Virus record (IMG/VR): IMGVR_UViG_3300031949_000016
Span: 22,692 to 86,691 of that record
Source of the DNA: a virus
Lineage: Duplodnaviria; Caudoviricetes
Reading direction: 5' to 3' (one strand)
Length of the DNA stretch: 64,000 nt
Shown: one piece after another, positions 1 through 64,000 of the stretch
Position numbering within the stretch: position 1 is the first letter of the stretch
How the letters are laid out: every line of letters begins with the position of its first letter
Translations under genes and position numbers: made by a program
Notes under the pieces: generated by a model
Database searches by the model: none
What the model saw: only the letters and a program-made list of their open reading frames with translations
What the model was told of the DNA's origin: nothing

Positions 1-277
1 TCCGATCACGGATCGCATTAAGCCGCGCAACCTGATCCATAATCTTATTGAACTTCACCAACAGATCAGTCGCCAACGGCACCAGTCGCTCCGCCTTACC
101 CAACTCGAGCGGGGTCGGTTTCATATTCTCCTCATCTCTCAGAACAGCAGTCAGGCGACTCTCAAGAACATTGATAGCCTCGATCAGTTCCGCAATACCC
201 TTTTCGAGCAGAGCCGTATGCCTGACAACCTGCGCCTCACGTTCCGGTGTAGCATTACCGTATTGATTAGTAGCCAT
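1..277 (-). CDS. Hypothetical coiled-coil protein, runs off window edge
   Basis: Manual translation MATNQYGNATPEREAQVVRHTALLEKGIAELIEAINVLESRL..., open to base 1. Confidence 0.5.
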   Translation of the reverse strand, partial: MATNQYGNATPEREAQVVRHTALLEKGIAELIEAINVLESRLTAVLRDEENMKPTPLELGKAERLVPLATDLLVKFNKIMDQVARLNAIRDR

Positions 278-278
278 G

Positions 279-524
279 TTACCTTATCTCCTTATCTTTT
301 CTGACAATTCCGCTGGATGCTAATGTCACTCTGCCTTTATCAATTACACTAACGACATCCGCAAGAATATCATCGGCTCTGTCGGGTATTGCTCCCCCGC
401 ACCGCCCACACACGCCGCCCAGCGGTCCCCTTCCCTTTTGTGGACCACATCGGCACCAATCGGCATCGACCATCTTAACCATACCGTCCTGCGTCAAATA
501 AGGACGTTGTACGTTGGCACTCAT
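279..524 (-). CDS. Hypothetical protein with Cys cluster
   Basis: ORF track; CRC...CGRC; tightly packed with neighbours. Confidence 0.5.
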   Translation of the reverse strand: MSANVQRPYLTQDGMVKMVDADWCRCGPQKGRGPLGGVCGRCGGAIPDRADDILADVVSVIDKGRVTLASSGIVRKDKEIR

Positions 525-679
525 TGCTTCACGCCTTTCTTGGCATACTTCACTGTTTGCCTAAACCCACACCACTTACACCACAACTGCGTATCGCCTT
601 CTGGGTAGATAGGCGGCGCGTAGTGCCAGTGATGCCTGTGAGCGAATCGCACGATAAGTCGGTAAAAGAATGCGTACAT
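521..679 (-). CDS. Small hypothetical protein (52 aa, CKWC)
   Basis: Manual translation MYAFFYRLIVRFAHRHHWHYAPPIYPEGDTQLWCKWCGF...; ATGA overlap with next gene. Confidence 0.45.
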   Translation of the reverse strand: MYAFFYRLIVRFAHRHHWHYAPPIYPEGDTQLWCKWCGFRQTVKYAKKGVKQ

Positions 680-717
680 GGTACCAGTACAATTACTAAT
701 CTATAATTACTTCTTCC

Positions 718-1650
718 TCACACCGGCTTCCACACCACCAGCGAATGCCCCTCCAGAAAATACGACCCCGAATAAGTCCGCTTTGCCTCGATGATCTCCA
801 CCTTCCCGTGCGCCTCCAACTCCCGCAGCCGCGGCAGGAATCCCCGCAGATACTTCCGCTTCCGGCAGTACAGCACCGACAACTGATCGAGCAAACTATC
901 CTCATCCATCAGCTCGTCAATCGGCTCCAGATGAACGCACACCGCCGGCCGCCGCTCGATCAACCACTGCAAGAACACCTCGAACCGATCCCCCACCTGC
1001 TCCAGCGCCGCCACCGTCAGCACCCCCGTGTTATTCGTCATCCCCACCAGGTTGTCGGGGTCGTAAAAGTTGAAATGCCGCCCCACGATATTCGTCTCAA
1101 TCCCCAGCTTCACTACTTCCTTAATGATCAACTGCGTCGTCGGCACCCAATCCAACCCCACCAACCGCGCCGTTGGATTGAACCGCCGCGCCCGCAGCAA
1201 ATGGTACGCCGGCCCGCACCCGAACTCCATGATCGTATCCACCTGGCTCAACCACGTCTCGATCGCCCAATCCACAACCAAACAATGGATCTTGTAATCG
1301 AACCTCTCGGTGAGCGGCCGGACAATGTTCTGATTCCACCGCACCAACTCGTGCTTCCCGTGGTAACGCGGCACCAGCGCCTCCGGCTGCCGGCCCTCGC
1401 GCAGCGCCTGCAAATTCTCCCTCCAACCCGTCTCCCACTCCGCCTGCCGGTTCACCCCCGCCGCGATCAAATCATCCCGCACCAGCGTCCGCACCACGTC
1501 CAATAGATACCGCTCCCGCTCCTCCTCGTTGAGCACCGCATACCGAAGTTCCGCCGCCTCGCACTGATCTTGCAGGGCTGGACTCAACAGAGTAACCAAC
1601 ACATGCCCAAAAAACTCTGGCGTAATGAGAAACCTGTTCAACTCGTCCAT
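718..1650 (-). CDS. Class I SAM-dependent methyltransferase, probably acting on a sugar
   Basis: Motif I MEFGCGPAYH, acidic GLDW; in an operon with sugar enzymes. Confidence 0.75.
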   Translation of the reverse strand: MDELNRFLITPEFFGHVLVTLLSPALQDQCEAAELRYAVLNEEERERYLLDVVRTLVRDDLIAAGVNRQAEWETGWRENLQALREGRQPEALVPRYHGKHELVRWNQNIVRPLTERFDYKIHCLVVDWAIETWLSQVDTIMEFGCGPAYHLLRARRFNPTARLVGLDWVPTTQLIIKEVVKLGIETNIVGRHFNFYDPDNLVGMTNNTGVLTVAALEQVGDRFEVFLQWLIERRPAVCVHLEPIDELMDEDSLLDQLSVLYCRKRKYLRGFLPRLRELEAHGKVEIIEAKRTYSGSYFLEGHSLVVWKPV

Positions 1651-1663
1651 TACTAATTACCAC

Positions 1664-2725
1664 TTACCTTTCGTATATTCCCCTCTGCCACGCGATCGTC
1701 CGCGCCAACCCCTCCGGCAACCCCATGAACTCCACCGGCCCGAACTCGTCCGCGTATCGGCTGATGCTCATCTGCCCGTTACCCACTGCGCCGGCCACCC
1801 GGTCCCGATCGTCGGGTGGTACAATCACCGGCACCCCCAGCCACCGCCCGATCAGATTCGCCAGTTCCACGATCGTCGTCCCCGAAATTCCACCCACGTT
1901 GTACACGGGATAGCCCCCCTTATTTGGTGGGGTCGCCTGCTTGCCATCCAACAATATCATCCACAGCATGTGTACGGCGTCCGCCACGTAACAATAAGTC
2001 CTATTCGCCTCACCCCGATCGCGCAGCCGAATCTCGCCCTTGCTTAGCGCCTGCTCGATAAACGAATTGAGAACGCGCGCATCCCCCGTCCGCGTCCCAG
2101 GCCCGTAAGCCAGGCTAAGCCTGGCGACCTTCGCGTCGACCCCGTGCGTGCGATAGGCGTGGCACATCGCCTCCCCGCACCGCTTGCCCTCGATGTAACT
2201 CGACCGCAGATGCGCCGGCGTCGTCGTCCCGATCTGGTCTTCCCCGTAGGGCGAATCATTCAACCCGCTATACACCTCACTGCTGCTGCAAAAAAGAAAA
2301 TGCCCGCCAGGGATCACCTTATCGAGCAATGCACACGTCACCGCTGTATTCAATTTTAGCGTAGCCACTGCCTCATCAAGGAACTTCATCGGCTGCCCGT
2401 ATGTCGCTGCATGGACAATCACGTGCGCACGTGGCAAACTATCCATCAACTCCCGCTCGTTAAGGTCGCCGGTCAAAAATGTCGCCAACCCGCTCTCAGC
2501 GTAGGGTCTGAGGTGTTCTGGCACGCTGCTCCTGACCACGGCCACCACGTCGATCGGAATCCCCAACTCCATCTGGCAATACGCCAGCCCCATCAACATC
2601 TGCGTCCCGATCAACCCCGAGGCCCCCGTCACCAGCACCGTCTTGTCGGCCAGCCTCTCAACCGGAACCCCGGTCAGGCTGCGCGCCGCGTCCTCTTCCA
2701 GCAAGTCAATCCTACAAGCGGACAT
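1664..2725 (-). CDS. NAD-dependent nucleotide-sugar epimerase/dehydratase (extended SDR)
   Basis: TGASGLIG, CSSSEVYS, YIEGK (YxxxK), YCYVAD; start moved to ATG at 2725 behind a GGGGA RBS. Confidence 0.9.
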   Translation of the reverse strand: MSACRIDLLEEDAARSLTGVPVERLADKTVLVTGASGLIGTQMLMGLAYCQMELGIPIDVVAVVRSSVPEHLRPYAESGLATFLTGDLNERELMDSLPRAHVIVHAATYGQPMKFLDEAVATLKLNTAVTCALLDKVIPGGHFLFCSSSEVYSGLNDSPYGEDQIGTTTPAHLRSSYIEGKRCGEAMCHAYRTHGVDAKVARLSLAYGPGTRTGDARVLNSFIEQALSKGEIRLRDRGEANRTYCYVADAVHMLWMILLDGKQATPPNKGGYPVYNVGGISGTTIVELANLIGRWLGVPVIVPPDDRDRVAGAVGNGQMSISRYADEFGPVEFMGLPEGLARTIAWQRGIYER

Positions 2726-3620
2726 GAGATAATCCCCATCCTGGGGAGGAATTGATGAACTCCTCAATCCGCGCCCTGATCTGATAGCCCAACAACTCGC
2801 CCTCTTTATCGTTCTCCTCCGCCGTCCCGTAATGATTCATGAACATCTTCGGAACGCCAATCGACAAAAGTGCGGCATTCACGACGTTAGTGACATCGTG
2901 TGCCATCGTCCCTCTATAGAACGGCTCGACAACTACCACCTTACCAGACCGGCAGTGGTCTATAATCGCCTCGAAATCGAACGGCACCACCGTCGTGTAA
3001 TACAACACCGTCACATCCAGATACTTCGTCGCCTCCATCACCCGATCCAGCATCGGCCCCACCGCGATGACGGTCGCCAGCGTTCCCCGCTTCACCACCA
3101 CCGCCTTCCCGAAATCGATCGGGCTGCAACTCATCGCATTGCATCGCTCACTCAGCCGGAAGTACGTCGGCCACAGGTCGTCATACGCCCACTTGAACAG
3201 CTGGTCGAACTCGTCCGGCGTCCCCGGCACCACAATCTCCATGACCGGCAGCGTCTTCAACAACGCCACGTCCCCCGGCGCATGATGCGTACACCCCAGG
3301 CTAGCATAGTCATACGATGCGCCCACGCTAACGATATTCACCGGCAATGATTGGTAGCACACATCGTCCTTCAACTGCTCGAAACACCGCTCCACCGCGA
3401 ACGGCGCGATCGTATGAATGACGGGTCGCAGCCCCTCCATCGCCAGCCCCGCCGCCAATGACACCATCGCCTGCTCGCAAACCCCAACGTTGATCACGCG
3501 CGCCGGCCACTTTTCAGCCGCCTCCCGGAACCCCCACACCCCGATGTCGCCCAGCAGCAGCACCAGCCGCTTATCGTGCGCCATCAACTCCATGATCGTC
3601 TTAACGAATTGCTTCCTCAT
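2712..3620 (-). CDS. Transketolase-like protein, pyrimidine-binding/C-terminal half
   Basis: LLGDIG, INVGVCEQAMVSLAAGLAMEG, LGCTHH. Confidence 0.9.
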   Translation of the reverse strand: MRKQFVKTIMELMAHDKRLVLLLGDIGVWGFREAAEKWPARVINVGVCEQAMVSLAAGLAMEGLRPVIHTIAPFAVERCFEQLKDDVCYQSLPVNIVSVGASYDYASLGCTHHAPGDVALLKTLPVMEIVVPGTPDEFDQLFKWAYDDLWPTYFRLSERCNAMSCSPIDFGKAVVVKRGTLATVIAVGPMLDRVMEATKYLDVTVLYYTTVVPFDFEAIIDHCRSGKVVVVEPFYRGTMAHDVTNVVNAALLSIGVPKMFMNHYGTAEENDKEGELLGYQIRARIEEFINSSPGWGLSHVRL

Positions 3621-3650
3621 CCCTTTGCTTCTTTGCCCCTTTGCGTGAGA

Positions 3651-4493
3651 TCATTCCAACTCTGCCAGAATAGCCGTCAGTTCCTCTTTGTTCGGTGCCC
3701 GATGATGCCACGCCGGATTGTTCTCCATCTCCTTCACCCCGTTGCCCTTGATCGTGTTTGCCACAATCACCACCGGCTGATGCTCCGGCTGCCACTGCAT
3801 AGCCGCCACAATAGATTTATGGTCATGCCCGTTGATGCTCACATCGAACCACCCAAACGCCCGAAACTTCTCCGCGATATTCCCCATCCGCAGCGCCCGG
3901 TCCGTCGAGTGGTTATAGTCCACAATGACAGTAAGATTGCCTAATTCATGATGCGCCGCCAGCAGCGCCGCTTCCCAGATCGAACCCTCGTTGCACTCCC
4001 CATCACCCACCAGCACCACCACCCTACTTGCCCCATCCCCTTTGCCCCTTTGCCCCTTTGCGTGAGCCTCTTTTATCTTCAACCCTAACGCCATCCCCAC
4101 GCTCATCGGCAGCCCGTGCCCCAGACTCCCCGTGCTCGCCTCAACCCCCGGCACCTTATTCCGATCGGGATGTCCCCCCAGCCTGCTATCGAACTGTGCG
4201 AAGCCCTCCAATTCATCCACCGGAAAGAACCCCTTCTCGGCCAACACCGCATACAGCGCCAGGCAACCGTGCCCCTTGCTCAGTACGAACCGATCCCGCT
4301 CCTCCCACCGTGGCTTCTGTGGATCGACCCGCAGCACCTTGTCATACAGCACCCACACCAAGTCCAGGATACTCAGTGCGCTGGCGATGTGCCCCTCGCC
4401 GGCCTCGTATGCCATCTGCACGATCCGCCTCCGTAAATTGTTGAGCACCACCGCGCCACCCTCCCCTTGGAGTGGAAGTTGAAGTGCGTCCAT
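3651..4493 (-). CDS. Transketolase-like protein, ThDP-binding N-terminal half
   Basis: GHIASALS, RFVLSKGH, STGSLGHGL, GDGECNEGSIWEA...DYN; start at ATG 4493 behind GGAG. Confidence 0.9.
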   Translation of the reverse strand: MDALQLPLQGEGGAVVLNNLRRRIVQMAYEAGEGHIASALSILDLVWVLYDKVLRVDPQKPRWEERDRFVLSKGHGCLALYAVLAEKGFFPVDELEGFAQFDSRLGGHPDRNKVPGVEASTGSLGHGLPMSVGMALGLKIKEAHAKGQRGKGDGASRVVVLVGDGECNEGSIWEAALLAAHHELGNLTVIVDYNHSTDRALRMGNIAEKFRAFGWFDVSINGHDHKSIVAAMQWQPEHQPVVIVANTIKGNGVKEMENNPAWHHRAPNKEELTAILAELE

Positions 4494-4499
4494 ACTATA

Positions 4500-4770
4500 A
4501 CTCCTATCCCAAACAAAAAAGCGCCGACACCTCCCGCAGAGGCTCGGCGCTTTCAGTTCCGCACAGAACAAGTTATTCGATTAGGATCGGCCTTCCACCA
4601 TTCCGGCCGTGTTATCGGTTTACGGCTTGCAATCTCATCAAGTTCTCTCGTCGGATTAGTTTGTAGAGATTGCTCAGGCAACTAGCACCGACTTACAGTC
4701 CCAGTCATTTACATCTCGTGGAACTGGTTACGGTGGCCTAGTCCTTGCCCAACTATTAAAAATAGTTTAT
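4500..4770 (-). ncRNA. Candidate multi-stem structured RNA, unassigned
   Basis: Non-coding gap with nested stems CTAGGCCACCG/CGGTGCTAG, GCAATCTC/GAGATTGC, GCCGT/ACGGC, ending in a terminator. Confidence 0.3.
4515..4555 (-). terminator. Intrinsic terminator-like hairpin
   Basis: AAAGCGCCGA...TCGGCGCTTTTTT on - strand. Confidence 0.65.
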
Positions 4771-4849
4771 CGAATTATTTCCGCCCGTGCCTACTGCGGT
4801 GATCACGGTCTTCCCCAGTTTCACCTTCTGCCGGCTCAGCACGGTCGGT

Positions 4850-5017
4850 CTACCCCTGCAAAGTCAAACCTGTTCTGACTGCCCATCGCGTTTCATTGAA
4901 CACAAACCGCACCGCCTTGTCCTGCAAGCACTCGCTGCATATTCCAAAATCGTGCGGATGATTCGCGCGGGCTTCTAGTTCGGGATGCTTTGCCAGACAT
5001 TGGTCACAAAGTCTCAT
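4850..5017 (-). CDS. Small Zn-finger-like protein (55 aa)
   Basis: Manual translation MRLCDQCLAKH...ICSECLQ; ATGA overlap. Confidence 0.55.
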   Translation of the reverse strand: MRLCDQCLAKHPELEARANHPHDFGICSECLQDKAVRFVFNETRWAVRTGLTLQG

Positions 5018-5208
5018 GGTGTTTTCCTGTCCACCAGCCCTGTTTCAACTGCGGTCTGGCTGGCGGTTTTAACCCGCTGGGGCAATTGTGCAAGAGCGGC
5101 TTTAGAAAAGTTCACGGCATACCATTCCAAATTAGTAGAAGGAACAACCTGTGATAGTTTTTCAAAGTGATCAATAACTTCTTTCAACCAACCGGAAATG
5201 TATGTCAT
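5014..5208 (-). CDS. Hypothetical protein
   Basis: ORF track; operon packing. Confidence 0.5.
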   Translation of the reverse strand: MTYISGWLKEVIDHFEKLSQVVPSTNLEWYAVNFSKAALAQLPQRVKTASQTAVETGLVDRKTP

Positions 5209-5220
5209 GTTAGATCCAAA

Positions 5221-5454
5221 CTATCCCCGCTTCACCCTTCTCGGCACCGTCAAGATCGCCAGGTTACGTTGATCCATAAACTTGAAAAGGTCAGACGTCC
5301 GGCCGATGACCAGCCACTGTGTCTTGGTCACTACCCCATTCCCCGCCGCGATCTCCACGTCGAGCACATCGTCAACTTTCCAATCCGCCGGCCGCCCGGC
5401 CCCCGCTCGCCGTCCCCCCCGTTGAAATGGTTTCTTGATCCGTCGTGTCCCCAT
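5221..5454 (-). CDS. Small protein with RGGRRAGAGRP motif, probably leaderless
   Basis: ATG 6 nt downstream of a -10 box. Confidence 0.6.
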   Translation of the reverse strand: MGTRRIKKPFQRGGRRAGAGRPADWKVDDVLDVEIAAGNGVVTKTQWLVIGRTSDLFKFMDQRNLAILTVPRRVKRG

Positions 5455-5460
5455 GCCATG

Positions 5461-5489
5461 AGTATACTTGAATAATCATCCCAAGTCAA
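5461..5489 (-). promoter_or_regulatory. Sigma70-type promoter
   Basis: TTGACT-17-TATACT. Confidence 0.65.
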
Positions 5490-5502
5490 ATGCCACGACA
5501 CG

Positions 5503-5531
5503 TTGATTTTTCGAACGGACTGAGGTACACT
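5503..5531 (+). promoter_or_regulatory. Sigma70-type promoter, divergent from the previous one
   Basis: TTGATT-17-TACACT, ATG 6 nt downstream. Confidence 0.55.
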
Positions 5532-5537
5532 ATCCCC

Positions 5538-5948
5538 ATGATCTCATTCCCTACCTACACATTAAACATCCCCACCCACTACCTAGCGCCCAAACGCAAC
5601 GCCCCCCGTCGCCTGCGTCGTCTCCTCCTCCGTCTCCGCAACTTCCTAAACACCTTCGATGACAACGTGGAAGCGCCCTACACCGTCGTCACGCTCGATA
5701 CTCGCAAACTCATGGACATGATCAACGATCACGCCTACGACATCCGCCGCAGAACCGGTGCCGACCCGAAGTACATCATCATGGGACGCGATAAGTATTA
5801 CCAACTCACAGGAGAAATAGCCCAACGCTCCCCAAGGATCATTGATCTCACCACCCCCACCACCAGCGTTATGGGCATGTCCCTCATCGTCGTCCCCTGG
5901 ATCGACGGCCTCTTCTGCCTCCCCGACCTCGACTCCCTCCGCGCCTAA
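5538..5948 (+). CDS. Hypothetical protein, probably leaderless
   Basis: ORF track with start moved to ATG 5538. Confidence 0.6.
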   Translation: MISFPTYTLNIPTHYLAPKRNAPRRLRRLLLRLRNFLNTFDDNVEAPYTVVTLDTRKLMDMINDHAYDIRRRTGADPKYIIMGRDKYYQLTGEIAQRSPRIIDLTTPTTSVMGMSLIVVPWIDGLFCLPDLDSLRA

Positions 5949-5973
5949 TTACCAATTACCAGTTACCAATTAC

Positions 5974-8900
5974 TTATTGTAGCGCCATCTCCCGCATCAC
6001 CCACTCCTCCACACTCCCATACGGCTGCCCCGCCTGATTCCACGCCGCCGTAAACTTCTTCATCGCCGAACTGTTTGGCCGTCGCCCACCGAAGATCCAC
6101 GCCACCGCGATGTTGCTCAACTCCGGCGGAATCGTATACCCCGCGTCGTACCAGTCCGAAGCGGCCGGCGTCTCGTTCTGAGCGTACATCTTCGCCGTCT
6201 CGTCCAAATACGGCTGCACCGCCGGATACTGACCCAGAAAACTCCGTCTCCAATCCCAATACACCTCAATCGCCGGATTGTCTTGAAGGAACTGATCACG
6301 CACGCGCACCGCCACCGCATTCTGCATCTTCCCCGCACTCCCCACGTACCCCGCCAGTGACGGATGCTGCGCCTTCCATCGATCCACCGCATTCCAGTAC
6401 GCCGTCAACTCAGGATGCGCCGCCTTATACTGCCGCCGCTCCGTCGACCCCTTCGGCAAATCCAGATACTCGCCAATCACCTGCTCGATGTTCGGCCACT
6501 GCGCCCGCACCAGTCCCACGAAATCCGTCACCGCCGCCGGCGCCCCAGTGAAGTCCAACTTCTCGTGGTCGAGATTGAAATACTCCGTCTGCGCATCGCT
6601 CACATTCGGCCAATTGAACATCGCCTCGCGCAGGGTGTAGTACCCCTCGATCTGCTTCGCCGTGATCGGGTCCGTCCACTCCACCGGCAGCGGCTTCACG
6701 TCCGGCCCGTTCGGGATCATCATGCCCATTGTCGCCGCCCACTGCTGCAGCGTCTCGATCGGAATCGAAGAGTACGAGCGCGTATCCTTGTTCAGGAACA
6801 TCGTATCGAAATCGTTTCCGAACGCCTGTTGCACGTCCAGCCGGTAAGCGTGCGGCATGTTCGCCCACTTCTCCCACACCTTGTCGACCAGGAAATTCCG
6901 AAGCCGATCGTCCTTGTTGTCGTACAGCGCCAGCCGCGCCTCGTATTCGGGATGCTCGTTAAAGAACTTAGTAATCGACCCCGTGTCGCCGTTGTTCTGC
7001 GCCTGCCACGCCGCGCTGTACAGCAGCCCCAACTCGCGTTGCTTCTTCTCGCCTTCGGGATAGACGCCGACCGCCGATCCGAACAAGCCTCCGAAGCCCG
7101 TCTGCCAGAAATTCATCGTCGCCTCGCGCGCCACCGCAATGTCGAACGCCTGCCCCTTGCGCTCGATCATCGCCGTCCGCGCCTCGTCTGCACTGATCAA
7201 CCCGTCGGCCGCCATATTGCTGATCTCTCGATCGATCCGGTAATCCGACCATTGATCGAACACCGGCAGCCCCAGCGTCCTCGTCACCCCATTCACCAAA
7301 TTGTCGCCTACGCCCAGCGCATTGCTCACCGCCCGCGCGTATCGCGTCAACGGCACCGGCGAGTTCCGTTCGGGATGTCCATTCAACTGGTTGTACGCCA
7401 TCGACAACGGCAGGTGGGGCGACAACACCGAGAACGCCAGGTCAACCCCGTCGACGTCGAGATTCGGATCCTGCTTCTTCGCCTCGGCGATCGCCGACTC
7501 CCACAACGTCCCGCTGTGGCTCTCCAACGCAGACCGCACTTGGTCGGCGTCCTGCTGGTCGTCATCCTGCCAGCCCGTCAGAATCCTATCCGCCTTCGCC
7601 GTCAGCCGGCCCTCCTGCTCCGCGAACTGCTCCCACGGATAAATGAAGTTCTGGATCGGCAATCCGATCTTCATCGGGTCTATGAAGATTCCTCCCCCCA
7701 TCCAGTCCGGCAAAAACGGTAGTGGAATCTTGATCCTTCCCGCCAAACGGCTCGGCGTCCCCTCGCGCGTCACCTCCGTGTTCAAAAACTTATTGATTCG
7801 GAAGTACGACGCGACGAGGCTTGGCTTGTCGATCGAGTGCAGCGCCCACTTCATCATGGACTGGGTAGTCCAGAACTCATACGGGAACACCATCCCCAAC
7901 AGCGTGTTGTACTTGTAACGCCGACTGTAGTTCAACAAAGCCGCATCGCGGAGCCACTCCCCCCACTTCATCGCGCCCAAATTCGTGTTCGACATGTTGC
8001 CGTATTGCTGGTCCAGCCAGCGATTCAGACCCAATTTAGCCGGCTCGTCCAACGTCTGGCCCGTCTTCACATACGGGCTTTGCAAACCCTCGATCATCCT
8101 GCTTTCCAGCGCATCGATCACCGGCATCGTCTGCTTCTGCCACACATCCATTGCCGCGCTCGCGTAGGGCGTCGGCATCGACCCGATCTCGTTCACGATC
8201 CCCGGGGGCAGTGGCAAACTCCCCGGCTTGATAATGGGTATCGCCGTCGTCGTCCCATTCGGATTCTCAACCGTGACTTGCTTGGGCGTCACCTGCTTCA
8301 CAACCTTATTGCCCTCGCTCGTCGGCACACTCTCGCCCTCGGCCATCTTATACAGTTCCAGCCCGCCGGTCGGCGTATCCACACCCCATAGCGCCTGCTT
8401 GCTCAACTGCCACAACGTGTCCTTCTTCGGCGCTTCGATCGCAAACATCGAAATCTGGTGTGGGTCGGCGCTCGCCTTGACTCTCGAAGCGTAGTCCCGA
8501 AGTAGTATCCCGATCTTCTTCCCGCTGCGACCCAAATCGTCCAGCGTCACCAGCACGTCCGTCTGGAACGGCGTCAAATCTTTCTCGAAGAGTTGCATCT
8601 GGCCCAGGTAGTGCGCCACCGGCGTTCCCTCCGCCCGCAGCGTCGCCAACTTATCCACACTGATCGCCAGGTCGTTGGCGATGCTAAACTCGGCATATCG
8701 GCTTCCGCTGGCAATCAATCCTTCCGCCCTGGCTACGTCACCCAAACTCGCCATCATCCCGTTGGCGATGCGCTTGATGTCGTTGTCGGTCGATTCAAAG
8801 AACACCCGCACCAGTCGTTGCCCGGCCTCGCCCGGATAGGTCTTTGCAAACAGCGCCGCCGTCATCCGCTTGATCCCGTTCTGCGAAAGGTTGCCGGCCG

Positions 8901-11900
8901 CATCGACCACATCGCCCCGCTCCGTCTCCGGCAGCGCATCCACGAACGCCCTGACTGCATCAATGTTCGCCGGCGACCGCAGCGCCTGCTCGATCGTCTG
9001 GCTCTCCCCGATCGTCAGACTGTTCAGGATGACGGGCGATAGAATCCGCGCATCCCGCTGCGCCAACTCGCTCGCGCTCATCGCCGCGCTCGGCGTCACA
9101 TTCGCCGCGCGCGCAAACTCCATCCTCTCCGCAATGGCATCCTGAGCGGAGCGGAGCGCAGTCGAAGGACGCTCCCTCACCAGCACCGGCCTTGTCATCT
9201 GCCCCACCTGCTCCGGTGCAAACCCATACTCTCCCGCTCTGGCGATCAGTTTATCCCGATAGTCCGCATACTTCTCCGGCGCGTTGTCCGCCACCATCCG
9301 CAGCGCCAGCGTCCGCCCGTTCCCGCTCTCCACCACGCCGTCCGCGCCAACGATGGGCGCTCCACGATCGATACTCCTCACATCGTCAAGGTAAGCTGCC
9401 GACTCGAACTTGCTCGCAATCTCCCGCACCTGCAACATGTTCACCGCGTTCGCCCGATCGCGTGGTTGCAGTTCCGGCGGATACGCCGCGTTCACGTTGC
9501 CCACGCTGTCGTGACTGGCGATCAAGTCGTCCATCTCCACCAACCGCCAGCGCAAATCGTATGTCTTCGTTGGGTCGGCCCCGCGCGCCGTCGTCGTTCC
9601 GCCCATGAACCCCCGCCCGTTCGGCGCTGGTATCCCCATCACCGCCGCCGGCACCGGATCGCCCACCTGATACAACACCTGCCGCGGCGTCTGTTCGATC
9701 GGCGACTCCACTTGATCGTCGGCCAAATCCTCCGCCTTCATCGACGCTTCCGTGTCGGCGTTCACGCCGTCCACCTCGGCCACCTTCTCCGCCGCCACCG
9801 TCTGCAGGTTATCCATGTACGCCTGCAACTCCGGCATCCGTACCGACAACTTCTTCCACTCATCTTCCTCTGGGAACGTCTCGCGCAGCCCGGCCTCCGC
9901 TGCCGCCACGCTATTCCGCGCCGCCGTCGCATTACCGCTTGCGGTCTGTGAGGCGATAGTGATGTCGTCGGCAACGTTGCGATTTACAATCTGCCCGACC
10001 GTGACCGCGTTCTCTTCACCCAGCCAGAAGCCGCCCATCCGCCGGTAGATGATGGTCGGATCATCCCGAAACGCAATCTGCACATCGAACCACGGCCGAT
10101 CCACAATCCGCTTGCCGTCCCGATACTCGTTCCGTCGCGCCGTAACCTTGACCTCGAAGCCGCTCGACGTGTCGCCAATCGTCCGCCACACCGCGCCCAG
10201 TTGCTTCGCGTTCTCCTCATTCATCGCCTCGAAATTCTTCTTCACGTAGGCGATCACTTCGTCGCCGGCCTCGCCTACCTTCTCGATCGCCTTCCCGTTC
10301 AGCGTCGCCCCGAACTTCTCCGCGCGCCTGGCCGCCACCTTCTCCGCCGTTGCCGCATACTCCGCCGCCTGCTTCTCGTAGAACGGGATGTCGCTCTGCG
10401 CCCGCGCCAATCGCCGCTCGTAACTCTTCTGCCGGTCGGCAAACTCGTTGCGCGCCATCTCCAGCAGCGTGTACCGGCTCGACACGTCCACGTATTCCAG
10501 CGCGCGCGGGTCGTTCCACGTCGAGACGTAGGACATATCGAAGCCGCTCGCGCCCGCGTCCGGCGTCTCGAACGAATCGATCGTCACATCTCCGCTGAAG
10601 ATCTGGTTCATCAGCTTGGCCTTGTTGACGATCAAGTTCCAGTTGAAACTGTCGCCGGAGTTTTCCAGCATGTAGCGGTGAATCTGTACGCTCTTGTCCC
10701 ACGCCTTGTGCAGGTTCCCCGGCCGCAAGATGCGACCCTCACTTTGCGTCAACTCACTCGGCTTGTACGGCACATCCACTTCATGCACCGCAAATAAGCG
10801 CCGCTGTAAGTTCACGCCCGTCCCCAGGCCCTCGTAAGTCCCGAACACGATGCGCACCTTGCCGTCGTTCACCGCCTCAAATAACTCGCGCCGTGCCGCC
10901 ATCGCCTTCGCCACCGCCTTGTCACTCGCCCCGCCCAGTGGGTAGTCCTGGATGTAGGCGATCTCTTCTTTCGGCACGCCAGCCTTGATTAATTTGTCAC
11001 GCACGTCGTTGTAGATGCTCAACTTCAGCCGCGCCGCCGCGCCTTCCTCCGCCGCCATCGTGTGCTCGTACACCCCGCGATTCAGGAAGATCAACTGCGC
11101 GCCGTTGTAGTCCTGCGTCTGCTTGTAAATCTCATCCACGTTCTTGACCAGCGTGTTGACCTTGCTATCGCCCGCATCGGCCGCCGCCGCGTCGTACAGC
11201 CGGATGTCCAGCGCCACGTCTTTGGCATCGTTCATAATTGTAAAGGCGTAATCCTCCGCCTTCTCGCCAGGACGCGGCGGTTTAATATTCTTCCACCGCC
11301 GTTGAAAGTCCTCGTTCAGCCTGATCTGATACTCCGTCTGCGGGATCACATGGTTGATAATGTCGAACGCGGGCCGCTCCAAACTCAGCATGTCCGCCGT
11401 CTGAATGTCTGAAAACTCGAACAGCAGCGGCAGCAGCGCCCGCCCGTTCTGGTATTCTCGGAATCGGTTGACGCGCGTCCAGGCCCCGCCTGTCGCGCTG
11501 CGTTCCGGCCGGCCGTAGATGTTCGCAAACATCGCCGCCCACGCATTGAACGACTCAATGCCCATCGCCTTCAAGCGGTCGCTGTACAGGTACTTCATCA
11601 TCGTGTACAGTTCGCTGCCGCTGTTGCTGAGCGGCGTACCGGTCGCAAACGTGCTGCCCCCGCCCCGGCTCTGCAGGTACTTCAACTTCATATACAGGTC
11701 TTCGGCCCGCTGGCTGCTCTTGCCGGTGCTGCCCAGCCCGCGCACGTGCGTCGCCATGTTCGTGTCGATCGGCAAATTCTTGAACTTGTGCGCCTCGTCC
11801 ACAAACATCTGGTCCACGCCCAAATCTTCAAACGTCAAGCCCCGATCGCGCCGCGCCTCCAACTTCAAGAACTGCTCCTCGACCTTCGCCTCTTTCCGGG

Positions 11901-14900
11901 CGATCGCCTTCTCCTTCTCCTTGACGGTCTTCCCTTTCTTCCTGGAAACACGCGCCTCTTTCGCCGCTTGTTCGGCCGCCGCCTTCTCCGGCGTGCGCAG
12001 TTGTTCCCCCTCCTTCTCGATCTGATTTTTCAATCTCCGGATCGACCGATCGAGCGCTGGGTCTTGCTGCCGCAGGTCTCGCTCACTTCCGTAACTCGCC
12101 GCCTGATCGTTTAACTCGTCCAGCAATATCTTCAGGCTGTCGATCCGCTCCTGCTTGTAGGCATTGAACGTCTCGTCGCGCACCGGAATCAGCGTAAAGG
12201 TCGAGTGCGGCACCAGCACCGCGTCATACTCACCCGCCGCGATCTTCGCCATCATCAGCGTTCGCCTCGCCTCGTCGCTGATGTCGCGCGCCGTCAGTTC
12301 CAGGATGTTGGCCGTCGGGTACATCTGGTGGAACTCTTTCGAGAAGTCGGTGTAGTTATCTTTCGGCACCACGTACATCAGGTTGTGGCGCAGCCCCATC
12401 CGCCGCTGTTCCATGCCGATCCCGATCATGATCCGCGTCTTGCCCGCGCCGACATCGTGGAACAAGCCAAAGTTGGGCGTATGCACGCCGCGCCAGATCG
12501 CCGTCAACTGTGCGTCTCGCAGCGGCTCGATCGTCTCGCTCATCCCCGGTAATCGCTGGTCGGGGTAGACCTTTCGCCCATCGTACTTCCGGTTCACGTT
12601 CGACGTAAAGGTGTCGTTGTACGTCTTCTCCAAATCGGCCCGCCGCGCCTCGTCCGTCCACACCCACTTGTCAAACTCGTTCTCGATGCGGGTGGCTACC
12701 AGTCGCGCCGCTTCTGTCTCTTTCGCATTGATGACACTAACCTCTACACCCGCGTCATTCTTGTAGGTATCCCGCACCTCGATCTTGCGCCCGCTCAGAA
12801 TCGAATCCACTAAATCAATCCCGCTGCGCCGGTTCGTGCTCCACTTCGCCGCCATCTGGTTCGATCCGCGCGCCCATTGTGGTGCCGCCATCACCCAATC
12901 GCCCGTCTCTGGAATGTAGCGCAGCCATTGAGCGCGCGTCGCGTCGTAGCCATAGTTCGCCAGATGCGCCACAAACTCCTGCACGTAGGCCGGTTTGATC
13001 CAGCCCGCGCCCAATTTCACCTTCATCTTGTCGTAGCCGATCCAAGCCGGCTGCGCCTTCTGCAATGCCGCGACGTTGCGATCGTAGTCGGGGTCGGCCT
13101 TCGCCAGCAGTTCCGCCTGCGCCAACTTCTGCCGCACGTTCCCGCTCAGGTATTCGTCGTCCGTCACCCACCCCGCTTCCGGGTCGTGATACACCAACGC
13201 CCCTAATTCGTCGGCCAAGGTCTGTACATCCTTGCCCGTCATGCGCGTCATCTGGTCGAAGTCCACGCTGCCCCTCGTCAGCAACGAGATCGCCAGCGCG
13301 TCGTGTGCATTCTCCGCCGTCGTCGGCAACCCGCGCGGCTTGATCTTCGTCAGCAGCGTTTCCTTTTCGATCTTGCCGGTGGTCTCGTTCACCTTCTCCA
13401 ATGACAACATCAGCGGATAGTCCGGGTCATCCGCGAACAGCCGCCGATTCGATCGCTCGTTGAAGCGGCCATGCTTCTTGACGTAGGCATCATACGCCGC
13501 GTCGAGTGATTGCTGTGCCGATCTCACATCCGTCTCTGGCCGGGCCTCGCGCAGCGCATCGATCACGTTCTGGTACGCATCCCGCACCGTCACGTAATCC
13601 GGGTATCTCGCCAATGCCTGATCCCAATCGGCCGGCTTCACATCGGCTGGCTTCTCCAAACCCTTTAGCGTCCCCTCCACCGTGTACTGCCGGATCTGCC
13701 CCTGGTCGTTCTTATAGATCGCGTTCGGCTTGCGCCGCTCGCCCGCCGCCCCGCGCTTCCGGCCAACGATCTCCGCCTCCATCTCGGTCGGCAGCAAGTG
13801 CGTCCGCGTCCGAATCACATCCTCCGGCAGCCGATCGATCGTCTCATTCAACATGCGTGGCAAATCGTCGGGGTTGTCCAGTTTCAACGTCAACTTGGCG
13901 ACGGCGTTCATATCCTTCTGGAAGTCTGTCTTACTCCGAAGACTGTATTCATCGAACCGCTTGTACATCGTGGACTCGGCGGCATTGCCGATCATCATCT
14001 CTGGATGATCGCGGTAGTATTCGTTGATCTGGTAGACCTTCCCATCCTGGCCCGTCCAGTCCACCACCTTGAACCACTGGGTATCCGTTGGCGTGTCGCC
14101 GATCAGCCGCTTGCGCAGGAAGATCACGTCCGTCATCACCTCGGTGCCGGCATTCTGCTTAAAGGCCGTATCTGGCAATCGAATCGCCCCTACAAAATCA
14201 GCCCCGTTCGTATGCAGCCATTCGCGCACTCGTTGGCTCGTCGGCGCGTCCATCGTGAACGAACTCGTGATGAAGGCGATCATCCCGCCCGGCCGCACTT
14301 GATCCAACGCCTTGGCGAAGTAGTAGTTGTGGATCGACCCGCGCAGCCAGTGCGGGCGACTCAGAAACTCAGCATCCGCCACACCGAAGTTTCCGAACGG
14401 CACATTGGAGATTGCCAGGTCGAAGTAGTTCTTGGGCAGAGGGAGATCCTGATACGGCGAGATGTGATTGCCGGTGCCCTGATACAACTGGTTCAATATC
14501 CGGCCCGTCAGCGTGTCCATCTCGACCGTTACGACTTTTGACTTGGCGAACAGTTCCGGCGGCATCGCGCCGATGAAGTGGCCCACGCCGGCCGCCGGTT
14601 CGAGTACCTTGCCGCCGTCGTAGCCCATCCGCTGCACCGCCTGCCACATCCCGCTGATGACATCGAACGAGGTGTAGTGCGCGTTCGTCGTGCTGGCCCT
14701 GGCCGCGGCGTATTCCTCCGGCGTCAACAGATCCTTGACTTCGGTGTATTGGTCATACCACTCGTTATTTAGATCGCGGCGTGTCTTGTAGTCCCAGTGG
14801 GTTCGCGCAGCGTTCTTGTTGTCGAAGACCTCGGCCAATCCACCCCAGCCGACGTAGCGCACCAGCACCTCTTGTTCTTCGGGTGTGGCCTTGCGCCCTT

Positions 14901-17900
14901 CCGCCTCAAGTTGTTTCAATAAGCGAATGGCTTCGATGTTTTCGCGGTACTTCGTCTTCTTCCCGCCCGCGCCGAGGTGATCGGATGCGGTGATGTGGTA
15001 GTTGTTGCCGGTCGCCGCCTGCGGGGTATTGCGGGCGTGCACGACCGGCGGCAGGGTTGCCCCCTCTCCCTCATAGGGAGAGGGCTGGGGTGAGGGTGCT
15101 ACTCGCTCAGGCTCGGCTCCGGCAACTCCTCCGGCTCCGGCGCGTCTTCCAGCGGCCAGTCCGCCTTCACCAACTCCAGCGCCTGGTCGTAACTCCGTCC
15201 CTGGCTCATTAACTCCGCCAACTGGTCCTTCGACCGCTGCGCCAGGCTCGACACCAACGGCAGCAATTGGCCGTCCTGCTCCCACTGGTCCACCACCTCC
15301 GGCCGGTGGAACCACCACATTTCCAATATCTCCTGGCCGAACGGGGATAGCCTCCGGTATAAGTCCTGCAACTTCGGTGGTAGTGGGTTCCAATCGTTGA
15401 GCATTGATGACCCCCTCAAATTCCTTACGGTAGCTGTCGATCACCTTACGACGGAAGCCGCCCATCTGCTGCTGGCCGACTTCGGTGAAGTCACCCGCCG
15501 TCGCCGGCTTCCAACTGCCCGTCGCCCGATACTCGACTAAGGGCGAACTCGTCCAGTTCCCGACCGGCATCTCGTCTTCCCACCGCTTCACGCGCATGAT
15601 GTCGTTCTTCGCGCGGATGTAGGCGGGGCGTTCCGTAACAATTATATCACCGCTCGGCGTCACCTCACCGGTCAAATGTGTGACAGTTTCCTGAACAGGT
15701 ACAGCCTCTGTTGTTACATGGGTAAGTTCATCTTCGTTAAATGAATAGGTTCGCTCCGCTAGATTCAGACCTTTCGGTTCGACCATGACGCGCCCATTGT
15801 CCGCGTATCCAGTCACGACATACGATTCCATAGCGCCACGATTAACAACATCACCAACATTAAACTTATGTGCTACTGGAACCGCCGCCGCCTCATTCAA
15901 TTGCCCGGCCACCCGTTCCGCCTCAGCCTGTGTCACATCCTGAATAAATGATCCACCCTGCTCACGATCTAGAACAGCGTATAGCCTTGTCCGAGAATTA
16001 CGCACCACCTCATAGCGTGCCGCCACCGGCACAGCCTCCGCCTCAGTGATCAGTCGATCCTTATTGACCACCCTCTGAATCGCGGCCGATAATTCCTTAG
16101 AGGTATCAACCCGTGACGTACTCACGTCGCCCTTGCGCGTGTCGTAGGTCATGTATACACGCTCGCCCGACCTTGACCGTGTATCGTGATAAACCCTAAG
16201 ATACCCGCTGTCTGATACGTAATCTTCATTGAACCACTCCGGCGGCTTGAATGCCGGCGCAACTCCCTCTCCAAGCAAGGGAGAGGGCTGGGGTGAGGGT
16301 GAAACCTCTTCCAGTTTCGGCGTCTCCTTCAGGAAATATTGTGCCTGCTCGACCAGCTTCTCATTCGGCATCGCCAATAACTTATCGTAGAACTCGCCCA
16401 CGTCCTTATTCTGCCGAGCCATGTGACGGGCGATCAACTCCTCGCGCGTGTCGACCAGCGTGCCATACGTCTGTCCCTCTGGACTTCGATACGCAAAACC
16501 GTCCACCCGCCACTCACTTGTGCCCTCTACCCCCCTTGGAAAGAAATCATTCCGATACCAGTTACCATCATCACCCTTACGGGATGTTACTTCGACAATA
16601 TCCGGCGCCCGTGCCCGTGTACTATCCGCAATCCTACGCGCGATGTTCTCGCGTCCGGCCATCACTCCCTCGCCCCCGAAGGCCCCAGTTCTTGCGGGGT
16701 AGGGAGAGGGTTGGGGTGAGGGTACAACTTCCGCCGGCGTCACCGGCCTCGGCTCCACCATCTCCACCCGCTCTAACGGCACATTCTCAATCCGGCCAAT
16801 CGGAACACCCCGCACCGCCACGATCTGATCGACGTTGACCGATACGTATGTGTCAGTACCGTACACGTTCAAATCAATCGTGCCCGTCAATTCCTTGCCG
16901 TCTCTCGTCGTCCACTTTACCCGATCGCCCTTCTGAAACGCCGTCTGCGCCACATGCCTGGGCGTCACCTGGTCAGGCAGTACCGCCCCCCGCCCCGCAT
17001 CCAGGAACTTCTGCACCTCCGCCACATCAGCACTTACCACTTCCAATTTACCACTTACTTCTCCCCCTTCCACCACCCCCGCGAACTTCTTCGCCGCCGC
17101 GATCGTCCGCTCGCTCTGCTTTGCCCACCACAACTTTTGCGGCTGGCTCCATCGGAATCCCGCTGCGTGCAATTCGTCCAGCGTCGCCTGATCCGGCTTG
17201 TCGTCAAAGATGATCTCGACGCCACTCTTCGCCTTGTTGTACTGCATCCGCACACCCGTCGCCGTCGCCACCGGATTGATCTGATCCGCCGCATTCACCA
17301 CCGGATCGGGTGTGATGTACTTCGCCGCCTCCTCTGGATTCTGTGCCGTCCACTCAGCAATCACGCGCCGCGCCTCAGCCGCCGACTTCTCGTAACCCTC
17401 TGCCTTGCGGATGTCCTCCGCTCGTGGGACTGGCGTTCGCCGTCGCCGTGCGCTGTCACGCGCGCTGCGGGCCTTCTTGAGATCGTATTGAATGATGCGC
17501 TCAAAATCCGCTGGATCGTGGGGCGTGCCATTCACTTCCGGCCACCTCACCACCGCCGGCGCTTCCCCAACCTCGTGCTGCAACTCGCCCATCCGTGCCG
17601 ATACATCCGTCCCAACATCCGTCTTAACCCGCACGTACACACTCTGCCCGGCGTCCGTCCCGTATATCGACTGCCATTGCAACGTATCCACGCTCGAAAT
17701 AACGCCGTGCTTCCCGTCCTGCAAGGAAACCCGATCGCCCACCTTAAACGCCTCATCGGGTGGATTCACCACGTCGGCGTGTACAGCCTCAGTCACTTCC
17801 ACTCGATCGCCGCTGGGCTGGATCAACTCCTCACCCACCTCCGCCGGCGAGACGCGCGTCTCCGGCTGGCTTGGCGCATACTCGACTTCCTTCGATTGCT

Positions 17901-20900
17901 TGATGTATCCCTGACCGTCGTCGCCTTGAATGAATACCCGCCCATCGGCTTCCACTCTACCGCTGGCCGTTCCCGTGCCATACTTCCCGGTCTCCCGGTC
18001 AACCCACTCCAGCCGATTCCCGCGCTCGCCCAGCCGTGAACCTCGCACGTATGGCGACTCAATCAGTTCGACCTGTGCCAGTTTCCATCCATACTCGTCC
18101 GCATACGCCGTCATCGTTGACTTGCGTGCCGCGCCCAGCCGTGTCCCCATCAGCTCTTCAAAGTCACGCGCCCGTATCTCCCGCCACTGCTTCGTCGCAT
18201 AGGGCTTACTCGGCTCATCGCTCCACGCCACAACCGGATCGCCGTTCTCGTCCCACCGCACCACCTTCCCGATGTCGCCGTTGTTCCGCACGAACACCGG
18301 ACGATCGGCCGCCAGGTTCGCCTCATCCCAACCCGTCAACCATTCCTTCCAGCCCTCGCTTGGCATCGTGCTCGGCGGCACCCGTGGCACGCCGCGCGCA
18401 AACGCACCCCGCCCGATCTCTCGTGCTGCCGCTACTGCAACATATCCCGTTGCGGCTTCGGCCTTCGTCACCAGAAACGGGTAATCCGCCAATACTTCGG
18501 CCGGAACAGGCAGACCTTTCTCAAGTGCATCCCCGACAGCCGCCTCGTGCTTCGCCAGCGTTAAGACTCTAGGATCATCGAACCCTTCGCCTTTTTCTAA
18601 CCACCCGTCACTACGACCACGCACATACTCAAGGGCTGCTTTTCTAAGTCGGGTCTCTCCCTCAGAGTCCTTGAATATATTCCACGGCTTAGATAGAAAC
18701 TCGATCGCGCTCTGGCCTTTCTTAAGATTCTTTATTCCGCCGCCTAGTACCCTTGAAACCCACTCGGCCTTTTTAGTGGCGACTCTCTCAAGCCACGGTT
18801 CAGCCGTAGCTTCATCTGGCTTGATGTATCCGATCTCGACCAGCTTATCTCGGCCAATACCCGCTACCGAATCTTCCACTTTTGCCAACGCTTGCGCTTC
18901 TCTCTGCTTACGAATGTCGCCCTGTAACCATTCATCACGCCTTATCTGCCACGGCTCTTTAGCCGCACCCGCCGCTACTTCCCCGCCGGTGGCAACACCA
19001 CCTCCAAATGCCCGCCCGCCTGCGCCAACCCCTGCGCCTTCAACTGGTTCAACCATTCCACCAGGTCGTTCCCCTCTGGCGCTGCGTTCTCCGCTGGCAA
19101 TTCGGGCGGCTTTGTCGGCGGCAAGTCCTGCTTCGGCAATGGTCGCATCTGTCCCGTACCCATAACTGAACCTCACTCCCGTTGCTTCGTGCGTGCTCCC
19201 GTCGGGATTCACCCAACGGACTGTGGCATGATTCAATCGGTCGCGCACCCGCTGCATCGCGGCCTGCGCCTCATCCACATTATCGAACTGCGCGTAAAAC
19301 TCGTCGCCTGAAATATGATAGGTTTCAATCCCTTCCTCACGCAGCGCCTGCGCCTTCGCCCGCAGCAGCGCATCGCCGGCCCCGTGCCCGAAGGTATCGT
19401 TCACCCACTTCAACCCGTCGACGTCAGAATGGACCTGAATCGCGCGCTTGGCCACCAGGTGATAAGCCGTCACGCTCGGCGCATTGCTCACCGGATTCAC
19501 CAATATCTGATCCCGAAGTATCTGGATAGCCTCGGCCCGATCCGCAGTAGTCATCTCATCGATCGACGCTCGCAACGCCACGTCCACCCGCTTGTTATCG
19601 ACCACCACCGGCACCAGATCGGATTGAACTGGCTTCACCCAACGTCGTTGAGCCTTCTTCTCAAGAACTGGATAATCCGCTAGAACCTCGGCAGGAACTG
19701 GTCGCCCGTCATCAATGGCCTTATTGACAGAACCCGCGTGTATTTCCTTGAAGTGCTCGATCTCTGTTTTTCTATCCTTTGTATCAAGGATGTCTGGACG
19801 GTCCCTGAATCTCTCAAGTTCTTCTTGCCAGCTATCCAACGCATATTCATCGCGCCGAATCTCCCACGGCGCTTTAGGCTTGACGAAGGTTGCTGGCACA
19901 GGTGCCACCTCACCAAACATCGGCCCCGCTTCCCTTTGCGGCTTTGCCCCTTTGCGTGAGACCGCCCCAAACTCCGGCCGCGTCTCAAACCCCGGCAATC
20001 GCTCAACCGGCACAGCCTCAGCCGGCGCAAACGACTCGACCACCCCACGCCGGCCAGCCCCGCTCACCAATGGCAAATCCTCGCCCAGCGGGAACATCGC
20101 AGCCTGTTGAGGCGATGTCCTGAACGCCTCCGCCCGCATCTGCTGGAACTGCGCCGCCACCTGCTCCGGTGCCTGAACCACCTCCGGCGCAACGACTGGC
20201 TCTGAAACAATCCCCGTCCTCTGGGGGGACGGTTTCATAGCCTCAATCTCCGCCGGCGTACTCGCCACCGCCGTAATATCCTTGCGTGGCACCGTGATCT
20301 CGCGCCCGCTATCCAGCACCAGCTTCGCCCGGCCCGGCGTGAATACGTCAATCACCTTCCCGATCTCGTCCAGCCCCGTCACTGCCACATGCGCGCCGAT
20401 CAGCGATCCGTCGCTTACGTCCGGCCCCGTGAACAAATCCGGGAACTTACGCTTGAGATTCGGATACTGCCCGTCCATCACCTCCGCTCGCACCGCTACC
20501 ACCTGCTCCAGATCGACCGCATCCCCGCGCCTGAACGCATCCAGCAGCGCACCCTCATACGTCATCCCCGTCTGCATCATCCTGCCGCCGCTGTCGAATG
20601 TTCCCGTATCCATCAACGGCGACACAATCGCCAGCACGGGGAAGCCGGCCTGCTTCGCCGCCGCCAAACGACGATGCCCATCCGTTACCACATGCCCGCC
20701 GTCGATGTGTTCCACCACACGAATTGGCGGAGCGTTCCTGCCTTCTCTCAGCCACGCCGCGTATCGATCCGCATCCCATCCACGACCCTGTTCGTTGCCT
20801 TCGACCATGTGCTCGGTCGGCCGCAGCGTATCAGGATCAAGCAAGCGCACCTGCTCGATCTCGTGCCCGTATATTCCGCCATACGCATCGTCAATCACCC

Positions 20901-23900
20901 ACTGCCCAGGTCGCAGCGGCAGCCGCTCGAACACCGTGCTCGGCACCGTCTTGCTCGACGCAAGGATACTCTCACCCTGCACATACTGACCGGAGTAGGC
21001 CGACCGATAGTCGCTCTGCTTCACGAACTGATCGACCCGCAGTCCGTGCGGTACATTCGTCATCGGATACGCCGGCTCGACTTCCGTCAGCAGCCGGTCA
21101 TACACCGCCCGCATCTCCGGCGTTAAGTTGATGTCGATGTCCGTACCCTTGATGCGCTTGTAGACCTCGACCAGCCACTTCTTGAACCGCTCAAACAACT
21201 GCCTTAACTGTGGCGTCGGCGCGTACCCGTCCACCATGTACCGCTCGAACCCGCGCGCCCACTCCTCCTGTGCCCCGTTATCCAACCCCATGCGGATCGC
21301 CTGACTGCGTTCAGTCCCCTGCCCCACGATCTCCCCACGCCGATTACTCACAACCGTCACGCCATCGCGCTCGACTGCTTCCCATCCTGTCGGCAACGTG
21401 TCGCTATTCGCCACGATGCGCCCATCCACCAGCGCCACATCCAGGCCGTGCTCCGTTTTCAGCCAATCTCGGAATGTCCCAACGTCATCCAATGCCTGCT
21501 TGCTCACGTGGCTCGCATCGTACAAATCATACAGGAATCCATGCGCCGCCTCGTGCACGAACGACGATGTATCCCGCGCCTCAAAACCCCGTATCGTCCG
21601 CTGCCACCCGTCCACCAACTCAAACGCCGCCTTCGGCGCCCTGCCCCCTCTCCCTTCGAGGGAGAGGGCCGGGGTGAGGGTGGGTTCCATCTGGAACAAC
21701 GGCGTCCCATACTGATCCGTCAATCCCCGCGCCGCCGGATACTTCTTCGCCTCCTCCACCACCGCATTCAACCGATCGATCTGCTCTGGCGTCTTCTCCG
21801 GCCACGCCGACGGACTCACGAACCGGCCACTCTTGATCGCCTGATCGACCTCAGCCTGTGTAAACCCAGTCTCGCTCGCCCACTGTGCAAATTTCTCAGG
21901 CCCTATCGCCCGTGGCGCTTCGCCAATGACACCCGCCCACAGAGAATAAAATTCCTCGGCCGGCAAGTCAAACGTCCGGCTCCATACCCCCGCCTGTGCA
22001 TCCATCAACGCCATCAACGCCGCCACCTTATCCCCGTAGTCCGGCGTCGCCGCGTCATACCACTTCGCCGCCACCTCGTCAGCAAACCGTTGCCGTGTCC
22101 ATGCCGGCGCAGCCGCAGGACCATCACCCGGCAGCGGAGCCACCAACTCCGCCGCCGCCACATTCACATCCGCATCCGCCTGCACCACCTTCGCCACCTG
22201 ATCCGTAGCAGACAGAGCGCCATCGGCCAACCGCTTCGCCGCGTCCGTCTCAGCCATCTTGCGCGCGACGTCCGCCCGCCGCGCCTCGAGCCGCATGTTC
22301 ATTGACTCGACTGCCTCCGTCAATGGCACCTCCGCCGCCGTCCCGTAAGGATCAAGCCCCTTCACCTTCCTGTCCTTATTCACAGCCCGCAGCAACCCCT
22401 GCACCCCCCGATCCCAGCCCGTCGCCTTCAACGCCGCCCGATCCATATTCGCCAACACCGGCACCGGCCTAACCGCAGTCGTACCAGCCGACAATATCTC
22501 ATTGGCCCGCAGCGGCGTCATGGCATTGACGACATCGCTTGTGTAACCAAGATCGTACAGCCGTTGTCGCATATCGCGCGTGATCATCACCGGCACGCGC
22601 GCTTCCCCCTCTGCGCGCATCTGTGGACTAACCATCTCCTCCGCCAGCGCCGCATCCTGTGCCGCCCGCAACTCCTCCGGCGGTATCGCCTCCGCCCTCT
22701 CAATCGGCGGTTGACCCGCGGCTGCCCGCGCCGCGTTCACATCCGGCAACACCTCCACCGGCGTCGGCACGTGCACCGGCGCAGGTCCAACCGGCGCGCG
22801 CTCAGGCGCGAACGGCGTCCGCCCGTTCACCGTCTCAAAATCCGTAGTAACGACTTTAGTCGTTTCTATCCCCGGCTTAATCGGCATCACCTCCATCACC
22901 CGATGCCGCGCCTCCATCCCCTGAATCATAATCATTCGCCGCCTGGTCGTCCGTTCCTTATTGAACGCCAGCCAGCGTTGGCCCTTGATCTTTCGACCCT
23001 TCACATCCTTCATCGAATCGCGGAACGCCGCCACCGCCCGCATATCCTCGTCGTTGAACTTCCTGACTGTCTCGCGCCAGTTCGCAAACGCATCGCCCGT
23101 CGTATCCCCGAACGCCCGCTTGAACTCCGCCGACAAATACGCATCGACCCTAGTGTTGATCGCCAGTTGATCATCGGCCAACTGCGTATACAGATTGTTG
23201 AGAACGTTCTGCGTCTGAATCCACGCCTCGTCTGTGCGCTTGTCCGCGAAGAACTGCGCCAGAATCTTGTTGCGTTCACCGATGAACGTCTCGACTCTCG
23301 CCCGCTTATCGCGCGCCGCCGTCAGCCAGTTATCGCTCAAATTCAAGCCGGCGTCCTTCATGCCCGTCTCGATGCCCCGGTACACCGCGTCCTCATAGTC
23401 GAAGTATGTCTTCCAACTCTGAGCATCCTTCTCCCGCAATTGCTCGATCATGAAATCGCGCAGCGGCTTCTTAGGCTGCTGCTCGATCTTCGCCCACTCC
23501 TCGTCATGCCGCAGCATCGTATACGCATACGTATCAAACAGCCGCGTCTCAATCCCGTCGATGGAATCCAGCGCCGCGCCCACATCTCCGGCCTTAATCG
23601 CTTCCATCGCGTGCGCGCCGAACTGCTCCGCCTCAACCTGCGCCGCCTCGTTCACCGATTGTTCGCCACGCGCCCGAACGTTATCGAACGCTTTTCGAAT
23701 GTGGCCGTCGGTCGGCTTGTCCGGCAACTTACCCAGTTCGTCGTTGATCACCTGATCCAATCCGTCAATCGACAACAGCCGTGTGATCTCGTCGTCGGCC
23801 AATCCCAGGTCACGCGCCACCTGTCCGATGTATTGGTGCAAGATCGGCTTCGGTGCCGCCGCAAAGATCGCTCCCCGGATCTCGCGCGGATTCGCCCCGG

Positions 23901-26900
23901 ACTCGACCGCCGCATACACATACGCCGGATCGATCCCGAAGCCCCGTAACTGTCCTTCCAACTCCGGCGACATATAGTCGATCGCCTTCCCCCTCCGCCA
24001 GTTATGATTTCTGAAATCGAAGAAGCCCTTCACCACCGCCCGCGCCGATTGCCAGCGTTCCACCTTCTGCGCCGCCGCCGTCGCCGGCATCTTGCTAGAA
24101 ATCTTATGCCCCAGTTCCGTGATCTTATGCACCAGATCGGTTTGCTGAAAGCCCGCCGTCAATTCCCGCTCACCAACCTTGTACGCCTTCACCCCCCACG
24201 CCTCGGCGTCGTTCAACTCGGACAAGTCTGCCGCACTCGCGCCGGCCCGCAGCCGTGATGGATCGAGTCCCATGTGCCGCATCCGCTCGATGCCGGCCTT
24301 CACGCCCGTCAAGCCCCACACCCCGCGCGCCATCATCGTCACTTCGCCGTTCCATACGTTGTTCATCAAAAAGCCCAGGTTCGGCCCCATCAACAGCGTA
24401 CTCTCGACGGCCTTCACCGCGCCCGCCAACCGCTGCGCAAAGCCCGGCGGCTGCACCTGGAACGTCTTCGCCGCCCACAAACCCGTGTTCTCCAGGATGA
24501 TGGAGAACAACGCGGCCTTGTACTGCTCGTTATTGAACGGCACCATCCGACCATCTTTGTCCACTTCCTTAAACAACTTCTGGATGGCGACCAAATCGTC
24601 CGCCGTCGCATCAGCAGCGCCAATCTTCAGACGCTCTCCCTTCGCCTTTGCCCCTTTGCCGCTTTGCGTGAGAACCTCAGCGTCCGCGAACTCGCGCAGA
24701 ACCGCCTTGCCATCACCCGCCTTGATCCGTGCAAAGATACCCGCCGGCGTGTCATTCAACGCCCGCGCCGCAGTCTCGATCGCGCCGGCCTGCAATCGGC
24801 TGTTCTTGAAGCCGTCGAGCAGATCCGTGTACGACTCCGCCTCGCCCAGCGACCGCACATGCACCCGCCCCTCCAGCGTCTGCAAAGCGCCGACATACGC
24901 ATCCCGCCCCGCGAAGTCCTTCGGTAGTTTGCTCGGATCAGACCCGATCGTAGACAGCACCGCCGCCGTGATCTTGTCGGCATACAGCGGATCGTTCACG
25001 TCCATCCGATTGTTCAACTGTGACTGCCAGAAGTTGAGGCTCTGGTGCATGTTCTCCTTCGCCTCGCTCATCGGCTCCAGCGTGAACAGCCCCTTGATGC
25101 CCTTCGTCTCGGCGTATGTCCCTGTCTCCGCCAACTTCGCCATCGTCTTGCCCACGTACAACTTCTGTAACCAATTCAGATCGCGCGCCGCCACGAAGTC
25201 GGACCGGAACGGGATCTCGCTCGTGATGATCCTTCGATAATTCTCCAGCGTCTTCACCAGCCCGCCGGTGTAGGCGATGGTGGGAAACGGGAACTTATCC
25301 ATCTTCAACCGATGCGGCGTCGCTGATAGCGCCTTCGCCATCGCCTCGTCTTTCGCAAAGCGTGCGTACAACTTCAATGCGCCCCGCTGCCCCGCGCCGA
25401 TGAAGTTCAGCGGATCGAGCGTGATGTTCAGCGCCAGATCGCGGATCTGCCCCGGCGCTCCGAACGTCGCCGCGGCCAGTGCCTTCACCTGCTCCGGGTT
25501 CGCGCCGTTGATGATCTGCTGCCGTGCCCACGCAATCGCATTCACGCCTGGCATCGGTGCCGGTCCAGTGTCCCAGTCCACGAACTGCGCGTTATCCTGC
25601 CAGCCCCCCCACGGCGTATACGCCGGCTTGCCTTTCACGATCGCATCGGCCAAGTGCTCCACGCCGAACACGCCGCGCACGTCGATGTTCGCCGCCGTGT
25701 ACGTCAACTCCGCCGCATTCCACGCCGCCGCCAGGTTCTCCCCGAACGATTTGCTCTTATCAAATCCATACTGCTGAGGATTGACCAGCGACGCAATTCC
25801 CTGCACACCCGTGCCGATCAATCGTTTGGCCGTCTCAGCCGGCGCGTTCAATACCGTCAACGCCACGCCCGGCAGTGATTGATCGTATGCTCGCTTCGCC
25901 GACGCCAGTTCTTCCGCTGTCTTTGCCGTCTCCTGCATTTGCCGCATCTGCTCGTTCTGGATCAACATCCCGATCGTGCCAGCCGCCCCACCGAGCGCCG
26001 CGCCCAGCGGCCCTAAGATCGCCCCTCCCACCAGCGCCGCCGGCAAGCCACCCTGCAGCGCCGATTGGCCCAGCTGTACCCACGGGTTGCCCATCAGCCG
26101 ACCGAACCCGCCCCGCATCGTTGATTCAGGATCCCCCTCCGGCATCCCGAACTGCTGCCCCTGTGGTTTCCCAACCTCCTCCGGTGTCGTCAGCGGCGTC
26201 ATGCTCACCATCGGATTCAGCACGATGCGCCGATAAACCTTGCCCTTCTCCCGCCGATACTCGATGTTCCAATCCTGCCCCGGCGTGCCAGGGTCGATCA
26301 CGAATCCGCCCTGCTCGTCCAGCGTCTGGAACGGTGAGTAGGGCGCGTATGCTTGCGCCTCCTGATCGGTAGTCGTAGTCGTCGGCGCTTGCAATCCCAT
26401 CCTCGTCGCCGGATTGACCACGTTCGCAATCTGCATGATGCCCGTTACTTCCTCTCCCTTGTAGGGAGAGGGTTGGGGTGAGGGTGTTTCCGCAATCGCC
26501 AACTTCGGCGCAGTCGGCATAGTCGAAGACACCAGTTTTTGCGGTGCCGGTGCCTTAATCCCCAGCATCTTGAACTGTGGTGCCGCCGCCATCCGCTGCC
26601 CGAACGTCTCCCACGCCGGCCGCACCGCCTCGACCGCCTTCATCACCTGCTGGTATCGGGTCAGGCTTTCCTTGTCCGGCATCACGTACAACTTACCGTC
26701 GTCCCTGATCTCGACCTTCGACTTGGCAAAGTTCAACCACGTCGGCGCACGCTGCCGCACGTCCAGCGGTTGATGTGGAACCTTCAACGATTCCCACAGA
26801 CGGCGCGATTGATCCGGCGTAATATCCGGTGGCGCGATCACGCGATCAGTCGTCTTAGGTTTGATCGGGATGAACTTCCAACGAGGTACAGGATTCGGAT

Positions 26901-26919
26901 TGATCGGTGGATTCGGCAT
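5974..26919 (-). CDS. Giant polyvalent protein (~6,980 aa), DarB-like MTase/helicase fused to many domains, probably virion-delivered
   Basis: One uninterrupted ORF; GGAG RBS before ATG 26919; domain motifs listed below; lies downstream of the portal. Confidence 0.9.
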   Translation of the reverse strand: MPNPPINPNPVPRWKFIPIKPKTTDRVIAPPDITPDQSRRLWESLKVPHQPLDVRQRAPTWLNFAKSKVEIRDDGKLYVMPDKESLTRYQQVMKAVEAVRPAWETFGQRMAAAPQFKMLGIKAPAPQKLVSSTMPTAPKLAIAETPSPQPSPYKGEEVTGIMQIANVVNPATRMGLQAPTTTTTDQEAQAYAPYSPFQTLDEQGGFVIDPGTPGQDWNIEYRREKGKVYRRIVLNPMVSMTPLTTPEEVGKPQGQQFGMPEGDPESTMRGGFGRLMGNPWVQLGQSALQGGLPAALVGGAILGPLGAALGGAAGTIGMLIQNEQMRQMQETAKTAEELASAKRAYDQSLPGVALTVLNAPAETAKRLIGTGVQGIASLVNPQQYGFDKSKSFGENLAAAWNAAELTYTAANIDVRGVFGVEHLADAIVKGKPAYTPWGGWQDNAQFVDWDTGPAPMPGVNAIAWARQQIINGANPEQVKALAAATFGAPGQIRDLALNITLDPLNFIGAGQRGALKLYARFAKDEAMAKALSATPHRLKMDKFPFPTIAYTGGLVKTLENYRRIITSEIPFRSDFVAARDLNWLQKLYVGKTMAKLAETGTYAETKGIKGLFTLEPMSEAKENMHQSLNFWQSQLNNRMDVNDPLYADKITAAVLSTIGSDPSKLPKDFAGRDAYVGALQTLEGRVHVRSLGEAESYTDLLDGFKNSRLQAGAIETAARALNDTPAGIFARIKAGDGKAVLREFADAEVLTQSGKGAKAKGERLKIGAADATADDLVAIQKLFKEVDKDGRMVPFNNEQYKAALFSIILENTGLWAAKTFQVQPPGFAQRLAGAVKAVESTLLMGPNLGFLMNNVWNGEVTMMARGVWGLTGVKAGIERMRHMGLDPSRLRAGASAADLSELNDAEAWGVKAYKVGERELTAGFQQTDLVHKITELGHKISSKMPATAAAQKVERWQSARAVVKGFFDFRNHNWRRGKAIDYMSPELEGQLRGFGIDPAYVYAAVESGANPREIRGAIFAAAPKPILHQYIGQVARDLGLADDEITRLLSIDGLDQVINDELGKLPDKPTDGHIRKAFDNVRARGEQSVNEAAQVEAEQFGAHAMEAIKAGDVGAALDSIDGIETRLFDTYAYTMLRHDEEWAKIEQQPKKPLRDFMIEQLREKDAQSWKTYFDYEDAVYRGIETGMKDAGLNLSDNWLTAARDKRARVETFIGERNKILAQFFADKRTDEAWIQTQNVLNNLYTQLADDQLAINTRVDAYLSAEFKRAFGDTTGDAFANWRETVRKFNDEDMRAVAAFRDSMKDVKGRKIKGQRWLAFNKERTTRRRMIMIQGMEARHRVMEVMPIKPGIETTKVVTTDFETVNGRTPFAPERAPVGPAPVHVPTPVEVLPDVNAARAAAGQPPIERAEAIPPEELRAAQDAALAEEMVSPQMRAEGEARVPVMITRDMRQRLYDLGYTSDVVNAMTPLRANEILSAGTTAVRPVPVLANMDRAALKATGWDRGVQGLLRAVNKDRKVKGLDPYGTAAEVPLTEAVESMNMRLEARRADVARKMAETDAAKRLADGALSATDQVAKVVQADADVNVAAAELVAPLPGDGPAAAPAWTRQRFADEVAAKWYDAATPDYGDKVAALMALMDAQAGVWSRTFDLPAEEFYSLWAGVIGEAPRAIGPEKFAQWASETGFTQAEVDQAIKSGRFVSPSAWPEKTPEQIDRLNAVVEEAKKYPAARGLTDQYGTPLFQMEPTLTPALSLEGRGGRAPKAAFELVDGWQRTIRGFEARDTSSFVHEAAHGFLYDLYDASHVSKQALDDVGTFRDWLKTEHGLDVALVDGRIVANSDTLPTGWEAVERDGVTVVSNRRGEIVGQGTERSQAIRMGLDNGAQEEWARGFERYMVDGYAPTPQLRQLFERFKKWLVEVYKRIKGTDIDINLTPEMRAVYDRLLTEVEPAYPMTNVPHGLRVDQFVKQSDYRSAYSGQYVQGESILASSKTVPSTVFERLPLRPGQWVIDDAYGGIYGHEIEQVRLLDPDTLRPTEHMVEGNEQGRGWDADRYAAWLREGRNAPPIRVVEHIDGGHVVTDGHRRLAAAKQAGFPVLAIVSPLMDTGTFDSGGRMMQTGMTYEGALLDAFRRGDAVDLEQVVAVRAEVMDGQYPNLKRKFPDLFTGPDVSDGSLIGAHVAVTGLDEIGKVIDVFTPGRAKLVLDSGREITVPRKDITAVASTPAEIEAMKPSPQRTGIVSEPVVAPEVVQAPEQVAAQFQQMRAEAFRTSPQQAAMFPLGEDLPLVSGAGRRGVVESFAPAEAVPVERLPGFETRPEFGAVSRKGAKPQREAGPMFGEVAPVPATFVKPKAPWEIRRDEYALDSWQEELERFRDRPDILDTKDRKTEIEHFKEIHAGSVNKAIDDGRPVPAEVLADYPVLEKKAQRRWVKPVQSDLVPVVVDNKRVDVALRASIDEMTTADRAEAIQILRDQILVNPVSNAPSVTAYHLVAKRAIQVHSDVDGLKWVNDTFGHGAGDALLRAKAQALREEGIETYHISGDEFYAQFDNVDEAQAAMQRVRDRLNHATVRWVNPDGSTHEATGVRFSYGYGTDATIAEAGLAADKAARIASGERSARGERPGGMVEPVEGAGVGAGGRAFGGGVATGGEVAAGAAKEPWQIRRDEWLQGDIRKQREAQALAKVEDSVAGIGRDKLVEIGYIKPDEATAEPWLERVATKKAEWVSRVLGGGIKNLKKGQSAIEFLSKPWNIFKDSEGETRLRKAALEYVRGRSDGWLEKGEGFDDPRVLTLAKHEAAVGDALEKGLPVPAEVLADYPFLVTKAEAATGYVAVAAAREIGRGAFARGVPRVPPSTMPSEGWKEWLTGWDEANLAADRPVFVRNNGDIGKVVRWDENGDPVVAWSDEPSKPYATKQWREIRARDFEELMGTRLGAARKSTMTAYADEYGWKLAQVELIESPYVRGSRLGERGNRLEWVDRETGKYGTGTASGRVEADGRVFIQGDDGQGYIKQSKEVEYAPSQPETRVSPAEVGEELIQPSGDRVEVTEAVHADVVNPPDEAFKVGDRVSLQDGKHGVISSVDTLQWQSIYGTDAGQSVYVRVKTDVGTDVSARMGELQHEVGEAPAVVRWPEVNGTPHDPADFERIIQYDLKKARSARDSARRRRTPVPRAEDIRKAEGYEKSAAEARRVIAEWTAQNPEEAAKYITPDPVVNAADQINPVATATGVRMQYNKAKSGVEIIFDDKPDQATLDELHAAGFRWSQPQKLWWAKQSERTIAAAKKFAGVVEGGEVSGKLEVVSADVAEVQKFLDAGRGAVLPDQVTPRHVAQTAFQKGDRVKWTTRDGKELTGTIDLNVYGTDTYVSVNVDQIVAVRGVPIGRIENVPLERVEMVEPRPVTPAEVVPSPQPSPYPARTGAFGGEGVMAGRENIARRIADSTRARAPDIVEVTSRKGDDGNWYRNDFFPRGVEGTSEWRVDGFAYRSPEGQTYGTLVDTREELIARHMARQNKDVGEFYDKLLAMPNEKLVEQAQYFLKETPKLEEVSPSPQPSPLLGEGVAPAFKPPEWFNEDYVSDSGYLRVYHDTRSRSGERVYMTYDTRKGDVSTSRVDTSKELSAAIQRVVNKDRLITEAEAVPVAARYEVVRNSRTRLYAVLDREQGGSFIQDVTQAEAERVAGQLNEAAAVPVAHKFNVGDVVNRGAMESYVVTGYADNGRVMVEPKGLNLAERTYSFNEDELTHVTTEAVPVQETVTHLTGEVTPSGDIIVTERPAYIRAKNDIMRVKRWEDEMPVGNWTSSPLVEYRATGSWKPATAGDFTEVGQQQMGGFRRKVIDSYRKEFEGVINAQRLEPTTTEVAGLIPEAIPVRPGDIGNVVVPPAGGGGPVGAGRPIAAVGVEPGAAVEGPVGGVNEPGTELRPGAGVGEGGLAAGRRAGAGGVAGAEPERVAPSPQPSPYEGEGATLPPVVHARNTPQAATGNNYHITASDHLGAGGKKTKYRENIEAIRLLKQLEAEGRKATPEEQEVLVRYVGWGGLAEVFDNKNAARTHWDYKTRRDLNNEWYDQYTEVKDLLTPEEYAAARASTTNAHYTSFDVISGMWQAVQRMGYDGGKVLEPAAGVGHFIGAMPPELFAKSKVVTVEMDTLTGRILNQLYQGTGNHISPYQDLPLPKNYFDLAISNVPFGNFGVADAEFLSRPHWLRGSIHNYYFAKALDQVRPGGMIAFITSSFTMDAPTSQRVREWLHTNGADFVGAIRLPDTAFKQNAGTEVMTDVIFLRKRLIGDTPTDTQWFKVVDWTGQDGKVYQINEYYRDHPEMMIGNAAESTMYKRFDEYSLRSKTDFQKDMNAVAKLTLKLDNPDDLPRMLNETIDRLPEDVIRTRTHLLPTEMEAEIVGRKRGAAGERRKPNAIYKNDQGQIRQYTVEGTLKGLEKPADVKPADWDQALARYPDYVTVRDAYQNVIDALREARPETDVRSAQQSLDAAYDAYVKKHGRFNERSNRRLFADDPDYPLMLSLEKVNETTGKIEKETLLTKIKPRGLPTTAENAHDALAISLLTRGSVDFDQMTRMTGKDVQTLADELGALVYHDPEAGWVTDDEYLSGNVRQKLAQAELLAKADPDYDRNVAALQKAQPAWIGYDKMKVKLGAGWIKPAYVQEFVAHLANYGYDATRAQWLRYIPETGDWVMAAPQWARGSNQMAAKWSTNRRSGIDLVDSILSGRKIEVRDTYKNDAGVEVSVINAKETEAARLVATRIENEFDKWVWTDEARRADLEKTYNDTFTSNVNRKYDGRKVYPDQRLPGMSETIEPLRDAQLTAIWRGVHTPNFGLFHDVGAGKTRIMIGIGMEQRRMGLRHNLMYVVPKDNYTDFSKEFHQMYPTANILELTARDISDEARRTLMMAKIAAGEYDAVLVPHSTFTLIPVRDETFNAYKQERIDSLKILLDELNDQAASYGSERDLRQQDPALDRSIRRLKNQIEKEGEQLRTPEKAAAEQAAKEARVSRKKGKTVKEKEKAIARKEAKVEEQFLKLEARRDRGLTFEDLGVDQMFVDEAHKFKNLPIDTNMATHVRGLGSTGKSSQRAEDLYMKLKYLQSRGGGSTFATGTPLSNSGSELYTMMKYLYSDRLKAMGIESFNAWAAMFANIYGRPERSATGGAWTRVNRFREYQNGRALLPLLFEFSDIQTADMLSLERPAFDIINHVIPQTEYQIRLNEDFQRRWKNIKPPRPGEKAEDYAFTIMNDAKDVALDIRLYDAAAADAGDSKVNTLVKNVDEIYKQTQDYNGAQLIFLNRGVYEHTMAAEEGAAARLKLSIYNDVRDKLIKAGVPKEEIAYIQDYPLGGASDKAVAKAMAARRELFEAVNDGKVRIVFGTYEGLGTGVNLQRRLFAVHEVDVPYKPSELTQSEGRILRPGNLHKAWDKSVQIHRYMLENSGDSFNWNLIVNKAKLMNQIFSGDVTIDSFETPDAGASGFDMSYVSTWNDPRALEYVDVSSRYTLLEMARNEFADRQKSYERRLARAQSDIPFYEKQAAEYAATAEKVAARRAEKFGATLNGKAIEKVGEAGDEVIAYVKKNFEAMNEENAKQLGAVWRTIGDTSSGFEVKVTARRNEYRDGKRIVDRPWFDVQIAFRDDPTIIYRRMGGFWLGEENAVTVGQIVNRNVADDITIASQTASGNATAARNSVAAAEAGLRETFPEEDEWKKLSVRMPELQAYMDNLQTVAAEKVAEVDGVNADTEASMKAEDLADDQVESPIEQTPRQVLYQVGDPVPAAVMGIPAPNGRGFMGGTTTARGADPTKTYDLRWRLVEMDDLIASHDSVGNVNAAYPPELQPRDRANAVNMLQVREIASKFESAAYLDDVRSIDRGAPIVGADGVVESGNGRTLALRMVADNAPEKYADYRDKLIARAGEYGFAPEQVGQMTRPVLVRERPSTALRSAQDAIAERMEFARAANVTPSAAMSASELAQRDARILSPVILNSLTIGESQTIEQALRSPANIDAVRAFVDALPETERGDVVDAAGNLSQNGIKRMTAALFAKTYPGEAGQRLVRVFFESTDNDIKRIANGMMASLGDVARAEGLIASGSRYAEFSIANDLAISVDKLATLRAEGTPVAHYLGQMQLFEKDLTPFQTDVLVTLDDLGRSGKKIGILLRDYASRVKASADPHQISMFAIEAPKKDTLWQLSKQALWGVDTPTGGLELYKMAEGESVPTSEGNKVVKQVTPKQVTVENPNGTTTAIPIIKPGSLPLPPGIVNEIGSMPTPYASAAMDVWQKQTMPVIDALESRMIEGLQSPYVKTGQTLDEPAKLGLNRWLDQQYGNMSNTNLGAMKWGEWLRDAALLNYSRRYKYNTLLGMVFPYEFWTTQSMMKWALHSIDKPSLVASYFRINKFLNTEVTREGTPSRLAGRIKIPLPFLPDWMGGGIFIDPMKIGLPIQNFIYPWEQFAEQEGRLTAKADRILTGWQDDDQQDADQVRSALESHSGTLWESAIAEAKKQDPNLDVDGVDLAFSVLSPHLPLSMAYNQLNGHPERNSPVPLTRYARAVSNALGVGDNLVNGVTRTLGLPVFDQWSDYRIDREISNMAADGLISADEARTAMIERKGQAFDIAVAREATMNFWQTGFGGLFGSAVGVYPEGEKKQRELGLLYSAAWQAQNNGDTGSITKFFNEHPEYEARLALYDNKDDRLRNFLVDKVWEKWANMPHAYRLDVQQAFGNDFDTMFLNKDTRSYSSIPIETLQQWAATMGMMIPNGPDVKPLPVEWTDPITAKQIEGYYTLREAMFNWPNVSDAQTEYFNLDHEKLDFTGAPAAVTDFVGLVRAQWPNIEQVIGEYLDLPKGSTERRQYKAAHPELTAYWNAVDRWKAQHPSLAGYVGSAGKMQNAVAVRVRDQFLQDNPAIEVYWDWRRSFLGQYPAVQPYLDETAKMYAQNETPAASDWYDAGYTIPPELSNIAVAWIFGGRRPNSSAMKKFTAAWNQAGQPYGSVEEWVMREMALQ
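8490..9580 (-). other. ddrB-like ParB-superfamily domain in the giant protein
   Basis: LIASHD...YPPELQPRDR...GAPIVGADGVVESGNGRTLAL. Confidence 0.65.
10660..12530 (-). other. SF2 (SNF2-like) helicase domains in the giant protein
   Basis: HDVGAGKT, FVDEAHKFKN, ATGTPLSN, GTGVNLQ, QSEGRILRPGN. Confidence 0.9.
14100..15010 (-). other. N6-adenine DNA methyltransferase domain in the giant protein
   Basis: YVGWGGL, NAHYT, VLEPAAGVGHF, ISNVPFG, VRPGGMIAFITS. Confidence 0.9.
15099..15404 (-). CDS. Nested out-of-frame ORF (101 aa) inside the giant gene
   Basis: Own GAGGGGG RBS 6 nt before ATG; helical protein-like sequence where the host frame is low-complexity Gly/Ala/Pro. Confidence 0.55.
   Translation of the reverse strand: MLNDWNPLPPKLQDLYRRLSPFGQEILEMWWFHRPEVVDQWEQDGQLLPLVSSLAQRSKDQLAELMSQGRSYDQALELVKADWPLEDAPEPEELPEPSLSE
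19153..19510 (-). other. GGDEF-type diguanylate cyclase domain in the giant protein
   Basis: DVDGLKWVNDTFGHGAGDALL...HISGDEF...RFSYG. Confidence 0.85.
20620..20830 (-). other. ParB/sulfiredoxin-like domain in the giant protein
   Basis: PPIRVV...VTDGHRRLAAA. Confidence 0.7.
21080..21640 (-). other. Zincin-like metallopeptidase region in the giant protein
   Basis: FVHEAAH with downstream EEWARGFERY...LFERFKKWLVEVY. Confidence 0.6.
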
Positions 26920-26936
26920 TTGCTTCTCCAAAATAA

Positions 26937-26998
26937 AACGCGCCGACTGTTTGGGCAGTTCTGTGTGACTGCCCAAAGTCGGCGCGTTGTTGTCCGTT
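26937..26998 (-). promoter_or_regulatory. Conserved leader hairpin, copy 1 (attenuator-like)
   Basis: AACGGACAAC-AACGCGCCGAC...GTCGGCGCGTT-TTATTTT directly upstream of the giant gene. Confidence 0.55.
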
Positions 26999-27045
26999 AG
27001 CCAGACGAAGTACCCGTCCCCAAAAGAATGGGGATTGTTTCATCT

Positions 27046-27075
27046 ATCTTATCATAGTCAAACTTCATAAGTCAA
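27046..27075 (-). promoter_or_regulatory. Late-gene promoter
   Basis: TTGACT-18-TAAGAT with extended TG. Confidence 0.6.
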
Positions 27076-27089
27076 TTTGGTTCCTATCC

Positions 27090-27118
27090 TTGACATGCAC
27101 ACGCAGCGCGTATATAAT
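27090..27118 (+). promoter_or_regulatory. Consensus sigma70 promoter of the RAMP cassette
   Basis: TTGACA-17-TATAAT; ATG 6 nt downstream. Confidence 0.85.
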
Positions 27119-27124
27119 GTACGC

Positions 27125-27334
27125 ATGAAGACCATACGCCTGACCGATGAACTCTACCGGCAACTCGCCGAACGTGCAAAACGAACACACCGCTCGATAA
27201 ACTCCGAGGCTGTGTTCGCGGTTGAATCCTATCTCATAAGCGTTTCGGAATCCATGCCAGAAATACCCCGCGAAGACGCGCCACCCATCAAGCGACGGCG
27301 TTCTCGAATGCCGACCAACCATCCTAATCCATAA
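27125..27334 (+). CDS. Arc-like ribbon-helix-helix regulator, leaderless
   Basis: MKTIRLTDELYRQLAERAKRTHRSINSEAV. Confidence 0.8.
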   Translation: MKTIRLTDELYRQLAERAKRTHRSINSEAVFAVESYLISVSESMPEIPREDAPPIKRRRSRMPTNHPNP

Positions 27335-27352
27335 CACGAAAGGATAAGTATC

Positions 27353-27907
27353 ATGTACGTCATCACGGGAGAAATTCAGGGGGTTGCACCATTGCTGTTC
27401 AACAAGATGCTGGAAGGCGAACTCGAACAAACAGCGTCCAGCAAAACCCTCAAGGGCCGCGTGACCGTTGAAGACCGCATCGCGGAAGCGGAAAACCGAG
27501 TGTATCGAAACGAGGCTGGCATCATTTACCTGCCGGGTTGGAACTTCAAGCAATGCCTGTTGGAAGGCTGCCGACGCTCCGGCCTCAAAGTCGGGCGCGG
27601 TTCACTGATGCCCTATCTGCAAGCCGCCGTGTTTCCCGATCGGGAATTGTATTTCTCGAACCGGAAGACGCACGATTTCATGCACGAGAATTGGGGCCGA
27701 CGGCCCCCGCGCACCGGCGGCGCATGTATGGTCAGGCGTCCGGCGCTCAAGGAAGGCTGGAAGTTGGCCTTCAACCTGAACATCGTCGACGATCGCCGTC
27801 ACCCCGAAGAGATCAAACGCTCGCTTGAAGAAGCCGGCCTGCTCGTCGGCATCGGCTCGTGGCGACCGGAGTACGGTCGCTTCATCGTGACAAAGTTTGC
27901 ATCTTAG
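27353..27907 (+). CDS. Solitary Cas7/RAMP-like protein (Vipr-like candidate)
   Basis: N-terminal strand plus GVAPLLFN, IYLPGWNFKQCL, Gly-rich loop GLLVGIGSWRPEYGRF; flanked by pentamer arrays. Confidence 0.7.
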   Translation: MYVITGEIQGVAPLLFNKMLEGELEQTASSKTLKGRVTVEDRIAEAENRVYRNEAGIIYLPGWNFKQCLLEGCRRSGLKVGRGSLMPYLQAAVFPDRELYFSNRKTHDFMHENWGRRPPRTGGACMVRRPALKEGWKLAFNLNIVDDRRHPEEIKRSLEEAGLLVGIGSWRPEYGRFIVTKFAS

Positions 27908-27918
27908 AACTTGAATAA

Positions 27919-27983
27919 TGCGCGGCATGGCCGGGCGTAGCCTGGCCGGGCTCGGCAAGGCTAAGCAAAGCAAGGCAAGGGCA
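27919..27983 (+). repeat. Pentamer array 1, (NGC-NN)12 plus GGG; candidate guide RNA
   Basis: 8 GGC, 3 AGC, 1 TGC at exact 5-nt period in intergenic DNA. Confidence 0.85.
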
Positions 27984-28003
27984 TCACAACAAGAAGGAGA
28001 ATC

Positions 28004-28312
28004 ATGGACCGTGACAGCAAACGCTTGGAACCCATTATCGACCCGGCGATCAACGCCATTCGATCCATCCTGACGGACGGCGAGCACACCGACAACGAGA
28101 TCACCGCCGCCCGCATCGCCAGCAGTGTTCTGGCCACCTGGTCTAAACTCAAGCAAAGCGAGCGCGCGCAAGAAGCCGTCTACTTTGCAATGGCCCGCGA
28201 ACTCGCGCAAGATCAGGAACAACTCGCCAAATACATATCGATGACCCTGCCCGATGTTCCACTGGTCAGAGTCCTCGACGCCAAGAAGTTGCCCGCTCCA
28301 AAGAAGAAGTAA
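28004..28312 (+). CDS. Hypothetical helical protein between the two arrays
   Basis: Strong AAGGAG RBS; ORF track. Confidence 0.75.
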   Translation: MDRDSKRLEPIIDPAINAIRSILTDGEHTDNEITAARIASSVLATWSKLKQSERAQEAVYFAMARELAQDQEQLAKYISMTLPDVPLVRVLDAKKLPAPKKK

Positions 28313-28316
28313 ACGC

Positions 28317-28386
28317 GGCAATGCTCGGCATGGCGTAGCAAGGCGAAGCACGGCATGGCGTAGCGAGGCGAAGCCCGGCAGGGGAC
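28317..28386 (+). repeat. Pentamer array 2, (NGC-NN)13 plus GGG; candidate guide RNA
   Basis: 8 GGC, 4 AGC, 1 TGC at exact 5-nt period in intergenic DNA. Confidence 0.85.
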
Positions 28387-28398
28387 GTAACAAGATCT

Positions 28399-28429
28399 AA
28401 CGCGCCAACGACTTCATCGCAGGCGCGTT
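28399..28429. terminator. Hairpin between convergent transcription units
   Basis: AACGCGCC...GGCGCGTT inverted repeat. Confidence 0.5.
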
Positions 28430-28486
28430 GGTTAATTCACCAATTACTAATTACAAAGTTCCCGTATACTGTCTGGACCAGTTATC

Positions 28487-29350
28487 TCAAATTCTCCACG
28501 TCATCATGTTGTACCACCAGTCGGCCGGTTTGCTAGGCCCGTAATCAGGGTAGGACGGATACGGATACCCACCTCCGCCATACCCTCCACCGCCTCCACC
28601 CCCCGTATACGCCGGCATCGCCACCGGCTCTTCATTCGCCAGCCCCAGCCGCGCCTTATCGTACTCCCGCATCCTCACCCGCAAGTCCTCGATGTCGTAC
28701 ATATTATCGGGTGCTGGCTGCAGTCGCGCGGCCTCGTTCGCGGTCAGTTCGCTGCGCAGGATCGGCGGAGTCTGCGGCGCGAAGTGCATCCCGCGCGTCG
28801 CCGGACTGCCCGGCAGCAAATACAACGGTGGCTCGGCCATCCCCGGCACCGGCTGCCCGCTGCCCCCCGGCAAATCATAGTACGCCGTTGGCACAGCCGG
28901 ATACAGTCCTCCGCCTTCTCCGAACGCCCGCATCTTCCGTGCGTAAGCCGCCGTCGAAAATGGATTGTTTGGATCGAAAAATGGCGCAGCCGATGCCATC
29001 TCTTGCGCACTGACAGCACCCACCGGCCCAGAATACAGCGGCCGGCCTCGGATGTCCAGCGCATACTGCGGATTCATGACGCTGGCTTGACTTCCGAACC
29101 TGCTTTGGAATGCCGGCGGGATATTGCCCCGCCCCCCGCCTCGCCCGCGAAACCGCATCGCCTCAATATCGCCCGGACTCGGCACCCGATTGCGCGCCGT
29201 CAGCGTTGAAGATACCGGTTTTTGTGGGGTCGGCCTCCACCTGCTGCGCAAATCCTCGATGTCCATTAGACCACCCTTCGTCGGCGGAGTCGGCATCCGT
29301 TCCTTATTCATGAATCGCCGATATAAATCCTTCCAATCGTCGTAGGCCAT
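28487..29350 (-). CDS. Pro/Gly-rich hypothetical protein, possibly virion-associated
   Basis: ORF track; start moved to MAYDD at 29350. Confidence 0.65.
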   Translation of the reverse strand: MAYDDWKDLYRRFMNKERMPTPPTKGGLMDIEDLRSRWRPTPQKPVSSTLTARNRVPSPGDIEAMRFRGRGGGRGNIPPAFQSRFGSQASVMNPQYALDIRGRPLYSGPVGAVSAQEMASAAPFFDPNNPFSTAAYARKMRAFGEGGGLYPAVPTAYYDLPGGSGQPVPGMAEPPLYLLPGSPATRGMHFAPQTPPILRSELTANEAARLQPAPDNMYDIEDLRVRMREYDKARLGLANEEPVAMPAYTGGGGGGGYGGGGYPYPSYPDYGPSKPADWWYNMMTWRI

Positions 29351-29483
29351 GAGATAATCCCCCTCTCTTGGTGGGATGAGATAATCCCCCTCTCTTGGTG
29401 GGATGAGATAATCCCCCTCTCTTGGTGGGATGAGATAATCCCCCTCTCTTGGTGGGATGAGATAATCCCCCTCTCTTGGTGGG
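29349..29483 (+). repeat. Perfect 27-bp tandem repeat, 5 copies
   Basis: ATGAGATAATCCCCCTCTCTTGGTGGG x5. Confidence 0.95.
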
Positions 29484-29510
29484 ATGACTTCACCCCCCAT
29501 TCACCATTGA

Positions 29511-29744
29511 CTACTGACTGCTCACCATCCCCCGCATCCTCAGCACATTCCGTTTGATACGCTCGAACTCCCGCGGATTCTCCCGTTGCAGTTTCTCAGC
29601 CACCGCCGGGTCCGACAACGCCGCGATCACCAGCTGTGCGCGCAATATCGGCGCGTGGTATCTTTCCTGAAACTCCGACTCCCACCGCGCCGCCTGCTGC
29701 TTCACATTCAATTCAATTTCCTCGACGTCGACAATCGTCAACAT
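29511..29744 (-). CDS. Hypothetical protein
   Basis: ORF track; RBS. Confidence 0.6.
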   Translation of the reverse strand: MLTIVDVEEIELNVKQQAARWESEFQERYHAPILRAQLVIAALSDPAVAEKLQRENPREFERIKRNVLRMRGMVSSQ

Positions 29745-29789
29745 GGCGTCCCCGTCCTTACATCTGGCGCATCTGTGGACCGATTAGCC

Positions 29790-30641
29790 CTATCCACGAT
29801 ACCAAATCTTCTGTGGAACGTTCGGCTCCGGCGTCCCCGTCGGCGGCACGAACGGCCACGTCGCATCCTGCCGCATCCACTCCCCGGCCGGGCCCTGCCA
29901 CTGCGGCATCTGGAAAGCCTGTGCTGCATACTGCGGATAGAACCGCGCGAACTGATTCTTGAAGTAGCCAGGATTCTGGCCGATGTAGGCATACGCCTCC
30001 GCTGGCGCGTGTGCCTCCCCTCCCCAGATCTCCATCGCTGGCTTGATGCCCATGCCAGGGAAATACCTCGCGTCCGACTCTCGCACCGCCTGCTGAAATT
30101 CTGGGTTCGACGACTGCGGATTGAGCGTATCGAAGTAGTGTGACAACTCGTGCGTGTAATCGTTCGTCGCCATCTCCTGCTTGAATGTGCCAGGCTGAAA
30201 ATAGTCCGGGCGTTGCACCAACGTGTTCGCGTCCGGCGCATAAGCCATCCTTGCCCCCGGCAACTCGCGCGTCGTCGTCGGCAAATTCCATTGAGCGTAC
30301 TCCGCCTGTGGCGTATAGGCCCCGCTCGCCATCAGCCGATAGCGTTGACCAAGGTTGCTGGTCTGCGGCGCCCGCTCCCCCAAGTACCGCATCGGATTAT
30401 TCAGCAAGTCCCGCTGCAACACGCCGACCCGATTCCCCAGGTCAAGCAGTAAATTACCACCGGCCTGCTGTTGTGCGGGTATCTGTGCCGGCGGTTTCAA
30501 CCTCGGAACATTATGGTCAGGCCGCGGCGCAGTCGCAGCAGAGGGAGGTGCAATCCGTGGCACCCCCGTCTCCTGCGGAATCGCTGCACTCAACGGCCGC
30601 TTCACCCGGTACACACTATTCTTGAAATCCTCGAAGGCCAT
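29790..30641 (-). CDS. Hypothetical protein with HExxH motif
   Basis: YTHELSHY followed by EAYAYIG. Confidence 0.6.
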   Translation of the reverse strand: MAFEDFKNSVYRVKRPLSAAIPQETGVPRIAPPSAATAPRPDHNVPRLKPPAQIPAQQQAGGNLLLDLGNRVGVLQRDLLNNPMRYLGERAPQTSNLGQRYRLMASGAYTPQAEYAQWNLPTTTRELPGARMAYAPDANTLVQRPDYFQPGTFKQEMATNDYTHELSHYFDTLNPQSSNPEFQQAVRESDARYFPGMGIKPAMEIWGGEAHAPAEAYAYIGQNPGYFKNQFARFYPQYAAQAFQMPQWQGPAGEWMRQDATWPFVPPTGTPEPNVPQKIWYRG

Positions 30642-30681
30642 GACAACACCCCCAGTTACTAATCACCAATTACTAACCTCA

Positions 30682-32430
30682 CTACCCCTGTATCTGATTC
30701 GGCACAGGCCCCTGCATCGGCAGACCCGGCCCAACCTGTCCGCCCGGCGGATAAGCATTACTCGCCATCTCCGGCGTCACATACCCCTCTGGCCCCGGCG
30801 CTTGACCATTACCTGGCATTGTCGGCCCGCCGCCTTGTGGTGGATTGCTTCCTGCTGCCTGCACCGCCTGCTGCACCTTCATTTGATCCTCCGCCTTCAT
30901 CAGCTCGATCAACCTCTGGAACTCCACATCCAGCCGGCGCTCCATCCACACATCCCGGTCCATCTGGCCGCTCTGCCCGATGTTCAAAATATTCTCGCGC
31001 ACCCACCCGCGCGTCGCCAGTTGGCCGTTGACCAGCATCAGCGCCACGTTCGCCGCCTGCAAGCGGTCCTGCGGCAAGTCCGGCTCAATGCTCACGTTGA
31101 TCACCATGTCGTCTGGTATATCGTCCGCGCTCAAATCAATCGATGACCGGTCCGCCTTGTAGAACTTCAGCCCCCGATCCTTGTCATTCTTCAACCACTG
31201 CATCGCCATCACCATCATGTCACCGATCGCCTGACCCATCATTTCTTTATGAGCAACGAGCGGCAGCCGGCCGGCCTGCGCCAAAAGGCTGATAGAACTG
31301 AATGGCTGCGCCGTCTGAGGTGGAGCACCCAACGCCTGCGGCTGAATCGTCGACGCCTGGCCGATCCCGCGCGCCAGGTCGAGCGATGTCAATAGCGATT
31401 GATCGATGATCTTCTCCGCGAACGGACTCAACTGCTCGTCCATGCCGAGATCCACCACCCCGCCCGGAATGGATCGGTCGATGATCATCGGCTCGCCCGG
31501 CCGGTTCGTCTTCCGCACCAGCAGCGGACTCGACCCCAGCGCGTACACCAGCGAATAGATCGTCGTCAGTGATAAATTCTCTCGATACCACAGTCCCGAC
31601 TTGAGAAATGAATACAACAGAGGAATGCGCTGCAACTCTGGCTTATCGTAGTCGAACAAAAACGACCCGTCCGTCACCGTCGCCACGTAGGGGATGAACT
31701 CTAACTCGTGCTCCTCCAGCAATATCTCCCGGCCTTCCTCCACCCACACCGCCCGCCGTTCCCAATCGTAGTAGTCGCACACCGTCACCATCTGATTCCG
31801 GTCCGTCAATGGACCCATCGCATCCTCGGCCAGCGACCCCCACGAATCCAGCACCTCGCCCCACGTCGTCCGCAGTCGTGTGACAATCCTCGCCAGCCCG
31901 AACCGGTCGAAGTCCGGGTAGCACTTCGACGGATCCATGAACTTGAACAGATACGGCGTCTTCCGCGCCACCGCCCGCATCCGATTGATTGACCCCCTCA
32001 ACTTCGCTTGCTCCGCGTACTTCACCAGCTCACTCGTCTTCGTCACGGATCCGCAGATCTCTCCGAACAAGATCGCCGATGTCGCCGCCTCGTAGTGCTG
32101 CGGCTTGCTCACCACCCGCCCGCTGCCGTCCCACATGGCCCGCGCCGCCACCTCGATCTTGTCGCTGGCTCCCTTAGCCGCGTCGTCGTTCTGGTCATAC
32201 GGCACGCTCACCTGTGGCGACGTTGCCGTCAGCAGCCGGATCGCGCCGATGGCCGCGTTGTGCGCGCTCGGACTCATCGTTTTCTTGATCCACTTCGCCT
32301 CCGGCACATTCTGGATCCACTCCATGTGGAATGCCCGCCGGATGTCCTGGTTAAACGCATCGCGCGCCGTGTGCCGGCTCACCAACTGCGTCGCCACACT
32401 TTGCGCATCCTCTATCCTGAAATCGCTCAT
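30682..32430 (-). CDS. Probable portal protein
   Basis: 582 aa, downstream of terminase, helical with Gln/Pro/Gly-rich tail; called from size, position and character. Confidence 0.65.
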   Translation of the reverse strand: MSDFRIEDAQSVATQLVSRHTARDAFNQDIRRAFHMEWIQNVPEAKWIKKTMSPSAHNAAIGAIRLLTATSPQVSVPYDQNDDAAKGASDKIEVAARAMWDGSGRVVSKPQHYEAATSAILFGEICGSVTKTSELVKYAEQAKLRGSINRMRAVARKTPYLFKFMDPSKCYPDFDRFGLARIVTRLRTTWGEVLDSWGSLAEDAMGPLTDRNQMVTVCDYYDWERRAVWVEEGREILLEEHELEFIPYVATVTDGSFLFDYDKPELQRIPLLYSFLKSGLWYRENLSLTTIYSLVYALGSSPLLVRKTNRPGEPMIIDRSIPGGVVDLGMDEQLSPFAEKIIDQSLLTSLDLARGIGQASTIQPQALGAPPQTAQPFSSISLLAQAGRLPLVAHKEMMGQAIGDMMVMAMQWLKNDKDRGLKFYKADRSSIDLSADDIPDDMVINVSIEPDLPQDRLQAANVALMLVNGQLATRGWVRENILNIGQSGQMDRDVWMERRLDVEFQRLIELMKAEDQMKVQQAVQAAGSNPPQGGGPTMPGNGQAPGPEGYVTPEMASNAYPPGGQVGPGLPMQGPVPNQIQG

Positions 32431-32520
32431 ATCTCATCCTGTCATTCCAGAATGCCTCTATCGGGAATCCAGTCCCCCCCGTCCTACCGAAGCATCGGCA
32501 TCCCCTGCCGACGGAAACGA

Positions 32521-32580
32521 AACGCGCCGACTGTAGGGGCAACTCTTGCAGTTGCCACAGTCGGCGCGTTGTTATCCGTT
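32521..32580 (-). promoter_or_regulatory. Conserved leader hairpin, copy 2
   Basis: AACGGATAAC-AACGCGCCGAC...GTCGGCGCGTT-T upstream of the portal. Confidence 0.55.
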
Positions 32581-32650
32581 CGCCGTCTATCTCAAAGCCG
32601 TGAAAGACCGACGGAAAAAGCGTCCCTCTCTATGCCGTTTCCACATCCCT

Positions 32651-32680
32651 ATCCTACCATAACACCGTCACCAAAGTCAA
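32651..32680 (-). promoter_or_regulatory. Late-gene promoter
   Basis: TTGACT-18-TAGGAT with extended TG. Confidence 0.6.
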
Positions 32681-32836
32681 CTGACCTATCGGACATTCTC
32701 GCCTACTTTAACTCTGTGCAATATTGAATGACGAAGTTCAGGATGTTTCTTCAGGCAGTTCGGTCCGAGTGGTCGTGATCGTCATGGTTAATCCTCGTTT
32801 CAGTGATGCGATTACGCTTTACTTGTCTACTCGTCT

Positions 32837-32948
32837 AAACCTGTCTAAAACCTGTCTGGTAGATTGGTCAAACCTGTCTACTCTCTCTCTCCCTTTAGGG
32901 AGAGAGTAGACAGGTTTGACAGGTGCCTTTCGATAGGCAACCTGTCTA
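32837..32948. repeat. Iteron-like AACCTGTC array with a long hairpin
   Basis: 4 forward and 2 reverse copies; 17-bp arms CAAACCTGTCTACTCTC/GAGAGTAGACAGGTTTG. Confidence 0.8.
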
Positions 32949-32952
32949 AGGA

Positions 32953-33099
32953 TTATTTTCGCCTCGGGTAAGTCCGTACACCACGCATCAACCAATAGAG
33001 AGCGCCAAAGATTGGCCCAGCCCAGCCGATGCCGTTAGGGATTAGACCAGCAACGACCAGAATATTCATGACAATCGCGTCACCAACCGTATTGATCAT
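32953..33099 (-). CDS. Small membrane protein (48 aa)
   Basis: Manual translation MINTVGDAIVMNILVVAGLIPNGIGWAGPIFGALYWLMRG...; GGAG RBS. Confidence 0.45.
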   Translation of the reverse strand: MINTVGDAIVMNILVVAGLIPNGIGWAGPIFGALYWLMRGVRTYPRRK

Positions 33100-33126
33100 C
33101 TCCAATCTCCAATCTCTAATCTCTAA

Positions 33127-33369
33127 TTACTTTTTCCCCTCAACCTCTCCCCCCCCCACCGCGCCGTCCCGCGCCGCTGCCGCAATCGCCTCAATGATTT
33201 CTTGCGAGTTCCTGTCCAGCCATGCCGCTATTTCCGTATGGACGGCTTCTCTGATTTCAATCGTCATTGGCCACCCGCGCTCGGCATCCTTCGCCAGCAG
33301 GTATCTGGCAATTCCATCCGAAACCGCATCATCTGAGAAGTCAACTTCATTCTGGTAGTTCATCTCCAA
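33127..33369 (-). CDS. Hypothetical protein flanked by ~65-bp direct repeats
   Basis: ORF track; repeats at 33097-33167 and 33361-33424. Confidence 0.6.
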   Translation of the reverse strand: MEMNYQNEVDFSDDAVSDGIARYLLAKDAERGWPMTIEIREAVHTEIAAWLDRNSQEIIEAIAAAARDGAVGGGEVEGKK

Positions 33370-33379
33370 TCTCCAATCT

Positions 33380-34813
33380 CTAATTACTTTTCCCCCTCAA
33401 CCTATCCCCCACCCACCGCGCCGTACCCTTCCGCACCGTCCAACCCCGCGCATCCCACCGTGCAAGAATGTCCCGCAACTGCGGCTCCGTCATCGCCTGC
33501 GGAACGGCCTTCACGAACCGCGCCATCAACTTCGTGTAGTTCAGCGACCCGCCCATCTCCTCCACGGCGAACCGCACTACCTCCACCTCAATCGGCGTCA
33601 GGTCCCCGCCGCCCATCGCCGGCCCCGCCGTCCCATCCATCAATGTCCGCAGCCGATCGGCCCCGATGCGGTAAGTCTGGATCTCAACCGGCTCACCATC
33701 CAGCCTAAGATAGCCCCGCCCCGGCTGTGCAATCGCCGTCGCCTTGCGCGCATACGCCCGGCTCATCAGCACCGACTGTCCGACATATTCATCTCCCACG
33801 CGCAGGCACAAACGCGTCCCGAACGTCGAAGACAACGCTCGCTCGATCTCGCGCGCCTGCCAGTTGTGAGCGATGACGACGCTCATCAATCCATACTTCC
33901 GTCCCATCCGATTCAGATCAGCCAGCGCCGAATCCAGTTCCCCGCCGAAACTCAGGTACTCATCGATCGCCAACAGGATTCCATTCAGCGGCTCGCCGGC
34001 CTTCCACTTGTTGTACTGCTCTATGTCTTCAGGAGGAATACCGCCGTTCTTATCGACCGCAGCCTCTCGGAACAGCATCGCCCGCCGGTCGAACTCCGCA
34101 TGGATCGTGCGGATGATGTCAGCGAAGTCATCCACCGACTGCCCGATGCGCTTCACCTGTGGCACCTGCCCCCACAACTCAGGGATGAACGTGTTGCCGG
34201 CCATCGGCTGCACCAGGTACAAATCGTACCCCTGCCCCACTGCCTGGTAAGCCAGCAACTGCCCGATGTTCGATTTGCCGTAGCCCTGCAATCCGCCAAC
34301 CATCAGCGTCTTCAATTCCTTGCGCGTCAGCGCCAGCGACCCGGCCTTCGTCTCCCCCAGCAGGAACTTCCCCTCTGGCAATGTCGCCGGCAACTCGACC
34401 TCGTTCGGCAGTTCCAATTTCTTCGACGGCCTCATCACCACCAGATACGCGACCAGCGTCTCGGCAATGTCCCCCGATTCTCCGCCGATCGCGCTCATCA
34501 GCACGTCCACCACCTCAGTCGGCACGACCTTGACCGGCCGCTTCAACTGGACCATCAGCCGCTCCGCCACGATCGGCGCCCGCATCTGCTCCAGCGACAC
34601 ATGATGCAGACGTTGTGGATCGACGACAAGCACAACGAACTGATCAGCGACGTTGATCGCCGCGCCGATCCTGGGCGTGAACGGGCTGCCGTCCTGGTTG
34701 ACGTGGCTCAACCCGCGCACCTGCATGAACGCATAGCACGCATTGCGCGCCATGTCCATCAGGTTGCTCTCAGTTACCGCCGCCAGTCCGCTCACTCCCC
34801 GCCCGCTTTCCAT
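33380..34813 (-). CDS. FtsK/SpoIIIE-like ATPase (TraB-like) with C-terminal wHTH-like tail
   Basis: GGLQGYGKSN Walker A, LAIDEY Walker B, GRKYG, PGRG. Confidence 0.8.
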   Translation of the reverse strand: MESGRGVSGLAAVTESNLMDMARNACYAFMQVRGLSHVNQDGSPFTPRIGAAINVADQFVVLVVDPQRLHHVSLEQMRAPIVAERLMVQLKRPVKVVPTEVVDVLMSAIGGESGDIAETLVAYLVVMRPSKKLELPNEVELPATLPEGKFLLGETKAGSLALTRKELKTLMVGGLQGYGKSNIGQLLAYQAVGQGYDLYLVQPMAGNTFIPELWGQVPQVKRIGQSVDDFADIIRTIHAEFDRRAMLFREAAVDKNGGIPPEDIEQYNKWKAGEPLNGILLAIDEYLSFGGELDSALADLNRMGRKYGLMSVVIAHNWQAREIERALSSTFGTRLCLRVGDEYVGQSVLMSRAYARKATAIAQPGRGYLRLDGEPVEIQTYRIGADRLRTLMDGTAGPAMGGGDLTPIEVEVVRFAVEEMGGSLNYTKLMARFVKAVPQAMTEPQLRDILARWDARGWTVRKGTARWVGDRLRGKSN

Positions 34814-34980
34814 AGTGATGCAGCAATCGGCTTCGTCTTACCCCAAACAATCTCATCCTCTTCATACTTCCGGTTACAGCACCGACAGACAATCAACAGG
34901 CCACTGATCTCCAAATCCAGACCAACCAACTCGTCGCCACAAATCGGGCAGTAGGCCCTCTCTTCTGCTATCATTGTCAT
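34792..34980 (-). CDS. Small Zn-ribbon protein
   Basis: CPIC...CRCC. Confidence 0.5.
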   Translation of the reverse strand: MTMIAEERAYCPICGDELVGLDLEISGLLIVCRCCNRKYEEDEIVWGKTKPIAASLWKAGGE

Positions 34981-35012
34981 CCCTCCGCCACATCCCGCAG
35001 CATCTCCACCAC

Positions 35013-35102
35013 CTACCCAAACAGACGACAAACCAGCATCACGATAAACGCTACAATGACAATCACGCCAATGGTTTTAATCGTCAAAGTGTCGTTATCC
35101 AT
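35013..35102 (-). CDS. 29-aa single-TM mini protein flanked by direct repeats
   Basis: Manual translation MDNDTLTIKTIGVIVIVAFIVMLVCRLFG. Confidence 0.4.
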   Translation of the reverse strand: MDNDTLTIKTIGVIVIVAFIVMLVCRLFG

Positions 35103-35104
35103 CG

Positions 35105-35983
35105 TCACCCCTCCGCCACATCTTGCAGCATCTCCACCAGCCGCCGATCATCCACCGCCCCGACGAGCACGCCATCCTGGTCGATCACCGGCTCATGCTC
35201 AGCCTGAACCGGCAACCGCTCAATGATCACCGGCTTCCATTTATGCACAACATACACCAGCGCCAGCACCATAGCCGACATGACCACCGTCGCACTGATC
35301 AACGCGACTTGTAATTTAACATTCGCGCTGTTCGCCTCGAGGCTCTGCGACTGCACGACCGACAACTGTGGCGTCAACGCCGCGATCTGCTGGTCCCGCT
35401 CGATGATCGTTCGCTCCATCCCATTGATCTTCGCCGACATCACCAGCCGGAAAGCGCCGAAGCCCGTCACCGCACTCTCGTACTTCTGCGTTGCTGACTC
35501 GGCCAATTGCTGCGCGTGCTGGGCATCGCCGGCGATCTGCGTGTAGTCGCGCAGCGCAGCCAGTGCATCACGCTGAGCCTGTCCCGACAACACTGTCGCA
35601 TCATTGGCCGCTTGCCTGGCTGCCGCCACATCCACCCGATCGGCGCTCGCCCGTGCCGCTTCTGCCGCCGCATTAGCCGCCGCCGCCTGAGCCTGCACTG
35701 CCTGGGCGCGAATGATTTGATTCTGGATCGCACTCAATGCAGCCTGGGCCGCACTCGTCGCCGCTTGCGCCTCAGCCTGCGCAGCCGCGGCTTGCTGCTC
35801 GTAAACCCGCGATTGTGCCCGCAGCGCATCGATCATCTCACTCGTGATCCTCGTCGGATCCGGCGTCGGCTGAACCTGTGGCACGACCGGCCCATCCTGA
35901 GCCGACGTGCTCAGCACCGACAACGCCATCACCACAACGACGATCGTCAACCCCACTGCCGATACCCGCATGATCTTATTCAT
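35105..35983 (-). CDS. Membrane-anchored Ala/Gln coiled-coil protein
   Basis: N-terminal signal/TM, coiled coil, C-terminal TM. Confidence 0.75.
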   Translation of the reverse strand: MNKIMRVSAVGLTIVVVVMALSVLSTSAQDGPVVPQVQPTPDPTRITSEMIDALRAQSRVYEQQAAAAQAEAQAATSAAQAALSAIQNQIIRAQAVQAQAAAANAAAEAARASADRVDVAAARQAANDATVLSGQAQRDALAALRDYTQIAGDAQHAQQLAESATQKYESAVTGFGAFRLVMSAKINGMERTIIERDQQIAALTPQLSVVQSQSLEANSANVKLQVALISATVVMSAMVLALVYVVHKWKPVIIERLPVQAEHEPVIDQDGVLVGAVDDRRLVEMLQDVAEG

Positions 35984-36941
35984 TAGCGATAGCCTCCAAT
36001 GCCCTAAACGCTTCCGTGTCCCGGCCGATCGTCAGCAACTTCGGCTGCTCGCCCTCAAACAGATTCATCATCCGACCAACACCGCCAGCCATCGCCCGCG
36101 CCACATCAGGCGCACGAGTCGCCGCATTCGCCAGTTGGCTTACCATCGACAACTGCGTCAGCGCATTCTCCCCAACCGGCGTTGAGTGCGTCACCCGGCC
36201 GGCCATGATCTCACGATACGTCTTCACGAGATCGAACGGCTGTGCATTCGCGCGCTGCTCCTCCGGCATCCTATTGATTGCGTCACGCATCAGAGCAAAC
36301 AACATGAACTTCTCGGCCAGCGTCAACCGATCCGAGCGCGTCACCACCGGCACTCCGCTGCTTGCGTCGTACACCTCGCCCCCGCGCACGATCAACGCCC
36401 GGCCGTTCGCATCCGTCACCAGCGTCGTCCGGTTCACGGCATAGCGATTCAGCGCCATCGCCCCCACCACGCCGACAAACGCCAGGCCAATGATGAAGAT
36501 CGAGAAACCGACGTTCAGCGACGTGGCGCCGATCGTCGACGCGCGCTTGTTGAAAGCGTCCGTCTCCACGTCGCTGATCTGGCGCGTGTTCTCAGCCCGA
36601 GCCGCGCCGATGCTCATCTCATTCCGAGACAGAGCATTCCCAATCGCCAGCGTCTTACTCACTTCGATCGTCATCACGTCGGCCTGATAGCGCAGCGCCT
36701 GCCGGTTGCCATCCTCCCGGATCCGCTGCTCGTTCGTGGCCAATATACTCGCAGCGTCCGCCGTCGCCTGCGCGTGTCCCACCACGTCCGCCCGAATAGA
36801 AGCCTCGGTCGCCGCCGGCACCGCCATCATACGAGCCGCATCCGCCGCCGCCCGATCCGCCGGCGAGCCGATCACGCTCGGCGCAATCGCCAGGCCAATC
36901 ACCACCGCAATCACCATGAGTACGATCACCGCTGCGTTCAT
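35976..36941 (-). CDS. Two-TM Ala-rich membrane protein
   Basis: Two hydrophobic segments; start at ATG 36941. Confidence 0.7.
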   Translation of the reverse strand: MNAAVIVLMVIAVVIGLAIAPSVIGSPADRAAADAARMMAVPAATEASIRADVVGHAQATADAASILATNEQRIREDGNRQALRYQADVMTIEVSKTLAIGNALSRNEMSIGAARAENTRQISDVETDAFNKRASTIGATSLNVGFSIFIIGLAFVGVVGAMALNRYAVNRTTLVTDANGRALIVRGGEVYDASSGVPVVTRSDRLTLAEKFMLFALMRDAINRMPEEQRANAQPFDLVKTYREIMAGRVTHSTPVGENALTQLSMVSQLANAATRAPDVARAMAGGVGRMMNLFEGEQPKLLTIGRDTEAFRALEAIANE

Positions 36942-37029
36942 GTCACTCACTCCCGTTGATTGTGGATACTCTATCACGCAGACTATCATCTACAAACCTA
37001 GTAGTTCCATGCCTGAAAGTCAAGCAACA

Positions 37030-37100
37030 AGAGTCCCATCGTTTAAGCATATCGCGCAGCCGTGGTTCTGTCATCGCCTGCGGAACAGATTTTGTAAGCC
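37030..37100 (-). pseudogene. Remnant copy of the FtsK-like gene C-terminus
   Basis: KSVPQAMTEPRLRDMLKRWD versus KAVPQAMTEPQLRDILARWD in the intact gene. Confidence 0.6.
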
Positions 37101-37232
37101 CCGTTGCATTTGATAACGTATAGATAGTTACTCATATCGTCAAGTCCCTCGATTGGAGAAGTTTGGAAGCGTTTGGACTCATTGGAGCGTTTGGAGTTTG
37201 GAATCAAAACCGCCCCAAACGCCGAACCAGTG

Positions 37233-37709
37233 TCAGCACTTCTTCCCGCACACCGGACAATTGATCCACGTGATGCGCTTCAACTCAAATGTGCCATGCT
37301 CACCGCACACCCGCCACAGTCGGATCACCATCGGAGAATTGATCGTCACGCTCACGCCGATCGTCTCACCGGTCAGCTGATGCACCCGATCCGTCAGCAC
37401 CCTCGCAACACCGGCCCGGTGCTGGCTCTGCATCCGCTTCCGGCCGGACGACATCAGCGACAGATACGATTTGCTGTACGGGTAGTCACGCGCGCATTCC
37501 GGCGTCGCTGCCAGCGCCGCGCCGAACTCTTGGAACGTCATTCCCGACCATTCGATCGCGTCCTTCAGCGATCGGCACGCCCGCAACGTCGGCCCGACCT
37601 CGTGAAACATTAGTAAACGCGATGCCTGCCCGTGCACCACTATCTCAGGCTCAGCATCGTGGTTTCTCGGACTTTGCTTTGTATTCTGTATTTTGCCTTT
37701 TGCGCTCAT
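37233..37709 (-). CDS. HTH-like protein with C-terminal Zn ribbon
   Basis: MTFQEFGAAL...YSKSYLSLMSSG; CGEH...CPVC. Confidence 0.55.
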   Translation of the reverse strand: MSAKGKIQNTKQSPRNHDAEPEIVVHGQASRLLMFHEVGPTLRACRSLKDAIEWSGMTFQEFGAALAATPECARDYPYSKSYLSLMSSGRKRMQSQHRAGVARVLTDRVHQLTGETIGVSVTINSPMVIRLWRVCGEHGTFELKRITWINCPVCGKKC

Positions 37710-37772
37710 TGGGAACCTCACAGCGCAATTATACCACAATTGCTACCCCGCGTTACATTACAAACTCTAACT

Positions 37773-38000
37773 CTAACTCTCTACTAACTTCTTCGGCCCC
37801 CGCTTCGCCCCGGCCGCCGACGCCTCCCGCATGTACTCCGCCAGGCTTTCCCGATCCACCTGCCACACCGCCCCGAACCGCTGCCCCCGCAGCCAGCCCG
37901 AGCGCAACAGCCGGCGGATATGATACAACGAATACCCGCTCAGCTCCGCCGCCTCCCCCGTCGTGATCCACATTCCGACTTCCGCATTCTCCATTCTCAT
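37773..38000 (-). CDS. Excisionase-family (MerR-like HTH) protein
   Basis: WITTGEAAELSGYSLYHIRRLLRSGWLRGQRFGAVWQVDRESL. Confidence 0.85.
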   Translation of the reverse strand: MRMENAEVGMWITTGEAAELSGYSLYHIRRLLRSGWLRGQRFGAVWQVDRESLAEYMREASAAGAKRGPKKLVES

Positions 38001-38165
38001 TGCCCTCTCTCGTTGCATTCTCCATTCTATTATATCACCGCCGTCAACTCTCGCTCGCGCCCGCTATCCGTTTGTCCGATTCCATCCGTTGCCCTTTTTA
38101 GATGTCCACTTCGTCACGCGCCATTACACGGTAGCGTTTTGATCCTTAAATCATTTGAAAAACTA

Positions 38166-38194
38166 TTGACACGGTATGACCTTAGTGATACTAT
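38166..38194 (+). promoter_or_regulatory. Sigma70-type promoter
   Basis: TTGACA-17-TACTAT. Confidence 0.7.
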
Positions 38195-38248
38195 AAGCAT
38201 ACCGGCGCAAGTGCGCCGACATTCACCGGCAAGTGCCAGGAGAAAACA

Positions 38249-40213
38249 ATGAACACCCTACACGCAGCAATCCAGCACCTCGCAGCAGACGACCCCGACC
38301 ACGCCGCCAACCTAAACGGCGTCGGCTTCAACAAGTTCGACAATCAATTCGGCCACGACCTCGCTGCAATCCCGGCCGAGCAGTGGACGCCACGCCAGAC
38401 ACGCAAGGTGTGGGCCATCCTCAAGAAATACTCCGGCCAACTATCAGCCGCCGGAATTGACTATGATGCCATCCCCGAACCCCCGCAGCCGACCGATCCC
38501 AATCCGACGAGTAAGCGCATCACCCTCAGCAAAGATAGAAAGCAGTTCATCGTCGTCTTTCCATACAACGCCGCGCTTGTCAACAGTGTCAAGTCGCTCC
38601 CCGACCGGCGCTTCGACGGCGCGAGCAAGACCTGGAAAGTTACGGCCAATGCCAGCAACATCGAACCGCTGTTCAAGTTCGCCATCGATAACGGCTTCGA
38701 GATTGTCTCCGCTGTCCTCAACCTCATGGCCGAGATGGTCGAGAAGCGCGAAGCCACCATCGTCGCCAGCCGCGCCGAGGACGCTGCGATCGAGATCGCC
38801 GGGCTGGGTGGTGAGTTGCGCCCGTTTCAGCGCGCGGGCGTGGCCTACGCGCTCAACGCCAAGCGCACATTTATCGCGGACGAGATGGGGCTAGGCAAGA
38901 CAGTGCAGGCACTGGCGACCATCCATGCCGCGAATGCCTACCCCGCCATCGTCGTATGCCCGGCCTCCCTGAAGTTGAACTGGGCGCGCGAAGCAACGAA
39001 GTGGTTGCCCGGCCGCACGGTTGCAGTGTGGAACGGCAAGGCCAAACTCAATCACCCGGCCGACGTCGTAATCATAAACTACGACGTCCTCAAGAAAAAC
39101 CTCGAAGCACTGCAAGCACTCAAGCCACAAACCGTAATATTTGACGAGAGTCACTACGCCAAGAACTACAAGGCGCAGCGAACCGAAGCCGCCAAAGCAC
39201 TGGCGCACGGCGTAGCCTACCGGCTGGCACTCACCGGCACTCCCATCCTCAACCGGCCGCAGGAACTCCTCAGCCAACTCGGAATCATCGGCCGGCTGGA
39301 CGACCTCGGCGGCTTCTGGAACTTTGTAAATCGATACTGCGCCACACGGCAGGACCGATTCGGCTTGGATCTAAGCGGTGCCGAGCACCTTGATGAACTC
39401 AATGAGAAGTTGCGCGCGACCTGCTACGTGCGCCGCAACAAGTCCGACGTGCTCAAGGAATTGCCGGCCAAGCAGCGCAGTATCCTGCCAGTCGCGTTGA
39501 GCAACGCCGCTGAGTACAAGCGAGCCGAGCGCGACCTGATTGCGTGGTTGCGCGATCAAGCCGAGTCAGACACCATGTTTAACGCCAGCCTCGCCGGACT
39601 GTCCGAAGACGAGCAACGCACACGCCGGAACGAACACGCCAACAGCGCCGAGCAAGCCGCTCGCCGCGCCGAGCAACTTGTGAAGATCGAAACGCTCAAG
39701 CTGTTGGCTGCAACCGGCAAGCTCGAAGCCGTGACTGACTGGGTAGAGTCCTTCATCGAGACCGGCGAGAAGCTAGTCGTCTTCGCTCACCACATCGCCA
39801 TCGTGGAAGCCCTGGCCGAGAAGTTCAATGCCCCGGCGATCACCGGCAGCACCCCGATCGAGAAGCGGCAGGAGTACGTGGACCGCTTCCAAACCGAACC
39901 AACCTGCAAGATCATCGTGTTGAACATCCGCGCGGGCGGAGTAGGGCTGACGCTGACCGCAGCCAGCAACGTAGCCTTCGTTGAACTTGACTGGACACCG
40001 GCCGCCCATGATCAGGCAGAGGATCGCTGTCACCGCATCGGCCAAACCAACGCCGTGAATGTGTGGTACTTCCTGGCCGAAGCCACCATCGACACGCAGA
40101 TCCACGAACTGATCGAGAAGAAGCGCGCAGTCGTAGACGCCGCCACCAACGGCGCAACCGAAGTGGAAGTCAGCATGATGAAGGAACTGATCAAGAACCT
40201 GATCGCTAAGTGA
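38249..40213 (+). CDS. SNF2-family (HARP/SMARCAL1-like) helicase
   Basis: ADEMGLGKT, FDESH, LTGTPILN, GGVGLTLT, QAEDRCHRIGQ; HARP-like FPYN segment. Confidence 0.9.
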   Translation: MNTLHAAIQHLAADDPDHAANLNGVGFNKFDNQFGHDLAAIPAEQWTPRQTRKVWAILKKYSGQLSAAGIDYDAIPEPPQPTDPNPTSKRITLSKDRKQFIVVFPYNAALVNSVKSLPDRRFDGASKTWKVTANASNIEPLFKFAIDNGFEIVSAVLNLMAEMVEKREATIVASRAEDAAIEIAGLGGELRPFQRAGVAYALNAKRTFIADEMGLGKTVQALATIHAANAYPAIVVCPASLKLNWAREATKWLPGRTVAVWNGKAKLNHPADVVIINYDVLKKNLEALQALKPQTVIFDESHYAKNYKAQRTEAAKALAHGVAYRLALTGTPILNRPQELLSQLGIIGRLDDLGGFWNFVNRYCATRQDRFGLDLSGAEHLDELNEKLRATCYVRRNKSDVLKELPAKQRSILPVALSNAAEYKRAERDLIAWLRDQAESDTMFNASLAGLSEDEQRTRRNEHANSAEQAARRAEQLVKIETLKLLAATGKLEAVTDWVESFIETGEKLVVFAHHIAIVEALAEKFNAPAITGSTPIEKRQEYVDRFQTEPTCKIIVLNIRAGGVGLTLTAASNVAFVELDWTPAAHDQAEDRCHRIGQTNAVNVWYFLAEATIDTQIHELIEKKRAVVDAATNGATEVEVSMMKELIKNLIAK

Positions 40214-40363
40214 ATCGGCAGGCCCGTCATGGGGATGACGGGCCATGCTCCCCTAATCCGCAGCGTCCGCGCGAAAGCGCACGCGGGGAGCGGGCAACGC
40301 TCACAAGTGTGAGCGGCTAAAGCGAGTATCGAGGCAAGTGCCTCAAAGAAAGAGAGTAACACC

Positions 40364-41341
40364 ATGACCACCATGCAGTTGAATTACCGACCGTCCGACA
40401 CACTGCGCAAGGATGTCTTCGCGCAGACCGGCCAGCAGATGTCTGCTTCCCGCTGGATCCAATCAGATTCGTACATCGAAGTGGACCCCGAAACGCTGAC
40501 CGTCGAGCAGCGCACCCGCATCGCCGTGTTCGGCATCGGTCAGTACGTGGACATGCCGAAGGCATTCAGCAATGTCACGCACGGCTACAGTAGCGCGAAC
40601 CGCGACGAGAAAGACGTCGTCTTCGACAACGAGCCGACCGTCGATCAATGGCTGTCCGCCGCCGAGGTTGCCCGCGCCACCCGCCTCGCCGCCGACGCCG
40701 AGATGAAGATCATCAACGACGCGATCGAGGCGGAGAAGTTTGCCAAGGATCGCGCCAATGCCGAAGAGAAATTCGCCAACCTGCGCTGGCGCATGATGGC
40801 CGGGCTGTCAGCGCACGAGGGCTACGGCGACATCGGCGCGTCGGACTTCCGCAGCATCCAGGACGCCGGCTTGGACATCGGCGCACTAAATGATCTGCTG
40901 CCGCAGTACGCTGCCATGCGCGAAGAGATGAAGGCGCAAGAGGAATCCGCCAAAGCCGAGGCTGATGCCAAGCGCACCGCCGACCGGCTGGCCTGGGCGA
41001 AGGAACACGGCAGCGACCGCCTACGCCGTGGACTGGAAGCCGGCTACGACTGCGGCCGCCAGTTCCAGATCGAGCACGCCGCGCTCAACTACCCCGGCTT
41101 CGTGCTCGACGCCGAAGACAACGCTACATGGCAAGATCGCGTGGGGCCGACCATCGCTGAACTGGACGTGGTCGACGCCGTGAAAGCCGCGCACCCCGAC
41201 GCCACGACGATCAAGCTCGTGTGGCTGACGGACTACCCGCTCGAACACAAGCGGAACGAAGAGGACTTCAACTGGGAGAAGTCCACCGCCATCGTCGTGG
41301 ACGAGCCGAACTACAAGTATTGGCTCGTCAAAGAACTGTAA
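40364..41341 (+). CDS. Hypothetical protein
   Basis: Long ORF with RBS. Confidence 0.7.
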   Translation: MTTMQLNYRPSDTLRKDVFAQTGQQMSASRWIQSDSYIEVDPETLTVEQRTRIAVFGIGQYVDMPKAFSNVTHGYSSANRDEKDVVFDNEPTVDQWLSAAEVARATRLAADAEMKIINDAIEAEKFAKDRANAEEKFANLRWRMMAGLSAHEGYGDIGASDFRSIQDAGLDIGALNDLLPQYAAMREEMKAQEESAKAEADAKRTADRLAWAKEHGSDRLRRGLEAGYDCGRQFQIEHAALNYPGFVLDAEDNATWQDRVGPTIAELDVVDAVKAAHPDATTIKLVWLTDYPLEHKRNEEDFNWEKSTAIVVDEPNYKYWLVKEL

Positions 41342-41412
41342 CCGCCCCATTCGCCCACCCTCTCCCTGTTAGGGAGAGGGCCGGGGTGAGGGTAGACCAT
41401 CTAGGGGAACCA

Positions 41413-41865
41413 ATGTCCGTCTCAAAATTTTCCGTATCGCTTTATCCAAACGTCGTTGAAGAAATCGACCGCCGTCTCGATGTCGTCGATGCCCCAAACC
41501 GCAGCGGCGTAATCAACAAGGGCCTAGACCGCTACTTCGCCGTTCTCGACGAAGAGCGCCGCGCCTTGATCGACGTGCTGAGCGATGCCGAGATGGGCCT
41601 GATACTGGATGTCCTCAACGGCACGCTATTCTCGGAGTCGTTCTCGATTCAACTGGTCTCACGCGAGATCAGAGACTCGCTGGTCGACGGCTACGCCGAG
41701 AAGTGGAATGTTGACGGGCCGGCGCTGGTCAAGAAACTGGTAGCATTGACCTACCCGCAGTGCGTGGCGCTCGTGGATGCCGTCGAACGCTGGTGGAATC
41801 GCGTCGCCGCCGGGGAGAATAAGATCAAGCCGAGCGAGGCCCTCAAGCCCCGCTCCAAGAAGTAG
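41413..41865 (+). CDS. Hypothetical protein with N-terminal RHH-like motif
   Basis: KFSVSLYPNVVEEIDRR...NRSGVINKGLDRY; start at ATG 41413. Confidence 0.65.
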   Translation: MSVSKFSVSLYPNVVEEIDRRLDVVDAPNRSGVINKGLDRYFAVLDEERRALIDVLSDAEMGLILDVLNGTLFSESFSIQLVSREIRDSLVDGYAEKWNVDGPALVKKLVALTYPQCVALVDAVERWWNRVAAGENKIKPSEALKPRSKK

Positions 41866-41884
41866 GCACACAGAAGGAGGAACG

Positions 41885-43312
41885 TCAGAAATCCTTTCCC
41901 CCCAGCGCCTCCCGCGGCAGCACCATCTTAGCGATCGGGTCTGTCCCCAACGCCTGCAGCGGCGTCAACACCCGCGGCCGCGGCACAATCTGAGTGATGG
42001 CGTAGCGTGCAGCGTCGTAGGCATGATCGTCTGCGTGGCTGTCCACATCCTCCACATTCACCCCATCGTATGGCAGGTTCGCCAACTGCTTCGCCAGGTT
42101 CACGCAGTTCTCAAACACCAGCAGCCCCGGCTGTCCGTCCGGTAAGTTCGCCAGCAGCGTATCGACCTTGCGCTTGCCCATGATCCGATTGTTATCGCCC
42201 TTGCTCAGCGCCACGCCCTCGGCCGCGTACTCGTCCGCCGTCGAATACACCCGATCCTCAACGCTCTTCTTCGTCCACATGCTCGGGTCAGCGAACGTCG
42301 CCGCGATCTTCTCGCCCGGCAGCGTGTAATCCTTAATCTTCCGCGCCTGCTGCCGGTCCGTCAGCCCCGCCTCGTACAGCTCGCGGTAGAAAATGATCCG
42401 CCCCGTGTCCGGGTCCTTCGCCAGCCATACGCAGGCGAACGGATTGCGCCGGCCCCAATCGATCCCGCGCCACCTCGTCCACGACGCCGGAATCTCGAAC
42501 GCCTTGACCACGTGCATAATGTAGTTAAACATAAACGCCTGCCCCTCGAACACATCCCAGTCGCCGTCCCGCCACGCCTGCCCCAGCGGGCCTTTCAGCG
42601 ATTCGAGATAGTCCCGATACTCATGCTGTGTGAAAGGATTGTCCTTATAAGTTCCAGGAAAGAACCTTGTCTCCGACTGGCGCTTCTCGCGCCACGGCAT
42701 CACATACAGATCCTTGAACGCCTTGTGTCCCACCCCGCCCGGGTTAGCGCTCTCGTACAATCGCGGGCGCCAATCCGACCGGCTCGTGCGCAGGCTGCCC
42801 CGGATCTTCTCGCGCTTCTCCCCGCTTAACTGTGTCCCCTCCTCTATAACAATCCCGTCGTACTCGATGCCCAGGTATTTGTCGATGTCGTTTTCGTCCT
42901 TGTACCCCCCGATCAAAATCCTCGACCCATTCCGAAACACCACCCGGCCGGCTGTCACCTCGCGCGCCACCCGCCCAAACACACGGCGGATGAGATCGTC
43001 AAAACTCTCACCCGCCGACTTCATTACCTTCCGTAAGAATAAGAACTTCAATCCGGCGCAGCGTTGGCAATCGTCCAGCCCCGCCTGCCCCATCAACCCA
43101 AATGATTTACCTGGCCCGCGCGCCCCGCCGACTCCGATCATCGTCGGCCCGCCAGCCTTGTCCGCCTCCCGTGCTGCTACATGAAACGGCAGCAACCAGG
43201 GCAGGGCGACGTATCCAAATTTTACAAACCGATCAACCTGATCCTTCGCCAGTCCCGCCGCCGCCGCCCGAGCCAGATACCGCTCAACCAGGATTGGATC
43301 CAGGCTTGGCAT
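41885..43312 (-). CDS. terL: Terminase large subunit
   Basis: GGARGPGKS Walker A, IVIEEG Walker B, SANPGG, nuclease GIDWG and DDHAYDAARY. Confidence 0.9.
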   Translation of the reverse strand: MPSLDPILVERYLARAAAAGLAKDQVDRFVKFGYVALPWLLPFHVAAREADKAGGPTMIGVGGARGPGKSFGLMGQAGLDDCQRCAGLKFLFLRKVMKSAGESFDDLIRRVFGRVAREVTAGRVVFRNGSRILIGGYKDENDIDKYLGIEYDGIVIEEGTQLSGEKREKIRGSLRTSRSDWRPRLYESANPGGVGHKAFKDLYVMPWREKRQSETRFFPGTYKDNPFTQHEYRDYLESLKGPLGQAWRDGDWDVFEGQAFMFNYIMHVVKAFEIPASWTRWRGIDWGRRNPFACVWLAKDPDTGRIIFYRELYEAGLTDRQQARKIKDYTLPGEKIAATFADPSMWTKKSVEDRVYSTADEYAAEGVALSKGDNNRIMGKRKVDTLLANLPDGQPGLLVFENCVNLAKQLANLPYDGVNVEDVDSHADDHAYDAARYAITQIVPRPRVLTPLQALGTDPIAKMVLPREALGGKDF

Positions 43313-43805
43313 CCCCGTAAACTTTCTCCAGCATCTCCGCAAACCCGTCGATATGAATCTCGGCGGAGATCTCCTGCTTCACCCGGTCCTTGAACTTGTC
43401 CGGCCGCGCCCCCTTCAACAAGAAGATCAACAGCACGTCGCTGTACTGCCTCTCCACCCCCACGATCCCCGTCGTGGTCCCGACCTCTTCATCGAACACC
43501 CGACCGAACACCGGCTTCTCGACGCCCTTGACCGCCCTCCGCCAGGCTTCCTTCTCCATCACGTCGGCCGCATCCTCCAGCGCATCCGTCCACTGCTGCG
43601 CGAAGTCCGCGTCGGCCTCCCGATTCCGGTACGCCGTCCACCGGCTGATGCGCGCCGCCGCGCACGCCACCTTGACATTGCCCGACTCACGCAAACGAGC
43701 GATGAACTTAACCTTCCAGTCCGTCGCTCGTGTCACCGCCGTCTGATTTGGTCTAGGTTTGGAAGTCCGCTTGATGACCTTCCCCTCTACCTTCCGTGCT
43801 GCCAT
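43284..43805 (-). CDS. terS: Terminase small subunit
   Basis: HTH-like GNVKVACAAARISRWTAY, EAWRRAVKG, YSDVLLIFLLKG; overlaps terL. Confidence 0.8.
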   Translation of the reverse strand: MAARKVEGKVIKRTSKPRPNQTAVTRATDWKVKFIARLRESGNVKVACAAARISRWTAYRNREADADFAQQWTDALEDAADVMEKEAWRRAVKGVEKPVFGRVFDEEVGTTTGIVGVERQYSDVLLIFLLKGARPDKFKDRVKQEISAEIHIDGFAEMLEKVYGDAKPGSNPG

Positions 43806-43964
43806 CTCTCACCCCCGAACGCTCGACGCAAGCCAACCCATCCCCCCTCTCCTTGTTAGGGAGAGGGCCGGGGTGAGGGTACACGCTCGCCGCCTGTCGA
43901 CGTCCCATTGTCATTCCCGTCGAAGACACCAGTATAGTTGCGGTGTGAAAACGGGAATCCAGTT

Positions 43965-44069
43965 CTACCTCACCACGATCGAAACGATCAGCAGCGCCAC
44001 CTCGACCGCCAGCGCCACCAACCCCACCACGAGCAACACCTTAACGATCGCGATCACCAGCCCGCGCAT
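43965..44069 (-). CDS. 34-aa hydrophobic peptide between two REP copies
   Basis: Manual translation MRGLVIAIVKVLLVVGLVALAVEVALLIVSIVVR. Confidence 0.4.
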   Translation of the reverse strand: MRGLVIAIVKVLLVVGLVALAVEVALLIVSIVVR

Positions 44070-44116
44070 TTCAGAGTACCACCGTCATTCCCGCATGTTG
44101 TTAGCGGGAATCCAGT

Positions 44117-44326
44117 CTACCTCTTCTTCCGCGTCAACTTCCTCATCGCCGGCCGCATCCCTTCCCACGCCGGCATCCCGCGCATTGACGTACCCTTCGC
44201 CGCCGCAGCCTGAAACTTGCGCTTGGAGTATTTAGCCCGACCAATCGCGCTCGCCAAGGCCGCGGGGGATCTCACGCCTTTCTTCTTCAGTGCCTTCGTT
44301 AGCTTTGAAAATCCCATGTACGCCAT
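44117..44326 (-). CDS. Small very basic protein
   Basis: K/R-rich; GGAG RBS. Confidence 0.7.
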   Translation of the reverse strand: MAYMGFSKLTKALKKKGVRSPAALASAIGRAKYSKRKFQAAAAKGTSMRGMPAWEGMRPAMRKLTRKKR

Positions 44327-44386
44327 ACTTACATCTCCCTCAGAAAAACAATTTTTGCAATCTCGGATGCAAGAGAGACTTCCAGA

Positions 44387-44563
44387 CTAAGATCGATGAT
44401 CCTTCCCCTCAAACCTCGGCATCCCGCCGGACTTTGTGCGTTGATGCGACCTGACGTGCAACGGCAGCCGCTTAACACTCCGCGTCTTGGCCGCCCACTC
44501 GCGCGCCATCGCCGGCTTGAACTTAAACATCCACCGCATCTGCGCCCGGCTGACGAACGGCAT
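44387..44563 (-). CDS. Small basic protein (58 aa)
   Basis: Manual translation MPFVSRAQMRWMFKFKPAMAREWAAKT... Confidence 0.65.
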   Translation of the reverse strand: MPFVSRAQMRWMFKFKPAMAREWAAKTRSVKRLPLHVRSHQRTKSGGMPRFEGKDHRS

Positions 44564-44566
44564 CGC

Positions 44567-44875
44567 CTAGCCGCCCATCATCCCGCCTGGCGCACCGCCA
44601 CCACCGAACGGCGGCATCCCGCGCCCCGGCCTGGGTGGCACCGCTGGTGCAGCCGCCGGCCCGCGTGGTCCAAACCTCGGCATAACCCCGCCACCCATCG
44701 GCGGCTTGCCCATCATCCCGCCGGCCATCGGCATCTCAGCCTCACCTTCGCCCGGCCTGTTCTCCTCCGGTCCGTTCAGTTCATCCACCTTCGCCTGCGC
44801 ATCCGCCACCGGCATCGGATCGGATTGGATCATCGCCATCCCGCGCCCGGCCGGAACCACATTGTATGCTGGCAT
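44567..44875 (-). CDS. Pro/Gly/Met-rich low-complexity protein
   Basis: ORF track; GAGGAG RBS. Confidence 0.6.
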   Translation of the reverse strand: MPAYNVVPAGRGMAMIQSDPMPVADAQAKVDELNGPEENRPGEGEAEMPMAGGMMGKPPMGGGVMPRFGPRGPAAAPAVPPRPGRGMPPFGGGGAPGGMMGG

Positions 44876-44920
44876 CGTCTCGCTCCTCTTAATTACGATT
44901 TACCAATGACTAACAACGCA

Positions 44921-44966
44921 AACGCGCCGACATCCCCATCGGGATACCGGCGCGTTGTTATCCGTT
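44921..44966 (-). promoter_or_regulatory. Conserved leader hairpin, copy 3
   Basis: AACGGATAAC-AACGCGCCGG...GTCGGCGCGTT-T. Confidence 0.55.
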
Positions 44967-44976
44967 CGCCGCTTCT

Positions 44977-45005
44977 ATCTTACTCCACCCGCACCCCAAA
45001 GTCAA
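44977..45005 (-). promoter_or_regulatory. Late-gene promoter
   Basis: TTGACT-17-TAAGAT. Confidence 0.6.
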
Positions 45006-45181
45006 CTATTCTGCCCCGTGATGGCGACGGTCGCCGTCATGTGATAAGCGCGTGATGCCTTGAACACCAATCGGTCCTTGCCGCAGTCAATTTCGATCTT
45101 CAACGTATCGGGCGCATTGATCACCTCCGCATTCTCGCGGAGCAACGCGATCAATCCATCCACTCGATTCCTGGCCGACAC
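45002..45181 (-). CDS. Small hypothetical protein, start uncertain
   Basis: RVDGLIALL...KIEIDC; resembles the 47047-47244 product. Confidence 0.35.
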   Translation of the reverse strand: MSARNRVDGLIALLRENAEVINAPDTLKIEIDCGKDRLVFKASRAYHMTATVAITGQNS

Positions 45182-45192
45182 CTGCCGCCATA

Positions 45193-45498
45193 CTACGCTG
45201 TCAATTGCCACTGCTGGTCCCCCTGCACAATTCTCTGATACCTCACTCGCAGCCGCTTGCACTTCGACTGCCTCAACCGATCCAGATACGCCAGGCGCAC
45301 CGCCGTAATCTGCTCCTCCGTCGGCGGCCACGGCAGCCCCAGCCCCTGCGCATAATTCTCAGCCAAAGGGTTCCCCATGAACGTCACCGCCTCGTCGAAC
45401 TCATCCGGCAACCCGATCGCCACATCGAAGATCGTCGTCAGCAAAACCGCTGCCAGCATCTGCCGTAACCCGAACTCATTGAAGTCGATGGAACTCAT
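45193..45498 (-). CDS. Hypothetical protein
   Basis: ORF track; start at MSSID. Confidence 0.55.
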   Translation of the reverse strand: MSSIDFNEFGLRQMLAAVLLTTIFDVAIGLPDEFDEAVTFMGNPLAENYAQGLGLPWPPTEEQITAVRLAYLDRLRQSKCKRLRVRYQRIVQGDQQWQLTA

Positions 45499-45499
45499 C

Positions 45500-45748
45500 T
45501 CATTCACGCCTGCCGCTCGCAATATGCCGCGCCGCCTGCTCCACCCGCCGCGCTAGTTCCTCCCGACCGTATTCCCGAACCACAAACAACCGCGCCTCGT
45601 GCGGCGTGTGACCGTTCTTGATCTCTGCTTCCAGCGCATCCAACACATCCGGCACGTTGCTATCCATCCACTCATACGACTCCCGATCCAACGCCCGTTG
45701 CAAATTAGGCAGATCCCCTCGAACGACATTCGTCACGACCTTCGCCAT
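45500..45748 (-). CDS. Hypothetical protein
   Basis: ORF track; start at MAKVV; GAGGGGAG RBS. Confidence 0.65.
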   Translation of the reverse strand: MAKVVTNVVRGDLPNLQRALDRESYEWMDSNVPDVLDALEAEIKNGHTPHEARLFVVREYGREELARRVEQAARHIASGRRE

Positions 45749-45762
45749 TCTCCCCTCACTTC

Positions 45763-46209
45763 CTAACACTGCTTAACCACCACCGGCACCCCGAACGCCG
45801 CCACCGGCGCCTCATCATCCTGCGCCCCGCGCCGGTACTCGTACCGTCCAGGGGGCAGGGGGGGAACGACCACCGTCAGGTCGCGCGTAAACTCCTCCGG
45901 CGACGTGATCACCGAATAGAACACCCGCTCGCCCAGCACGACATTGTATCCGGCGTCCACCCCAAACCATGACTCCGTGATCGACACAATCGTCGGCGCA
46001 TTGCTGACGTGGATATGAACCGTAATACTGAATGACTGCCCGGCGCACAAGCCGTCGACCGGAACGGACGTCGACCGCACGTCGTACTCGATCGTCCGAT
46101 GGAGACTGCGAAACAACGACACTCCAGCGCCGACCGTGGCCACAATCGCCGTCAACGAAATCAGGATAATCGAGAGCACCACCCACCGCACCACGGCCTT
46201 GTGACTCAA
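45763..46209 (-). CDS. N-terminal TM plus beta-rich domain, lysis-cassette position
   Basis: TM helix then Ig-like pattern. Confidence 0.6.
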   Translation of the reverse strand: MSHKAVVRWVVLSIILISLTAIVATVGAGVSLFRSLHRTIEYDVRSTSVPVDGLCAGQSFSITVHIHVSNAPTIVSITESWFGVDAGYNVVLGERVFYSVITSPEEFTRDLTVVVPPLPPGRYEYRRGAQDDEAPVAAFGVPVVVKQC

Positions 46210-46565
46210 GGCTTCAATCCCCCGCCCGTGATCTGCGTCAGCAGCGTGATTAGATTGGCGACGCTCGTCACCAGCGTCAGCCCCATCCCGATCGCCATCC
46301 CCTTCATGATCGTCTTATACCGCTCCCACTCGTCGATCACCTTCTCAGCCGCCTTCATCCGATCGCGCAGCCCGACCTGGTCCTTCTCCGGCTCGCCGTC
46401 CAACACCGCGAACACCCGTGCCTGGCGCTCCGCGAAAACCGCCATCCGTTCCCCTTGCTTGACGAGCATCTCCTGCAACTGCGCGAAGCCCTTGTTTTGC
46501 TCCAGGATCATCAACCGCAGTTTATTGCCCCACTCGTCCAGCGCCTTCCGTATATCCTCATCCAT
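46206..46565 (-). CDS. Coiled-coil protein with C-terminal TM, holin-associated type
   Basis: Sequence character and position. Confidence 0.6.
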   Translation of the reverse strand: MDEDIRKALDEWGNKLRLMILEQNKGFAQLQEMLVKQGERMAVFAERQARVFAVLDGEPEKDQVGLRDRMKAAEKVIDEWERYKTIMKGMAIGMGLTLVTSVANLITLLTQITGGGLKP

Positions 46566-46962
46566 GAGGTGGCGCCTCCGTCATTCCCGCACCGTCATTC
46601 CCGCGAAGGCGGGAATCCAGTTGCCCGGCCTTCACCGCCTTCACGTCCGCCGTATCCGGCGACAGCCGATCCGCATTCTGATTGGCGACGACCGCGCTGA
46701 AGATCGTCGCAACCAACGACCATATTCCATCGGCCGGACACGCCACGAACGGGAACAAAAACGAAGGCGTACACGCCAGCACATAGACGAGTACGCCCGT
46801 TCCGATATTTAGACCCACCATGATCAACTGCTTCCGCTCAGGCTCCAGCGCCGCCCATCGCGTGCGAAAGCCCGGCGCGTATGATGCCAGCAGCGACACC
46901 AACACCCCCACTACGCCGGCCAGTATCACCGGCGTCAACTCCACCCCATTCTGAATATTCAT
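46558..46962 (-). CDS. Putative holin (3 TM)
   Basis: Three hydrophobic segments; start at ATG 46962. Confidence 0.55.
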   Translation of the reverse strand: MNIQNGVELTPVILAGVVGVLVSLLASYAPGFRTRWAALEPERKQLIMVGLNIGTGVLVYVLACTPSFLFPFVACPADGIWSLVATIFSAVVANQNADRLSPDTADVKAVKAGQLDSRLRGNDGAGMTEAPPHG

Positions 46963-46983
46963 ATCTCTTCCTTCTGTGGACAC

Positions 46984-47019
46984 AAAAAGCGCCGGCCTCC
47001 CCGCAGGAGAACGGCGCTT
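46984..47019 (-). terminator. Intrinsic terminator-like hairpin
   Basis: AAGCGCCG...CGGCGCTTTTT; same family as the 4515-4555 hairpin. Confidence 0.65.
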
Positions 47020-47046
47020 CAATTGACGGCACAATGTGAGAATGAT

Positions 47047-47244
47047 TCAATTGATCGGGTACTGCTGCTTGTCGATCCGTTCGATCAGCGTCACGCCCCC
47101 CACGACTGAATCCCCGCGGCACGTCAGTTCTATTTTCTGGTGGCCTGACTCGATCGTCGCCCGCCGCACCAGCAGCCAGAGGATAATATCGGCCAACCGG
47201 CCCTTCACCTCATGCCGTTTCCCCTCGTCGTCCGTCACCACCAT
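47047..47244 (-). CDS. Small hypothetical protein, leaderless
   Basis: ATG 6 nt after a -10 box. Confidence 0.6.
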   Translation of the reverse strand: MVVTDDEGKRHEVKGRLADIILWLLVRRATIESGHQKIELTCRGDSVVGGVTLIERIDKQQYPIN

Positions 47245-47250
47245 ACCCTT

Positions 47251-47280
47251 ATCTTACCACGACACAAGTTACAAAGTCAA
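47251..47280 (-). promoter_or_regulatory. Late-gene promoter
   Basis: TTGACT-18-TAAGAT with extended TG. Confidence 0.65.
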
Positions 47281-47396
47281 CACGTTACTTCCACTGCTTA
47301 CCAACCACGCCCACCGCATCCTGAGCGGAGCAGCATCCTTTCGCTGCGAAGTCGAAGGCCGAACCTTAAATTTTTCCGACTTGGGAGTTTTGCCTA

Positions 47397-47424
47397 TTGA
47401 CTTCCGGCAATACAGGTGTACAAT
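47397..47424 (+). promoter_or_regulatory. Sigma70-type promoter
   Basis: TTGACT-16-TACAAT. Confidence 0.45.
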
Positions 47425-47517
47425 GTGTGTACAGTAGTGAAAGCGCGGGCGATCTCCTGCACCGCGCACGCCAGATAAGCCCTGAACCGCAAGGCAGGCA
47501 ATGGCGAAAGGAGAGAA

Positions 47518-47820
47518 ATGAAGATCAGTGCCGACGTTCTTACCGGCCTCGACTGGTCACACATCAACGCCGAAGTCGACGCCGAGCGCAAAACCGAACC
47601 AGCCGCCATGTATCTGGCTGGACGTTGCGCTAACGGATCTGAGCTCGACAGTGGAACACTCTGGCACGCATTACAAAATCTTGAAACAAGTCGGACGGCA
47701 ATGTGTGGCGCACGTCCAGGCCGTCGATCAGCCGGCTGGCGTGGCTACCCAGACGAGATCCACGCTGTAACCTGCAAACGTTGTCTCGCCAAGATGTATC
47801 CGACACAATCCGTAATGTAG
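47518..47820 (+). CDS. Hypothetical Cys-containing protein
   Basis: AAGGAG RBS; CGARP, CKRC. Confidence 0.7.
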   Translation: MKISADVLTGLDWSHINAEVDAERKTEPAAMYLAGRCANGSELDSGTLWHALQNLETSRTAMCGARPGRRSAGWRGYPDEIHAVTCKRCLAKMYPTQSVM

Positions 47821-48039
47821 ATGATTCACAGCACACCGCGGCCAAGCACTTCCTCTCGGCGTATCTCAAAGGCCGCGCCGCGTTCAAGACAGATGGCGCA
47901 TCCGCGAAATACCCGTATCCAGAAACACGCGGGGGCCGGCACGGTCACATCGTCACCTTCGCGCGCGTATCAGAAGTATTGGAGAACAGGACTGGAAGAC
48001 GAGCGCGACGGTTTTCCCATCAGGTACACCGCTCGCTAA
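47821..48039 (+). pseudogene. Possibly frameshifted small gene
   Basis: Protein-like text switches frame at a CG dinucleotide run near 47960. Confidence 0.3.
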
Positions 48040-48048
48040 GGAGACACC

Positions 48049-48339
48049 ATGCCAACCAAAACCATTCACTCCCCGCTCAACCTCCGCGATCCATCCGGTA
48101 CGCTGCGCCGTGACGCCGCCCGGCTCGCCCGGCACAGCGGCACCACGGACGTCGCCGGCAACATCCGCTTCGCCGTCGCCCACACCCTCTCCGCCCTGCA
48201 CATAGCACTTACCCCGCTCAACTACACCCTGTGCAACGACGCTCTGCTCGTAGACCTCATCATCCACGGCGACGGCCCCCACGTCCGCCAATCCGCCTGG
48301 GATGAAATCGAACGCCGTCGAAAAACTATCACCCGGTAG
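48049..48339 (+). CDS. Hypothetical protein
   Basis: AAGGAG RBS. Confidence 0.65.
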   Translation: MPTKTIHSPLNLRDPSGTLRRDAARLARHSGTTDVAGNIRFAVAHTLSALHIALTPLNYTLCNDALLVDLIIHGDGPHVRQSAWDEIERRRKTITR

Positions 48340-48409
48340 TTAGAGCAGATTGTTTCCTGTCCTTCTGCAACAACACGAAACAATCTACTAAAGAAACCAC
48401 GAGGCAACC

Positions 48410-48952
48410 ATGAGACGCAAACCCGTAACCTGTGTCCTGTGTCACCAAGACGAAACGCGCGACGAAGATGCGATATGCGGAAACTGTCGGAGACAATGGG
48501 AAGACGGCGCTCTGTTCGACCCGGCCCTGGCCGTCGTCGGCGACAAAGAAGTCGTCCCTGTCAATCGCTACTTGCGGCCCGATCACTATATGGGCGACCC
48601 CGACGCATTCGCGCGCTCGCCCAGCGTCGAAACCGAGTTACGCTGTATCCTGATGGAATTGACCGGCGCAGTCGAAGTCAGCCAGATTTCTTACCGTTTT
48701 GCCAGCACACGCAAGCCGATTGGTTTTTACCAGAGAGGATTTAGCGATGATGGCACAACCTGGTGGTTGATGGATCATAACAAGATCGACGCGATCGAAA
48801 AGATCGTGACCTTCATCCGCAACTGGGCGGCCCGCGAGTACCGTGAGGGTCAGCGCCAGGGCGAGAACTTCATCAGCAAGATCGCCCGAGGCGAATTAAC
48901 CGTTGACGAAATCGACGCACAGTCATCTTGGGGCAGAGCAAAAGGAAAGTAA
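48410..48952 (+). CDS. Hypothetical protein with N-terminal Zn finger
   Basis: CVLC...CGNC; GAGG RBS. Confidence 0.7.
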   Translation: MRRKPVTCVLCHQDETRDEDAICGNCRRQWEDGALFDPALAVVGDKEVVPVNRYLRPDHYMGDPDAFARSPSVETELRCILMELTGAVEVSQISYRFASTRKPIGFYQRGFSDDGTTWWLMDHNKIDAIEKIVTFIRNWAAREYREGQRQGENFISKIARGELTVDEIDAQSSWGRAKGK

Positions 48953-49028
48953 CCCATAACCACCACGCGCCGACCTCCCCGGCCGGCGCGTCCCAAATCT
49001 CCAATCTCTAATCTCTCTTCTCCATCCC

Positions 49029-50594
49029 TCAATCAAACTCCACCTTCACTTCTTGCGAAGCACCCCCCGCCCACGTCACCCACCCGAACCGCCGCCCGTC
49101 CTCGTGCCGCCCCATCCTCACCCGCACATCCAGCAGATCGACAATCTCCCGCCTCCGCTCGAAACTCGCCCGATCGATCTTCCCCCGCATCTGCCGCACC
49201 CGCTCCGCCAACTCCACCCTGGCCGTCGCCTGCGCCTGACGATCCTCCCCCTGCGCCAGCACGTCCGCGCGCGCGCTGCGCAGTTCCAGAATCTTCCGCC
49301 GCGATTCCCGGATCTTCAACTCGACCGATGCCGCCAACTCCTCGTCGTGCTCCGTGTCGCCACCGAACCGATCTAGCCACGCAGAGATCTGCTTCTCGTA
49401 CTCCGTGATCTTCGCGTCGATCTCCGCGATGCGCGCCGCACTCTCATTCGTCTCACCCGCCAGGGCCTGCGCCTGGTCCAGTTCCTTTACCCCCTGCGCC
49501 AGCCTGTCACTCGTAATCAACTCCCGCACCAGCGCCCACACCTTGACGTCGACCTTGCTCGTCACGATCGTCCCGAAGTGGCACACCTCGTACAGTCCCG
49601 CCGGCTGCCCCTTTGAATTGCAAAAATAGATCGACGTAAACTGCTTCGCCCGATCGTTCTTCACCCGCGTCACCGCACTCATCCCCAGCCCGCACGCACA
49701 CGTCAGCCGCCGCGCCATCAAATACTCCCGCTGCCGGTTGCGCGCCGCCGCGATAAAGTTGCTCTTCGCCTGGCGCTGCGCCGCCGCCCACTCCCCCGGC
49801 TCCACGATCGCCAGCGCCGGCACACTGATCTCGATCCCCCGATACTCGATGATTCCCACATAAGCCCGCGACTTCAGGATAATACTCACCGTGCTCGGCC
49901 ACCACTTATTACCCCCGTATGGCGCCGTCACCCCCCGCTCCATCAACCGCTGCGCGATCGGAATCAACCCCATCGCCTTCTTCCCATCCCAGCCCGTGTA
50001 CCGATCGAAGATCCACTTCACGATCCTCATCTGCTCCTTCACCACCACCAGCACCGCATCACCTCGCTCGCCGCGCTTCTCCGACCCATAAGGTGGATTC
50101 CCCACCGCCACCCACTTCCCGCTCTTTGCCTTGCCCAACTTCCCCATCTTACTCCGTCTCACCAGCGTCTCGATCTCGTGCTGGCTGAACGCCCCCTCGA
50201 TGTTGCTCAACAGATTCCCCTCCGGCGTATCCTCGATCTCACCGCGCGTCGTCGTATACAACGTCAGCCCCAGCGCCTTAATCTCCCGCCGCAGCGCGAT
50301 CTGCAACTCCAGATCGCGGCTCAACCGATCCATCACGAACGCCACCACCGCCTGAATCTCATTCCGTCTCGCCATCTCCCGCAGCCGGCGCACGTCCGCC
50401 CGGTCCAGCGTAAACCCCGACTTCTTCTCCGTCACATACTCCACCACCGTCAACCCGCGGTCGGCCGCAAAGCGCGCAATCGCCGCCTGCTGCTCGCTCG
50501 GCGAATACCCCTTAGCCGCCTGCGCCTTCGTGCTCACCCGAATCAACCCAAGTGCTCGCACTTGCGCCTTCACCGCTTGTCCTTCATCCTTCAT
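49029..50594 (-). CDS. Large serine integrase
   Basis: IRVST catalytic motif, DRLSR, recombinase domain, Zn ribbon CAC...C...C, coiled coil. Confidence 0.92.
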   Translation of the reverse strand: MKDEGQAVKAQVRALGLIRVSTKAQAAKGYSPSEQQAAIARFAADRGLTVVEYVTEKKSGFTLDRADVRRLREMARRNEIQAVVAFVMDRLSRDLELQIALRREIKALGLTLYTTTRGEIEDTPEGNLLSNIEGAFSQHEIETLVRRSKMGKLGKAKSGKWVAVGNPPYGSEKRGERGDAVLVVVKEQMRIVKWIFDRYTGWDGKKAMGLIPIAQRLMERGVTAPYGGNKWWPSTVSIILKSRAYVGIIEYRGIEISVPALAIVEPGEWAAAQRQAKSNFIAAARNRQREYLMARRLTCACGLGMSAVTRVKNDRAKQFTSIYFCNSKGQPAGLYEVCHFGTIVTSKVDVKVWALVRELITSDRLAQGVKELDQAQALAGETNESAARIAEIDAKITEYEKQISAWLDRFGGDTEHDEELAASVELKIRESRRKILELRSARADVLAQGEDRQAQATARVELAERVRQMRGKIDRASFERRREIVDLLDVRVRMGRHEDGRRFGWVTWAGGASQEVKVEFD

Positions 50595-50609
50595 CCTTCT
50601 TATTTCCTG

Positions 50610-50652
50610 TATGAAGTGTCAGACTTCACAAACTTGTCATGACATTCGTCAT
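50610..50652. other. Candidate attP, imperfect inverted repeat
   Basis: TATGAAGTGTC...GACATTCGTCATA next to the integrase start. Confidence 0.25.
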
Positions 50653-50844
50653 ATAAAATCCGGTCACTCAACGATTTAGCAAAACCGGAATCAAACCTAC
50701 AATAGGCTTTACCCTACATCTGGATTGCATGAGGTTTGACGAATGAATCAAATTGACAGAACTCTAACACATAAGTGCTTGAAATAGATACAAATAGGGT
50801 TTATGATAAACCATCACTCGTAGGAAGGAAGATCATGAAGTTTC

Positions 50845-51276
50845 TCATCTGGCTGTTTGCTCTGTTCCCCCGTCTTTCTGCGTCGGTTTATCATCGCCTG
50901 ACTCACCACCGACCGAATACTCGGCCCGCTCCTGGCGCACGAACACGGCGAAACGCAGGGCCTGACGACGCTCGGAATAAGTAAGATCCTGCATCACCTC
51001 GACCCACTCTTGCAGTTCACGATCTTCCGCAACCATATCGGCAACCCGCTTGGTTAGCTTGCCCGCACGATAAGCCACTTCCTCGCGCCTGATCCGCAGC
51101 GCAGCCGACACCGCCTCAATGACCCTCCACGTCGGGGGTAGACCCTCCCGTCGTCTCTGACTAATTGCTCCGTTCGATAACCCGCCCACCTGCTCTATCG
51201 CCCGCACCGATAGACCGGCCTCTGCACGCTTCTGCTCAAACCACTCCCAAAATTGCTCCGTCTTTGTTTTTTCCAT
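50845..51276 (-). CDS. XRE-family immunity repressor, probably leaderless
   Basis: LSVRAIEQVGGLSNGAISQ...; divergent from early genes; TAGAAT 7 nt upstream of ATG. Confidence 0.8.
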   Translation of the reverse strand: MEKTKTEQFWEWFEQKRAEAGLSVRAIEQVGGLSNGAISQRRREGLPPTWRVIEAVSAALRIRREEVAYRAGKLTKRVADMVAEDRELQEWVEVMQDLTYSERRQALRFAVFVRQERAEYSVGGESGDDKPTQKDGGTEQTAR

Positions 51277-51282
51277 AGTCAA

Positions 51283-51386
51283 AATTCTACACGAAACTCT
51301 AACGAGTTTTCTCTAAATTGCCTATTGACAAATTGAGAGATTTCTATATAATAGAGATAACTCTACATACGAGGAGAGTTTCTACG
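51283..51386. promoter_or_regulatory. Lysis/lysogeny switch with divergent promoters and operator-like sites
   Basis: TTGACA-16-TATAAT on +; palindromes AAACTC-N4-GAGTTT and TAGAG-N4-CTCTA; repeated GAGAG(A)TTTCTA. Confidence 0.65.
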
Positions 51387-51581
51387 ATGACCGACAAACA
51401 ACAGACGAACCTCTACCTTGACAAGAAAACTCGTGACAGGCTTGAAAAACTCCGTGCTGAATTTGGCATCGGCCCCAGCGCCATCGTCTCCATCGCCATC
51501 GCTGACTACTACCGCGAACACCTGTCACCCAAAGCAAAGCGCATTGTCCAACCAGCCGAGCCCGCCGAGGCCACCGCATGA
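51387..51581 (+). CDS. Ribbon-helix-helix regulator in the cro position
   Basis: QTNLYLDKKTRDRLEKL...PSAIVSIAI; GAGGAG RBS. Confidence 0.75.
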   Translation: MTDKQQTNLYLDKKTRDRLEKLRAEFGIGPSAIVSIAIADYYREHLSPKAKRIVQPAEPAEATA

Positions 51582-51808
51582 CCACAGATAAAACGCCTCT
51601 CTTCCACAGGGTCGCAGGTCTCGGCGTCAGCCCGGAACACATCGTCGCCTATCGGTTGTTCGACACCGACCCGAAAGATAATGAGCCGTGCTGCACGATC
51701 TTCACTGATGCACACTACAGCGAATCCGCCATCATCCGCTTCTATGGCGATGACGCCACCGCTTGGCGTGCATTCCTGACCGCCCAATCCAACGAGGCCA
51801 CCGCATGA
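51578..51808 (+). CDS. Hypothetical protein flanked by 17-bp direct repeats
   Basis: CGAGGCCACCGCATGAC at 51566 and 51793. Confidence 0.65.
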   Translation: MTTDKTPLFHRVAGLGVSPEHIVAYRLFDTDPKDNEPCCTIFTDAHYSESAIIRFYGDDATAWRAFLTAQSNEATA

Positions 51809-51984
51809 CACCCAATCTCAAATCGCAAATCTCAAATCTCAACTCCCACGTCTCCCTCTGGGCGCGTCTCGTTGAACTGCTAGAATCATGGCCCGATGAA
51901 ACAATCCCAGTTACCCAGTGGGACGAAGAAGAACCGGGGGAGCACGTGGCAGCGGCCACAGACATGGAGGCCGCCCCCGCGTAG
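51805..51984 (+). CDS. Hypothetical protein
   Basis: ATGA overlap; in-frame heptamer repeat. Confidence 0.5.
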   Translation: MTPNLKSQISNLNSHVSLWARLVELLESWPDETIPVTQWDEEEPGEHVAAATDMEAAPA

Positions 51985-52206
51985 ACGTCGACGCGCGCGG
52001 CGCGGGCCGCAAGGCTGGGATGCTCATGCTTTCGCCAACCCTGCCACCCGCGCCGGACGCGCCGCAACGCAGGACGGCGTGTCTCCTCCTTCAGGATGCC
52101 CGCGCGGTGTAAAACGAGTGGCACCGCGCGGGCCAAGGAACAGAGTATACCGAATAGTAACCATGACGCTAACTCTAACACCAACTCTAACTCTCGTGTG
52201 ATAACA

Positions 52207-52554
52207 ATGAACCCGCTCATCGCCGCCATCCTAACATTTTCATTCATCGCCCTGTCCCACGCCTTCCCGTGGCGCATCATCCGCCCGTTGTGGGACTCCA
52301 ACGGCCTCAAGCGCATCCCATCCTATGCCGTCGGCAGCGGCATCATCCTGATCGGCTTTCTCGCCTGGTGCCTCAGCACCGGCGAATATGTGCCATTCAT
52401 CATCCTGGCGATCCTGGACTTCGCCGGCGCACTCGGCGCCATCATCCCGCGCATCGTCAAATGGATCGACGAACAACTCAAACTTGCCGACAAGCTGCAC
52501 GTCTATGAAACAGCCGACACCGCGCGGACATCCGACGAAGGACGCCCGCGATAA
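52207..52554 (+). CDS. Small multi-TM membrane protein
   Basis: Three hydrophobic segments. Confidence 0.65.
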   Translation: MNPLIAAILTFSFIALSHAFPWRIIRPLWDSNGLKRIPSYAVGSGIILIGFLAWCLSTGEYVPFIILAILDFAGALGAIIPRIVKWIDEQLKLADKLHVYETADTARTSDEGRPR

Positions 52555-52771
52555 ACTCGAACAAGTGGAGGATGCCGCCGCCCTGCTGGACTCTGCGGCC
52601 GACTCCCTCGATCACATCGAAGCGATTCGTTTACCGCTGTTGAGAATTGAACTGGACGACATGATCGAACCGACCGAAGTAGAACTGAAGAACGCGCTCC
52701 AAAAGGTCAACGAAGCAATGGCCTTGCTGCACACACTCAGCGAGAACCTATCGCGCGAGCGCCGAAGGTAA
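52505..52771 (+). CDS. Hypothetical coiled-coil protein
   Basis: ORF track. Confidence 0.5.
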   Translation: MKQPTPRGHPTKDARDKLEQVEDAAALLDSAADSLDHIEAIRLPLLRIELDDMIEPTEVELKNALQKVNEAMALLHTLSENLSRERRR

Positions 52772-52891
52772 AAAGAAGTGCCGCACTGGGCGAACAGTGC
52801 GGCATGGGCCAGACGGTCAGCGAGGATGCTGACCAGATGACCCAATTATAACACAGGTTATGAACCTGTGTGATTACGAAAGGGCCAGACA

Positions 52892-53227
52892 ATGAACATC
52901 ACCAAACCGGAACTTCAACGTATCGTATCCACACTTCCGACCGTCGAGCAGGACTTCGTCGCCAAGTGCTCCGAGCTCCGCATCACCACCCGGCTCGACC
53001 ACCGCAGCGACCCGACCCAGCACCACGTCGTCTGGGTCCGAAACAACTGGTACCACGGAGCCTTTGTCTACTGCGGATGCTCGACCCTGTTCGCCCTGCA
53101 CATCGGCCGCGACGCCTACAGCGTCTGCGAACAGCACCACCTGCAGTCGCTCGGCAAGCTCGTCGCCGTCAAACGCCACACCTCCAAGTGGCACACCGCG
53201 CGCCTAATGCGGGAGGTGTCATCATGA
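52892..53227 (+). CDS. Hypothetical protein
   Basis: ORF track; Cys/His residues. Confidence 0.6.
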   Translation: MNITKPELQRIVSTLPTVEQDFVAKCSELRITTRLDHRSDPTQHHVVWVRNNWYHGAFVYCGCSTLFALHIGRDAYSVCEQHHLQSLGKLVAVKRHTSKWHTARLMREVSS

Positions 53228-53442
53228 TGATCGGAATCTCCACCAACCACGGCACCAAGGCCGACGTTCACAGTTGCACCTGCACCTGCGCCACCTGCCA
53301 AGCCATGCGAGAACTGGAAGAACTCGAACGCCTGTCGGACGTCATCACCGATGATCTAATGCGCGGTGCCTACACCAACCCTGGCATTCTTCTGCGCTTC
53401 GCCGCGCTGTCGGATAAGTACAACACGGAGGCTGCGCTATGA
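53224..53442 (+). CDS. Small Cys-rich protein
   Basis: HSCTCTCATC; GGAGG RBS. Confidence 0.6.
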   Translation: MMIGISTNHGTKADVHSCTCTCATCQAMRELEELERLSDVITDDLMRGAYTNPGILLRFAALSDKYNTEAAL

Positions 53443-53798
53443 TCCCGCAATCCCTCCTAGAGCTTCCGCACGCCGCCATCGTCCACGGCTCGCACGGCGC
53501 AGGCCGACTCAAAAACTTCACCCTCGCCGGTCGAGGCTACGTCTTCACACCGTCATTCGGCTGTCACTGCCCGATCGTTGAAATCGTCGCCTACCAAAAC
53601 GGCCGCGAAGTCGACGGCAATCTAACCCTCGCCATCGTCTGCGCCCGCCACGGCCAAACCCAGACCAGCGCGCAGCCCACAACGACCGACACCTGCATGG
53701 TCATGACCAAGGCATCGGCCAGAGCCACAGCCATCTTCGCCTACGCCAAGCGCCGCCACCGCAACGACCGGCGCGTCGGATGGGGGAACACACGATGA
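53439..53798 (+). CDS. Hypothetical protein
   Basis: GGAGG RBS; ATGA overlaps. Confidence 0.6.
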   Translation: MIPQSLLELPHAAIVHGSHGAGRLKNFTLAGRGYVFTPSFGCHCPIVEIVAYQNGREVDGNLTLAIVCARHGQTQTSAQPTTTDTCMVMTKASARATAIFAYAKRRHRNDRRVGWGNTR

Positions 53799-54421
53799 CC
53801 GAATACGAAATGCACTCACTCACCGTGCTCAACCGCATCGCCATCGCGCTCGAAACGATCGCCATGACCAATGCCCCCGCGCCCAACTTCGTCAAGCCGA
53901 TCGAAGCCTTCTCAAACTTCGACTTCTCGACCATCGGCGCATCCGTCAAACAGATGGACACCTACGGCCCGTCCGAACTAGAGTGGGGGGGCTACCTCTG
54001 GACCCGCCGTAGCCCCACCAACAAGTTTGGCGAGGCTATCTGGTACAGCCGCGCCATCGGCAAAGACGCCGAAGGCAACAACAAATACGCACGGCTGATT
54101 AGCTTCAAGAAAATGAGCGAAGCCGAACCGATGCCGCGCAAAGTTGAAGCACTGGTCACATCAAAGCCCGCGCCCCAAGACAATGGTCATTCCCAATCAG
54201 TCGCATCTACCGCTGTTGATCCCGTTGTTGGCGGGATCGTGGGGATTGACCAATGGCCCACCACCAAGTCCGAATTTGAATCCTGGATCAAGGCGAAGAG
54301 CATCAAGGGCCAGGACATCCGCTCCGCCCTCGGCACCGACGTTCAAGGCTGGCTGAAGCTCAATGCCGGCCAGACCTATCGAGACGTGGCGATCACGCTA
54401 TCCGCCACGCTGGAGAAATAA
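53795..54421 (+). CDS. DdrB-like ssDNA-binding/annealing protein
   Basis: FDFSTIGA...WTRRS...AIWYSR...YARLISFK resembles Deinococcus DdrB FDWSLIGA...YRRR...VKYSR...YVTLAIFR, from memory. Confidence 0.6.
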   Translation: MTEYEMHSLTVLNRIAIALETIAMTNAPAPNFVKPIEAFSNFDFSTIGASVKQMDTYGPSELEWGGYLWTRRSPTNKFGEAIWYSRAIGKDAEGNNKYARLISFKKMSEAEPMPRKVEALVTSKPAPQDNGHSQSVASTAVDPVVGGIVGIDQWPTTKSEFESWIKAKSIKGQDIRSALGTDVQGWLKLNAGQTYRDVAITLSATLEK

Positions 54422-54423
54422 CC

Positions 54424-54615
54424 ATGACCAACCCACAGCCCACCCATTGGTCAAAAGTCAACCGCGTCGCCATATTAAACGAAGCAACCGCAGTGATCTA
54501 TCGCAAATACTCCGGCCCCCGCTGGAGAACCGTCATCCATACCTATCGTCTCACGCCCGCCAGCGCCGCCCGCGTCCGCCGTCTCGACCTGCCGCGCTTG
54601 CTGGGCGTCCGCTAA
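54424..54615 (+). CDS. Hypothetical protein
   Basis: ORF track. Confidence 0.55.
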   Translation: MTNPQPTHWSKVNRVAILNEATAVIYRKYSGPRWRTVIHTYRLTPASAARVRRLDLPRLLGVR

Positions 54616-54635
54616 CTCTAACTCAAAGGAGACCA

Positions 54636-54815
54636 ATGGATAACACCTACATCGTCATCGGCCTGCATAATCGCATCTGGTACTCCCTGAATACAAGCCC
54701 GATCGATGAACAGACCGCTAACTTTCAGGCCAAGTTTCAAAGCCAGCTCCGACACTGCGAAACGCGCGTGGTCAAATATGTTCGAGACCAATATCAAAGA
54801 TGGCCTCGTCAGTGA
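54636..54815 (+). CDS. Hypothetical protein
   Basis: AAGGAG RBS, ATG 54636. Confidence 0.55.
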   Translation: MDNTYIVIGLHNRIWYSLNTSPIDEQTANFQAKFQSQLRHCETRVVKYVRDQYQRWPRQ

Positions 54816-54849
54816 ACCGTCCATCCCACCAAATGATGGGGGATATTTC

Positions 54850-55002
54850 GTGAACTACAACGATCTCAAGCGACTTGTCAATTACGGCAGCATCAGTCTG
54901 TTCCCGATGGCCTACCGCCGAAATCGAAAGCGCGAAACCATCGGCCTGCTGCTCCTGTGCGCCGTCATCGTGATCTCCCTCTCCCGGTTAGGGAGAGGGT
55001 AG
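54850..55002 (+). CDS. Small protein with C-terminal TM
   Basis: GTG start behind GGGGGA from a dispersed repeat. Confidence 0.4.
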   Translation: MNYNDLKRLVNYGSISLFPMAYRRNRKRETIGLLLLCAVIVISLSRLGRG

Positions 55003-55100
55003 GGGGTGAGGGTATGGACTACCGGAAAATGAAACAATCCCCGTCTTTGCCCATGTCCGGTTCTCCACTGGATAACCGGTGGGCCGCTGGGCGTGGTGGG

Positions 55101-55430
55101 ATGAAAACATTGGATACCCGTAAGTGTGTGGACTGTGGCAACGACTTCGAGTCGCGCGCCCGCAACCGCATCATCCGCTGCCCCCCGTGCCGCGCCGCCA
55201 AATCCGACGCCCGCAACATCCGCGCCGCCCACGGCTACCGTAGGGGCGAACACGCAGGCTCGCCCCTACGGTCCCTCAGCGCCCTGGCCACCATCCACGT
55301 CAAGCAAAGCGTCGGCCAGTGCCAAGGGGAGTGTCACCGCCGCCATCAGCAACTCGTCAACGGCCTGTGTGTCGACTGCCGCTTCTACGGCGTCAAGAAG
55401 CGCGTCAAACTCATCAGCTTAATCAGGTGA
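55101..55430 (+). CDS. Zn-finger protein
   Basis: CVDC...CPPC...CQGEC...CVDC. Confidence 0.6.
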   Translation: MKTLDTRKCVDCGNDFESRARNRIIRCPPCRAAKSDARNIRAAHGYRRGEHAGSPLRSLSALATIHVKQSVGQCQGECHRRHQQLVNGLCVDCRFYGVKKRVKLISLIR

Positions 55431-55434
55431 ATCT

Positions 55435-55818
55435 GTGGACAAACTTCGCTCATACCAACTCACCCTCACCTTCCCGGCGCCGGCCGCCCGCCACAGCGAC
55501 CCGCCCACCGCCCACGCCGCCGCCCGTGATGCCACCTTCGCCGCGTCCAATGGTCGCCTGATCGCCCTGCGCACCCTCGCCGCGCATCCCGCCGGCCTGA
55601 CCGACTTCGATCTGGCCGACAAGACCGGCTGGCAGCAAAGCAGCATCGGCAAACGCCGCGGCGAATGTATGTCCACCGGCTACGTCGAACCCGCCACCTA
55701 CACCGGACCGGACGGCCAGCCGCACTACGTCAAACGCGCCGCCCCCTCCGGATCGCTCGCCATCGTCTGGCGCATCACAGAATCAGGACGCCAGTACCTA
55801 AAGGAGATCCATGGATAA
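55435..55818 (+). CDS. Winged-helix phage protein
   Basis: ARHSDPPTAHAAA...GLTDFDL...SIGKRRGEC. Confidence 0.7.
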   Translation: MDKLRSYQLTLTFPAPAARHSDPPTAHAAARDATFAASNGRLIALRTLAAHPAGLTDFDLADKTGWQQSSIGKRRGECMSTGYVEPATYTGPDGQPHYVKRAAPSGSLAIVWRITESGRQYLKEIHG

Positions 55819-55981
55819 GTCCATCACCCGCATCACCTACCAGCCCGGCCACCCGCGCCTGTGCCCAAAATGCCAGCGCCAGATCAACATCGTCGGCAGC
55901 CGAACCAAGATCTTCGTCAATCACAAGGATAAACTCGGCGCCCCCTGCCAGAACTCCGGCCAGCCGCTCGGTGCATCATAA
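55811..55981 (+). CDS. Small Zn-binding protein (56 aa)
   Basis: Manual translation; CPKC...H...C; AAGGAG RBS. Confidence 0.6.
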   Translation: MDKSITRITYQPGHPRLCPKCQRQINIVGSRTKIFVNHKDKLGAPCQNSGQPLGAS

Positions 55982-55983
55982 CT

Positions 55984-56445
55984 ATGGCTAAGACAATCAC
56001 GCTCACCCAAGGCAAAGTCTCCATCGTTGACGATGAAGATTACGAAAGATTGAATCGGTATAAATGGTGTGCCCAGCGTGACATTTCTACGTACTACGCT
56101 GTCAGAACTGCTAATGGTCCATCACACACGAAAGTTTTTATGCACCAAGAAGTCATTGGGCGACCTCCAGTGGGTATGATTCTTGACCACAAGAATAGAA
56201 ATGGCTTGGATAATCAACGCGCCAACTTGAGATTCATAACAAGAAGCGAGAGCAATCACAATAGGGGGATGTTTCGTAACAACAAATCTGGGACAAAAGG
56301 CGTAGCGTTCCATAAGCCTAAGAGAAAGTGGGAAGCGCGCATAGATGTAGACCATAAAACCATCCGTCTTGGATATTTTGCAAACATCGAAGACGCAATC
56401 ATTGCTCGAACAAACGCAGAGAAGAAGTATTCTAAGACTGACTAA
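55984..56445 (+). CDS. HNH homing endonuclease with AP2 domain
   Basis: MHQEVI...DHKNRNGLDNQRANLR...N; GVAFHKPKRKWEARI...LGYF; AT-rich. Confidence 0.9.
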   Translation: MAKTITLTQGKVSIVDDEDYERLNRYKWCAQRDISTYYAVRTANGPSHTKVFMHQEVIGRPPVGMILDHKNRNGLDNQRANLRFITRSESNHNRGMFRNNKSGTKGVAFHKPKRKWEARIDVDHKTIRLGYFANIEDAIIARTNAEKKYSKTD

Positions 56446-56449
56446 TAAC

Positions 56450-57352
56450 ATGCCCAAACCGCTCCTGCCCCCCACCGGCATCTACGTGCCGACCAGCATT
56501 CTGTACGACAAGCACATCCCGCCCGTCGTACGCGATACCTGGTCGCAACTGCGCGGCCTGGCATGGGGCAAGACCGAAACCCCTGACCTCAGCTTCGATC
56601 AACTCGAAGAACTCACCGGCAAAAGCCGCGCCACTCTCTACGGCCACCTACGATTACTCGCATCTAGCGGCCTCTCTAGTTGGAGACCGAGCGGTAACTC
56701 GACTATTAGAGTGACCTTCAAAGATAACGGCCAGGCTGCTGCTCCGATTGAGTCTGACAATGGGCAATCCAGAAAACTAGACCAGTCTGAATTTCTGGAT
56801 AACCCTTATCAGCTTTTAGATCCAAATGAAGATCTAGCTAATCCAGAAAAAGAAGCTGTGCAATCCAGAAATTTAGACCAGTCCAGAAATTTGGATTGCG
56901 CCGCCGACGTTCCACACCGCAAACTATCCGAGCGTCAAGTCGCCATCTCTCGTCTGGAGCGTTTCCTCAGCTCAATCTCCGGCCTGGAACTCCCTAAACG
57001 CTCCACCCTCAAAGAGAAACGGGCCGCCTCCGAACTCTGGTGGCAACCCCTGGGCCGCATGTGGGAACTCATCGGCCGCGACGCCGACCGCGCCGAAGCC
57101 CTCATCGCCGCCGCCTATCACGCCATGAAAAAAGGCCGGAAGCCGCTCACCGTCTCATCGGCCAAGTCGATCGAGAATACATTCATCTCCATTCACGCCG
57201 AATCGAAAGCGAACCATAATGGACAACACCACTCAAACTCTAACTCTAACTCAAACTCAAACTCTAACATCCCGCCTGAAAGCATCCGGCAGATCGCCGA
57301 GCGCATTAACGCGCAGCGCCGCGCGCGAACTCCTGGCGGCACAGGCCCGTAG
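56450..57352 (+). CDS. Replication initiator, N-terminal wHTH with internal iterons
   Basis: HTH-like SFDQLEELTGKSRATLYGHL; upstream of a DnaC-like gene. Confidence 0.7.
   Translation: MPKPLLPPTGIYVPTSILYDKHIPPVVRDTWSQLRGLAWGKTETPDLSFDQLEELTGKSRATLYGHLRLLASSGLSSWRPSGNSTIRVTFKDNGQAAAPIESDNGQSRKLDQSEFLDNPYQLLDPNEDLANPEKEAVQSRNLDQSRNLDCAADVPHRKLSERQVAISRLERFLSSISGLELPKRSTLKEKRAASELWWQPLGRMWELIGRDADRAEALIAAAYHAMKKGRKPLTVSSAKSIENTFISIHAESKANHNGQHHSNSNSNSNSNSNIPPESIRQIAERINAQRRARTPGGTGP
56765..56898 (+). repeat. Iterons, probable replication origin
   Basis: (A)TCCAGAAA x4 plus one inverted copy; CAATCCAGAAAnnTAGACCAGTC duplicated. Confidence 0.65.
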
Positions 57353-58118
57353 AGACTATGCCGAATTACTCTCCCCCTCTCCCTCACAGGGAGAGGGCCG
57401 GGGTGAGGGTGCATCGTCTCTCACCCACAACCCCGCCGCCGATCCGCATTGCCCCACCTGCGCCGGCATCGGCTACTACTCCCTGCGCCGCGCCAAAGAT
57501 GACTCGCAGTTCGGACGGCTGCTCCACTGTCCCTGCACCGCCGCCGCCCAAGCCGCCGCCCTGCAGCGCATCTCCGGCCTGTCCGACGTCGATCGCCAAC
57601 TCACGATCGACGGCATCGTCCCCACCGGCGGCCAGACCGACGCCATGATCGCCGCCGCCCGGAACTTCGTGCAGAACCCCGACCACATCCTGACCCTCTA
57701 CGGTGGCTACGGCAACGGCAAAACCGACGTCCTGAAGGCCATCGTCCAGGAATGCGTCAACCGCGGGATCACCGCCGTCTACCTCGAAATGAAAGTCCTG
57801 GCCGACACCATTCGCCAGGCTTATGCCGAACACAACGACACGGCCTCCCGTCTGATTGACCGTTACGCACGCGTGCGCGTGCTCGCGCTCGACGAGATGG
57901 ACAAGGTAAACGACACCGACTGGTACCAAGAATTTGAAACCGGACTCATGTCCCAACGCTACCAGATGGCTATGGACCATACCGCCGGCACCGTCCTCGC
58001 CATGAACCAACACCCGAACAACGCGCTGCCCGGCCATCTCGCCAGCCGCCTCTTCGACGGCCGCAACAGCGTCATTCACAACACCGACCCGGATCTTCGG
58101 CCGTTGATGAAATCCTAA
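57219..58118 (+). CDS. DnaC/IstB-like AAA+ helicase loader, start uncertain
   Basis: CPTC...CPC, GGYGNGKT, ALDEMDK, SRLFDG. Confidence 0.85.
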   Translation: MDNTTQTLTLTQTQTLTSRLKASGRSPSALTRSAARELLAAQARRDYAELLSPSPSQGEGRGEGASSLTHNPAADPHCPTCAGIGYYSLRRAKDDSQFGRLLHCPCTAAAQAAALQRISGLSDVDRQLTIDGIVPTGGQTDAMIAAARNFVQNPDHILTLYGGYGNGKTDVLKAIVQECVNRGITAVYLEMKVLADTIRQAYAEHNDTASRLIDRYARVRVLALDEMDKVNDTDWYQEFETGLMSQRYQMAMDHTAGTVLAMNQHPNNALPGHLASRLFDGRNSVIHNTDPDLRPLMKS

Positions 58119-58131
58119 TTACCATTTACTA

Positions 58132-58395
58132 ATGTCCAACCCACCGCTCACCTACATTAGCCTATTCTCCGGCATCGGCGGCTTCGACCTGGCCTTCGAC
58201 CGCGCTGGCCTGCGCTGCGTCGCCCAGGTTGAGAACGACGCCGACTGCCAGGCCGTCCTCCAGCGTCACTGGCCGGACGTTCCTAAGTTCTCCGACGTGC
58301 GCGAAGTCGGCAAGCACAACCTGCCCTACATCGCCCGTCGCATCGTCATCACTCAAACTCCCAACTCCAACTCAAACAGGAGTCTACGACCATGA
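58132..58395 (+). pseudogene. Truncated C5-cytosine methyltransferase
   Basis: SLFSGIGG and following motifs present; stops before the catalytic PC motif. Confidence 0.75.
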
Positions 58396-58691
58396 ACTGC
58401 CGAATCTGCCACACCCCCGTCCCCGGCCGCCGCACCTACTGCGACCAGCACCTGCTCGAGCGCCGCCAGCAGCACGTCCGTGAAATGAGACAATCCCCGT
58501 CTTCTGGTGGGGTCGACCGCCAGCGCGAAGGCCAGATCCGCAAGCTCGAGCGCGTCTCCAAAGAAATCGCCCGTGACATTCTCACTGAACTCGACACGAA
58601 CCCATATCCGCCGCCGCCCGTCGTCGCCGTCCCAGCCTGGCAGCCCTGGCAGGCCCGGCCGTTTGGCTACACTCTGACCGTCAACCGTTAA
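58392..58691 (+). CDS. Zn-finger hypothetical protein
   Basis: CRIC...YCDQH. Confidence 0.6.
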   Translation: MNCRICHTPVPGRRTYCDQHLLERRQQHVREMRQSPSSGGVDRQREGQIRKLERVSKEIARDILTELDTNPYPPPPVVAVPAWQPWQARPFGYTLTVNR

Positions 58692-58731
58692 CCAAATCCT
58701 TTGCATCTTTGCTCCTTTGCGTGAGATCATT

Positions 58732-61077
58732 ATGAAACACACAACCTGGCACAACTGCTACGACGAAAACCTCAAGGACCTCATAACCCCTGAGAGTTTT
58801 TCCCATCCCGCGAAATTATCCAAGCGCCTGTGCGAGCGCATCATCGAGCACGGCGAAGCGCAAGGCTACTGGCGGCGCGGCGACCTCATCCTCGACCCCT
58901 TTGCCGGCATATTTACAGTCGGAATCCTCGGCGCCTACCGCGGCTACCGCGTCGTCGGTGTCGAACTCGAACCGCGCTTCTTCAAGATGTCCAACGACAA
59001 CATCGACCTCAACCGGCGCAAACTAGAACTCCTCGGCTGCCCGCTCCCCATCGTCGTCCAGGGTGACAGCCGCCGCCTCGTTGAGATTGTGCGCGAGATA
59101 TTTGCTCCCTCTCCCTACAAGGGAGACGAGACAGTCCCCGTCTCTTGGTGGGAGGGTAGGGGTGAGGGTGTATCGGGCGTCGTGTCATCTCCCCCCTACG
59201 CCTCCAGCATACACGACTCGAACGGCATTGACGCCAGCAAACTAACCGGCAATCCCGTCGGCCCACACTCCCAAGCATTTGCTGAAGGCTACGGCCAATC
59301 CGCCGGTCAAATCGGCGCCATGCGCGAAGGCGACGTAGATGCCGTGATCTCCTCCCCCCCCTTCGGCTCATCTCTGTCACGCGACGTAATCGACCCCGCA
59401 GCCCGCCGCCAGTGGGCGCGCGCCCACGGCATCAGTAACTCCGAACGCGTCACACCCGTCGACATGGAACGCGCCGGCGCCCGTGACCAGGAGTACGGCG
59501 ACACCGATGGTCAAATCGGCATCATGCGCGAAGGCCCCGGCGCGCGCTACGACTTCATCACCCACTCGCCCGACAACGCCCATATCCAAACCAGCGACGC
59601 CGCCTACGGCGTGGCGGATGGTCAGATCGGAATCATGCGCGCAGGCTCCATCGACGCCGTGATCTCCTCTCCCCCCTACGCCGATTCCGTCAACGCCACC
59701 CACAACGGCATCGACTGGCAGAAAGCCAACCGCCCAGACCGTCTCACAGAATCCGACGATCGACACAACCCCATGAGCACCGGCGAAATGAACTACGGCC
59801 AATCCGACGGCCAGATCGGCGCCCTCCACGACGCCGGCTTCGATCAAGTGATACAACCCCCATCTTATGATGGGAGCGTTGATGGCAGTGTCTTCTCTCC
59901 TCCCTTCTCCCCGCCCGGCAACCAACCCGTCATCGGCCAAGGCACCCGCGCGCAGTTAAAAACAGCCGGACGCAGCCCATTAGACGCCCAACAAACTCAG
60001 ACCGCTGGCAACATCGCCGACCTGACGATGGAACAATCCCCATCTTTTGGTGGGATGGACGGAATAGACGCCGCGATCTCCTCTCCACCCTATGTCAGCG
60101 GCGGCCACCACCCCGACCAAACCGGAGCCTGGGGTGGCCAGGCCCAATCCGTCGATCGTGACCTCGCCGGCTACGGACAAACAACCGGCCAAATCGGACA
60201 ACTCTCCGAAGGCAACTTCCCCATCTCCATAGAGGGAGAGGGACGGGGTGAGGGTGATATTGTCGACGCCGCACTCACCTCCCCGCCGTACGAAGAAGGC
60301 TTAGGTCACGGCGGAGAACCTACACCAACCGACATTGACAAGAAACTCTATATTGCCGCTCTCAATCCCTACGGCACAACCTCTGGCAACATCGGCAACG
60401 AATCCAAAGAAACCTACTGGTCCGCCATGTCCACCGTCTACCGCCAACTCTACACCGTTCTCAAACCCGGTGGCGTCGCCGCCATCGTCATCAAAGACTT
60501 CGTGCGCGCCAAAGCCCGCGTACCCCTCTGCGACCAGACCGCCCGCCTGCTCGAAGCCCTCGGCTTCACCGTCATCGAGCGCACCCGCGCCATGCTCGTC
60601 AAAGAACTAGGCACATCCACCGATATGTTCACCGGCCAGCTCGTCAACCATCGCGTCGAACGAAAATCCTTCTTCCGCCGGCTCTACGAGCGCAATGCTC
60701 GCGCCGAAGCATTCTGGTCCACCATCGGCCGCGACATGCAGGCCCGCTATCTGGTGCAGGCCCACTCCGAAGCCTGGCAGGACTACACGGACAGCGCCAC
60801 CGACCTTGAAACTCTGAGACTGATTCAACTCGCCCCCGACTCTACAGCGGAGGAGATAGCGGAGGCCGCGTCTGCAATGGAGTTCTATCCGCCCAGCCTT
60901 CCAACCCGCGTCAAAGTAAAGGATGCCGCCATCCGGCTGGCCTACGTGGAACACGGCAGCCCCGCCATCGACATCGCCACCGCCATCAACTTTGAAGAAA
61001 TTTTGTGGGCGCAGAAACCCGCCAGCGTCGGCGATGGGGTAGGGAGAGCCGTCACAAGCCCGCCCTATCACCCCTAA
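58732..61077 (+). CDS. Amino-type (N4C/N6A) DNA methyltransferase with tandem SPP(Y/F) modules
   Basis: DPFAG motif I, repeated TSPPY/SSPPY/SSPPF, LKPGG. Confidence 0.8.
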   Translation: MKHTTWHNCYDENLKDLITPESFSHPAKLSKRLCERIIEHGEAQGYWRRGDLILDPFAGIFTVGILGAYRGYRVVGVELEPRFFKMSNDNIDLNRRKLELLGCPLPIVVQGDSRRLVEIVREIFAPSPYKGDETVPVSWWEGRGEGVSGVVSSPPYASSIHDSNGIDASKLTGNPVGPHSQAFAEGYGQSAGQIGAMREGDVDAVISSPPFGSSLSRDVIDPAARRQWARAHGISNSERVTPVDMERAGARDQEYGDTDGQIGIMREGPGARYDFITHSPDNAHIQTSDAAYGVADGQIGIMRAGSIDAVISSPPYADSVNATHNGIDWQKANRPDRLTESDDRHNPMSTGEMNYGQSDGQIGALHDAGFDQVIQPPSYDGSVDGSVFSPPFSPPGNQPVIGQGTRAQLKTAGRSPLDAQQTQTAGNIADLTMEQSPSFGGMDGIDAAISSPPYVSGGHHPDQTGAWGGQAQSVDRDLAGYGQTTGQIGQLSEGNFPISIEGEGRGEGDIVDAALTSPPYEEGLGHGGEPTPTDIDKKLYIAALNPYGTTSGNIGNESKETYWSAMSTVYRQLYTVLKPGGVAAIVIKDFVRAKARVPLCDQTARLLEALGFTVIERTRAMLVKELGTSTDMFTGQLVNHRVERKSFFRRLYERNARAEAFWSTIGRDMQARYLVQAHSEAWQDYTDSATDLETLRLIQLAPDSTAEEIAEAASAMEFYPPSLPTRVKVKDAAIRLAYVEHGSPAIDIATAINFEEILWAQKPASVGDGVGRAVTSPPYHP

Positions 61078-61093
61078 ACAAACCGGAGGACTC

Positions 61094-61405
61094 ATGAGAC
61101 GAGCCGCCCGCGTCGACGACAATCAAACAGAGATCGTAACCGCCCTGCGCGCGATCGGCGCCACAGTCGAGATCATCAGCATGGTCGGCCGCGGCGTCCC
61201 AGATCTACTCGTTGGACTGAATGGCATCAACCACCTGCTTGAGATCAAAGACATCCATAAACCGCCGAGCAAACGCAAACTAACACCCGATGAAGTGATG
61301 TGGCACGCCGAATGGAATGGAGACGTGCGCGTAGTCTACTCGCCCGAAGACGCGATTAGCGTCGTCACGTTCGGCGCCATCGGCATGGGACATCCCACCC
61401 GCTAG
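61094..61405 (+). CDS. PD-(D/E)xK nuclease (VRR-NUC/resolvase-like)
   Basis: GVPDLLVG...LLEIK...KLTPDE. Confidence 0.75.
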   Translation: MRRAARVDDNQTEIVTALRAIGATVEIISMVGRGVPDLLVGLNGINHLLEIKDIHKPPSKRKLTPDEVMWHAEWNGDVRVVYSPEDAISVVTFGAIGMGHPTR

Positions 61406-61519
61406 AAAGGCAAACAGTCATGTGTCAACACGCAAGACTCACAAAAACCCAACAGCGCAAGCGTCAATTCCTGCGCGAAGGCGTCACCGGATCAATAAAC
61501 GTCCACTACGGAGAACACC

Positions 61520-62233
61520 ATGAAACACTCTGACGCGCTCGCCATCACCCAATCCCTCCTAGACAAGCTCCGCCCCCACGTCCTCCGCGCCGAAATCGCC
61601 GGCAGCCTTAGACGTGGCAAACCCGAAGTCCACGACGCCGAGATCGTCTGCATCCCCATCACCGGCGTCTTCACCCTGCGCGATATGTTCGACCAACCGA
61701 TCAAGGACATCACCACCAACGCCCTGGAAGTCTACCTATCCCAATCTCTCGCCTCCGGCGTATGGGACTGGGAACTCGATCCCATCGTCCCCCGCAACGG
61801 CCCCAAATACAAACGCCTGCGCTATTCCCCCTCTCCCTCAAAGGGAGAGGGCCGGGGTTATGGTGAGGGCCTCTGCGTCGACCTCTTCATCACCACCCCC
61901 CGCGCCTGGGGCTGCATCTACGCCATCCGCACCGGCCCGCACGACTTCAGCAAAATGCTCGTCACCCGCGCGCAGCGCATGGGCTGGTTCGTCGAAGGTG
62001 GCTTGCTACACCAGCACCTGCGCACCTACAAAACCAACCCGAAAACCGGCGAAGACGAACCGCAACCCTGCCCATCCGGTGACGCCTGCCCGCTCGTCGC
62101 CAACACCCCCGAAGAAATCGACTTCTTCGCCAAACTCGGTCTCCCATTCATCGAACCCGATCGCCGCGTCATAACTCCCTCTCCCTTGAAGGGAGAGGGC
62201 CGGGGTGAGGGTATGGTTGGGGCAGGGGGGTAA
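61520..62233 (+). CDS. Minimal family-X DNA polymerase/nucleotidyltransferase
   Basis: IAGSLRRGK..VHDAE, VDLF, RTG, LGLPFIEP. Confidence 0.8.
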   Translation: MKHSDALAITQSLLDKLRPHVLRAEIAGSLRRGKPEVHDAEIVCIPITGVFTLRDMFDQPIKDITTNALEVYLSQSLASGVWDWELDPIVPRNGPKYKRLRYSPSPSKGEGRGYGEGLCVDLFITTPRAWGCIYAIRTGPHDFSKMLVTRAQRMGWFVEGGLLHQHLRTYKTNPKTGEDEPQPCPSGDACPLVANTPEEIDFFAKLGLPFIEPDRRVITPSPLKGEGRGEGMVGAGG

Positions 62234-62235
62234 TC

Positions 62236-62544
62236 ATGGGCTGGAATCAAGGCTTTACAATCATGGAAACATCGGTCATTACCTTATATGATGAACTTCA
62301 AGGCAACCTGACACCCGAAACACTCAACCGGCTTATGCAGCCCTACGTCAATACCGACATCGATCATGGCGGCAAGTATGGCCTTAAATCGTTCGATGGC
62401 CTTGAAGTGGAAGAGATCATCGCCAAAGTGATGAAACCAAAGCAATACGCTGACCACCTGGCAAGGCGTGACACCGCAGCCTGGTGGAATTGGATCGACG
62501 AGATGTGGTATGACATCACTCGCAAACACTGGAAATTCTGGTAG
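62236..62544 (+). CDS. Hypothetical protein
   Basis: ORF track. Confidence 0.55.
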   Translation: MGWNQGFTIMETSVITLYDELQGNLTPETLNRLMQPYVNTDIDHGGKYGLKSFDGLEVEEIIAKVMKPKQYADHLARRDTAAWWNWIDEMWYDITRKHWKFW

Positions 62545-62555
62545 GAGGCTAACCA

Positions 62556-62849
62556 ATGGAACAATACCCATCTTCCGGTAGTATGTTACTCGACCTTCTC
62601 CCATTCGCCGTCGTCCTACTCGCTGGCGTTGTCCTAAGCCTCACCTATCACCTGCGCGCCGCCATCACCAATCTGCGCGCTCTCGAAGACGACAACGCCT
62701 TCCTTAAAGAGATGATCGCCCGCTACGGACGTGATGCACTCTACTGGCAGCACGTCTCCGACGGCGGCTCCTTCGCCCCCTTCATCGAATCGCTCGACGT
62801 CGACAAACGCCTGCACCAACGTCCATCCCATAACACGAGGACCCCATGA
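62556..62849 (+). CDS. Hypothetical protein with N-terminal TM
   Basis: AGGAGG RBS. Confidence 0.6.
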   Translation: MEQYPSSGSMLLDLLPFAVVLLAGVVLSLTYHLRAAITNLRALEDDNAFLKEMIARYGRDALYWQHVSDGGSFAPFIESLDVDKRLHQRPSHNTRTP

Positions 62850-63370
62850 ACAACAAACGCCGCTTCTCCGCCACCCAACAAACCACCGTTGCCGACCTTC
62901 AGCGCGTGATGATTAAGATCGGCGCTACCTCACTCCGCATCGACCAGGACGTCATGAACGGCAGCGTCAAAGTCGTCTTCGATCGCGCTGGCCGCCGCTA
63001 CACCCGCGAGTGCCAGCACTGGGTCAGTTCCATCGACAACCTGCGCGCCATCGGCCTGCAGATCGAATACCTGTACCGCGCGCTCGAAGTCTACGGCGTC
63101 GAGATGAGCGAATCGTCGTTCGATCAAGAGTTTGACACCATCTTTGGCGGCTTGATTGCCGCCCCCGACGACCCGGCGCTGCTGCTGGGCAGTGGTCACG
63201 CCATGTGGTTTGAAGTCCTCGGCGTGAAAGCCGACGCGACCAAGACCGATATTCGCAACGCCTTCCGCGCCCTGTCGAAGATCCATCATCCCGACACTGG
63301 CGGCGCCCCGGCCGATTTCAAACGCCTGCGCGAAGCCTACGACACCGGCATCAAAAGCGCCAAGAAGTAG
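62846..63370 (+). CDS. Protein with C-terminal DnaJ J-domain
   Basis: WFEVLGV...AFRALSKIHHPDTGG. Confidence 0.85.
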   Translation: MNNKRRFSATQQTTVADLQRVMIKIGATSLRIDQDVMNGSVKVVFDRAGRRYTRECQHWVSSIDNLRAIGLQIEYLYRALEVYGVEMSESSFDQEFDTIFGGLIAAPDDPALLLGSGHAMWFEVLGVKADATKTDIRNAFRALSKIHHPDTGGAPADFKRLREAYDTGIKSAKK

Positions 63371-63417
63371 TCTCACCCATGACTATAACTCTAACTCTAA
63401 CTGAAAGGAGTACCCCC

Positions 63418-64000
63418 ATGCCACTCCACCTCAGCAAACCCGGCGACCGCGTCCTCATCATCGAAGACATCCGCCCCGGCCATCCCGCCACCGGACAGAT
63501 CGGCATCTACGAAGGCAGCTTCCCATTCACCGTCGCCATCTTCAACGTCGATAAATGGCTGGCAGGCGAATGGAGTTACGCGGACTACGAATCTGGTCAG
63601 CTGGTGATCGATGACGAGTACACCGTCAAAGAAATTGCGCCCCTATGGGCCGGCGGAAAGAAACCAGCCTCGGGCTGCTACGCCATGCCCATCAACAACC
63701 CCCGCATCCGGTTCCCCGACGGCTCCGTCATCTGGGGCGCCGAATGCTGGTGGGGTGATGCTGCCACCGCACCTCCCACCCTGGCCGAAGCCCAACAATC
63801 ACTCGAAGACCACAAAGACTTCCTGCGCGAGCTCTATCACAGCATGGCCGAATCCAGCCGCGCCGAATCAGTCGAATCTATTAAATCTTTCGAGATCGAT
63901 TACGTCAGCGAAGAAATCGTCCAGCGCACCGCCGAAGCCATGAGCCTCAACCCCATCCAGGCTTACGCCCCCGACCTGATCACCAAGGAACAGTTCGAGG
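63418..64000 (+). CDS. Hypothetical protein, runs off window edge
   Basis: AAAGGAG RBS; manual translation open to the end. Confidence 0.65.
   Translation, partial: MPLHLSKPGDRVLIIEDIRPGHPATGQIGIYEGSFPFTVAIFNVDKWLAGEWSYADYESGQLVIDDEYTVKEIAPLWAGGKKPASGCYAMPINNPRIRFPDGSVIWGAECWWGDAATAPPTLAEAQQSLEDHKDFLRELYHSMAESSRAESVESIKSFEIDYVSEEIVQRTAEAMSLNPIQAYAPDLITKEQFE

Follow-up and report, generated by a model that had tools for sequence, protein, structure and literature searches.

A 64,000-nt stretch of a viral genome (IMG/VR record IMGVR_UViG_3300031949_000016; hereafter the window) carries a small gene at 15099–15404 on its minus strand. We conclude, with good confidence and without expression data, that it is a functional, self-initiating gene nested in the +1 frame of a giant polyvalent-protein gene, with 303 nt read twice. 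As far as sequence comparison can tell, this same-strand nested pair is conserved as a dual-coding region in which both frames remain intact across relatives. A preliminary description of the window had called the segment a true dual-coding region, and a comparison of 131 loci supports that claim. The source record is a temperate phage that encodes a terminase as well as a serine integrase of the large type. No paper on a TnpV-like gene nested in a polyvalent methylase-helicase gene was found in the literature.

Results

The host gene is a stop-free ORF of 7000 codons (5974–26976, minus strand). It encodes a GGDEF-like module (30.3 bits), ParB-like modules, an N6-adenine methylase with an SNF2-type helicase, and a ddrB-ParB domain (97.8 bits). 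It qualifies as a polyvalent protein in that a single chain combines numerous conflict-type domains that are unrelated to each other. Proteins of this kind from phages and conjugative elements were described by Iyer et al. 2017 (PMC5512222), and the giant ORF is like them in having many conflict-related modules per polypeptide; TnpV, frameshifts, and overlapping genes have no occurrences in that paper. The start of the methylase module (13900–15036, minus strand; NYHIT...YVGWGG...NVPFGN) was used as the anchor for collecting related loci. The methylase part shares 42%–57% identity with 160 loci, where the ORFs have Eco57I, SNF2, LPD38, and PBECR3 domains.

The nested gene has 101 codons and a TAG stop (15101–15099) and lies on the same strand as the giant ORF, one base downstream of its frame (+1). 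A Shine-Dalgarno (SD) sequence, GAGGGGG, is present at 15411–15417 (minus strand) and is separated by a 6-nt spacer from the ATG at 15404–15402. These bases also serve as codons of the giant ORF, which reads ..E-G-V.. at this point. The 101-aa ORF with its own ribosome-binding site that had been reported from a different frame of the same strand is thus intact, with both ATG and TAG in place. Over the dual-coding segment (15102–15404, minus strand), the giant frame encodes a linker rich in Gly, Ala, Pro, Arg, and Glu (residues about 3858–3960) with a negative codon-usage score, confirming the earlier view that this frame is of low complexity here. Codon-usage log-likelihoods, trained on the remainder of the giant ORF, were negative for frame 0 and positive for the +1 frame over 15404–15100 and reverted beyond. 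Among 26 alternative-frame open segments of at least 80 codons in the giant ORF, only the small ORF scores positive as coding sequence (+36), and the others range from −26 to −92. A second codon switch from frame 0 to +1 was observed at 19206–19026, where there is a 62-codon ORF. No homologue of that ORF was found and it was rejected as a second nested gene, as the switch may be a composition effect of a Gly-rich linker.

An assembler-specific indel is unlikely to account for the arrangement, since a Logan contig from an independent assembly (probable source run, depth 14) covers 14700–15900 with no differences and no gaps. A search of 14700–16000 for sigma-70-like promoters and intrinsic terminators found none, and no RNA runs holding the window sequence were listed among sequencing runs. 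A palindromic REP-like element of 36 nt (15062–15097) begins 1 nt past the stop of the small gene and consists of a 9-bp stem, a 5-nt loop, and a tail, GGGGTGAGGGT, on the plus strand; the giant frame reads ..PSPQPSPYEGEG.. through it. The element is one copy of a dispersed, lineage-specific family and is missing at this place in two related loci (L086 and L087). The hairpin after the stop has a z score of −2.5 in the window, against a mean of −0.43 in relatives, with 6 of 60 loci below −2. Because such a hairpin is not general, the element was excluded from the conserved module.

A word-indexed search for homologues of the small protein near its own length returned no match, so an exhaustive HMMER search was required. 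Run against 1.84 billion representative proteins, this search, which the preliminary description had proposed for the 101-aa product, did find homologues (16 at E ≤ 1e−3, best 2.9e−18). The best of them are free-standing proteins of 80–109 aa whose alignment begins at Met1 and extends into the acidic tail, and the three closest (P0003–P0005) are 46%–49% identical to the window protein. An AlphaFold2 (AF2) model has five helices and a pLDDT of 86.3; together with the homologues, it bears out the suggestion that the product is a folded helical protein.

The 101-aa product has no direct match in Pfam or PHROGs. PF14198 (TnpV) was absent at E ≤ 10, and the gathering score of 27 bits for this family is therefore not met by the window protein. 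Against PF14198, relatives nested at the homologous position reach scores of 28.2 (L016), 22.8, 19.8, and 148.8 bits (L131, from Roseburia). Alignment of the small-protein family to canonical TnpV with hhalign gave a probability of 83.8% (E 7.9e−6, 55 columns). PF14198 is matched by 32 of the 60 members of this family and is the sole Pfam entry to recur among them. The window protein also satisfies the description of TnpV as a small all-alpha protein of about 85–125 aa on a mobile element, having 101 aa and five predicted helices and occurring in a phage. These comparisons support its assignment as a TnpV-like protein from a divergent, sub-threshold branch, which is not TnpV by the Pfam rule. 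We use "TnpV-like" rather than "TnpV" because the window protein has no PF14198 match; the resemblance proposed in the preliminary description holds for the family. Like the window protein, the TnpV proteins of Tn4451/Tn4453 and Tn6104-6106 (PF14198) are small, all-helical, and carried by mobile elements, and the N-terminal two thirds align. TnpV is about 118 aa in length compared to 101 aa here, and the window protein lacks the TnpV "..LKA..M.WV..MN.." helix, ending instead in an acidic Pro/Glu tail. PHROG profile 938 (2185 positions) has a TnpV-like domain at its C-terminal end (about 2085–2160).

A Foldseek search of the small-protein model against the PDB returned nothing at E ≤ 0.001. The best structural match by VIA-align was 2apl_A (PG0816), with a Z score of 6.8 and an rmsd of 1.6 Å over 59 residues. 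The same entry is a weak sequence match (E 0.39); this is below the informative level for helical bundles and is regarded as a lead only. The protein atlas likewise gave only leads below 0.9, including one cluster in which 11% of the members have TnpV. A predicted complex of the small protein with the N-terminal domain of the methylase scored 0.12, which is below the mark and is evidence neither way. The function of TnpV is unknown, and a role as an excision aid has merely been postulated from a resemblance to lambda Xis (PMC3158075).

Conservation of the nested arrangement was assessed in the 160 loci (80 viral and 80 genome), which were collected on the methylase module only and then searched in six frames. 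A homologue of the small protein was identified in 131 of the 160 (72/80 viral and 59/80 genome). It is always on the same strand, in the +1 frame, and within an unbroken giant ORF. Neither frame contains a stop, and the small frame survives intact at protein identities down to 20%–30%. The nested gene lies 0–430 nt upstream of the methylase start. Four nested cases are from Chloroflexota (L086, L087, L170, and L171), and the nearest cellular relatives of the window locus are Caldilineaceae. The nested layout of Firmicute conjugative elements was recovered in 56 genome loci. In the Roseburia locus, the nested ORF is itself PF14198 and is preceded by AGGAG 8 nt 5′ of its ATG. Start codons of 63 nested genes were ATG (n = 58) or GTG (n = 5), and an SD sequence of at least 5 nt occurs before 70% of these starts, compared to 1.6% of 3866 control +1-frame ATGs. 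A +1-frame stop occurs within five codons 5′ of the nested start in 26 of the 63 loci, often only one or two codons away (median 8).

One Anaerolineales genome (L088/L169) has an un-nested layout, with a free-standing small gene that retains the same start and three stops in frame 0 within the small-gene span. A search of 401 genomes from the phylum to which the Caldilineaceae MAG carrying L086 (G001) belongs found the family in only 3. No relatives of the upstream segment (15405–16200) were found in viral contigs, a scan of metagenome contigs with the closest-homologue alignment confirmed no locus, and the small proteins had no tblastn match in the phage and plasmid collections of GenBank.

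Patterns of substitution and codon use were examined for both frames. In close pairs, differences per site at codon positions 1, 2, and 3 of the small frame were 0.017, 0.010, and 0.057. The resulting order, position 3 above position 1 above position 2, was identical in all bins, and in each bin the small frame exceeded the giant frame in amino-acid identity. No T-ending small-gene codon stood before AA, AG, or GA (0 of 2034), compared to 17% in the non-overlapped methylase part. When small-gene codons were resampled synonymously, the probability that the giant frame stays open was 0%–2% in most loci and 6.5% in the window. The joint probability across 23 clusters (45% identity), taking the most conservative member of each, was 10^−46.6. 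The window alone gives about 6%, so the case for dual coding depends on the comparative data. Over the overlap, the giant-frame peptide of relatives is composed of 85% G/A/P/R/E/S/T/D/Q and 11% hydrophobic residues, compared to 57% and 31% in the methylase domain. Selection on both frames is supported, without a formal dual-frame dN/dS model: judged by these patterns, it acts on amino acids in the small frame and on openness in the giant frame.

Discussion

Initiation within the giant message at GAGGGGG-N6-ATG would produce a 101-aa, five-helix protein that terminates at the TAG. Ribosomes in frame 0 of the 7000-codon ORF would read the same bases as a disordered linker rich in Gly, Ala, Pro, Arg, and Glu, connecting the N-terminal modules to the methylase-SNF2 helicase module. 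On this reading the giant frame is constrained only to stay stop-free and poor in hydrophobic residues, and openness is achieved by excluding T-ending codons from the small gene, absolutely so before AA, AG, and GA. The small protein could be an accessory or handling factor, of unknown biochemical function, that is made in the producing cell and cooperates with the polyvalent protein. Translation of both products and joint action of the small protein with the polyvalent protein are inferences.

The invariable +1 relation could also reflect a programmed +1 ribosomal frameshift just before 15404, which would yield truncated N-terminal modules with a C-terminal TnpV-like domain ending at the TAG, beside the full-length protein. 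The 12 open +1 codons before the ATG in the window are compatible with this, as is PHROG 938, in which a TnpV-like domain stands at the C terminus of a long protein. Common descent alone, however, predicts a constant +1 relation. The junction conserves an SD sequence and a start codon rather than a shift site (no dedicated search for shift heptamers was made), the N-termini of the small proteins align with those of free-standing homologues, and the free-standing Anaerolineales copies keep the same start. The stops that lie just upstream of many nested starts leave no room for a frameshift in those loci. Such an event would require, upstream of the shifted domain, a conserved shift site where frame 0 runs on into an open +1 frame, and the loci do not satisfy this requirement. 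We consider this explanation very unlikely, though not fully excluded, because PHROG 938 indicates that in-frame fused forms may exist.

Two further readings deny that both products are made. If the upstream modules and the methylase-helicase were separate translation units with the small gene between them, frame 0 would be open by chance or assembly error. The window-only probability of openness allows this, a GTG is present after the REP-like element, and one genome does have the un-nested layout. Where genes are truly separate, as in that genome, stops do accumulate, whereas the upstream part is stop-free in all 131 nested loci. The complete absence of dangerous T-ending codons, the joint probability, and the identical independent assembly also argue against separate units, and we give that reading very little weight. 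The small ORF might otherwise be a decaying remnant overrun by the giant ORF. In that case the giant protein would be the sole product, and nothing but inertia or chance would keep the small frame open. Expression data are absent and the window protein has no direct Pfam or PHROG match, both of which leave space for a relic. At the divergence seen among the 131 intact small frames, however, neither the frame nor the start of a relic would have survived; the SD sequence and start are instead conserved, and the third codon position is the most variable. Decay can be given next to no weight. A functional nested gene with its own start remains the preferred explanation.

The nesting is old, being common to phages, Chloroflexota-linked elements, and Firmicute conjugative elements, and is not recent in this phage. 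The order in which the two frames arose is less certain. The preliminary description proposed that the small gene is ancestral and that the giant frame came to read across it. Codon usage, the substitution order among codon positions, and the off-frame, disordered-looking giant peptide are consistent with this, and we infer that the small frame is older than the giant-frame reading. Polarity is unproven, because the genes flanking the free-standing copy in the Anaerolineales genome are in one frame and the un-nested layout could be a secondary split. The giant multidomain gene appears to have run a disordered linker over a pre-existing structured gene, a direction of overprinting that, to our knowledge, has rarely been documented. 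We know of few well-supported long, fully nested same-strand gene pairs in bacteria and phages.

In lambda, the larger gene Rz contains, on the same strand and in its +1 frame, the whole of the small gene Rz1, which has its own start; both products are functional. The window pair has the same embedded layout. The Rz and Rz1 products are both structured and act in one complex, whereas the host frame in the window contributes only a disordered linker over the overlap, and the frame that appears to be older and constrained is that of the embedded gene. In Bacillus subtilis, comS (46 codons) lies out of frame inside srfAB and is confined to one lineage. Like the window gene, it is small, out of frame, and enclosed by a very large same-strand gene with many domains, but the overlap described here exceeds 100 codons and persists across different phyla and types of element. 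The tnpV gene of Tn4451 was described as a separate gene, unlike the window gene, which is nested and in a phage. A close parallel is the nested tnpV of Firmicute conjugative elements, which shares the +1 frame, its own SD sequence and ATG, a low-complexity host linker, and two open frames with the window gene. It differs in that the window host is a 7000-codon phage gene, the small protein belongs to a divergent, sub-threshold branch, and the distance to the methylase start is 0–430 nt here instead of about 2.8 kb.

The TnpV-like gene and the overprinting linker could together form one ancient cross-phylum module, shared by Firmicute conjugative elements, Chloroflexota-linked elements, and phages of soil and gut. 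The transferred polyvalent methylase-helicase could then not do without the small protein, which might be its chaperone, its packaging adaptor, or a regulator of its activity, and the overlap would lock in co-inheritance and co-expression. We put this forward only tentatively and regard it as possible rather than probable. The family escapes gene callers that do not allow nested genes, as is evident from the recovery of 16 relatives among 1.84 billion proteins compared to 131 in a six-frame search of 160 loci. With an overlap of more than 100 codons, at least 131 divergent loci, and distinct selection on each frame, the pair offers a clean natural setting in which to study the encoding of two proteins by one DNA sequence. 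It also ties the uncharacterized TnpV family to polyvalent methylase-helicase proteins, which provides a concrete place to seek its function. If the ancient module is real, few long overlapping gene pairs on one strand would be as widespread in the mobile elements of prokaryotes, and a whole protein family would have been systematically hidden by gene callers.

A +1-frame ORF inside the giant ORF

The giant ORF (5974-26976, - strand) is stop-free for 7000 codons and contains, in the +1 frame, a 101-codon ORF (15099-15404, - strand) with an ATG start, a TAG stop, and GAGGGGG placed 6 nt ahead of the ATG. Codon-usage log-likelihoods trained on the remainder of that ORF are positive for the giant frame (frame 0) on both flanks; over 15404-15100, frame 0 is negative and frame +1 positive. 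The giant ORF contains 26 alternative-frame open stretches of at least 80 codons, and none but this one has a positive codon score. The giant frame reads across it as a Gly/Ala/Pro/Arg/Glu run. The region 14700-15900 is matched, with zero differences and zero gaps, by the assembly that Logan built independently from the probable source run. A same-strand, different-frame 101-aa ORF with its own ribosome-binding site, and a low-complexity giant frame across it, had both been proposed in the preliminary description, and both are borne out.

Codon usage favors frame +1 over the giant frame at a second spot (19026-19206, - strand). A 62-codon ORF there (18975-19163, - strand) has GAGGT-N6-ATG at its start, and the giant frame reads as a Gly-rich linker at this spot. 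A homologue was sought for this ORF and none was found; the signal could stem from composition alone or mark a second, orphan nested gene.

Relatives and predicted fold of the small protein

Pfam, PHROG, and word-indexed direct searches with the small protein gave no match. When 1.84 billion representative predicted proteins were searched exhaustively with HMMER, 16 were identified at E ≤ 1e-3 (top three, E 2.9e-18 to 7.1e-15), nearly all 80-109 aa long, with alignments that span Met1 to the acidic tail. An AlphaFold2 model from a 60-row alignment has five helices and a mean pLDDT of 86.3. The HMM search suggested earlier as a check on the 101-aa product thus returned homologues, and the inferred helical fold is supported by both the model and the relatives aligned from Met1.

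The suggested resemblance to TnpV (Pfam PF14198) holds at the profile level. Comparison of the family with canonical TnpV using hhalign gave a probability of 83.8% (E 7.9e-6) across 55 columns at the N-terminus, and 32 of 60 family members match PF14198, with no second recurrent family. Nested relatives score 28.2 bits (L016) and 148.8 bits (L131) against a gathering cut-off of 27. Because the protein encoded in the window gives no Pfam signal itself, we use the name TnpV-like.

No solved structure shows a clear relationship to the small protein. The top structural match, 2apl_A (PG0816 of Porphyromonas gingivalis; Z 6.8, rmsd 1.6 Å, 59 residues), is uninformative for a helical bundle; it is also a weak sequence match of the family profile in the same region (E 0.39) and is perhaps a distant solved relative, which is not established. 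Of 15 family members, 10 match phrog_938, a very long profile annotated as "endolysin," at its C-terminal end (roughly positions 2085-2160 of 2185). Either the domain is fused in frame to the end of a large protein in some phages, or unrelated segments are mixed in that profile; the label is uninformative about the TnpV-like domain.

Conservation of the nested arrangement

The methylase module was the sole criterion for choosing loci (80 contigs from viruses, 80 from bacterial genomes), without regard to the small gene. Their six-frame translations were then searched with the small-family HMM and a second-iteration HMM, counting per locus. The small gene is nested in frame +1 inside an unbroken ORF in 72 viral contigs, with no other layout and eight without a match. 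The genome contigs comprise 59 with this nesting, four with another layout, and 17 without a match, five of which have <1 kb of DNA upstream. This search of the 160 loci found neither an in-frame nor a +2 copy within a giant ORF. Six-frame searching found a copy in 131 of 160 loci, versus only 16 relatives at E ≤ 1e-3 in the 1.84 billion predicted proteins; nested members of the family are largely missing from predicted proteomes.

As in the window, 0-430 nt separate the end of the small gene from the methylase start in the majority of viral loci and the Caldilineaceae MAGs. Two more Chloroflexota genomes have nested copies (L170, L171). In Firmicute genomes, canonical tnpV is nested in frame +1 about 2.8 kb ahead of the methylase start. 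A free-standing TnpV-like gene directly follows a shorter methylase-helicase ORF, with ~22 nt of overlap, in L014 (7483-7860) and L123 (7381-7758); L014, a viral contig, also has a nested copy upstream and so holds two in one element.

One Anaerolineales MAG provides an un-nested control. In its two element copies (L088, identical to L167, 2758-3108; L169, 1468-1815), the small gene is free-standing, flanked by an upstream gene and the methylase gene, and three frame-0 stops fall within its span, which is what codon resampling (below) predicts without selection for read-through. With both flanking genes in the same frame, this arrangement may be a secondary split of a giant ORF rather than the ancestral state, and polarity is undecided. 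The tnpV of Tn4451-type transposons was described as a separate gene (PMC3158075).

Translation and selection

The 63 nested genes analyzed start with ATG (58) or GTG (5). An SD core of at least 4 nt lies 4-12 nt before 97% of these starts, and one of at least 5 nt before 70%; at the other +1-frame ATGs of these loci (3866), the values are 10% and 1.6%. The small protein could instead be a frameshift product of the giant frame, and the phrog_938 profile, with its TnpV-like domain near the C-terminus, means that fused forms may exist elsewhere; a small probability is therefore kept for this explanation. Against it, in 26 of 63 loci a +1-frame stop occurs within five codons ahead of the start, often just one or two codons away, leaving no space for a slip out of frame 0, and what is conserved at the junction is the SD and ATG. 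These sequence patterns indicate that the small gene is likely to start by its own initiation rather than by frameshifting.

Synonymous codons of each small gene were resampled from the codon usage of its own locus. For most loci, 0-2% of trials left the giant frame open, and for the window 6.5% did; with each of 23 clusters (45% identity) represented by its most conservative member, the joint probability is 10^-46.6. T-ending codons before AA, AG, or GA, which create a giant-frame stop, number 0 of 2034 in nested genes, compared to 17% in the non-overlapped methylase part. Third-position T in other contexts is also halved (8.4% versus 19.4%), which fits avoidance of TNN codons, several of them for aromatic or hydrophobic residues, in a linker. 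Over the overlap, the peptide read in the giant frame is 85% G/A/P/R/E/S/T/D/Q and 11% hydrophobic. Small-frame differences per site at codon positions 1, 2, and 3 are 0.017, 0.010, and 0.057 in pairs at 95-100% identity, the order is unchanged in all identity bins, and the small frame always exceeds the giant frame in amino acid identity. The small frame is therefore inferred to bear the sequence constraint, with the giant frame a hitch-hiker held open.

Phage context and proposed role

The virus record, of which the window is part, is 86.7 kb long and 93% complete (CheckV). A large terminase subunit (41885-43342, - strand), a large serine recombinase-type integrase (49029-50594, - strand; phrog_95, E 8e-72), and helicase and methylase genes are encoded in the window, and the element is a temperate phage. 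TnpV was originally described next to a large serine recombinase, TnpX; this co-occurrence is perhaps worth testing. Pfam matches in the giant ORF are one GGDEF and one ddrB-type ParB domain. Its methylase-helicase part has 42-57% identity to ORFs with Eco57I-methylase, SNF2, LPD38, and PBECR3 domains, and the giant ORF is therefore a "polyvalent protein," the class defined by Iyer et al. 2017 (PMC5512222). Among cellular sequences, those closest to the methylase module come from Caldilineaceae and Anaerolineales MAGs (53-57%), and the sole sequencing run containing the sequence is a soil metagenome.

A 36-nt REP-like element is dispersed in the window: CCCTCTCCC, a 5-nt loop, GGGAGAGGG, and a (C/T)(C/T)GGGGTGAGGGT tail. 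At least eight copies occur (15062-15097, 21646-21681, 26450-26485, 41358, 54977, 57375, 61829, and 62177), with degenerate copies near 16296 and 16719. Three to five lie within the giant ORF, which reads through them as ..PSPQPSPYEGEG.. or ..TLTPALSLEGRGG..; here a palindromic element has been inserted in frame into coding sequence, reminiscent of Rickettsia palindromic elements.

In the proposed arrangement, inferred without direct observation, one mRNA segment would be decoded twice: internal initiation would yield the small helical protein, and ribosomes elongating along the giant ORF would produce a flexible linker ahead of the methylase-helicase module. A role of TnpV in excision has only been postulated, from its resemblance to lambda Xis (PMC3158075). 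We favor an accessory role for the small protein alongside the polyvalent protein, a function inferred because its gene is so tightly tied to polyvalent genes. Nested +1 genes are already known as a kind, such as Rz/Rz1 and comS. A tnpV nested inside another gene is not described in the searchable literature, and the polyvalent-protein paper (PMC5512222) mentions neither TnpV nor overlapping genes. What the window adds is a 7000-codon phage gene as host of a nested tnpV-like gene, relatives linked to Chloroflexota, a divergent, sub-threshold branch of the family immediately before the methylase module, and an un-nested natural control.

What the first reader, a model, noticed from the sequence alone, without database searches (positions are those of the whole stretch)
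27090..28429. Candidate RNA-guided system: solitary Cas7/RAMP-like gene with two (NGC-NN)n arrays (VIPR-like)
Seen: a self-contained + strand cassette inserted among - strand virion genes and lacking their C skew. It has a consensus promoter, an Arc-like gene, a 184-aa gene with RAMP-like motifs, a 12-unit pentamer array, a 102-aa ORF, a 13-unit array and a hairpin. I see no cas1/2/3/5/6/10 and no CRISPR array in the window. Established: Cas7-group RAMPs polymerise along guide RNA with fixed periodicity. Inference: each constant triplet is gripped by one protomer and the variable dinucleotides jointly spell a gapped target, giving nuclease-free silencing of rival phage or host DNA. This matches my recollection of recently reported VIPR systems (GGY/NN repeats), which I cannot verify here; this locus uses GGC/AGC/TGC triplets.
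Basis: partly seen in the sequence, partly recalled or inferred. Interest (0 to 1): 0.95.

Follow-up and report, generated by a model that had tools for sequence, protein, structure and literature searches.

The report
Phage VIPR RNA-guided silencing cassette
This uncultured phage carries a genuine VIPR system, a small CRISPR-like protein plus two guide RNAs built from five-letter repeats. That family was first described in 2026 preprints, so this is a tidy new member with a few variant features and not a new kind of system.

Summary
At 27090-28431 a + strand cassette sits among - strand virion genes. It holds a perfect sigma-70 promoter, an Arc/RHH gene, a 184-aa gene, a 12-unit pentamer array, a 102-aa gene, a 13-unit array and a hairpin.

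Variant features:
- The scaffold is RGC/NN (G 64%, A 28%, T 8% at position 1). The two SUSP1 residues that read G1 are replaced (H17 to N, D177 to S).
- The tail is short and unstructured (GGGCA).
- The 102-aa helical partner gene is conserved in 15 of 16 loci and is unrelated to SUSP1-clade vap1.
- The RHH gene is specific to this locus.

No natural target was found, and no self-target. The database hits were at chance level. This scan has already noted VIPR-like loci in at least 296 other genomes. Verdict: new member of a known kind, moderate to low interest.

The parts
27090..27118 (+). Cassette promoter, TTGACA-17 nt-TATAAT. The expected start site falls about at the A of the RHH ATG (27125), so the RHH mRNA is probably leaderless (inference).
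   Evidence: 12 of 12 consensus matches. It is the only strong + strand promoter-like site in 26800-28700.
27125..27334 (+). 69-aa ribbon-helix-helix (Arc/MetJ-type) protein, the likely transcriptional regulator of the cassette. It is not conserved in related VIPR loci.
   Evidence: Pfam Arc 3.2e-5, plus FitA-like RHH and ParD-like. PHROG Arc-like repressors and RHH partition proteins; no homologue in L001-L015.
27353..27907 (+). vipr: 184-aa single-RRM RAMP (Cas7-like), the RNA-binding filament subunit. The thumb hairpin is about residues 109-132 (WGRRPPRTGGA loop). The G-loop is residues 165-177 (VGIGSWRPEYGRF).
27919..27990 (+). vrRNA1. It has 12 pentamer units (27919-27978) with NN = GC AT CG GT CT CG TC AA TA AA AA AA. 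A short tail GGGCATCAC follows and runs into the RBS of the next gene.
   Evidence: The 3' end AGCAA GGCAA GGGCA recurs in L001, L003 and L040. The tail has no predicted structure.
28004..28312 (+). 102-aa helical protein with a basic C-terminal tail (KKLPAPKKK). It is the clade's conserved accessory gene and a vap candidate. Its function is unknown.
   Evidence: Homologues sit on the same strand next to vipr in 15 of 16 loci. AF2 pLDDT 83, four helices. No PDB fold match with E below 0.8. No Pfam or PHROG match. hhalign to wV8 vap1: 0.2%.
28317..28396 (+). vrRNA2. It has 13 pentamer units (28317-28381) with NN = AA TC AT GT AA GA AC AT GT GA GA CC AG, then a tail GGGACGTAACAAGATC. Units 3-7 are repeated as units 8-12, with both differences in NN positions.
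   Evidence: Tandem Repeats Finder: period 25, 2.2 copies, 93% match. The 5' element AATGC[G/T]CGGCATGGC is shared with vrRNA1 (27917-27931 against 28320-28334; read).
28397..28431 (.). 10-bp-stem hairpin ending the cassette. It also lies just downstream of the convergent - strand gene 28487-29500, so it is probably a bidirectional terminator (inference; no canonical T run).
   Evidence: -20.7 kcal/mol, z -2.5. The consensus scan did not call it a terminator.

Best explanation
This is a working VIPR (Viral Interference Programmable Repeat) system in a roughly 87-kb uncultured tailed phage.

One strong promoter probably drives a single transcript: RHH regulator, vipr, vrRNA1, 102-aa accessory gene, vrRNA2, hairpin.

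The mechanism is inferred by homology to SUSP1 Vipr. One Vipr protomer binds each pentamer. The thumb and G-loop flip out the constant RGC triplet, and the NN dinucleotides are presented for pairing. The filament then binds double-stranded DNA that reads NN-x-NN-x... (one skipped base per unit) and silences transcription without cutting. The likely targets are a rival phage, a satellite or a prophage in the same unknown host.

Shown here: homology, fold, array anatomy, co-occurrence of the arrays and the accessory gene with vipr across relatives, and absence of self-targets.

Inferred: transcription and processing of the arrays, Vipr binding, the skip rule in this clade, the targets, and the roles of the RHH and 102-aa proteins.
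For: - Profile hit to the solved SUSP1 Vipr at E 1e-16, covering residues 4-177 of 184. hhalign probability 98%.
- The thumb Arg and G-loop Trp-Arg that contact the scaffold in SUSP1 (R138, W178, R179) are kept as R129, W170 and R171.
- 25 of 25 units keep G at position 2 and C at position 3, while positions 4-5 use all four bases. There were 0 such arrays in shuffles.
- All 15 IMG/VR homologue loci have same-strand arrays within about 1 kb of vipr.
- The 102-aa gene family accompanies vipr in 15 of 16 loci.
- No self-target: best 16 of 24 and 17 of 26, no better than shuffled guides. The paper reports the same for its systems.
- The record is a virus record, CheckV 93% complete, with no Cas1 and no Pfam RAMP hit.
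Against: - There are no expression or binding data.
- No natural target was found in IMG/VR, the metagenome collection or 185,579 species genomes with sub-patterns of 9-10 units. The only hits were 20/24 in an AT-rich phage terminase gene, 21/26 in a Clostridium GGDEF gene and 22/26 in a serS-like gene of an Oceanicola MAG. These are at chance level.
- The residues that read G1 in SUSP1 (H17, D177) are N and S here.
- No structured or pseudoknot tail was found.
- The accessory gene is unrelated to vap1, so type II details may not transfer.
Confidence: 0.88

Rival explanations
1. It is a VIPR-family system that works differently from type II in this clade. For example it might bind RNA like its closest structural neighbours (Csm3, type VII Cas7), or use another skip length because the scaffold pocket and helical insert differ.
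For: The best structural matches are RNA-targeting Cas7 proteins. H17, D177, E71 and M72 are replaced. The helical insert (residues 21-47) is shorter and less confidently modelled (pLDDT 73-76). No 1-nt-skip target was found.
Against: The protein is homologous over its full length to a Vipr shown to bind dsDNA. 0-skip scans also found nothing. The paper reports alternative scaffolds (NNNGG, YNNNG, NNNNG) within VIPR.
Confidence: 0.07
2. The arrays are DNA-level protein-binding repeats, for example centromere-like or operator sites for the RHH protein in a ParG-type partition or regulatory module. They would not be guide RNA genes.
For: The best PHROG hits of the RHH protein are RHH parts of 'partition protein' families (2.8e-8). 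RHH proteins often bind tandem repeats (established knowledge).
Against: There is no ParA ATPase in the cassette. The RHH gene is absent from all 15 related loci, while the arrays always accompany vipr. The repeat shows the published vrRNA pattern of a fixed triplet and a free dinucleotide.
Confidence: 0.02
3. It is a decayed or silent relic: the genes and arrays are present but no longer functional.
For: No target was found. vrRNA2 contains a recent internal duplication.
Against: All three ORFs are intact and have Shine-Dalgarno sites. The promoter is a perfect consensus. All 25 units keep the scaffold. The key RNA-contact residues are conserved.
Confidence: 0.03

Closest known systems
Type II VIPR of Escherichia phage SUSP1 and other Felixounaviruses (Vipr, vap1, four vrRNAs; bioRxiv 10.64898/2026.04.26.720920, .720927, 2026.10.15.759431; PDB 36pp)
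   Same: Both have a homologous Vipr protein (about 29% identity over 97% of the length). Both are minimal loci with vipr plus one small partner gene. Both have same-strand arrays of 12-13 pentamer units with a fixed triplet and free NN, placed beside and between the genes. Both are phage-borne, have no CRISPR or cas genes, and have no self-target.
   Different: The scaffold is RGC (G, A or T at position 1; always C at position 3) and not GGY. The G1-reading residues are changed: H17 to N and D177 to S. The Y3 pocket residues E71/M72 are W63/N64 here. The tail is short and unstructured (GGGCA...), where SUSP1 has a roughly 40-nt pseudoknot tail. The partner gene is unrelated to vap1 (hhalign 0.2%). 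There is an extra RHH gene and one consensus promoter. The targets are unknown.
Cas7-family RAMPs of class 1 CRISPR effectors (Csm3, Cmr4, type VII Cas7, gRAMP/Cas7-11)
   Different: Sequence identity is only 11-20%. There is no CRISPR array, no Cas1 and no other Pfam RAMP hit in the genome. The period is 5 nt with 2 read bases, not 6 nt with 5 read bases. It stands alone rather than in a multi-subunit effector.
Arc/MetJ ribbon-helix-helix repressors (Pfam PF03869 and relatives)
   Same: The N-terminal beta-strand and two-helix motif matches at Arc E 3e-5. The gene is first, directly behind the promoter, as in autoregulated phage modules.
   Different: The operator was not identified. It is not part of the conserved VIPR module in relatives.

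Membership tests
VIPR system | Vipr protein homologous to the reference Vipr | tested here: met
   PDB 36pp SUSP1 Vipr: E 2.3e-7 with the single sequence and 1e-16 with the profile, full length. hhalign 98% to wV8 gp096.
VIPR system | Tandem pentamer vrRNA repeats (at least 4 units of YNNGG or a related consensus) next to vipr on the same strand, with NN hypervariable | tested here: met
   There are 12 and 13 perfect units. Positions 2-3 are 100% G and C. Position 1 is G 64%, A 28%, T 8%. Positions 4-5 use all four bases. This corresponds to the paper's alternative YNNNG class. All 15 homologue loci have the same feature.
VIPR system | Scaffold-contacting residues of SUSP1 Vipr (H17, R138, D177, W178, R179) | tested here: inconclusive
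   R129, W170 and R171 are kept. H17 is N17 and D177 is S169. This fits the relaxed first scaffold base, but it was not tested biochemically.
VIPR system | Invariable structured 3' tail on each vrRNA | tested here: inconclusive
   A short motif, GCAA/G-GGG(C)A, is shared by both arrays and by L001, L003 and L040. No stable structure is predicted for the tail of vrRNA1. vrRNA2 is followed by a hairpin. There is no Rfam ribozyme.
VIPR system | Minimal locus with an accessory vap gene; no cas genes and no CRISPR array | tested here: met
   The 102-aa gene family lies beside vipr in 15 of 16 loci. No Cas1 or Pfam RAMP hit was found and no CRISPR-like repeat. It is not homologous to vap1. Identity with vap2-6 could not be tested because no supplement is held.
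VIPR system | vrRNAs are expressed and co-purify with Vipr | not testable with these tools
   This needs small-RNA sequencing and a pull-down.
VIPR system | Guides match natural dsDNA targets by the 1-nt-skip rule, and there is no self-target | tested here: inconclusive
   No self-target was found. No convincing external target was found. The host and its mobile elements are unknown.
Assignment to one of VIPR types I-VII | Place in the Vipr phylogeny, vrRNA architecture and vap family, as in the paper's Fig. 5 and data S4 | not testable with these tools
   The main text gives no sequences for types other than II, and no supplementary files are held. By accessory gene it is not type II.
Class 1 CRISPR-Cas effector (Cas7) | CRISPR array and an adjoining cas operon (Cas1/2, Cas5, large subunit) | tested here: not met
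   The cassette has only three small genes.
ParG/ParA-type partition module | RHH centromere-binding protein paired with a ParA ATPase | tested here: not met
   There is no ATPase gene in the cassette. The middle gene is a RAMP.

The most novel reading that the evidence does not exclude
The window's clade may be a distinct VIPR subtype that the published typing does not cover in detail.

Its scaffold tolerates A, G or T at the first position because the G1 pocket is rebuilt (N17, S/A/G169). Its guides end in a short unstructured GGGCA handle and not a pseudoknot. Its universal 100-aa helical partner, unrelated to vap1, would be a filament cofactor. That could be a stand-alone counterpart of the Cas11-like helical bundle, or a DNA anchor.

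Block duplication inside vrRNA2, with changes only at NN positions, would then show how such guides are made and diversified without Cas1-Cas2.
Probability: 0.25. Interest if true: 0.5.

Novelty: new member of a known kind. Interest (0 to 1): 0.3.

Why it matters
It adds a clean, compact example of VIPR from an uncultured GC-rich phage: 1.3 kb, one promoter, two guides. This example is far from the Escherichia and Pseudomonas model systems, at about 29% Vipr identity.

Three features are useful for anyone mapping the limits of the VIPR code or building small programmable repressors:
- the relaxed RGC scaffold paired with changed G1-pocket residues;
- the different, clade-wide accessory protein;
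- the near-absence of a structured tail.

It does not change what is known about the family.

Tried and rejected
**Target search by the 1-nt-skip rule**
- Own 86.7-kb genome: best 16/24 and 17/26, equal to shuffled guides.
- 34 guides from related loci against all held loci and the genome: nothing beyond chance.
- IMG/VR exact scans with 9-unit sub-patterns of both guides. The hits were a giant-virus MAG at 18/26 and a terminase gene of a 39%-GC phage at 20/24. The units outside the sub-pattern matched no better than chance.
- Metagenome scan with 10 units of vrRNA2: seven contigs, all the same Clostridium GGDEF/GAF gene, 21/26.
- Species genomes: the same Clostridium gene, plus a serS-like gene of an Oceanicola MAG at 22/26.
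- vrRNA1 in species genomes: nothing.
- The serS-like site is not shared. Only 3 of 201 genomes of that family match with up to 3 mismatches, and none matches better.
- With 20 specified bases about one chance locus is expected per collection of this size. By the binomial, hundreds of sites at or above 22/26 are expected in 600 Gb. I reject these hits as targets.
- 0-skip (contiguous) scans: nothing.

**Other checks**
- Rfam: no ribozyme or known RNA in the cassette.
- 102-aa protein: no Pfam, PHROG, PDB-fold or informative Atlas match.
- A 16-nt 3'-handle scan of IMG/VR gave 106 mostly random hits. Only one (L040) was a real VIPR array.
- VIPR type assignment: no supplementary data are held.
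The closest homologues, at about 70% identity on short contigs, could therefore not be fetched to compare guides at short evolutionary distance.

Full report
**What is there**

The window is part of a single 86,691-bp virus record: 59.5% GC, CheckV 93% complete, linear.

Between a 7000-aa - strand ORF (5974-26976) and further - strand virion genes lies a + strand cassette:
- A perfect sigma-70 promoter, TTGACA-17-TATAAT, at 27090-27118. It scores 12 of 12 and is the only strong + strand site in the region.
- A 69-aa ribbon-helix-helix gene at 27125-27334. Pfam Arc is 3e-5, and several Arc-like PHROGs match.
- A 184-aa gene at 27353-27907.
- Twelve pentamer units at 27919-27978.
- A 102-aa gene at 28004-28312.
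- Thirteen pentamer units at 28317-28381.
- A hairpin with a 10-bp stem at 28397-28431.

The -10 box ends 6 nt before the RHH ATG, so that mRNA is probably leaderless (inference). The other two genes have AAGGA and AAGGAG Shine-Dalgarno sites.

**Is it more than chance?**

A pattern of ten in-phase GC dinucleotides, with up to one mismatch, matches only inside these two arrays in 64 kb. It gave no match in 100 dinucleotide-preserving shuffles. The rest of the genome has no further array.

All 25 units have G at position 2 and C at position 3. Position 1 is G in 16 units, A in 7 and T in 2. Positions 4-5 use all four bases.

**The protein**

Pfam finds nothing. The protein matches phrog_4652, a family of unknown function, at 4e-17. 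It also matches the chain deposited as 'SUSP1 Vipr protein' (PDB 36pp) at 2.3e-7.

A profile of 55 homologues raises this to 1e-16 and covers residues 4-177 of 184. hhalign to the orthologue in phage wV8 gives 98% probability.

**What VIPR is**

Three preprints describe the family:
- A lone, mostly phage-borne RAMP (Vipr), usually with one accessory gene (vap).
- Guide RNAs (vrRNAs) of 9-16 YNNGG units, that is GGY/NN, followed by a tail.
- One protomer per unit, with the thumb and G-loop flipping out GGY.
- NN pairs with dsDNA that has one skipped base per unit. The result is transcriptional silencing of satellites and prophages.
- Seven types exist, with alternative scaffolds (NNNGG, YNNNG, NNNNG).

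A scan of IMG/VR gave 15 loci encoding homologues at 24-61% identity. Every one has same-strand runs of NG[C/T]NN units within about 1 kb of the gene. There are one to five arrays of 6-19 units per locus. Positions 2-3 are almost fixed and positions 4-5 are free.

The 102-aa gene also belongs to the module. Its family lies directly upstream or downstream of vipr, on the same strand, in 15 of 16 loci. This fits the published picture of vipr plus one vap gene. The RHH gene is found only here.

**How this member differs from the SUSP1 model**

1. *Scaffold.* It is RGC rather than GGY. In SUSP1, G1 is read by H17 and D177; G2 by R138 and W178; Y3 by R179, E71 and M72. Here R129, W170 and R171 are kept, but H17 is N, D177 is S, and E71/M72 are W63/N64.
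   - Across the 16 loci, proteins with N at position 17 go with mixed A/G at scaffold position 1 and C at position 3.
   - The three loci with D at position 17 (L013-L015) use GGT.
   - The sample is small and phylogenetically confounded, so this is a lead and not a demonstration.
2. *Tail.* Both arrays end in GGCA(A/G)-GGG. The motif GCAAGGGCA recurs in L001, L003 and a further locus, L040. The tail of vrRNA1 is unstructured and runs straight into the next gene's ribosome-binding site. Only vrRNA2 is followed by a hairpin. No ribozyme was found.
3. *Accessory protein.* It is a four-helix protein with a basic C-terminal tail. It has no fold, Pfam or PHROG match and no relation to the SUSP1-clade vap1.
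4. *Shared ancestry of the two guides.* The two guides share a 5' element, AATGC[G/T]CGGCATGGC. vrRNA2 contains a 25-nt block duplication (units 3-7 and 8-12) whose two differences both fall in NN positions. This points to growth by duplication. Alternatively, the target may itself be 15-bp periodic.

**Targets**

Decoded by the 1-nt-skip rule, neither guide matches its own genome better than shuffled guides do. The authors report the same for their systems.

No cross-targeting was seen among the held relatives.

Exact scans with 9-10-unit sub-patterns in IMG/VR, the metagenome collection and 185,579 species genomes gave only isolated hits:
- a terminase gene of an AT-rich phage, 20/24;
- a Clostridium GGDEF gene, 21/26;
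- a serS-like gene of an Oceanicola MAG, 22/26.

In each case the flanking units matched no better than chance. The serS-like site is not shared by related genomes. With 20 specified bases about one chance locus is expected per collection of this size. I therefore treat the targets as unknown. Contiguous (0-skip) scans also found nothing.

**Verdict**

This is a bona fide VIPR locus, probably functional. Its targets are unknown, and it carries some clade-specific features.

The family has been public since April 2026, and this scan has already noted VIPR-like loci in at least 296 genomes. It is therefore a new member of a known kind.

Noticed in passing
window 5974-26976 (-): A single 7000-aa ORF sits directly upstream of the cassette, divergently transcribed. 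Pfam finds a GGDEF domain and a ddrB-like ParB domain. The translation also shows methyltransferase-like and helicase-like stretches. It carries at least four in-frame copies of an 'SPSPQPSP..GEG' peptide, which look like small repeat-element insertions.
   Followed up: partly
window 29349-29487 (-): A perfect 27-nt tandem repeat of 5.1 copies encodes IPPREGDYL five times at the N-terminus of the 337-aa ORF 28487-29500.
   Followed up: no
window 26937-26988 and 28397-28431: A long nested hairpin (12-bp and 10-bp arms) lies between the divergent promoters upstream of the giant gene. Promoter-like sites on the - strand sit at 27075-27034. The stem sequence AACGCGCC/GGCGCGTT recurs in the hairpin that closes the VIPR cassette.
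   Followed up: partly
L040 (IMGVR_UViG_3300046781_000075) 880-1060: This is a further VIPR locus found only through the shared 3' handle. It has the C-terminal end of a Vipr homologue, followed by two degenerate arrays ending in GGCAAGGGCAGTACC.
   Followed up: partly
L011 3537-3849; L009 3528-3709; L010 795-1058: In more distant relatives the guides are packed head to tail. Each ends in AGCGA-(A/G)GTTC, with only 2-3 nt between guides, and there are up to five guides per locus. L009 and L010 share an identical first guide but differ in later ones.
   Followed up: no
L028/L029 (Oceanicola sp. MAG, contig CAYVQK010000008.1) 3915-3943: vrRNA2 units 3-12 match a serS-like gene exactly, in codon register with the skipped base at the wobble position (22/26 overall). 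I judge this a chance match, because related genomes do not share it.
   Followed up: yes

What the first reader, a model, noticed from the sequence alone, without database searches (positions are those of the whole stretch)
27919..27983. Array 1 decoded: GC-AT-CG-GT-CT-CG-TC-AA-TA-AA-AA-AA
Seen: exact 5-nt phase for 12 units starting 11 nt after the RAMP stop, ending GGC-AA-GGG. The NN pairs are diverse at the 5' end and A-rich at the 3' end. Inference: with one skipped base per pair the target is GCnATnCGnGTnCTnCGnTCnAAnTAnAAnAAnAA or its complement; the A-rich end may be a non-informative tail. I found no convincing match in this window by eye.
Basis: partly seen in the sequence, partly recalled or inferred. 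Interest (0 to 1): 0.8.

Follow-up and report, generated by a model that had tools for sequence, protein, structure and literature searches.

The report
Phage VIPR guide-RNA array
The 5-base repeat tract is a guide-RNA gene of a VIPR system, a CRISPR-like phage system first described in 2026: it is a real new example with a slightly unusual repeat, but what it targets could not be found.

Summary
Window 27919-27981 (+) carries 12 in-phase 5-nt units, (T/G/A)GC-NN, closed by GGG. It starts 11 nt after the stop of a 184-aa gene. The NN read GC AT CG GT CT CG TC AA TA AA AA AA. A second array of 13 units lies at 28317-28384.

The 184-aa protein is a Cas7-like RAMP. It matches the solved 'SUSP1 Vipr protein' (profile E 1.3e-16). 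Seven of the eight viral relatives at 40% identity or more carry the same kind of array on the vipr strand.

This is therefore a VIPR system (bioRxiv 10.64898/2026.04.26.720920 and .720927).

Differences from the studied type II system:
- the scaffold is RGC rather than GGY;
- there is no structured tail;
- an Arc-like gene sits upstream;
- an unknown 102-aa helical gene lies between the arrays.

No target was found. Matches in the phage's own genome, in relatives and in the viral, metagenome and genome collections stayed at shuffled-control or chance level, so the skip rule is not independently confirmed for this clade.

This scan has already noted VIPR-like loci on other DNA: 369 notes in at least 284 genomes. 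Verdict: a new member of a known kind, of modest interest.

The parts
27090..27118 (+). Consensus sigma-70 promoter (TTGACA-17-TATAAT) at the head of the cassette. The ATG of the next gene lies 6 nt after the -10 box, so the mRNA is probably leaderless.
   Evidence: 12 of 12 hexamer positions match; sequence.
27125..27334 (+). 69-aa ribbon-helix-helix (Arc/CopG-like) gene, a likely transcriptional regulator of the cassette.
   Evidence: Pfam Arc PF03869, E 3.2e-5, above its cut-off, plus other RHH families.
27353..27907 (+). vipr: a 184-aa stand-alone Cas7-like RAMP (RRM core, thumb with R129-P130, G-loop GIGSWRPEYGRF).
   Evidence: Profile match to PDB 36pp 'SUSP1 Vipr protein', E 1.3e-16. 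About 30% identity over 97% of the length to Felixounavirus Vipr genes. AF2 pLDDT 93.5. Foldseek best matches are Cas7/Csm3/gRAMP, E 2e-7. phrog_4652.
27919..27981 (+). vrRNA array 1 (the finding): 12 units of RGC-NN closed by GGG. NN = GC AT CG GT CT CG TC AA TA AA AA AA.
27994..27999 (+). AAGGAG ribosome-binding site of the 102-aa gene, 12 nt after the end of array 1. This leaves no room for a structured vrRNA tail or a separate promoter.
   Evidence: Sequence.
28004..28312 (+). 102-aa all-helical gene with a basic C-terminus, a candidate vipr-accessory (vap-like) gene of unknown function.
   Evidence: Only 10 homologues were found. Three sit on contigs of the same length as contigs that carry close Vipr relatives, which suggests shared contigs. 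It is adjacent to vipr in L021. It has no Pfam family, no similarity to wV8 vap1 and no fold match.
28317..28384 (+). vrRNA array 2: 13 units of RGC-NN closed by GGG. NN = AA TC AT GT AA GA AC AT GT GA GA CC AG. Units 3-7 are duplicated as units 8-12, differing only at two NN bases.
   Evidence: (25-nt period, 2.2 copies, 93%).
28399..28429 (+). 8-bp G+C-rich hairpin (AACGCGCC...GGCGCGTT) after array 2. It lies between convergent genes and probably marks the 3' end of the cassette transcript.
   Evidence: Sequence. The terminator scan did not call it because there is no T run.

Best explanation
Window 27090-28429 is a self-contained VIPR (Viral Interference Programmable Repeat) cassette of a temperate tailed phage. 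It sits against the direction of the flanking genes. Its order is promoter, Arc-like regulator, vipr, vrRNA array 1, a 102-aa accessory gene, vrRNA array 2, hairpin.

Inferred by homology to the SUSP1 and P. fulva systems:
- The array is transcribed with the operon.
- One Vipr protomer binds each 5-nt unit and forms a helical filament of about 12 subunits.
- The filament buries the conserved RGC triplets and presents the NN pairs.
- The NN pairs bind double-stranded DNA that reads NNxNNx..., with one target base skipped per unit.
- The bound complex blocks transcription of a competing mobile element.

The decoded target of array 1 would be GCnATnCGnGTnCTnCGnTCnAAnTA, followed by AAn repeats that may be only partly informative, on either strand.

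Shown here:
- the array and its phase;
- the homology and fold of the Vipr protein;
- conservation of arrays beside vipr across the clade, with near-random NN and a fixed G-Y scaffold.

Not shown here: transcription, processing, filament formation, the skip rule in this clade, and the target.
For: Protein:
- The profile of 42 homologues hits PDB 36pp 'SUSP1 Vipr protein' at E 1.3e-16; the single sequence hits at 2.3e-7.
- tblastn gives about 30% identity over 97% of the length to Felixounavirus genes at the vipr position.
- The AF2 model (pLDDT 93.5) matches Cas7/Csm3/gRAMP.
- The residues that hold G2 and Y3 in SUSP1 (R138, W178, R179) align to R129, W170 and R171.

Array:
- 12 and 13 units fall inside the published range of 9-16.
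- The arrays are unique in the genome and absent from shuffles.
- Seven of the eight viral relatives at 40% identity or more carry such arrays within about 500 nt of vipr on the vipr strand.
- Over 212 units in 18 arrays, position 2 is G in 98% and position 3 is Y in 100%. Positions 4 and 5 have entropy 1.92 and 1.94 bits, and all 16 dinucleotides are used.
- The internal duplication in array 2 differs only at NN positions.

Context:
- This is a virus record with terminase and a large serine recombinase, and with no CRISPR array or cas genes.
- There is no self-target, as reported for VIPR.
Against: - No natural target was found at any gap size. Every hit is at the level of shuffled controls or of chance.
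- The scaffold is RGC (A 28%, G 64% and T 8% at position 1 here; A 52% across the clade), not GGY. The two SUSP1 residues that read G1 (H17, D177) are F16 and S169 here. The studied recognition mode is therefore not fully conserved.
- Array 1 has no room for a promoter or for the pseudoknot tail that caps type II vrRNAs.
Confidence: 0.85

Rival explanations
1. The array is a binding platform for Vipr that acts in cis on its own mRNA, not a guide. A filament assembled on 27919-27981 would sit 12 nt from the ribosome-binding site of the 102-aa gene and set its translation or the stability of the operon transcript. The NN would carry no target information.
For: Array 1 fills the 96-nt gap between vipr and the next gene and ends 12 nt before AAGGAG. 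It has no promoter or tail of its own. No target was found.
Against: In relatives the arrays lie in other places: upstream of vipr, or after the accessory gene, as in L021. A fixed cis role is therefore not conserved. NN entropy is near maximal across the clade, as expected for guides. In type II systems the arrays are proven guides. A cis effect could also exist alongside guide function.
Confidence: 0.06
2. The array is a decayed or decoy vrRNA. It is still bound by Vipr, but its A-rich 3' half (AA TA AA AA AA) no longer matches any real target.
For: Five of the last five NN are A-rich, which is more than the one or two conserved purine units seen in the clade. No target was found. Decoy and solo vrRNAs are known in the SUSP1 family (abstract).
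Against: All 12 scaffolds are intact, with G at position 2 and C at position 3 in every unit. Failure to find a target is expected for an uncultured soil-type phage whose host and rivals are not in the collections.
Confidence: 0.06
3. It is not an RNA element at all. It would be either a chance G+C-rich simple repeat, or part of the 263-aa open frame on the minus strand (27602-28393).
For: A minus-strand ORF spans both arrays, and the genome is 59% G+C.
Against: No such pattern appears in 100 shuffles. A 5-nt period cannot be a coding repeat in phase. The minus-strand ORF overlaps two conserved plus-strand genes. The purine at position 1 is a feature of the plus strand only. The arrays follow vipr homologues in other phages.
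Confidence: 0.01

Closest known systems
Type II VIPR of Escherichia phage SUSP1 and relatives such as wV8 (bioRxiv 10.64898/2026.04.26.720920, .720927 and 2026.10.15.759431; PDB 36pp)
   Same: - Both have a stand-alone Vipr RAMP of similar length (184 aa here against 195 aa) with the same G-loop core WRPxxGRF and the thumb R-P.
- Arrays have about 12 pentamer units with a fixed trinucleotide and a free NN, closed by GGG.
- Arrays flank vipr and a small second gene on the same strand.
- Both are phage-borne and have no self-target.
   Different: - Protein identity is only about 30%.
- The scaffold is RGC (A or G first, C third) against GGT in wV8.
- The G1-reading residues H17 and D177 are replaced by F16 and S169.
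- There is no pseudoknot tail and no separate promoter-like leader before each vrRNA.
- The accessory gene is unrelated to vap1.
- An Arc-like gene heads the cassette.
VIPR types with 'related consensus' repeats (NNNGG, YNNNG, NNNNG) named in the methods of 10.64898/2026.04.26.720920
   Same: Written in that paper's register, the unit here is C-NN-R-G, which fits 'YNNNG'. The clade has NCBI-derived members, so the authors' PSI-BLAST survey probably reached it.
   Different: The type tables and figures (S16, S17, data S4) are not held as text. The type of this locus therefore cannot be assigned, and I cannot tell whether the 102-aa gene is one of vap1-6.
Class 1 CRISPR-Cas backbone (Cas7/Csm3 filament on crRNA)
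   Same: The fold is the same (Foldseek E 2e-7). The principle is the same: one protomer per fixed number of guide bases, with a thumb that breaks the duplex periodically.
   Different: There is no CRISPR array, no Cas5, Cas6, Cas10, Cas8 or Cas1-Cas2, and the period is 5 nt with only 2 pairing bases instead of 6 nt with 5. It is not a CRISPR-Cas system.
TRAP-type ring proteins that read spaced triplets (11 GAG/UAG repeats with 2-3 nt spacers); from my own knowledge
   Same: A 5-nt period with a conserved triplet and about 12 repeats. This was my first lead before the homology search.
   Different: The neighbouring protein is a Cas7-like RAMP, not a TRAP fold. I dropped this lead.

Membership tests
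VIPR system | A Vipr protein: a stand-alone minimal RAMP (RRM core, thumb, G-loop) homologous to characterised Vipr | tested here: met
   PDB 36pp 'SUSP1 Vipr protein', E 1.3e-16. Full-length tblastn to Felixounavirus vipr. AF2 plus Foldseek give Cas7/Csm3. The G-loop and the thumb R-P are conserved.
VIPR system | vrRNA gene: 9-16 tandem 5-nt units with a conserved GGY (or related) trinucleotide alternating with a hypervariable NN | tested here: met
   12 and 13 units. Across the clade, position 2 is G in 98%, position 3 is Y in 100%, and NN entropy is about 1.93 bits. Position 1 is a purine (88%) rather than G, so the consensus is the 'related' form, not strict GGY.
VIPR system | Arrays lie in the intergenic regions flanking vipr, on its strand, with no CRISPR array or other cas genes | tested here: met
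   Seven of the eight viral relatives at 40% identity or more show the same association.
VIPR system | A conserved 3' tail after the repeat tract (a pseudoknot in the SUSP1 clade) | tested here: inconclusive
   The arrays end in AR-GGG as in relatives. Only a short shared ACAAGA follows, and array 1 runs into a ribosome-binding site. A hairpin follows array 2 only. There is no Rfam match.
VIPR system | An accessory vap gene next to vipr | tested here: inconclusive
   A conserved 102-aa helical gene neighbours vipr here and in L021. It is unrelated to wV8 vap1 and has no recognisable DNA-binding fold.
VIPR system | The vrRNA is expressed and co-purifies with Vipr as a filament | not testable with these tools
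This needs small-RNA sequencing and a pull-down.
VIPR system | Guides match natural DNA targets under the 1-nt-skip rule better than under other gaps or shuffled guides | tested here: inconclusive
   There was no signal above controls in the phage's own genome, among relatives or in the big collections (against controls 89, 90). The search space was small or allowed exact seeds only, and the host is unknown.
CRISPR-Cas class 1 | A CRISPR repeat-spacer array plus a multi-subunit effector (Cas5, Cas7, a large subunit) and usually Cas6 and Cas1-Cas2 | tested here: not met
   There is no repeat-spacer array. The flanking proteins tested have no Cas or any other Pfam family, and the only Pfam hit in the cassette is the Arc-like gene. 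The only Cas-like gene is the lone RAMP.

The most novel reading that the evidence does not exclude
This high-G+C clade is a distinct VIPR subtype. The first scaffold base is relaxed from G to any purine because the pair of residues that reads G1 (H17 and D177 in SUSP1) has been lost. The vrRNAs are cut out of the operon mRNA without a structured tail. The 102-aa helical protein is a new kind of accessory factor. Filament assembly on array 1 also throttles translation of that gene, whose ribosome-binding site lies 12 nt away, which would couple guide loading to accessory-protein dosage.
Probability: 0.15. Interest if true: 0.5.

Novelty: new member of a known kind. Interest (0 to 1): 0.3.

Why it matters
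VIPR is a newly described RNA-guided DNA-silencing system, proposed to be older than CRISPR. Only type II systems from enterobacterial and Pseudomonas phages have been studied at the bench.

This locus is a compact, complete example from an uncultured 59% G+C temperate phage. It adds three things:
- It shows the purine-G-C form of the scaffold together with changes at the two residues that read the first G. That is a natural experiment on how the protein reads its repeat.
- It offers an unknown accessory gene to test.
- It gives a caution for target calling. In collections of this size, a 22/24 NN match turns up by chance, so the published threshold of 80% NN match needs shuffled controls.

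It does not open a new class.

Tried and rejected
1. TRAP-like ring protein reading spaced triplets. This was my first idea. I dropped it once the neighbouring gene proved to be a Cas7-like Vipr.

2. Rfam. There were no matches in the window. In 12 fetched loci (seven clade relatives, four more distant vipr loci and the wV8 locus) the only hits were two tRNAs, and there were no hammerhead ribozymes.

3. Self-targeting. The best matches were 16/24 and 17/26, equal to shuffled guides. The skip-3 'hits' are the arrays themselves.

4. All-against-all scan of 26 clade guides against 280 kb at skips 0, 1 and 2. Two guides edged above 30 shuffles, one at skip 0 and one at skip 1. This is not a signal.

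5. Whole records of five related VIPR phages with up to 3 mismatches: no hits.

6. Seeds in viral contigs.
- Array 1 units 1-9: 0 hits.
- Array 1 units 3-11: 1 hit (L033, 20/24, out of frame, 39% G+C).
- Array 2 units 1-9: 2 hits. L019 is 19/26 in a long coiled-coil ORF that looks like a tape-measure protein. L020 is 22/24 in an Rpb1-like RNA polymerase gene on a 44% G+C contig, probably a giant virus.
- Array 2 units 4-12: 0 hits.
- Shuffled-unit controls: 1 and 0 hits.
- My estimate for a 22/24 match: about 9e-12 per site, so about one is expected in roughly 1e11 sites. The collection size here is my guess.

7. Metagenome contigs. Array 2 units 1-11 gave 0 hits. Array 1 units 1-9 gave 2 hits (L034, L035), both 19/24, with no AA-AA-AA extension and no persuasive context.

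8. Genome contigs. Array 2 units 1-10 gave 1 hit, in a 40% G+C Prolixibacteraceae MAG, with the last two units unmatched. About one hit is expected by chance.

Over all six real-seed hits, the non-seed NN positions matched 12 of 40, which is 30% and at chance level.

10. Linking the G-loop Asp-to-Ser change to the relaxed first base. L031 and L032 have Ser but mostly GGT units, so the correlation is not clean.

11. Fold of the 102-aa protein: helical, with no PDB match.

12. Complex prediction of Vipr with the 102-aa protein: no verdict.

13. Host inference.
- There is no tRNA.
- TerL is at most 35% identical to any cultured phage.
- Cluster look-up gave only one name, 'Deltaproteobacteria bacterium' MAG.

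Full report
**1. The observation**

The + strand at 27919-27981 reads TGC-GC GGC-AT GGC-CG GGC-GT AGC-CT GGC-CG GGC-TC GGC-AA GGC-TA AGC-AA AGC-AA GGC-AA GGG.
- That is 12 units in exact 5-nt phase.
- It begins 11 nt after the TAG stop (27905-27907) of the 184-aa ORF at 27353-27907.

A second array of 13 units lies at 28317-28384, after the 102-aa ORF at 28004-28312.
- (GCNNR)x6 matches only in these two places, on the + strand only, with 0 matches in 100 shuffles.
- (GCNNR)x8 is unique to them in the whole 86,691-base virus record.
- GC at a 5-nt period is self-complementary, so the purine at position 1 fixes the strand. On the minus strand that position is variable.

**2. The neighbouring protein**

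The 184-aa protein has no Pfam family but belongs to phrog_4652.
- A profile of 42 metagenomic homologues hits PDB 36pp, 'SUSP1 Vipr protein', at E 1.3e-16 over residues 5-177. The single sequence hits at 2.3e-7.
- tblastn finds about 30% identity over 97% of its length in 122 phage records, mostly Felixounavirus. In phage wV8 that gene is flanked by GGT-NN arrays.
- The AlphaFold2 model (pLDDT 93.5) matches Cas7-family proteins (type VII Cas7, Csm3, gRAMP) at E about 2e-7.

**3. What is known**

Three 2026 preprints describe VIPR systems.
- The components are a stand-alone RAMP (Vipr) and vrRNAs of 9-16 YNNGG units.
- One protomer binds per unit, GGY is buried and NN is presented.
- The target is dsDNA read as xNN, with one base skipped, on either strand and without a PAM. 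The skipped base usually falls on the codon wobble position.
- Natural targets are rival satellites, prophages and other VIPR loci, and there are no self-targets.
- Other types use a 'related consensus', including YNNNG.

**4. Conservation**

Twelve related viral loci were fetched.
- Seven of the eight at 40% identity or more carry 1-4 arrays within about 500 nt of vipr on its strand, either upstream or downstream. The eighth, L028, showed none.
- Three of the four relatives at 24-30% identity, all low in G+C, carry GGT-type arrays.
- In the high-G+C clade (18 arrays, 212 units), position 1 is A 52% and G 36%, position 2 is G 98%, and position 3 is C 91% and T 9%.
- Positions 4 and 5 have 1.92 and 1.94 bits of entropy, and all 16 dinucleotides occur.
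- The last NN is AA, GA or AG in 17 of 18 arrays. The arrays of this phage and of L021, L023 and L027 close with GGG or AGGG.
- In array 2, units 3-7 are repeated as units 8-12 with two changes, both at NN positions.

**5. Anatomy of the cassette**

The parts, in order, are:
- a perfect sigma-70 promoter at 27090-27118;
- an apparently leaderless 69-aa Arc/RHH gene at 27125-27334;
- vipr;
- array 1;
- AAGGAG at 27994-27999 and the 102-aa gene;
- array 2;
- a hairpin at 28399-28429.

The whole unit is on the + strand, between minus-strand genes. This is a moron-like arrangement.

The phage has a terminase, a helicase and a large serine recombinase, so it is probably temperate.

The 102-aa protein has only 10 homologues. 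Three sit on contigs of the same length as contigs that carry close Vipr relatives, which suggests shared contigs. In L021 it directly follows vipr, with both arrays after it. It is helical, with no fold match and no similarity to wV8 vap1.

**6. Differences from the studied type**

- The scaffold is RGC. The SUSP1 residues that read G1 (H17, D177) align to F16 and S169 here, which are F in 35 and S in 33 of 42 clade members.
- The residues that hold G2 and Y3 (R138, W178, R179) are kept as R129, W170 and R171.
- This suggests a relaxed first-base pocket, but L031 and L032 have Ser with mostly GGT units. It therefore remains a hypothesis.
- Array 1 has no space for its own promoter or a pseudoknot tail. 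Processing from the operon transcript is inferred, not shown.

**7. Target search**

- Own genome: the best match was 16/24 for array 1 and 17/26 for array 2 at skip 1. This equals or falls below 200 shuffled guides, and the same holds at skips 0 and 2.
- 26 clade guides against 280 kb of clade DNA at skips 0-2: no signal.
- Five whole related records with up to 3 mismatches: nothing.
- Exact 9-11-unit seeds at skip 1 gave 3 hits in four viral scans, against 1 hit in two shuffled-unit control scans.
- The same kind of seed gave 2 hits in metagenomes (0 for the 22-base seed) and 1 hit in genomes.
- Outside the seeds, 12 of 40 NN positions matched, which is the chance level.
- The best hit is L020, at 22/24. 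It lies in an Rpb1-like RNA polymerase gene on a 44% G+C contig. By my estimate about one such match is expected by chance in a collection of that order.

No natural target can therefore be named, and the skip rule is not independently verified for this clade. The power of these tests is low. The host is unknown. The DNA of the closest relatives could not be fetched.

**8. Verdict**

The finding is real and correctly read. It is a vrRNA array of a VIPR system and a new member of a class published in 2026, with a purine-G-C scaffold variant and an uncharacterised accessory gene. This scan has already noted VIPR-like loci many times on other DNA. Interest is modest unless the variant features or a target are shown at the bench.

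Noticed in passing
window 5974-26976 (-): A single 7000-aa ORF. Its only Pfam hits are a ddrB-like ParB domain (E 6.5e-28, about aa 5800-5940) and a GGDEF-like stretch (E 4.2e-7, about aa 2516-2589). It looks like a giant phage 'polyvalent protein'.
   Followed up: partly
window 29349-29487: A perfect 27-bp tandem repeat with 5.1 copies, inside the minus-strand ORF 28487-29500. That ORF has no family match.
   Followed up: no
window 49029-50594 (-), 41885-43342 (-), 33380-34813 (-): A large serine recombinase (phrog_95, E 8e-72), a terminase large subunit and an FtsK/SpoIIIE-like ATPase. The phage is probably temperate. It has no tRNA genes, and TerL is at most 35% identical to any cultured phage.
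   Followed up: partly
L012 about 4560-4730 (same record as L022): In this relative, the gene directly after vipr encodes a protein of about 55 aa that is extremely rich in Asp and Glu. It may be a DNA mimic. It differs from the 102-aa helical gene seen here.
   Followed up: no
L024 9734-9977; L025 5367-5654: In these relatives, three or four arrays stand head to tail, separated by short conserved linkers (TGAAACAGCCG and AGATTTCC). These may be processing or boundary signals.
   Followed up: no
window 27919-27935 and 28322-28338: The two arrays share their 5' start (AATGC-N-CGGCATGGC ... GT-AGC). This suggests that one arose by duplication of the other. The start is not conserved in L021.
   Followed up: partly

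Follow-up and report, generated by a model that had tools for sequence, protein, structure and literature searches.

Known systems closest to the locus

VIPR is a CRISPR-like system of RNA-guided DNA silencing that consists of the Vipr protein, the vap accessory gene, and guide RNAs termed vrRNAs (bioRxiv 10.64898/2026.04.26.720920, 10.64898/2026.04.26.720927, and 10.64898/2026.10.15.759431). A vrRNA is built of 9-16 GGY/NN pentamers followed by a tail (2026 VIPR bioRxiv preprints); the alternative repeat forms NNNGG, YNNNG, and NNNNG are stated in the discovery paper (2026 bioRxiv), and staggered arrays with overlapping vrRNAs have been reported (2026 VIPR bioRxiv paper). In SUSP1, each unit is bound by one Vipr protomer, with the first base of the triplet, G1, read by H17 and D177, the second, G2, by R138 and W178, and the third, Y3, accommodated in a pocket of which R179 is part; the NN dinucleotide pairs with DNA, every third base of which is skipped (2026 VIPR bioRxiv).

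The best structural match of the Vipr homolog analyzed here is the Cas7 backbone of class 1 CRISPR systems (Csm3, Cmr4, and type VII Cas7), with which it shares the RAMP fold. In both systems, one protomer covers a fixed number of guide bases and a thumb breaks the pairing periodically, but the period is 5 in VIPR, with three bases hidden, and 6 in the Cas7 backbone, with one base flipped. A further layout of this kind is known from the TRAP binding sites of Bacillus, where about 11 triplets spaced 2-3 bases apart lie on an mRNA leader. The likeness of these sites to the locus studied here is limited to the layout: the protein fold is unrelated, TRAP recognizes GAG/UAG triplets in place of RGC, and the TRAP spacer bases carry no information.

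The locus belongs to a soil virus whose genome is a single 86.7-kb (86,691-base) contig. The analyzed stretch of 64,000 nucleotides is referred to as the window, and coordinates are positions in the window unless a related locus (L001, L002, and so on) is named. VIPR is already known from the 2026 preprints, and the locus adds a soil-phage member to it. It resembles the type II VIPR of SUSP1 and Felixounavirus in the homologous Vipr protein, in the arrays of conserved triplets and hypervariable NN dinucleotides that flank vipr and a small accessory gene, and in being encoded by a virus without a CRISPR array or other cas genes. It differs from them in the scaffold triplet, which is RGC rather than GGY/GGT; in the residues S169 (of the G-loop) and N17, which are D177 and H17 in SUSP1 Vipr; in the accessory protein, which has 102 aa and three helices and is unrelated in sequence to the 146-aa neighbor of vipr in wV8; in the tail, which is short and only in part common to both arrays, in contrast to the long, invariable pseudoknot tail of the SUSP1 clade and to the long conserved tail of wV8, which is absent here; and in the Arc-like repressor gene that heads the cassette. 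Unlike class 1 CRISPR systems, the locus has no repeat-spacer array, no Cas6, Cas5, Cas10, or Cas11, and no adaptation genes.

The features of the locus are as follows.

27090-27118, plus strand: predicted promoter of the plus-strand cassette (TTGACA, 17 nt, TATAAT; 12 of 12 consensus matches)
27125-27334, plus strand: Arc-like ribbon-helix-helix gene, first in the cassette (Pfam PF03869, Arc)
27353-27907, plus strand: vipr gene, 184 aa, minimal RAMP protein (profile match to PDB 36pp_D; predicted model)
27919-27981, plus strand: array 1, 12 units, then GGG
28004-28312, plus strand: candidate vap accessory gene, 102 aa, conserved beside vipr
28317-28384, plus strand: array 2, 13 units RGC-NN, then GGG
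28327-28351, plus strand: copy 1 of the duplication in array 2, units 3-7 (Tandem Repeats Finder; unit shuffling)
28352-28376, plus strand: copy 2 of the duplication, units 8-12, with changes relative to copy 1 at 28365 and 28375
28382-28431, plus strand: 3' tail of array 2 (AACAAGA motif and a 10-bp hairpin at 28397-28431)

On comparative grounds, we consider array 2 to be a VIPR guide-RNA (vrRNA) gene of the cassette at 27090-28431 that carries an in-phase duplication of five units, and assign to this reading a probability of about 0.8. The ancestor implied by the duplication would be an 8-unit guide, below the published minimum of nine units, which counts against this explanation, as does the short tail that arrays 1 and 2 have only partly in common.

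Vipr homolog and accessory gene

The profile of the 184-aa protein family (39 members) matches PDB entry 36pp_D, "SUSP1 Vipr protein", with an E-value of 7.7e-16 over residues 4-177 of 184. The best Foldseek matches of its AlphaFold model (pLDDT 92.8) are Cas7-family RAMPs, namely Cas7, Csm3, and type VII Cas7 (E-values from 3e-7 to 1e-5). No Pfam family was found for this protein, which matches phrog_4652 (E-value 4e-17) and in tblastn searches is about 29% identical to its Felixounavirus homologs; its closest protein relatives are 70-73% identical. Members of the family show almost no variation in the G-loop GIGSWRPEYGRF. Other PHROG matches in the genome are a phage helicase and an FtsK-like protein, and relatives are found on IMG/VR contigs.

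In all seven IMG/VR relatives that were fetched first (L001-L007; 40-61% identity), period-5 GC arrays lie directly beside the gene, and these loci also carry a homolog of the small helical protein. An array beside vipr is also present in most of the other relatives whose sequence extends far enough to show one, and the arrays of more distant relatives, retrieved by the profile search, are of the canonical GGT-NN or of the CGC-NN type. The Vipr homology and the arrays beside the gene in the seven relatives thus indicate that the locus is a VIPR system and that array 2 is a vrRNA guide gene. The two arrays, with 12 and 13 units, are inside the published range of 9-16, and both are on the vipr strand. 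Read from the sequence in the published register, the RGC-NN unit is YNNRG and lies inside the stated YNNNG form. In Escherichia phage wV8 (L082; NC_012749.1, 57566-63126), the Vipr homolog and its neighbor are annotated as hypothetical proteins, and the label direct repeats DR_4 is given to the guide tails; GGT-NN arrays are visible there at 2200-2400 and 3590-3800 of the fetched locus.

The 102-aa gene is kept beside vipr in at least 12 related loci, and a conserved helical gene of 90-107 aa always accompanies vipr in the clade. The model of the 102-aa protein (pLDDT 84) consists of three helices; no match to it was found in Pfam, among PDB sequences, or with Foldseek. Since this protein also shows no similarity to the product of the 146-aa gene beside vipr in Felixounavirus wV8, the system probably does not belong to type II, the form found in SUSP1.

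Among the neighboring ORFs, Pfam yielded no matches to further cas genes, the only match being PF03869 of the Arc-like gene. Tandem Repeats Finder detected no tandem array of CRISPR-repeat length beside the vipr cassette; the only longer tandem array in the window is a 27-nt repeat at 29349-29487 (unit ATGAGATAATCCCCCTCTCTTGGTGGG, 5.1 copies, 100% identity), which lies within the minus-strand ORF 28487-29500 or at its start.

Cassette organization and array ends

The plus-strand cassette sits amid minus-strand genes, including an ORF of 7000 aa; this ORF (5974-26976, minus strand) takes up one third of the window. The predicted promoter is a perfect sigma-70-type sequence by consensus match only. 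The Arc-like gene, which matches PF03869 with an E-value of 3.5e-5 and 24 bits (cut-off 20.4), has an ATG at 27125, just past the promoter; the listed ORF starts at TTG 27077.

The dinucleotide GC recurs at a strict period of 5 in at least six units at two sites of the 86,691-base genome, with 12 and 13 units, respectively, compared with a mean of 0.04 sites in 50 base shuffles. A looser scan revealed no further convincing array on either strand of the genome, and no Rfam family covers either array. The units of array 1 (27919-27978), with the NN dinucleotides GC AT CG GT CT CG TC AA TA AA AA AA, are placed after the stop codon of vipr and ahead of the ribosome-binding site that serves the 102-aa gene. 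Array 2 starts 5 bases past the stop codon of the latter. Its units (28317-28381) are GGCAA TGCTC GGCAT GGCGT AGCAA GGCGA AGCAC GGCAT GGCGT AGCGA GGCGA AGCCC GGCAG, that is, plus-strand triplets (G/A/T)GC, each followed by two free bases. The NN string given for it in the original prediction, AA TC AT GT AA GA AC AT GT GA GA CC AG, proved exact when the sequence was read again.

Both arrays end in GGC-AR-GGG followed by AACAAGA, and the similarity of the two ends that had been proposed is confirmed (GGCAG GGG in array 2 vs GGCAA GGG in array 1); in the relatives, the tails are particular to each locus. In array 1, GGG and AACAAGA are present without a hairpin. The region 28377-28450 after array 2 folds with a z-score of -3.25, and one of 200 shuffled sequences folds equally well. 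The genome contains recurrent hairpins built on AACGCGCC...GGCGCGTT, at about 26935-26995 and at 28397-28431. The hairpin after array 2 is a member of this recurring family and probably acts as a two-way terminator between convergent genes.

The first 15 bases, AATGCNCGGCATGGC, are common to the two arrays (27917-27931 and 28320-28334). The second duplicated block of array 2 starts with the pattern GGCAT GGC..GT AGC as well. The common start may be a 5'-end or processing motif, or a trace of shared descent of the two guides. Over the whole length, array 1 is no more similar to array 2 than to unrelated arrays; only the ends are shared.

The closest relative among the fetched loci is L020, with a Vipr protein 67% identical to that of the window. 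It contains six tandem guides (L020:949-1508), each of which has GGCAA GNCAA GGCAA as its last units, with a tail after them that starts with GGRTA; the start of the tail is GGRTACTGCTATC in the first four of the six. Given the constant A-rich guide ends in L020, the A-rich last units of array 1 are probably constant as well, rather than target-reading.

Internal duplication of array 2

The five-unit internal duplication in array 2 is real. The repetition of units 3-7 as units 8-12 with all triplets kept and two changes, both in NN positions, as described in the original prediction, was confirmed base by base: A at 28340 corresponds to G at 28365, and A at 28350 to C at 28375, each at the first N of its unit. 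The two 25-base blocks are 92% identical as DNA, and Tandem Repeats Finder reports array 2 with a period of 25, 2.2 copies, 93% matches, and a score of 96. When the order of the units was shuffled, a pair of five-unit blocks with at most two NN mismatches arose in 0.66% of 5000 trials (p = 0.0066).

The bases at position 1 of the units follow the same pattern, G G A G A, in both copies, for which the chance was estimated at about 0.03 from the position-1 frequencies of 0.64, 0.28, and 0.08; elsewhere in the clade, the preceding base predicts position 1 only weakly. Because position 1 is not paired with the target and its pattern was nevertheless copied, a duplication at the DNA level is favored over an independent matching of each block to a repeat in the target. 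The location of both differences on NN positions has a probability of 0.15 by chance, and so carries little weight by itself.

Internal duplications of this sort are rare among the VIPR-type arrays compared: block repeats were found in three of 103 arrays at p <= 0.01 and in seven of 103 at p <= 0.05, which is close to expectation. The main text of the 2026 VIPR papers contains no mention of internal duplication of guides. The length differences that we observed amount to whole units, namely 25 bases in array 2, 5 bases when the 5' parts common to arrays 1 and 2 are compared, and 15 bases for the upstream guides of the related loci L024 and L025. Such whole-unit indels fit slippage or unequal exchange between in-phase triplets, and selection for phase would give the same outcome. 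The proposal that arrays grow by slippage is thus weakly supported: the real duplication and the whole-unit length changes speak for it, and the block repeats in only three of 103 arrays and the difference between L024 and L025, which looks like a guide replacement, speak against it. The one clear case and the whole-unit indels taken together give a slight indication of such growth.

Scaffold and variable positions across the clade

In 348 units from 30 distinct arrays of the clade, the entropy is 1.37 bits at position 1, 1.91 bits at position 4, and 1.96 bits at position 5, and position 1 is a purine in 92% of the units; the invariance of positions 2-3 in this sample is partly built in, as GC was used to find the arrays. 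The entropy comparison across homologous arrays that had been suggested as a check gives NN positions close to the maximum and a position 1 that is 92% purine. In the 25 units of the window, G2 and C3 are invariant, and at position 1 G accounts for 64% and A for 28%.

The related loci L024 and L025 provide a direct comparison. Their vipr genes differ at three of 558 bases (99.5% identity), and their downstream guides with tails at one of 95, the downstream guides themselves being identical. In the upstream guide (L024:282-326 vs L025:187-246), 11 of 18 NN positions differ, compared with one of 27 triplet positions (Fisher p = 3e-5), and the number of units is nine in L024 and 12 in L025, a three-unit length change of 15 bases. 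An equal distribution of substitutions over triplet and NN positions, named beforehand as an outcome that would contradict the division of the unit into structural triplets and specificity-carrying dinucleotides, is thus far from being observed in this pair. That division is supported by the Vipr homology, the published mechanism, the NN entropies of 1.91 and 1.96, and the L024/L025 comparison. The homology between the two loci breaks off just upstream of the guide leader, and the sequences farther upstream are unrelated; the difference between them looks like an exchange of guide cassettes at a recombination boundary rather than gradual mutation.

In the HMM alignment, residues R138, W178, and R179 of SUSP1 Vipr, which contact G2 and Y3, correspond to R129, W170, and R171 of the 184-aa protein, whereas H17 and D177, which contact G1, correspond to N17 and S169 (the S169 codon of vipr is at 27857-27859). 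The retained R129, W170, and R171 fit the invariant G2 and C3, and N17 and S169 fit the relaxed R at position 1. Among the related loci (L001-L066), where D stands at the position of SUSP1 D177, position 1 is G in 83-97% of the units of the close clade; in the fetched loci, the units are A-rich where this residue is A or G and mixed where it is S. This link between the G-loop residue and the first triplet base, drawn without correction for relatedness, is suggestive and could be a natural specificity switch.

Target searches

When both arrays were compared with the whole genome at 0-3 skipped bases, no self-target was found, with nothing above the controls except the match of the arrays to themselves at a skip of three. 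The best own-genome match at a one-base skip, 17 of 26, is the same as in the 0- and 2-base-skip controls. The absence of self-targeting has been reported for other VIPR systems (2026 VIPR bioRxiv). In the 66 related loci, a match of 19 of 26 was found inside the vipr gene of L004; it lies with mismatches over the nearly invariant EG of helix 1, the controls reach 18, and we do not regard it as a target.

The public collections were scanned for exact patterns only, so that targets with an 80-95% match could escape these scans. The full pattern of array 2 has no exact match in viral_contigs or genome_contigs, and none was found for units 5-13 of array 2 or for units 1-9 of array 1. Units 1-9 of array 2 gave two giant-virus matches that do not extend past the seed (18 of 26). 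Units 3-12 gave Clostridium (21 of 26) and Oceanicola MAG (22 of 26) matches in genome_contigs, where about one is expected by chance, and units 3-11 gave 11 matches in viral_contigs, mostly on AT-rich contigs, the best of which (23 of 26, in L080) is not significant given the number of seed hits. The gapped search proposed for array 2 has thus returned nothing beyond chance in its own genome, in the related loci, or in the exact-pattern scans of public collections. Arrays 1 and 2 may encode different targets, as originally proposed; these searches yielded no target for either.

As a control of the method, the 18-unit GGT-NN guide L038:610-699 matches L052:3704-3756 at 32 of 36 NN bases with one base skipped; neighboring offsets give 10-15. 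The match is in frame with an ORF for a 167-aa membrane protein (L052:3422-3925), and the skipped bases are aligned with the wobble positions. We take the pair to be a natural cross-target between two VIPR-bearing metagenome contigs.

Alternative explanations

The repeat within the guide might mirror a tandem or near-tandem 15-bp repeat in the target, for example one encoding the pentapeptides I-V-K-D-T / I-V-E-E-P, and would then reflect selection for matching and not array growth. A precedent for such mirroring is provided by the L038 guide, whose quasi-repeats (GT TT AT GT / GT TT AT AC) recur in the hydrophobic coding sequence of L052, and coding sequences resembling IVKDTIVEE do occur in public viral contigs, including a true tandem ETIVK repeat (L076). 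Yet position 1, which is unpaired with the target, has an identical pattern in the two copies (p about 0.03), the identity of 92% extends over whole 25-base blocks of DNA, and no repeat-bearing target reached significance, the best matches of 23 and 22 of 26 being in line with chance given the number of seed hits. We consider this origin of the repeat unlikely. Little credence can be given to the alternative that array 2 arose by fusion of two guides or consists of two nested (staggered) ones, in which the second block would start a six-unit guide with a common 3' tail. Staggered arrays with overlapping vrRNAs are described in the VIPR paper, the start AATGCNCGGCATGGC is common to arrays 1 and 2, and GGCAT GGC(CG GGC)GT AGC opens array 1 as well as both blocks; however, neither a tail nor a hairpin separates the blocks, a guide of six units would be shorter than any reported, and the related locus with six guides (L020) has no conserved 5' units.

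It is improbable in the extreme that the arrays are not guides at all and represent mRNA sites of a TRAP-like ring protein, a site acting at the DNA level (for packaging, as a centromere, or as an origin), or a decaying pentanucleotide microsatellite. The 11-13 triplets with two-base spacers do resemble a TRAP binding site, and array 1 is located just upstream of a ribosome-binding site. However, the adjacent protein is a homolog of Vipr and the RAMPs and does not have a TRAP-like fold, which disfavors sites of a TRAP-like ring protein; the invariance of GC in all 25 units combined with nearly random NN is not expected of a decaying microsatellite; and the arrays travel with vipr across clades in which the scaffold triplet changes (RGC, GGT, CGC), with the identity of position 1 tracking the G-loop residue of Vipr. 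The preferred reading remains that array 2 is a vrRNA gene with an in-phase duplication at the DNA level.

Proposed mechanism and implications

We infer how the locus would work, including the transcription of the arrays, the RNA ends, and the processing in the phage, from its likeness to SUSP1. The cassette at 27090-28431 would comprise the promoter, the Arc-like repressor gene, vipr, vrRNA 1, the small helical accessory gene, vrRNA 2, and the terminal hairpin. By homology with SUSP1, one Vipr protomer would bind each 5-base unit and hide the RGC triplet, and the 13 NN pairs would be presented to double-stranded DNA and base-pair with it, skipping every third base of the DNA. The pairing may silence a gene of a competing mobile element. 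As for the history of the guide, a segment of 25 bases, exactly five units, would have been duplicated in phase at the DNA level, extending the guide from 8 to 13 units, and the two copies in array 2 would since have diverged at two NN bases.

An in-phase block duplication followed by NN changes might be one way to lengthen and retarget VIPR guides, and a guide duplicated in this manner could be bivalent; we offer this tentatively, as rather unlikely. In a bivalent guide, the near-identical five-unit blocks could read two allelic forms of one 15-bp site, AT-GT-AA-GA-AC / AT-GT-GA-GA-CC.

VIPR represents a recently described class of RNA-guided DNA recognition and is thought to be older than CRISPR. 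The particulars of this locus are the RGC scaffold, the distinct accessory protein, the suggestive covariation of the G-loop with the first base of the triplet, and a guide with a clear duplication of whole units. They leave the knowledge of the class unchanged, and they are useful for cataloguing the diversity of VIPR systems and for engineering their scaffold specificity.
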